Positions 1 through 14,203 of a stretch of 14,203 nt of DNA are shown in pieces. The stretch is from Candidatus Nanopusillus sp. (lineage in GTDB: Archaea; Nanobdellota; Nanobdellia; Nanobdellales; Nanobdellaceae), in NCBI GenBank assembly GCA_036845085.1, contig DAIUEN010000016.1, forward strand, positions 1 to 14,203, read 5' to 3'. The translations under genes and the position numbers were made by a program. The notes under the pieces are model-generated. The model searched no databases. It was given only the letters and a program-made list of their open reading frames with translations, and had not been told where the DNA came from. The number at the start of each line of letters is the position of its first letter. The stretch's first letter is position 1.

Positions 1-78
1 GTCCAGACATTATATAACTATTATTCATATAAAATATTAGATTATAAATTTTTATATTTGTATTTTAAATTATTTTTT

Positions 79-756
79 ATGTTGTTCTTAAACCTCAAAG
101 CAATAGTAATAGATCTAGACGGAACATTAGTGGATACCATACCAATATTTGAAAAAATACACAAAGAAATATTGAAAAGATATGGGATAGTATTACAAGA
201 TAGTTTAGATACAAATGGTTCTTCACCAAAAGAAATGATATATTTATTATCAAAAAAATATAACATAGAATTGAATTATGAAAAAATATTAGAAGAAGCT
301 GAAAACATATTTTTAGAAAAATATATAGATAATGTAAAATTTACTCCTGGTGCTAAAGAATTTTTAATTTATATAAAAGAAAAGAAATATAAATTGGGTT
401 TATATACATCCAATTCAAAAAAATTAGCATCTGCAATATTAGACAAATTAGGTATAAGAACTATGTTTGATTGTATAATTACTGGGAATGATATAAATAA
501 TTTAAAACCAGAACCTGATGGATATTTAAAAATATTAGAATGTTTAAATGTTAAACCCTATGAAGTGATAGCTATAGAAGATTCAATATATGGGGTTATT
601 TCTGCAAAAAGAGCGGGAATTAATGTTATAGCTGTTTTAACTGGAGTCAGTAAGAAAAAAGAACTAGCTTCTGTAGGAGCGACTTTAATATTTAAAAACC
701 TTAAAGAACTAAAAAAGTATTTTGAAGATCAAGATAAATACAACAATCATCAGTAA
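79..756 (+). CDS. HAD-superfamily hydrolase, subfamily IA (beta-phosphoglucomutase / phosphoglycolate phosphatase-like)
   Basis: The ORF-track protein carries the four HAD motifs: DLDGTLVDT (DxDxT), LYTSN (S/T), NLKPEPDGY (Lys) and EDSIYGVISAKRAG (acidic motif IV). The track starts at a TTG (58). The in-frame ATG at 79 (MLFLNLKAIVIDLDG) lies ~25 nt downstream of a TATA-like tttatattt element, so 79 is the likelier, leaderless start. Confidence 0.8.
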   Translation: MLFLNLKAIVIDLDGTLVDTIPIFEKIHKEILKRYGIVLQDSLDTNGSSPKEMIYLLSKKYNIELNYEKILEEAENIFLEKYIDNVKFTPGAKEFLIYIKEKKYKLGLYTSNSKKLASAILDKLGIRTMFDCIITGNDINNLKPEPDGYLKILECLNVKPYEVIAIEDSIYGVISAKRAGINVIAVLTGVSKKKELASVGATLIFKNLKELKKYFEDQDKYNNHQ

Positions 757-933
757 AATAATTATAGATATAATTAATAATTTTTCGTTATTCGAAAATA
801 TTATTGGTATGGGACCTATTAATATTACACCAGCATAATTTACATTTCCAATATTATAAAAAAAGTAAAGTAATATTAGTATAAAGCCAATTATTATTAA
901 TAATATTCCCAACAATAAGAATATTTCCTTCAT
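709..933 (-). CDS. Small integral membrane protein, 74 aa, two or three hydrophobic spans; resembles the archaeal DUF131/TIGR00304-type family by its GVILIGPIPIIF motif
   Basis: The ORF is strongly hydrophobic. Its ATG overlaps the upstream gene's TGA in an ATGA arrangement at 930-933, suggesting translational coupling. The family assignment is from memory of the G-x-IGPIPI motif only. Its 3' end overlaps the convergent HAD gene by 48 nt. Confidence 0.5.
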   Translation of the reverse strand: MKEIFLLLGILLIIIGFILILLYFFYNIGNVNYAGVILIGPIPIIFSNNEKLLIISIIILLMIVVFILIFKILF

Positions 934-1199
934 ATTAATTTTAATTTATAGAAATGTGTATGACCAAAATGTATTATAAGATCTATTCCATATTTGTCTA
1001 ACCACACAGGTATATCACATCCTCCAAAATTTGATCCTAAATATATGAAAAATTCTGTCTCTGGGTACTTCTTAGATAGTATATCATATATTTCTTTTGA
1101 ATATGGTTTTAATCCATCAGGAAATTGTAATAAAACTCTTTTATATTTTTTCTTATCTAAGACTTCATATATTTTTTCTAATTGAAAATCTATCTCCAT
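930..1199 (-). CDS. dph2: Diphthamide synthase Dph2 (2-(3-amino-3-carboxypropyl)histidine synthase), N-terminal ~90-residue fragment only
   Basis: KRVLLQFPDGLK...YLGSNFGGCDIP...GIDLIIHFGHTHF matches the N-terminus of archaeal Dph2, including the first of the three Fe-S ligand cysteines. Full-length archaeal Dph2 is ~330-340 aa; this ORF stops at 89 aa. It overlaps minD by 10 nt upstream and the next ORF by ATGA downstream. Confidence 0.7.
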   Translation of the reverse strand: MEIDFQLEKIYEVLDKKKYKRVLLQFPDGLKPYSKEIYDILSKKYPETEFFIYLGSNFGGCDIPVWLDKYGIDLIIHFGHTHFYKLKLI

Positions 1200-1954
1200 C
1201 TAAATATACTAAAAATCTTATCTAATAACCCTTTCTTTTCTCCTTCTATATTTTTTCCAGTAAATTTCAAAACAATTTTTTCTATATCTTTAGCCGCTAT
1301 AGAGTCTGGGTATAAGTCGACTAAAGGTACACCAATTTCCATACTTTCTTCAACATATTTATCTTCATGTATTATACCATATATTGGCTTCGTTAAAAAC
1401 ATTTCTAACTTATGTAAAGGTATTTTCTTATCTTCTCTAAATCTGTTTAATATAACTCCAAGAATTTTTATATTTAATTTCTCTGAAACTTTTATAACAC
1501 GATATGCATCTAATAAAGCAGATTTTTTTGGATTTGTTACTATAAATATTTCATCCGCATATTTAATCGCTTCTAAAGCCTCTCTTCCAATACCTGCAGC
1601 AGAATCAATTATAATATAGTCATAATCATTATAAAGTTCTTGTATACCATAGTATATTTTACTTATATCAGTATAAACAATATCTTCGATTCTTAAACTT
1701 CCAGGTATTATATCTAAATTTTCTCTGAAATTGTGGATACAATCTCTTATACCAATTTCCCCCCTCAAAAACTTGTGAATATTTTTATTGTTATCTCTTA
1801 TTCTTAAGTTAATTGAAATATTCGGAGTAGATAAATTATAATCTATTAATAAAGTTTTAAATTCTAATATAGATAGATATCTAGAGAAATTTATAGAAAA
1901 GAAAGTTTTTCCGACACCACCTTTTCCAGAAGTTATAGTAATAACATTAGCCAT
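1190..1954 (-). CDS. minD: MinD/ParA/FlhG-family P-loop ATPase
   Basis: It has the deviant Walker A SGKGGVGKT at the N-terminus, a switch II/Walker B motif IIIDSAAG, and the typical 254-aa length. Its ATG overlaps the upstream stop as TAATG at 1952-1956. Confidence 0.85.
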   Translation of the reverse strand: MANVITITSGKGGVGKTFFSINFSRYLSILEFKTLLIDYNLSTPNISINLRIRDNNKNIHKFLRGEIGIRDCIHNFRENLDIIPGSLRIEDIVYTDISKIYYGIQELYNDYDYIIIDSAAGIGREALEAIKYADEIFIVTNPKKSALLDAYRVIKVSEKLNIKILGVILNRFREDKKIPLHKLEMFLTKPIYGIIHEDKYVEESMEIGVPLVDLYPDSIAAKDIEKIVLKFTGKNIEGEKKGLLDKIFSIFRWR

Positions 1955-2397
1955 TATATGTTCTTTAATTCCTCATTTAAAGACCTTATATTTTCTATAA
2001 TAGATTTAAAAAATTTTATATCAACTGTTTCTTCGTAATTTAAACTTCTAAATTTTATTAACATATTTTTTCTGAATTCATTAGATATTATTATCTCGCT
2101 TTTAGAATACTTTTTAAGCTTTGGATAATTTGATAATATCTCTACTATTTTCGGATTTTCTATTTTTTCTAAAAATAATTTATACTTTTTCATACTTTCT
2201 TCAGGGATTTCTTCTATCTTTTTTTCTTCTAAAAACTTATTTAAAAAGTATTCTATTATAAACTCAAAATAATCTACAATATTTTGTATTAAATTTTTTA
2301 CATTTTCGTAACCTTTATTATTTTTTAAAGAAACATTGTAAATATGCATTACTGTATTATATAATCTCTTATATTCTGGATCTTCTACAATCGACAT
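1954..2397 (-). CDS. Hypothetical protein, 147 aa, predicted helical and K/E-rich
   Basis: This is a long ORF with the same codon bias as its neighbours, coupled by a 1-nt overlap to minD. I recognise no motif in it. Confidence 0.55.
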   Translation of the reverse strand: MSIVEDPEYKRLYNTVMHIYNVSLKNNKGYENVKNLIQNIVDYFEFIIEYFLNKFLEEKKIEEIPEESMKKYKLFLEKIENPKIVEILSNYPKLKKYSKSEIIISNEFRKNMLIKFRSLNYEETVDIKFFKSIIENIRSLNEELKNI

Positions 2398-2546
2398 CCT
2401 AAGTAAATATTCAATAAGATTAGTATTATGGCAAATACAAATACCAACATTATAAATTTTTTACCATCTATTGTTATTATAGAATCTTCTTTTTTAATAT
2501 TAAATTTTCCAAATATTTGAGGAGACATTTCCCTACTTTCCACCAT
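2385..2546 (-). CDS. Possible small membrane protein, 53 aa from ATG 2546 or 47 aa from the second ATG at 2528; below the ORF-track size cutoff
   Basis: Manual translation of the minus strand gives MVESREMSPQIFGKFNIKKEDSIITIDGKKFIMLVFVFAIILILLNIYLGCRL*. It has one clear transmembrane helix. It overlaps the start of the 147-aa ORF by 13 nt and fills an otherwise empty 150-nt gap. Confidence 0.35.
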   Translation of the reverse strand: MVESREMSPQIFGKFNIKKEDSIITIDGKKFIMLVFVFAIILILLNIYLGCRL

Positions 2547-2547
2547 A

Positions 2548-2560
2548 TTTATATATTTTA
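2548..2560. promoter_or_regulatory. AT-rich TATA-like element (tttatatatttta) placed to drive the GC-rich RNA at 2581 (+), and possibly the minus-strand operon
   Basis: An archaeal TATA consensus (TTTAWATA) lies ~25-30 nt upstream of the first G of the terminal helix at 2581. The same palindromic AT stretch lies ~25 nt upstream of the second ATG (2528) of the small minus-strand ORF. Confidence 0.4.
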
Positions 2561-2580
2561 AAAATAAAGCTTATTAAATA

Positions 2581-2812
2581 GGTGCCCGTTGGAAAGTCCG
2601 CCTACCGTTAAAAACGCCCGGAAAACCGGGGGGAAGGAATTCCCGGCAACGCCACAGAAACCCAGGGGTGTATACCGATGAAGATGAAAGGTTAAGATCT
2701 TGAGGCAACTCAAGATCAACCTGGAGAGGTATACACTACCTTGAAAGGGCGTCCCGTTGGTAAAAGGATAGCCGATAAGAAAAATATATACTAAAGGCGG
2801 CTTACGGGCACC
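2581..2812 (+). ncRNA. rnpB: Candidate RNase P RNA, unusually small (~232 nt) and architecturally reduced
   Basis: The region is a GC-rich island. A terminal 9-bp helix pairs 2581-2589 with 2804-2812. CR-I GGAAAGUCCGCC sits at 2591-2602 and a CR-V-like ACUAAAGGCGGCUUA at 2790-2804. P4 pairs 2594-2602 with 2796-2803 and has the canonical bulged U at 2597. Internal elements resemble P8, P9, P11 and P12, with CR-II-like ACAGAAA and CR-III-like GAAAGGG. The ORF-track ORF 2558..2869 across it is spurious. Confidence 0.75.
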
Positions 2813-4467
2813 TAATAAGATTTTCCAGCATATACATAATATTTTGCTTCTCTTCCACAGAAAATACATTTTTTTCCATCAGCCTTTTCAGGATTATTAT
2901 AATCTATCCCTCTTATATCGATAGAGAATGCCCTTTTAGCATTTTCTGCACATTTTTCATCCATACAAAATGGTATTTTAAAGGCTAACTTATTTCCTAA
3001 ATTATTCTTTAATTCATCTAAACTTTCTATTTTTATAATTTTACTTTTTATATATTCTTGCGATCTATTTTTTAATTCCTTTTCATAGTCTGATATTATA
3101 TTTTCTAAAGATGAAAGTAAATATGTAAAATCTATTTCATATTTTTGAGATTGAGAATTAAATTTCCTAACAGATACAATAACAGTATTATTTTCAACCT
3201 CTTTTTTACCTATTTCTATCCTTATCGGAACTCCCATTTTTTCATATTCATTAAATTTCCATCCTGGGGTTCTATCTTCAGACAAATCTAATTTAACTCT
3301 ATATTTATCTTTGAGGATATTATATATTTTATTACAATAATCTAATATTTTAGAATTATCATATTCTTTTTGATATATTGGGATTATAACAATTTGTATA
3401 GGAGCTAAATTAAATGGTAATATCAATCCAATATCATCTCCATGTATAGATATTACTGCTGCTAATGTTCTCATTGAGATCCCAAAAGAAGTCTGCCATA
3501 CGTATTTTTTGTTTACTAATTTTACATCTTTAACATTTTTGTAAAAAATATCTAAAATTGTATTTACTAAGTCTACATTATCTTCAGATATCTCTCCTTG
3601 ATAGTATATTTTAGATTTTATTATTAAATTTCCTCCAGTAATAGTTAGTAAATCTCTATCTATTTCAAAAACATATCTATGTCCATTTTCATCGTATGAC
3701 TCAAATTTATTTTTATCTATCTTAACTAGAGGATGTCTATCTTCGAATACTATATTATAAGCTTTAGAAAAATTCCTTCCCAATAAATGAGTAGTACCTA
3801 TCTGCAAGAATTTACCATCTGGTAATATTGTATCAGCAGCCATGGTATAATCAGCTCCAGCAAACTTATCCCAATCAGGTCTCATAACCCAGAAGTGTGG
3901 AATTGATAAAAATTCCCAAAATATTTTAGAATATATTTCCATAGATTTAACAATCATTCTTTCAGCATCGTCTCTATCTTTATGAACAGTATGGGCTTCG
4001 TTCCAAAGTATTTCTCTCCCTCTTATCAAAGGTTTTGTAGCTTTTGTTTCATATCTGTATACAGTATTAGTCATATAAGTCAATAATGGAAGGTCTCTAT
4101 AAGATTTAATCCAAAGAGAAAACATATAATACATTTCTGTTTCTGAAGTAGGTCTTAGAATATAAACTGTTTCCACTTCTTCTTCTACAGGATTCGATGG
4201 CTTAACATAAAAAACTTCTTTCTCAAATCCCTTTATATGTTCGCTCTCTTTCCTAAATATTTCATAGGGTATTAATATTGGAAACCAATATGCTGAAAAT
4301 CCTTCACTATCCAACAATTTTTCTAATTCTGAAAGAATTTTTTTTATCATAAAATATCCATAGTTCGTATAAACAGGCATTCCTTTTATAGGATATCTAT
4401 CATCAATTATTTTAGTATCTCTTATAATATTGTTATACCATTCTGAAAAGTCTTCATCTTTCTTCAT
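2812..4467 (-). CDS. proS: Prolyl-tRNA synthetase, archaeal/eukaryote-like class IIa, with a C-terminal Cys-cluster domain and terminal Tyr
   Basis: The N-terminus FSEWYNNII...RYPIKG, the motif-2 region RYETKATKPLIRGREILWNEAH, YVWQTSFGIS...IHGDD.GLILP, the anticodon-binding region, CMDEKC...CIFCG and the C-terminal ...AGKSY all match archaeal-type ProRS. It contains an extra ~75-aa segment (aa ~243-321). Confidence 0.93.
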   Translation of the reverse strand: MKKDEDFSEWYNNIIRDTKIIDDRYPIKGMPVYTNYGYFMIKKILSELEKLLDSEGFSAYWFPILIPYEIFRKESEHIKGFEKEVFYVKPSNPVEEEVETVYILRPTSETEMYYMFSLWIKSYRDLPLLTYMTNTVYRYETKATKPLIRGREILWNEAHTVHKDRDDAERMIVKSMEIYSKIFWEFLSIPHFWVMRPDWDKFAGADYTMAADTILPDGKFLQIGTTHLLGRNFSKAYNIVFEDRHPLVKIDKNKFESYDENGHRYVFEIDRDLLTITGGNLIIKSKIYYQGEISEDNVDLVNTILDIFYKNVKDVKLVNKKYVWQTSFGISMRTLAAVISIHGDDIGLILPFNLAPIQIVIIPIYQKEYDNSKILDYCNKIYNILKDKYRVKLDLSEDRTPGWKFNEYEKMGVPIRIEIGKKEVENNTVIVSVRKFNSQSQKYEIDFTYLLSSLENIISDYEKELKNRSQEYIKSKIIKIESLDELKNNLGNKLAFKIPFCMDEKCAENAKRAFSIDIRGIDYNNPEKADGKKCIFCGREAKYYVYAGKSY

Positions 4468-4492
4468 TAAAATTTATATTATGGCATAACTC

Positions 4493-4500
4493 TTTATAAA
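4493..4500. promoter_or_regulatory. Palindromic TATA box tttataaa, ~30 nt upstream of the proS ATG (leaderless mRNA likely)
   Basis: The element has a consensus archaeal TATA sequence and suitable spacing to the ATG at 4467 on the minus strand. Confidence 0.35.
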
Positions 4501-4560
4501 AATTCTCGATATTTAATTTTTAAATTTTGCCATTGTATTAGTGATATATTCATATAATGA

Positions 4561-4586
4561 CCTCTCTTATGCAATCATAAGAGAGG
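4561..4586 (+). repeat. Perfect 10-bp inverted repeat cctctcttat / ataagagagg with a 6-nt loop, just upstream of the 23S processing stem
   Basis: Read directly from the sequence: 4561-4570 is the reverse complement of 4577-4586. Confidence 0.8.
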
Positions 4587-4606
4587 GATCCTGATTAAAA
4601 GATGAA

Positions 4607-4631
4607 GGGGTAAAGGGGTCTATATACCCCA
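4607..4631 (+). other. 5' strand of the 23S pre-rRNA processing helix; pairs with 7536-7560
   Basis: ggggtaaaggggtctatatacccca is complementary to tggggtatatagacccttttacccc (7536-7560) over 25 bp, with one G-U pair. Confidence 0.85.
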
Positions 4632-7535
<2,904 letters not shown>

Positions 7536-7560
7536 GTGGGGTATATAGACCCTTTTACCC
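7536..7560 (+). other. 3' strand of the 23S processing helix, followed by a T-rich tract (7573-7577) that is a plausible terminator
   Basis: It is complementary to 4607-4631. An oligo-T stretch (aatttttatt) follows immediately downstream. Confidence 0.8.
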
Positions 7561-7585
7561 CAGATCAAATTAATTTTTATTGTTA

Positions 7586-9091
7586 TTAGAATTCTATTTT
7601 GTATGTTCTCAAAACTTCTTCTTTATTTAAATAATACATATTTACAATTTGAGAAAAGGTCTCATAATCATATACACCAAGATCTAATAATCTTCTAAGC
7701 AGCTTAGATCTTATTATTAATTCTTTATATAGCTCTGAATATTTTATACCATATTCTTTAGATATTTTATAGAGTAAATAAGATTTCTTATTAAATATAT
7801 ACCTTTTTTTGAAGGCATCCCAAACAAAAACCCTATTATATTTATTATAACGTATTATTTCATCTATTTCACCAACTCTTCTAAAATTTTTTCCAAAAGA
7901 TACATCGTGTCTCATTATTATGACAACATTTAACAGCTCTACCAAATATTTTGATAAATTAATAGGAGGAGAAACTAATCTATTTATTAAAGATTTTACA
8001 TCTGTAGAATGCATAGTAGATAAAGCTGCATGTCCAGAAGCCATCCCCTGAAACATTACATAAGCCTCTTCTCCTCTTACTTCACCAACAATAACATAAT
8101 CTGGCCTTTGTCTAAAAGATAATTTTAGTAAATCAAACATAGAAATTTCATCTACCATAGAAGAAGAAGATCTAACTACAGAAGGTATCCAATTTGGATG
8201 ATATAACTTTATTTCTCTTGTATCTTCTATAGATACTACTCTAGCATTGTGTGGTATAAACATAGAAATTGCATTCAAGAAAGTTGTCTTTCCAGAAGCT
8301 GTACCTCCAATTATTATTATATTCTTTTTATATTCCACTGCTAACCATAAATAAGCAAATATTTCTGGAATTGCTGTATTAATCTTAATTAATTCTATAG
8401 GACTCCAAGGAATATCTCTAAATTTTCTAATAGTAAATGTTGGACCTCTTGTTGTAATATCTTTAGAATAAGTAGCATTAATTCTAGATCCATCTGGTAA
8501 TGTTGCATCTAATAATGGTTCTGCATACGATATATGCTTACCTGCCCTTAAAGTAAACTTTTCTATTATATTTATTATCTCTTCTTCATTTAATACAATG
8601 TTTGTTTTTAAATTTCCAAATATCCTATGAACTACAAAAACAGGAATATTAGATCCAGAACATTCTATATCTTCTATATAAGGATCTCTCATCAACGGTT
8701 CTATTTTATAATATCCATATATATCCCTAAAAATGTAATAAAAAATTCTATTATAAGAATTTTCATCATTTATTTTAATACCATACTCCGATAAAATAAA
8801 ATTATACAACCTTTCTAAATAAGATATTACTTGGTTTATATCTTTTAATTCAGATAGTTTTATAATTAGTAAATGTTTAATTTCTGAAGATACAATATTA
8901 TATATTTCTTTTTCTTTTTCATTTAAAGGTGGTTCTACTACTTCATAAATTATATTAGAAGTATTTTTATCAAAATATATGTGTGCATAAGCATATGGTT
9001 CTATAAGAGGATAAACTATATTCAGTGATGTCAAGTCTGTGGGTCTTTCCAAATTCAATCTCTTTTCTGTATATAGATTTATTTTAAACAT
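7586..9091 (-). CDS. flaI: FlaI/ArlI-type (VirB11/PilB superfamily) archaellum or type IV pilus assembly ATPase
   Basis: It has a Walker A motif GGTASGKTTFLNA and a Walker B/Asp box RPDYVIVGEVRGEEA. The N-terminal domain pattern YPLIEPYAYAHIY...YEVVEPPLNEKE is typical of archaeal FlaI-like ATPases, and the length is 501 aa. Confidence 0.88.
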   Translation of the reverse strand: MFKINLYTEKRLNLERPTDLTSLNIVYPLIEPYAYAHIYFDKNTSNIIYEVVEPPLNEKEKEIYNIVSSEIKHLLIIKLSELKDINQVISYLERLYNFILSEYGIKINDENSYNRIFYYIFRDIYGYYKIEPLMRDPYIEDIECSGSNIPVFVVHRIFGNLKTNIVLNEEEIINIIEKFTLRAGKHISYAEPLLDATLPDGSRINATYSKDITTRGPTFTIRKFRDIPWSPIELIKINTAIPEIFAYLWLAVEYKKNIIIIGGTASGKTTFLNAISMFIPHNARVVSIEDTREIKLYHPNWIPSVVRSSSSMVDEISMFDLLKLSFRQRPDYVIVGEVRGEEAYVMFQGMASGHAALSTMHSTDVKSLINRLVSPPINLSKYLVELLNVVIIMRHDVSFGKNFRRVGEIDEIIRYNKYNRVFVWDAFKKRYIFNKKSYLLYKISKEYGIKYSELYKELIIRSKLLRRLLDLGVYDYETFSQIVNMYYLNKEEVLRTYKIEF

Positions 9092-9132
9092 GATAAGACT
9101 ATTATATACGTAAGTTCATATAAATTATAGTA
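9092..9132. promoter_or_regulatory. 41-bp divergent intergenic region holding two crossed TATA-like elements (attatata for the + gene, aatttatat on the minus strand for flaI)
   Basis: Each AT-rich element lies ~25-30 nt from the opposite ATG. This implies two leaderless, back-to-back overlapping promoters. Confidence 0.4.
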
Positions 9133-10506
9133 ATGATAGATATAGAGATACTAAAAAGAGTAGATGAAGAACTTAATAAGGTAAATAAACTCTTAAAAAG
9201 AGTAGAGTATATAGATAAATCGATAGAAGAAAAAGATACGTGGAAAAAAAATATAGAAAAATTGTACATGAATGGATACTTAAATGAAAAAGAATATAAA
9301 AGAAATATCAGAGCCATAGATTTAGAAATAAGAGAACTAAATTTTAAAAAACTAGATTATCTACTAAAAGTTTCAGATATATTGCATAACTTAAATTTAA
9401 CTTTAAAATTCTTAGAAAACAATTCTAATACAAATAATCAAAACATACAAAAAGTAATAGAATACAAAAATATCATAGAAACTTATGACAAAAAAGTTAA
9501 AGAAATAGAAAAAAACATAATTTTTGAGAAAAAATACTCTCTTATAAAAAAGTTTATAGAAGAAGAACAAAAAAAGAAATATAAAAAAGAAGAAATAAAG
9601 ATAAATAAAAGGCCAATAAAAAAAATCAATAATGATATAAATTTTATTTCAGAAATAAAGGATTATATAATTAGCTTGTCTAACAAGATTTTTTATAATT
9701 TCTCTAAAAATATTCTGGATAGATATCCACAACTATATTATATAATAAGAGAAAATTTAAAAAATTCTTATATAGATATTGATCCTTCATCATTTTTATC
9801 TCTAGTATTATTTTTACTTTTGGTATTAATACAAATTTCAATTTTTTTGTCTTTGTATTATACTAATATTTTTGCATTTTTTTCCGGTTTGATAATTATT
9901 GCTGCCTTGATAGGAATTATTTATGTTTATATTAACGAAAAGAAAAAAGAAGTAATATATAACATTAGATCTAATCTTCCATATGTAGTAATACATATGG
10001 CATCTTTAGCTCAATCTGGAATAGAAATAAAATATATAATAAAAATTATAGCAGAAACTACAGAATACGGATATTTATCAAAAGAATTTCACAAATTATA
10101 TCAAATGTTAGAGTTTGGTTTAAGTTTAACAGATGCTATAGATAATTTAAAAGATCAAACAATATCAAATGATTTAAGAGAATTTTTAGATGAGTTAAAA
10201 TTAACAATAATATCTGGTAGAAAAATATCAGAATTTTTGGTTGTTTATGCGCAAAATGTGATGATAAATTATCAAAGTTATCTGGAAAAGTTGGGTCAGA
10301 TAATGAAAACTTTTTCAGATTTATACGTAGGAATGGTACTTACAATCCCAATGATTTTGATATCTATGGGAATAATGCTAACAAGTATATTACAACAAGC
10401 ATATAGTATAGATATTTCTACTTTTTTGGCAATAGCTGTATACATAATATTACCAATTATAAATGTAGGCTCATTATTTGTATTTGGTAGAATTTCTAGA
10501 CTATGA
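9133..10506 (+). CDS. FlaJ/TadC-family platform protein, first half: one T2SS-F domain plus transmembrane segments, with a ~190-aa N-terminal K/E-rich coiled-coil extension
   Basis: The C-terminal two thirds show the FlaJ-like pattern: transmembrane helices, then LPYVVIHMASLAQSGIEI...EFHKLYQMLEFGLSLTDAIDNL...FLDELKLTIISGRKISEFL (GspF/T2SSF-like), then more transmembrane helices. The N-terminal ~190 aa is heptad-like and lysine/glutamate-rich. Confidence 0.75.
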   Translation: MIDIEILKRVDEELNKVNKLLKRVEYIDKSIEEKDTWKKNIEKLYMNGYLNEKEYKRNIRAIDLEIRELNFKKLDYLLKVSDILHNLNLTLKFLENNSNTNNQNIQKVIEYKNIIETYDKKVKEIEKNIIFEKKYSLIKKFIEEEQKKKYKKEEIKINKRPIKKINNDINFISEIKDYIISLSNKIFYNFSKNILDRYPQLYYIIRENLKNSYIDIDPSSFLSLVLFLLLVLIQISIFLSLYYTNIFAFFSGLIIIAALIGIIYVYINEKKKEVIYNIRSNLPYVVIHMASLAQSGIEIKYIIKIIAETTEYGYLSKEFHKLYQMLEFGLSLTDAIDNLKDQTISNDLREFLDELKLTIISGRKISEFLVVYAQNVMINYQSYLEKLGQIMKTFSDLYVGMVLTIPMILISMGIMLTSILQQAYSIDISTFLAIAVYIILPIINVGSLFVFGRISRL

Positions 10507-11342
10507 AACTAAAAATAGAATATATAGTAATAATCTTATTTGTAATTCTATTTAATATTTTTTATTTTATTTTGAAAAATCCAATAAGTGATTCTATAAT
10601 ATCTTCTTTTTCTATATCATTAATACCTTATTTATTATACCAAGAAATATTAAACAAAATCCATAAGGAGACGGAAGAAGAATTTACAAGATTTCTATTA
10701 GATCTTGCGCAATTATTAAAATCTGGCTTACCTATATCAGTAGCTATAAAACAAATAGAAAAGTCTGGTTATAAAAGGTTACAACCACTAATAAACAATC
10801 TATCAGCTAAATTAGATTGGGGCATTGGGTTAAAAGATTCTTTAATTTCTTTTGCAGAAGAAAGTGAAAATCCAACAATAAAAAGATATATAAAAACAAT
10901 TTTAGATATTTATGAAAGTGGTGGGAAATTAGAAGAAAGTATAGAAGCAAATATAAATAGCTACCTAGAAATAAATAAAATAAAAGAAAAGAAAAGAGCA
11001 GAAATTCATGAAAATATAATACATTCATATCTAGTGTTTATATTCTTTTTAGGTATAGTATATACATTCAATATATTCTTATTACCTTTCTTACAGATTT
11101 CTATCCCTGGACAAGAAAATAAGGTGAATATAGAATTTATATCTTTGCTTATGTACCATTTATCTATAATACAAGCAATCTTTGCAGGTCTAGCGATGGG
11201 TAAAATGTATGAAAATTCCTATAAAGCAGGTGCTAAATATATTTTAATCTTCCTATTTTTAGTAATCATATTATTTAAAGTAATAATACCTATATCTCCA
11301 AAAAATATAGGTATTTCTATATTAGATATTGGAAAAATATAA
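10503..11342 (+). CDS. FlaJ/TadC-family platform protein, second half: second T2SS-F domain plus transmembrane segments
   Basis: FTRFLLDLAQLLKSGLPISVAIKQI...GLKDSLISFAEESENPTIKRYIKTILDIYESGGKLEESI is a second T2SSF-type repeat flanked by transmembrane helices. Its ATG overlaps the upstream TGA as ATGA at 10503-10506. Confidence 0.75.
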   Translation: MKLKIEYIVIILFVILFNIFYFILKNPISDSIISSFSISLIPYLLYQEILNKIHKETEEEFTRFLLDLAQLLKSGLPISVAIKQIEKSGYKRLQPLINNLSAKLDWGIGLKDSLISFAEESENPTIKRYIKTILDIYESGGKLEESIEANINSYLEINKIKEKKRAEIHENIIHSYLVFIFFLGIVYTFNIFLLPFLQISIPGQENKVNIEFISLLMYHLSIIQAIFAGLAMGKMYENSYKAGAKYILIFLFLVIILFKVIIPISPKNIGISILDIGKI

Positions 11343-11344
11343 AT

Positions 11345-11755
11345 TTACTTACTAGCCTTTAAGAATTTAGATGATTTAGAAGCTCCAATACCTGGAGCTG
11401 AGTGCTGTACTTTCTTTGTTGTAAATACGAATTCTCCTAATCTCCTACCAATCATTTCTTCTCTTATAGTAAATTCTACAAATTCTTTTCCATTATAAAC
11501 AGCAACTTTACATCCAACCATAAATGGTAGTATAACGATTTCTCTTGCATGGGTCTTCACTGGCTTATTATATTTACCTTCCTTCTGTAACTTACATTTA
11601 TTATAAAAGTTTTCCCATTCTGGAGGAAAACCTAGCTTTAATCTCCTTATTAAAGTCCTTCTAACCCTTGCATCTGCAACTTTTTTTGCAAATTCTTCAA
11701 TACTCATCTTTTGCAATTCTTCTAGAGAGTATCCCCTTAACATAAATACAGGCAT
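11345..11755 (-). CDS. rps19: 30S ribosomal protein uS19 (S19p/eS15 family)
   Basis: VYNGKEFVEFTIREEMIGRRLGEFVFTTKKVQHSAPGIGASKSSKF is the uS19 signature. The N-terminal RGYSLEELQKMSIEEFAK region is typical of archaeal S19, and the length is 136 aa. Confidence 0.92.
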   Translation of the reverse strand: MPVFMLRGYSLEELQKMSIEEFAKKVADARVRRTLIRRLKLGFPPEWENFYNKCKLQKEGKYNKPVKTHAREIVILPFMVGCKVAVYNGKEFVEFTIREEMIGRRLGEFVFTTKKVQHSAPGIGASKSSKFLKASK

Positions 11756-11779
11756 TATTAATTAATAACGAGAATATAC

Positions 11780-12280
11780 TTATAAATAATACTTCGAAAA
11801 ATATTCTAAAAAGTTTTTCATGCCAAATACATATTTCTCCTTTAAAGATATAATCTTATATATAAAAGATAAAATATCAGCATATTCTCTTGTAAAATAA
11901 TATTCTTTTTTATTATTAATTTTAGAAATATAATATTCTGAAACATTATATGCTATATTATATGAATTCTTGAATTTCTTTTTTATCAAATACTTATAAT
12001 TTTCTTTACTGATATAATTATAAACTAAAAAAGATAGAAAAACAGCTTCTATTGGTATTATATATATTATGTCATCTTTTATTGGAACATCTTCTATATA
12101 TTTATATTCTTGAATATTTAATTTAAAATTCATATTATTCTTTTTATCAATTTTTTTTATTATATCTATAACAAAATCTTTAGAGTTTGATCTTAGAGCT
12201 ATTATATTTATCTCTTCGCTCCTTTTAAATTTTTTAGAATTTCTAATATCTCTTTTTACATATCTTTCATAAATGTTCAT
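11780..12280 (-). CDS. Hypothetical protein, 166 aa, translationally coupled to tgtA
   Basis: The ORF has the same codon bias as its neighbours. Its ATG overlaps the tgtA TGA as ATGA at 12277-12280. I see no recognisable motif, and it is glycine-poor with no PUA-like pattern. Confidence 0.5.
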   Translation of the reverse strand: MNIYERYVKRDIRNSKKFKRSEEINIIALRSNSKDFVIDIIKKIDKKNNMNFKLNIQEYKYIEDVPIKDDIIYIIPIEAVFLSFLVYNYISKENYKYLIKKKFKNSYNIAYNVSEYYISKINNKKEYYFTREYADILSFIYKIISLKEKYVFGMKNFLEYFSKYYL

Positions 12281-13485
12281 TTTATATTTTTATAGGAATT
12301 AAATGGAAATACATAATCATATATATATTCTACATCCTTAGGATCTACCCTCTCTTTCAATCTTTCAATTGCTTTTTTTACATCTATTCTTATTTCAGTT
12401 AGATCTCCACTATATATTATTCCAGACCTTTTTCTAACAGGATCTAACATCTTTAAATAGTTATAATACTTCTCCAATACCAACTTTGTTGCTTTATAAA
12501 CAGAATAATGAGAATGAGCTTTTATCAAAACCAAATCCATCAAATATTGATTCTTTATCGCATCTTTTATTAATTCTATTTCTTTTATTAATTGATATAA
12601 ATTATTCTCAGCTATTATTTTAATTTTTTCTTCTTTACTATAATCTTTTATTTCCTCTAAATGGAACATACCTTTCTTAGTTTCTAAAAATATATTAGAA
12701 GATTCTTCATATCTGAAAGTTCCAAAAGGAGTTATTATCCTTAAATCTTTTGCAAACAAGACATAAGATGCAGAATCAAATATATCAGCACCAATAGAAA
12801 CAGCTAGTGGAAGAATTATAGTATGACCCAACCCAAATAAGTGTACAGGTTTATTTAATGGTAAAATTATCCTAGATTCTAGTATATTTTCGAACAATTT
12901 ATCAAATTTATATTTTATCATATATGGTACTATTGTTCCCATAGCAAAGATATCTACATTAAGTCTAGATACTTCCTCAGCAGCTTTTCTTCTTAAATCC
13001 AAATATATTCCACCTTGAACTGCTCCATTTATTAATTTATTTCCTTTTAAATCAATACCTTCTTTTATCCTTTCAATAGTTAAATATAACTCTTTCTCGG
13101 CTTCTTCATGACTTTTATCAATATCTGTAGGTATATCTAGAACATTTATTATATCTGAATTTATATTTATTTGATATTCTATTATTTCTTTGTTTGTTAC
13201 TTCTAGATCTTTTTTATAATGTAACATTTGATATGATCCAGAATCTGTTTCTATAATACCATCAAATTTTAAAAACTCATGTATATCTCCATAAAATTTC
13301 TTCTTATATAAAATATATGCATTTGTCATTATTGCCTTAATATTATATTTTCTCATTTCTTCCGGAGTTATAATTAAGTTATTTGGATTAATAACTGGAA
13401 GAATTAATGGAGTTTCTAATTTCTTATTATTTACTTTTAAATATCCAATTCTACCAGCAACATCTCTATACTTTATCTCAAACAT
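12277..13485 (-). CDS. tgtA: Archaeosine tRNA-guanine transglycosylase (ArcTGT), catalytic domain only, 402 aa and cysteine-free
   Basis: MFEIKYRDVAGRIGYLK...ETPLILPVINPN, the catalytic-Asp motifs ETDSGSYQ and ADIFDSASY, GLGHT, and AENNLYQL...IKDAIK all match ArcTGT. It lacks the CxCxxC...H zinc motif and the C-terminal C2/PUA domains. Confidence 0.88.
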   Translation of the reverse strand: MFEIKYRDVAGRIGYLKVNNKKLETPLILPVINPNNLIITPEEMRKYNIKAIMTNAYILYKKKFYGDIHEFLKFDGIIETDSGSYQMLHYKKDLEVTNKEIIEYQININSDIINVLDIPTDIDKSHEEAEKELYLTIERIKEGIDLKGNKLINGAVQGGIYLDLRRKAAEEVSRLNVDIFAMGTIVPYMIKYKFDKLFENILESRIILPLNKPVHLFGLGHTIILPLAVSIGADIFDSASYVLFAKDLRIITPFGTFRYEESSNIFLETKKGMFHLEEIKDYSKEEKIKIIAENNLYQLIKEIELIKDAIKNQYLMDLVLIKAHSHYSVYKATKLVLEKYYNYLKMLDPVRKRSGIIYSGDLTEIRIDVKKAIERLKERVDPKDVEYIYDYVFPFNSYKNIK

Positions 13486-13533
13486 AATCTTATTCTCTTA
13501 AGTTATATTTAAATTTGATTTTGGGGATATGCC

Positions 13534-14203
<670 letters not shown>

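Follow-up and report, generated by a model that had tools for sequence, protein, structure and literature searches.

Positions 2580–2813 (forward strand) of the window, the whole stretch of 14,203 nt of nanoarchaeal DNA analyzed here, encode an archaeal RNase P RNA that represents a new structural variant of this known RNA. It lacks helices P2 and P3, and its reduced fold is maintained by selection across distinct lineages of Nanopusillaceae.

Identity and genomic setting of the RNA

The original prediction had read this segment as an RNase P RNA from its sequence and had proposed a covariance-model search of the locus. In this search, 2580–2813 (+) matched RF00373, the archaeal RNase P RNA family of Rfam, with 91.3 bits (E = 1e-24), which lies above the gathering score of 84 bits that sets family membership. 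The alignment covered the whole model (1–288) with high posterior probability across CR-I to CR-V, and these follow one another in canonical order. The RNase P RNA call thus holds, and the RNA is not beyond annotation, as the curated Rfam threshold already captures it. Every element listed in the prediction was found where it had been placed, and the following features were assigned:

2548–2555, forward strand: TATA-box-like element TTTATATA, recognized by sequence, 24 nt upstream of A2580
2580–2813, forward strand: RNase P RNA gene, 234 nt, 50% GC, RF00373 match of 91.3 bits
2580–2589, forward strand: P1 5′ strand, GGUGCCCGU (2581–2589) with A2580, pairing with 2804–2813
2590–2593, forward strand: J1/4, UGGA, the sole nucleotides at the place of the P2 5′ strand and P3 (deletion in the Rfam alignment)
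2591–2602, forward strand: CR-I, GGAAAGUCCGCC, from the RF00373 alignment; P4 5′ strand at 2594–2596 and 2598–2602
2603–2606, forward strand: P5 5′ strand, UACC, pairing with 2759–2762 (100% paired, three of four pairs covary)
2613–2616, forward strand: P7 5′ strand, AACG, pairing with CGUU at 2755–2758 (four of four pairs covary)
2617–2630, forward strand: P8 hairpin, CCCGG-AAAA-CCGGG (four of five pairs covary)
2631–2644, forward strand: P9 hairpin with the GNRA loop GGAA (four of five pairs covary)
2645–2653, forward strand: 5′ strands of P10 (GG) and P11 (CGCC), pairing with 2748–2754
2654–2661, forward strand: CR-II/J11-12, ACAGAAAC, aligned to ACAGAAAC of the model
2664–2741, forward strand: P12 arm with a GCAA tetraloop at 2705–2708, folding alike in nine of nine sequences
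2677–2688, forward strand: K-turn-like bulged strand GAUGAAGAUGAA, opposite GGAGA at 2723–2727
2742–2747, forward strand: CR-III/J12-13, UGAAAG, aligned to UGAAACG of the model (UGAGAA in relatives)
2763–2765, forward strand: P5–P15 linker of 3 nt, a candidate 'A anchor', with the sequence AAA here and CAA in relatives
2766–2773, forward strand: P15 remnant, GG-AUAG-CC, 2 bp (GG/CC in eight of nine sequences)
2778–2785, forward strand: CR-IV, AGAAAAAU, aligned with high posterior probability to uAGucGAAU of the model
2786–2789, forward strand: AUAU, the sole nucleotides at the place of the P2 3′ strand (6-nt strand deleted in the Rfam alignment)
2790–2804, forward strand: CR-V, ACUAAAGGCGGCUUA, with J2/4 at 2790–2795 and the P4 3′ strand at 2796–2803
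2804–2813, forward strand: P1 3′ strand, ACGGGCACC (2804–2812) with U2813, backed by covariation
2812–4467, reverse strand: prolyl-tRNA synthetase (ProRS), convergent, an ORF with Pfam domains tRNA-synt_2b, HGTP_anticodon and ProRS-C_1

That the segment belongs to some other RNA family and merely resembles RNase P RNA is practically inconceivable. The margin of 7 bits over the gathering score could speak for it, but the match spans the complete model, posterior probabilities are high throughout CR-I to CR-V, and no other Rfam family reached E < 5 (next-best E above 5). The low score is accounted for by the deletion of P2, P3 and P15–P17; small RNase P RNAs of other archaea, in which P2/P3 is present, score 143–190 bits as against 91. 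Two syntenic homologues (L104 and L106, see below) scored 85.5 and 86.6 bits.

The host is an uncultured Nanopusillaceae nanoarchaeon, in line with the earlier suspicion of a Nanoarchaeota-like genome. Within the locus, the RNA gene sits between the archaeal ProRS gene, whose stop codon overlaps the final P1 pairs by 1–2 nt, and archaeal 23S and 16S rRNA genes. It forms the GC-rich island already noticed in AT-rich DNA (50.0% GC, compared with 21.5% and 28.0% in its flanks and 24.3% in the DNA of the window outside RNAs). A divergent ORF lies upstream, in the DNA of 21.5% GC. The TATA-like element, also seen beforehand, comprises TATA-like 7-mers that start at −32/−30 relative to A2580; those of the homologues mostly start at −27 to −32, the exceptions being L120 (−38) and L123 (only a match at −9). 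Judged by archaeal promoter geometry, TTTATATA may act as the promoter of the gene, with 2580 and 2813 as the putative transcript ends.

No RNase P protein genes were found among the ORFs and Pfam matches of the 14,203-nt window, and no tRNA genes in the window or at any sampled Nanopusillaceae locus. An adjacent conserved protein of 147 aa was rejected as a divergent Pop5, having no Pfam support (best RIC1, E 0.024, sub-threshold). A 103-aa ORF antisense to the RNA (2558–2869, reverse strand) was not called as a gene on any contig; we take it to arise incidentally from the GC-rich RNA gene.

A covarying fold without P2 and P3

Using ProRS as a synteny anchor, seven further distinct homologues were identified at the same syntenic site, with ProRS proteins 53–67% identical, so that eight distinct lineages, including that of the window, share the reduced architecture. 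In an alignment of nine sequences, we scored a manually drawn structure of 69 pairs, corresponding to 619 pair cells. Standard pairs occupy 90.8% of these cells, compared with 34–51% when the partners are slid, both sides change in 42 of the 69 pairs, and none of 500 shuffles reached any of the pairing measures. RNAalifold independently gave the same helices, with compensatory changes in 46 of the 69 pairs. For the window RNA, the minimum free energy (MFE) of −95.7 kcal/mol corresponds to z = −7.3 against 200 shuffles, and the unaided MFE structure recovers P1, P4 (as a nested helix), P8, P9, P10/11 and P12. The local hairpins by which the single-sequence MFE structure replaces P5 and P7 were rejected, these two helices being backed by covariation. 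The compensatory changes that the original prediction had proposed to look for in relatives are thus present, and the overall pattern it had described (S-domain core kept, P2/P3 absent, little left of P15–P17/P6) is borne out by covariation in eight distinct homologues.

The terminal helix had been described with 9 bp and extends to 10 bp once A2580–U2813 is added. Its cells are paired to 100% in the nine sequences, and three positions covary (G-C/A-U; G-C/A-U/C-G; A-U/G-C/U-A). CR-I, CR-V and P4 with its bulged U2597 are likewise present as proposed, P4 consisting of the pairs 2594–2596/2801–2803 and 2598–2602/2796–2800, all eight of which are paired to 100% in the nine sequences while three covary. 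The spacing of four nucleotides given for P1 to CR-I has to be corrected, in that a single nucleotide (U2590) separates the two and four nucleotides reach to the first P4 pair, at A2594; the one-nucleotide distance to CR-I (GGAARGWCC) is found in all nine sequences. Between P1 and P4 lies just a bulge of 4 nt, and the 4 nt of AUAU (2786–2789), conserved in all homologues, connect CR-IV to CR-V. As had been anticipated, there is no place for P2 and P3: the RF00373 alignment coherently deletes both strands of P2, namely model positions ∼10–35, which hold the P2 5′ strand together with P3, and the 6-nt P2 3′ strand. The catalytic-core stretch 2778–2804 is near-invariant across the homologues, as is CR-IV within it, whose sequence AGAAAAAU fits what we take to be the consensus, AGNNNNAU.

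It is extremely improbable that P2/P3 is nevertheless kept, either as a small RNA acting in trans or within a mis-delimited gene that extends further upstream. Split genes are typical of Nanoarchaeota, and split RNA genes have a precedent in Nanoarchaeum equitans, which joins tRNAs from separately encoded halves (PMC3655853), but the P2 3′ strand would need room between CR-IV and CR-V, where AUAU alone stands; in a hyperthermophile, so short and AU-rich a stretch could not hold a helix formed in trans. On the upstream side of P1, moreover, lie the TATA-like element starting 30–32 nt off, DNA of 21.5% GC and the divergent ORF, and the terminal helix comes after the P4 3′ strand and is therefore topologically P1, not P2.

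The proposed P8, P9, P11, P12, CR-II and CR-III of the S-domain are all in place; the earlier anatomy had missed P5, P7 and the K-turn-like loop of P12. P7, P8, P9, P10/11 and the upper P12 stems are paired to 91–100%, and all of them covary except P10, which is invariant; P11 (2650–2653/2748–2751) is paired to 100% with three of four pairs covarying, and P7 occurs as AACG/CGUU, GUUA/UAAC, GCCA/UGGC, GGCG/CGCC and GGUG/CACC. The P9 loop is GGAA, GAAA or GAGA in every aligned sequence and, by analogy with the Methanocaldococcus jannaschii structure, L9 may dock on P1. CR-II reads AAAGAAAU or GAGAAAU in relatives. The P12 arm (78 nt) starts with a lower stem of 13 bp, which an asymmetric loop separates from two further stems of 4 bp and 9 bp, and it ends in the GCAA tetraloop. 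Its upper stems are paired to 100% with 13 of 13 pairs covarying; the lower stem, paired to 57.8% in the MAFFT alignment, where it is misaligned, pairs in the RNAalifold register and in each single-sequence fold. NAUGAANAUGAA facing GGAGA is kept in eight of the nine sequences, L108 lacking the first K-turn consensus. From their sequence, GAUGAAGAUGAA and GGAGA would form a K-turn (C-stem, 3-nt bulge, tandem G•A), and this loop of P12 is likely to be an L7Ae site.

The 33-nt A/U stretch to which the loss of the distal C-domain had been assigned has indeed lost P16, P17 and P6, but is far from empty, as it holds the P5–P15 linker, the P15 remnant, CR-IV and the J2/4 portion of CR-V. The length of the linker and its last two adenosines are invariant, and its likeness to the 3-nt L5-15 of M. 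jannaschii, which contains the A anchor A191 (PMC6565675), makes it a candidate anchor for the tRNA acceptor end. The distal P15 region shrinks from 41 nt in RF00373 to 4 nt in the window RNA. The P15 remnant is the least certain element, the 2 bp showing no covariation; L120 carries a full 5-bp hairpin (CUCCC-GAAA-GGGAG) at its place. With P2, P3, P16, P17 and P6 missing, the RNA therefore contains no pseudoknot.

A scan of genome contigs for a pattern of CR-I, CR-II and CR-V yielded at least 100 loci, and the 100 listed served as a comparison set. All of these other RNase P RNAs, likewise small and archaeal, have room for P2/P3 between P1 and CR-I. Their raw P1-to-CR-I gaps are at least 15 nt, except for a few of 5–12 nt, which we read as duplex predictions that probably run beyond P1. 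The matches listed belong to Archaeoglobi, Iainarchaeum, Woesearchaeota and similar groups, with no Nanopusillaceae among them; the relatives' CR-II is AAAGAAAU, as opposed to the ACAGAAA used in the scan. Six near-identical metagenome contigs were rejected as family members, since space for P2/P3 is present and they resemble Woesearchaeota RNase P loci. A scan of viral contigs for the P1–CR-I junction returned no matches.

Comparison with archaeal types and other reduced RNAs

As the original prediction had judged, the RNA fits neither type A nor type M nor type T. Type A RNAs (RF00373; e.g. Pyrococcus and Methanothermobacter), which measure ∼300 nt or more, share with it CR-I to CR-V, P1, P4 with the bulged U, P5, P7, P8, P9 with its GNRA loop, P10/11 and the long P12 with a K-turn region. 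In contrast to type A, the 234-nt window RNA is devoid of P2, P3, L15, P16, P17 and P6 and hence of the pseudoknot, GG-NNNN-CC being left in place of the P15 internal loop and the P16, P17, P6 pseudoknot.

With type M (Methanococcales, Archaeoglobus; cryo-EM structure from M. jannaschii, PMC6565675), the window RNA has in common a simple, closed P15 hairpin without P16, P17 and P6, a 3-nt L5-15 linker, and the absence of the L15 internal loop that binds the 3′-CCA. Type M, however, lacks P8 and possesses P2/P3 (6-bp P2 and 2-bp P3 at the Archaeoglobaceae locus L001), whereas the window RNA possesses P8 (2617–2630) and lacks P2/P3. Type T (= type P; Thermoproteaceae, Pyrobaculum; PMC13462272) is likewise a strongly reduced RNA of hyperthermophiles, and reduced protein sets have been reported in both cases (type T without Rpp21; Pop5 not found in the nanoarchaeon Nst1). 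The direction of the reduction differs: type T trims the S-domain, from which CR-II and P12 are gone, and retains a C-domain with P2, P3 and P15–17/P6, whereas the window RNA trims the periphery of the C-domain and keeps the S-domain, with CR-II, CR-III and the 78-nt P12 present. Types A, M and T are the only archaeal classes still listed in a 2026 paper (PMC13462272).

P2/P3 is also missing from the minimal RNase P RNAs in the mitochondria of budding yeasts and Smittium (Rossmanith 2012, PMC3790967), which likewise keep P1, P4, CR-I and CR-V. These RNAs, however, are organellar, encoded in mtDNA, extremely AU-rich and deprived of the whole S-domain (only P1 and P4, with or without P18), whereas the window RNA is chromosomal with an intact S-domain.

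Proposed function and implications

In 2013, the terrestrial nanoarchaeon Nst1 was reported to have a short RNase P RNA; according to its authors this RNA did not adopt a typical secondary structure, and they presented no model of it (Podar et al., PMC3655853). Nst1 encodes Rpp21, Rpp29 and Rpp30 (PMC3655853), and L7Ae was also reported (PMC3655853, PMC4919917); Samanta et al. (2016, PMC4919917) described Pop5 as apparently missing from its incomplete single-cell genome and suggested that the C-domain is remodeled. The window RNA, also from a terrestrial nanoarchaeon, is similarly short, but belongs to a different species or lineage (the best match of the window ProRS is 67% identical), and the two RNAs are compared here by description.

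We consider it very probable that the window RNA is a functional catalytic RNase P subunit in Nanopusillaceae, in a reduced form common to the eight sampled lineages. The kept core comprises the five universally conserved regions CR-I to CR-V, the P1/P4/P5 stack, a complete type-A-like S-domain (P7–P12) and the 3-nt P5–P15 linker, from which pre-tRNA recognition as in other archaeal enzymes is predicted: the T-loops of CR-II and CR-III would grip the tRNA at its elbow, while the adenosine of the linker would be stacked against the first acceptor pair, beside the P4 active site. In M. jannaschii, Pop5 sits at the P2/P3 junction and CR-IV, and Rpp30 binds P2–P3 of both RNAs, giving a dimer (PMC6565675). 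A remodeled or smaller Pop5/Rpp30 module would therefore be expected here. By the same analogy, the Nanopusillaceae holoenzyme is probably monomeric and may rely on Rpp21–Rpp29–L7Ae bound to the intact S-domain.

The RNA might, alternatively, be transcribed and folded but no longer catalyze tRNA 5′-processing, being either in another role or decaying, in a lineage nearing the RNase P-free state of its relative N. equitans (PMC3655853, PMC3790967). The idea of an intermediate toward RNase P loss, raised in the original prediction, is the one already proposed by Podar et al., who interpreted the shortness of the Nst1 RNA as 'partial degradation' (PMC3655853). The relic reading would be in keeping with the lack of helices regarded as universal and with the absence of the gene from the syntenic site in some related lineages. 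An RNase P RNA beside ProRS was not found in L109, L110 and L111, and none occurred in the surrounding DNA examined of the ProRS homologue L107 (Nanoclepta), where synteny is not kept; the gene may have been lost in part of the clade. We nonetheless hold this alternative to be unlikely, as the RNA retains CR-I to CR-V, the U bulged from P4 and the A-anchor linker, the core at 2778–2804 is near-invariant, and RNase P protein genes are still present in Nst1 (PMC3655853). Moreover, compensatory changes keep every helix although the ProRS proteins are just 53–67% identical, which is not expected of a decaying gene. This conservation of structure argues for a stable working state over decay, and, as far as the sequences tell, selection keeps the reduced RNA in a functional form, and it is not a relic in decay.

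Taken together, we lean, with some reservation, toward a joint reading in which the functional RNA constitutes a fourth archaeal class, the first P2/P3-less and pseudoknot-free RNase P RNA in a cellular genome, that co-evolved with the loss or remodeling of Pop5–Rpp30 and operates in a monomeric holoenzyme with a minimal C-domain. To our knowledge, P1–P4 is treated as the universal RNase P RNA core in Bacteria, Archaea and eukaryotic nuclei. A selected family without P2/P3 indicates that this side branch is dispensable in a living cell, and predicts on the protein side that Pop5–Rpp30 binding and dimerization were lost or rebuilt. A small, pseudoknot-free and thermostable RNA, presumably catalytic, may also be of use in structural and minimal-ribozyme work. 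Where the nanoarchaeal RNA was described in 2013 as one that 'could not be folded', there is now a covariation-backed fold. It also bears on the loss of RNase P in N. equitans, for which the Nanopusillaceae RNA, if the reading proposed here is true, would provide a living reference point.

Identity and secondary structure of the RNA

The candidate gene (window 2580-2813 (+), 234 nt) had been proposed from sequence inspection to encode a minimal RNase P RNA. Its GC content reaches 50%, against 21.5% and 28.0% in the two flanks and 24.3% in the non-RNA DNA of the window. Using the Rfam archaeal RNase P model (RF00373), 2580-2813 (+) was recovered over the full model length with 91.3 bits, over the gathering score of 84 (E 1e-24), and no other Rfam family matched this segment with E < 5, thus excluding a different RNA family. 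Single-sequence folding gave a minimum free energy (MFE) of -95.7 kcal/mol (z = -7.3, 200 shuffles), and the MFE fold, obtained from the sequence alone, recovers the helices P1, P4 (including the bulged U), P8, P9, P10/11 and P12. Every pairing and motif of the original prediction was found where it had been placed; P5, P7, CR-IV, the P5-P15 linker and an asymmetric P12 loop had been missed and are added here.

Features of the RNase P RNA locus (window coordinates; helices as drawn on A2, the nine-sequence alignment of the RNA and its syntenic homologues)
2548-2555 (+): TATA-like element TTTATATA, 24 nt upstream of A2580
P1: 10 bp
P4: 3 + 5 bp around bulged U2597
2603-2606/2759-2762: P5
2613-2616/2755-2758: P7
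P8, P9, P10 and P11
P12: four-part helix
2677-2688: asymmetric P12 loop GAUGAAGAUGAA, facing GGAGA (2723-2727)
2763-2765: P5-P15 linker, 3 nt
P15 remnant: 2 bp
2778-2785: CR-IV AGAAAAAU
2812-4467 (-): prolyl-tRNA synthetase (ProRS), 551 aa, convergent with the RNA gene, its stop codon overlapping the P1 end

Homologues were collected with ProRS as synteny anchor, on contigs of relatives that share 53-67% ProRS identity with the window. An equivalent RNA lies in the same place and orientation in ten loci (L104/L105 (AP031373.1, 773-kb genome), L106, L108, L118/L119, L120, L121/L122 and L123), with a length of 232-235 nt, or about 238 nt in L120, where P15 and P1 are extended. Together with the window these represent eight distinct sequences and one single-nucleotide variant, the nine of A2. 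RF00373 scores for L104, L105 and L106 are 85.5-86.6 bits.

In A2, standard pairs occupy 90.8% of the 619 pair cells, compared to 34-51% after a shift of the 3' partners by 1-3 columns, both sides change at 42 of the 69 pairs, and none of 500 shuffles matched any of five measures. Covariation, the check suggested for relatives, extends over nearly all positions of P7, P11 and upper P12, as illustrated by the P7 pairings AACG/CGUU, GUUA/UAAC, GCCA/UGGC, GGCG/CGCC and GGUG/CACC. RNAalifold, blind to the drawn structure, returned the same helices, with compensatory changes at 46 of 69 pairs. MAFFT misaligns the lower P12 stem, which nevertheless folds identically in each sequence, and the asymmetric P12 loop, which fits the K-turn consensus, is retained in eight of the nine sequences. 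A decaying relic is unlikely, as compensatory changes occur in every helix and the sequence of the catalytic core is near-invariant. We conclude that 2580-2813 encodes a genuine RNase P RNA, conserved and of reduced type.

Absent helices and comparison with other RNase P RNAs

In the RF00373 alignment, model positions ~10-35, comprising the P2 5' strand and P3, are deleted, as is the 6-nt P2 3' strand; in its place, AUAU (2786-2789) is all that links CR-IV to CR-V. Deletion of both P2 strands is what true helix loss predicts, and the terminal helix, following the P4 3' strand, is by topology P1 and not P2. The predicted lack of P2/P3 is therefore borne out, as is the near-empty P15-P17/P6 region: distal to P15, 4 nt stand for 41 model positions. 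We identified the GG/CC remnant as P15 because L120 carries a proper hairpin (CUCCC-GAAA-GGGAG) at this site. With P2 and P6 gone all helices are nested and no pseudoknot exists, which explains why plain MFE folding finds P4. It is unlikely that P2/P3 comes from a separate RNA in trans or that the gene is mis-delimited, because only AUAU is offered for pairing and a TATA-like element and AT-rich DNA lie immediately upstream.

For comparison, a pattern scan requiring a similar CR-I to CR-V distance was run on one genome per prokaryotic species and matched at least 100 further RNase P RNAs of archaea, Archaeoglobi, Iainarchaeum and Woesearchaeota among them. P1 and CR-I (GGAARGWCC) are separated by a single nucleotide in the window and in every homologue, whereas among the matches listed the interval from the P1 5' strand to CR-I always has space for P2/P3. 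Raw values for this interval are 15 nt or more, bar a few at 5-12 (e.g. L002, L017, L040), which we attribute to the duplex prediction overrunning P1. An Archaeoglobaceae RNA (L001, 893-1136 (+), 189.6 bits) differs in keeping a 6-bp P2; its P3 is reduced to 2 bp around a 4-nt loop and its P15 to about 3 bp, so that P3 shrinkage extends beyond nanoarchaea. Outside archaea, reduction to P1 and P4 is known only in organellar RNAs of yeast and Smittium mitochondria (PMC3790967).

Host and genomic surroundings

Ribosomal RNA genes of the window
4619-7549 (+): 23S rRNA gene, complete, archaeal
13540-14203 (-): 16S rRNA gene, partial

The two genes are unlinked, ~6 kb apart, and separated by FlaI/FlaJ-like (T2SSE/T2SSF), ribosomal protein S19 and tRNA-guanine transglycosylase genes; this order is repeated in L104 and L106. 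The window holds no 5S gene, and neither the window nor the Nanopusillaceae loci examined contain tRNA or RNase P protein genes. The 16S rRNA 3' end reads GGAUCUAGUU in place of the usual GGAUCACCUCC (window 13540-13552 (-); L104 971-990; L106 970-990), and the canonical anti-Shine-Dalgarno CCUCC is absent from it in the window and these two relatives.

The same contig is present in three public metagenome or sequencing-run assemblies. As its closest ProRS relatives, labelled Nanopusillaceae, Nanoarchaeota or Nanoclepta, are 67% identical at most, the host is an uncultured terrestrial nanoarchaeon of its own lineage. ProRS measures 542-588 aa in these relatives and about 480 aa in other archaea, and a single BLAST alignment to other archaeal ProRS spans only ~44% of the query; length and coverage suggest a lineage-specific insertion in mid-protein. 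At the syntenic site of three related lineages (L109, L110, L111) the RNase P RNA is absent, the gene having either moved or been lost. In L110 (1-5033, without RNase P RNA; ProRS 53% identical), 23S rRNA still adjoins ProRS, whose stop is directly overlapped by another gene.

A conserved gene pair (1954-2397 (-) and 2385-2546 (-)) is divergent to the RNase P RNA promoter. It consists of an ORF of 47-56 aa and a protein of 141-149 aa without Pfam family, and always precedes a ParA/MinD-like ATPase. An 89-aa ORF (930-1199 (-)), conserved in relatives, where it is a short gene following the ParA-like one, matches just the first 58 of 302 positions of the Diphthamide_syn profile, in keeping with the split diphthamide synthase described for the Yellowstone nanoarchaeon Nst1 (PMC3655853). 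A 103-aa ORF antisense through the entire RNA (2558-2869 (-)), uncalled on any contig, appears to be a side effect of the GC-rich RNA gene.

Predicted substrate contacts and protein partners, and classification

By analogy with the M. jannaschii structure and the features needed there to hold and cut pre-tRNA (PMC6565675), the window RNA retains such features: the T-loop anchor of CR-II/CR-III, a candidate adenosine anchor in the 3-nt linker from P5 to P15, the core formed by P4, CR-I, CR-IV and CR-V, and a GNRA L9 able to dock on P1. In M. jannaschii, the P2/P3 junction carries Pop5, and the dimer forms through Rpp30 bound to P2-P3 of the two RNAs (PMC6565675); removal of P2-P3 thus removes a Pop5/Rpp30 platform of this type. 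On this comparison, the Pop5-Rpp30 module would be lost or rebuilt, and the holoenzyme would probably be monomeric and stabilised by Rpp21-Rpp29-L7Ae via the intact S-domain. The deletion is geometrically clean, turning a three-way junction of P1, P2-P3 and P4 into a continuous P1-P4 stack interrupted by a 4-nt bulge, UGGA (2590-2593).

For Nst1, Podar et al. 2013 (PMC3655853) reported three RNase P proteins and a short RNase P RNA, which they described as not adopting a typical fold, so a short RNase P RNA in nanoarchaea was already known; Samanta et al. 2016 noted that Pop5 is apparently absent from Nst1 and suggested C-domain remodelling (PMC4919917). The literature searched gave no further reports on RNase P in Nanopusillus, Nanobdella or DPANN, and within it the architecture of the nanoarchaeal RNA is undescribed, the earlier passing mention giving no structure. 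Archaeal classes are still just types A, M and T in a 2026 paper (PMC13462272), and the reduction pattern fits none of them, as originally proposed. Taken together, the observation behind the original prediction is confirmed and its interpretation supported: the RNA is a reduced type outside the recognised archaeal classes.

Follow-up and report, generated by a model that had tools for sequence, protein, structure and literature searches.

A cysteine-free 402-residue TgtA without zinc ligands or C2/PUA domains in a Nanopusillaceae archaeon, probably functional and zinc-independent

The protein of 402 amino acids encoded at positions 12277–13485 (− strand) of the window, i.e. of the whole 14,203-nucleotide stretch of DNA analysed here, is best explained as a functional, zinc-independent and minimal tRNA-guanine(15) transglycosylase (TgtA, ArcTGT) of a Nanopusillaceae archaeon. 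We put the probability of this reading at roughly 0.8. Activity and the metal-free state are deduced from homology and conserved residues, from the absence of the ligands, from a model of high confidence, and from purifying selection and the recurrent loss of the zinc site in other archaea. The protein consists of a catalytic TIM barrel and a C1-like tail; it has no cysteine, no zinc ligand and neither a C2 nor a PUA domain. Homologues in public genomes carry the name TgtA in PGAP annotation. The enzyme (EC 2.4.2.48) would exchange G15 of tRNA for preQ0, a 7-deazaguanine base, by a two-aspartate mechanism using D81 and D237, and the preQ0 would probably be supplied by the host.

Family membership, catalytic residues and fold

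Assignment of the protein to the TgtA family is based on profile searches and on structure. PF01702 is the only Pfam domain found and is matched over profile positions 3–352 of 357 (E=3.6e-57). The NCBIfam equivalog model for TgtA, TIGR00432, is passed with 377.6 bits against a cut-off of 350 (E=6.1e-113). The model for the bacterial/eukaryal queuine TGT (TIGR00430; 99.5 bits against a cut-off of 306.75) and the model for archaeosine synthase ArcS (NF040592; 43.8 bits against 440) both fail. Among solved structures the best relative is P. horikoshii ArcTGT, 1iq8, with residues 2–377 of the query aligned by HMMER to residues 10–389 of 582 (E=3.8e-86). A sequence-only reading of the locus had proposed that the protein is collinear with ArcTGT and retains the catalytic-Asp motifs, and this alignment, in which D81 and D237 lie opposite D95 and D249, bears it out.

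The first of these aspartates, D81 (codon 13243–13245, − strand), lies in the DSGS motif within ETDSGSYQ and the second, D237 (codon 12775–12777, − strand), in the FDSASY motif within ADIFDSASY. In the HMMER alignment to 1iq8 the residues D95, D130, Q169 and D249 of the P. horikoshii enzyme correspond to D81, D117, Q157 and D237; D130 and Q169 are residues of the base pocket. We aligned 50 sequences from Nanoarchaeota, Thermococcales, Methanococcales and others, and this alignment also served as AF2 input. Its invariant columns include D81, S82, G83, Q86, D117, Q157, G158, G183 and H215, and further F217, G218, G220, D234, D237, S238, A239 and Y241. Two minor changes near the base pocket, F99 to Tyr and G196 to Thr in the window protein, count against activity.

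The AF2 model of the protein has a mean pLDDT of 91.4 and a pTM of 0.91, and Foldseek superposes it on 1iq8_A with a TMq of 0.93 and an rmsd of 1.9 Å over 414 columns. Confidence is lower in the catalytic loop 81–90 (pLDDT 71). Compared with a 74%-identical orthologue in a 773-kb genome (L001), the whole-gene dN/dS is 0.16, while it reaches 0.32 in codons 255–300, which cover the region of the former zinc site; this segment is under looser yet persisting constraint. Conserved catalytic residues, the confident fold and the low dN/dS together argue for a TgtA that is folded, selected and catalytically competent.

The former zinc site and its loss in archaea

The zinc ligands of P. horikoshii ArcTGT, C279, C281, C284 and H307 (CxCxxCx22H), are replaced in the window protein by L267, T269, K271 and N294 (nt 12604–12687) according to the HMMER alignment with 1iq8, and the structural CxCxxCx22H site is absent. 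The segment concerned, residues 265–297 (12595–12693, − strand), has been described from the 1iq8 alignment, AF2 and dN/dS, and it contains the clade-conserved motif E268-T269. In the AF2 model the region forms a beta-hairpin with strands 266–269 and 272–275, followed by a long helix at 284–311; pLDDT is 91–96 within the former zinc stretch and 91–97 for the blocks of residues 251–300. We suggest that the metal-free beta-hairpin IFLETKKGMFHL, with its clade-conserved Glu-Thr, replaces the structural zinc knuckle.

The sequence-only reading had reported a protein devoid of cysteine in which all four ligands are missing. Both statements hold: no Cys was counted in the open reading frame at 12277–13485 (− strand), and the residue numbers, motifs and nucleotide range (about 12595–12693) given for the former site agree with the 1iq8 alignment. 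It had also proposed profile searches and structure prediction as a check; the Pfam TGT profile matches, and AF2 places a beta-hairpin at the former zinc subdomain. Its suggestion of a zinc-independent variant is the best reading in the light of the pLDDT of 91, the TM of 0.93 to 1iq8, the hairpin and the dN/dS. The lack of cysteine as such is unremarkable. The 11 open reading frames of the window contain 12 cysteines in 3214 residues (0.37%), about 1.5 would be expected in 402 residues, and the probability of finding none is about 0.2 in such a cysteine-poor proteome. The meaningful part of the observation is the replacement of four ligand positions that are normally conserved.

It had further been assumed that the zinc site is conserved throughout the family and needed for the fold, and this is not supported. 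We searched 1.84 billion representatives exhaustively with HMMER and obtained 150 family members. CCCH occupies the ligand positions in 132 of the 153 aligned family representatives, and the Cys triad is absent from 19 of 146 diverse TgtA representatives in about 10 separate neighbour-joining (NJ) groups, every one of the 19 having kept both catalytic aspartates. Named members of these groups belong to Thermoplasmata/Thermoplasmatales, Poseidoniales and Altiarchaeota, and the zinc-less lineages other than that of the window have unrelated residues at the four ligand positions. Since these 19 representatives have no triad and the T. acidophilum enzyme is active without CCCH (PMC4770233), the zinc site does not decide membership in TgtA. 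The CCCH zinc site is thus neither universal nor indispensable in the TGT family, a correction that has already been published for Thermoplasma.

Among the close homologues, the CxCxxC triad is missing from all Nanopusillaceae core proteins (P0001–P0030) and also from the whole N. equitans group (P0033–P0035). CCCH is kept in P0032 and in the short Nanoarchaeota proteins of about 400 residues (P0036–P0041), and P0031 has two displaced cysteines. In all 200 of 200 bootstrap replicates of an NJ tree whose distances were computed without the zinc region, the zinc-retaining P0032 branches together with the Nanopusillaceae core, and the N. equitans group stays outside. Moreover, the N. equitans group has a 5-residue deletion where Nanopusillaceae carry a conserved [FY]xET[KP]-NK hairpin. 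From the placement of P0032 and this deletion it is likely, as judged from the sequences, that the zinc site was lost at least two times independently within Nanoarchaeota. A secondary loss of the histidine affected three sub-lineages, including that of the window, and the H307 column reads N, V or A in the three. Nanoarchaeota thereby provide a series in which CCCH is kept, then partly decayed, then devoid of Cys with His kept, and finally without all four ligands. Such a series could guide the design of metal-free TGT scaffolds and could show how a beta-hairpin replaces a zinc knuckle in thermophiles.

Two readings of the locus differ from a functional, zinc-independent enzyme. The zinc site could have been rebuilt with non-Cys ligands (E268, H275 and nearby Asp or Glu) and still bind a structural metal, which would fit the retention of E268/T269 in most cysteine-less Nanopusillaceae proteins, the His present at position 275 in many of them and the H307-equivalent His kept in most relatives. 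However, the H307 equivalent is Asn in the window protein, many clade members have E, D, Y or R at position 275, and the residues at the four positions in other zinc-less lineages are unrelated. As three sub-lineages have N, V or A in the H307 column, there is no conserved ligand set, and we regard a rebuilt site as very improbable. Least probable in our view is a TGT paralogue in decay or with a new function, one that has no catalytic activity or that modifies a different target, be it DNA (the case of DpdA) or a different position of tRNA. It is true that a normally conserved structural site has been lost together with the tRNA-binding PUA domain, that reduced-genome symbionts accumulate degenerate genes, and that the zinc-less enzyme of T. 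acidophilum has an altered, multisite specificity (PMC4770233). Yet the catalytic and base-binding residues are all invariant, the TgtA equivalog cut-off is passed, dN/dS is 0.16, the gene is fixed beside the 16S rRNA gene in all sampled Nanopusillaceae genomes, and no second tgtA-like gene was found among the loci examined. These observations, and the retention of tgtA in genomes of only 0.6–0.77 Mb, speak against the earlier proposal that activity has been lost or changed. A functional TgtA that needs no zinc is the reading we prefer over both.

C-terminal region, orf166 and genome neighbourhood

The C-terminal tail, residues ~340–402 (12280–12468, − strand), is a diverged C1-like helical region, identified by the 1iq8 alignment, which extends to residue 389 and so into the beginning of the C-terminal region of 1iq8, and by Foldseek. 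Its final ~25 residues are modelled with low confidence, and pLDDT drops there from 74 to 51. The TGT_C1 profile (PF14809) has no match in the last 81 residues and does have one in the short relative P0059; the HMMER and Foldseek alignments with 1iq8 nevertheless span the region. C1 is the dimerisation domain, and other TGTs use a dimer; since the C1 profile misses the tail, a dimer of the window TgtA is putative. According to Pfam, C2 (TGT_C2, PF14810) and PUA (PF01472) are absent from the tgtA open reading frame. Their absence and the early end of the protein had been noticed from the sequence, and both are corroborated by PF01702 as the only Pfam domain and by an alignment that covers residues 10–389 of the 582 of 1iq8. 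A search for a separate PUA-domain gene had also been proposed; it gives a negative answer for the DNA covered, as a C2+PUA HMM has no match in the window and 17 related loci (139 kb in total, largely the same syntenic region). The C2 and PUA domains may be dispensable in this enzyme, or they may be provided in trans by another polypeptide.

A candidate for such a polypeptide would be the product of orf166 (11780–12280, − strand), a conserved basic orphan of 166 residues and pI 9.5 described here from the list of open reading frames, a homologue search and AF2. Its ATG overlaps the stop codon of tgtA by 4 nt (ATGA), and therefore the two genes are translationally coupled. Homologues form 12 clusters, found only in Nanopusillaceae, in addition to a partial copy in the locus L002. 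Of 12 genome loci, 9 have the gene downstream of tgtA, among them those of Nanopusillus, Nanobsidianus, Nanobdella and Nanoclepta. It is not found beside the zinc-less, PUA-less tgtA of L003/L014, L015 and L004. The AF2 model of its product has an alpha/beta fold (pLDDT 80). No match was obtained in Pfam even at E≤10 or in a viral library, a profile search of the PDB returned chance matches only, and the top Foldseek matches of the model, HGPRT and TilS, are not significant (E~0.02, TM 0.35). That orf166 is the split-off C2/PUA part of TgtA was rejected, because Pfam, PDB, Foldseek and the C2+PUA HMM give no significant match. Segments resembling PP-loop and PRPP motifs were seen by eye (SN[ST]KDF and ILILPIEGV), and they were rejected since the defining glycines and acidic residues are missing.

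It is possible, although we hold it to be doubtful, that ArcTGT is split in this archaeon, the 402-residue protein being an N-terminal subunit and a separate C2-PUA polypeptide or orf166 completing the enzyme. This would compete only with the view that the domains are simply absent, and it is compatible with an active zinc-free enzyme. The sequence-only reading had pointed out that the ArcTGT gene of Nanoarchaeum equitans is split, and rightly so, as Randau 2012 (PMC3491384) assigns the N-terminal portion of the split enzyme to NEQ124. Activity is known for the split-type enzymes of H. volcanii and Methanosarcina (PMC4770233), and orf166 overlaps the tgtA stop, encodes a basic protein and keeps its place behind tgtA in four genera. 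On the other hand, the C2+PUA HMM found nothing in the window and the 17 mostly syntenic loci, orf166 resembles neither PUA nor C2 in sequence or fold, the zinc-less and PUA-less TgtAs of L003/L014, L015 and L004 have no adjoining orf166, and TgtAs of about 400 residues are common in Nanoarchaeota. That TgtA and orf166 form a complex, with orf166 as a new subunit that binds tRNA or stabilises the dimer and replaces the zinc subdomain and/or the C2-PUA module, appears unlikely to us. With or without a partner, a zinc-independent TgtA is what we consider the 402-residue protein to be.

The closest relatives of the window proteins are from Nanopusillaceae (Nanoarchaeota). The window has 24% G+C and its rRNA genes have 58–63%; an RNA family search located an archaeal 23S rRNA (4619–7549, + strand) and a small RNase P RNA (2580–2813, + strand). 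The 3′ part of the 16S rRNA (664 nt, 13540–14203, − strand; Rfam RF01959, 647 bits) is followed, after 54 nt, by the start of tgtA in the same orientation. It is at most 92% identical to the 16S rRNA of Nanopusillus, Nanobsidianus, Nanobdella, Nanoclepta and strain YN1, and the source is therefore a lineage of Nanopusillaceae that had not been sampled before. The 16S–tgtA arrangement is conserved in N. acidilobi, N. aerobiophila and N. minutus. Pfam identified ProRS, a MinD/ParA ATPase, a HAD phosphatase, ribosomal protein S19, a type-IV-pilus-like ATPase and two membrane-platform genes as other protein genes in the window. Neither the window nor the Nanopusillaceae loci contain tRNA genes in which position G15 could be inspected.

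Comparison with known systems

The sequence-only reading implied that a protein of this kind is new, and this is not the case. N. acidilobi 7A, N. aerobiophila MJ1 and Nanobsidianus stetteri, whose genomes are public, encode the same cysteine-free protein of 402 residues, annotated as TgtA, and the orthologue in Nanoclepta minutus has 415 residues and one cysteine. These four named Nanopusillaceae orthologues are 64–75% identical to the window protein and share with it the YxETK-NK hairpin motif and the 16S–tgtA–orf166 synteny. Most of the named orthologues keep the H307-equivalent His (AEHNLY), whereas the window protein has Asn there and so retains none of the four ligands. N. acidilobi and N. 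aerobiophila are cultured symbionts. In the literature on archaeosine or TGT in Nanoarchaeum or Nanopusillus we found no paper on nanoarchaeal zinc loss, and PMC10516641 mentions zinc for other enzymes only. The locus opens no long-standing question, and it adds little: the repeated, stepwise decay of the zinc site in Nanoarchaeota, a full loss of four ligands and a candidate accessory gene, orf166.

The structural reference is P. horikoshii ArcTGT (1iq8/1j2b), with which the window TgtA shares the TIM barrel and the catalytic and substrate residues. Unlike the window TgtA, which has 402 residues and ends in the C1 region, the P. horikoshii enzyme has 582 residues with a CCCH zinc site and C1-C2-PUA. 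The N. equitans protein P0035, named in UniRef and likely to be NEQ124, is more similar in its layout: about 410 residues, the catalytic domain only, no Cys and no zinc triad, at 50% identity. It differs from the window protein in the 5-residue deletion in the zinc segment and in having kept the His, and its loss of the site was probably independent. The L004 gene, which is related to the N. equitans group, has no adjoining orf166.

A zinc-independent ArcTGT has a direct precedent in print, the T. acidophilum enzyme Ta1493, which like the window TgtA has no zinc motif (CXCX2CX22H; Kawamura et al. 2016, NAR 44:1894, PMC4770233). That paper reports that Ta1493 makes G+13 and G+15 in T. kodakarensis and is active in vivo, that the zinc site of ArcTGT lies opposite the catalytic pocket and has no role in catalysis, and that deletion of PUA decreases affinity for tRNA and does not decrease activity. 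In contrast to the window TgtA, Ta1493 has kept C1, C2 and PUA, with insertions, and has a multisite specificity for G13 and G15. The loss in Thermoplasma is independent, as Thermoplasmata fall into separate NJ groups and the residues that replace the ligands are unrelated. Since zinc-less active ArcTGTs and ArcTGTs without C2/PUA have both been published, the window TgtA is a new example of known variation.

The 16S rRNA-tgtA-orf166 neighbourhood

The archaeosine tRNA transglycosylase gene tgtA (12277-13485, minus strand) follows the 16S rRNA gene on one strand. More specifically, the 16S rRNA 3' end lies approximately 45-55 nt upstream of the tgtA start in the window (13486-14203, minus strand) and in three related-genome loci (L012, L013 and L016), and the order 16S-tgtA-orf166-rps19 is kept in Nanopusillus, Nanobdella, Nanoclepta and strain YN1. 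It is possible that tgtA, a tRNA-modification gene, is co-transcribed with 16S rRNA. Downstream, orf166 (11780-12280, minus strand) encodes a 166-aa basic orphan protein. The two genes overlap at an ATGA, by which tgtA and orf166 are translationally coupled. Conservation of orf166 is restricted to Nanopusillaceae, no significant match to known families was found, and the predicted model has an alpha/beta fold.

The Nanopusillaceae-type TgtA homologue P0019 is called at 622 aa, with a Cys-rich N-terminal extension of about 210 aa. The extra length is probably a gene-call fusion with an upstream gene.

rRNA genes and the pilus-type cluster

The 23S (4619-7549, plus strand) and 16S (13540-14203, minus strand) rRNA genes are unlinked in the window, lying on opposite strands about 6 kb apart and separated by genes of pilus type and for ribosomal proteins. 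The rRNA genes have a G+C content of about 58-63% versus about 24% elsewhere in the window, a contrast that would be expected in a thermophile with an AT-rich genome. A PilB3-like secretion ATPase gene (7586-9091, minus strand) adjoins a pair of platform genes of the T2SSF type (9133-10506 and 10503-11342, both plus strand), forming a type-IV-pilus or archaellum-like assembly cluster (7586-11342) syntenic with L001, a locus from a 773-kb genome.

The dph2-like ORF and RNase P RNA

An 89-aa ORF (930-1199, minus strand) matches the diphthamide-synthase (Dph2) profile with E=6.6e-12, over the first 58 of 302 positions only. Downstream of it comes a very hydrophobic 74-aa ORF (709-933, minus strand). 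Here a dph2 gene may have been truncated or split, or may be decaying.

At 2580-2813 (plus strand) lies an archaeal RNase P RNA that is short, with 234 nt for a model of 288 positions, and scores 91.3 bits, above the gathering score of 84. It abuts the ProRS gene, which is encoded on the other strand, at that gene's 3' end. According to the abstract of PMC3491384, N. equitans lacks RNase P, and in possessing an RNase P RNA gene the lineage of the window differs from it.
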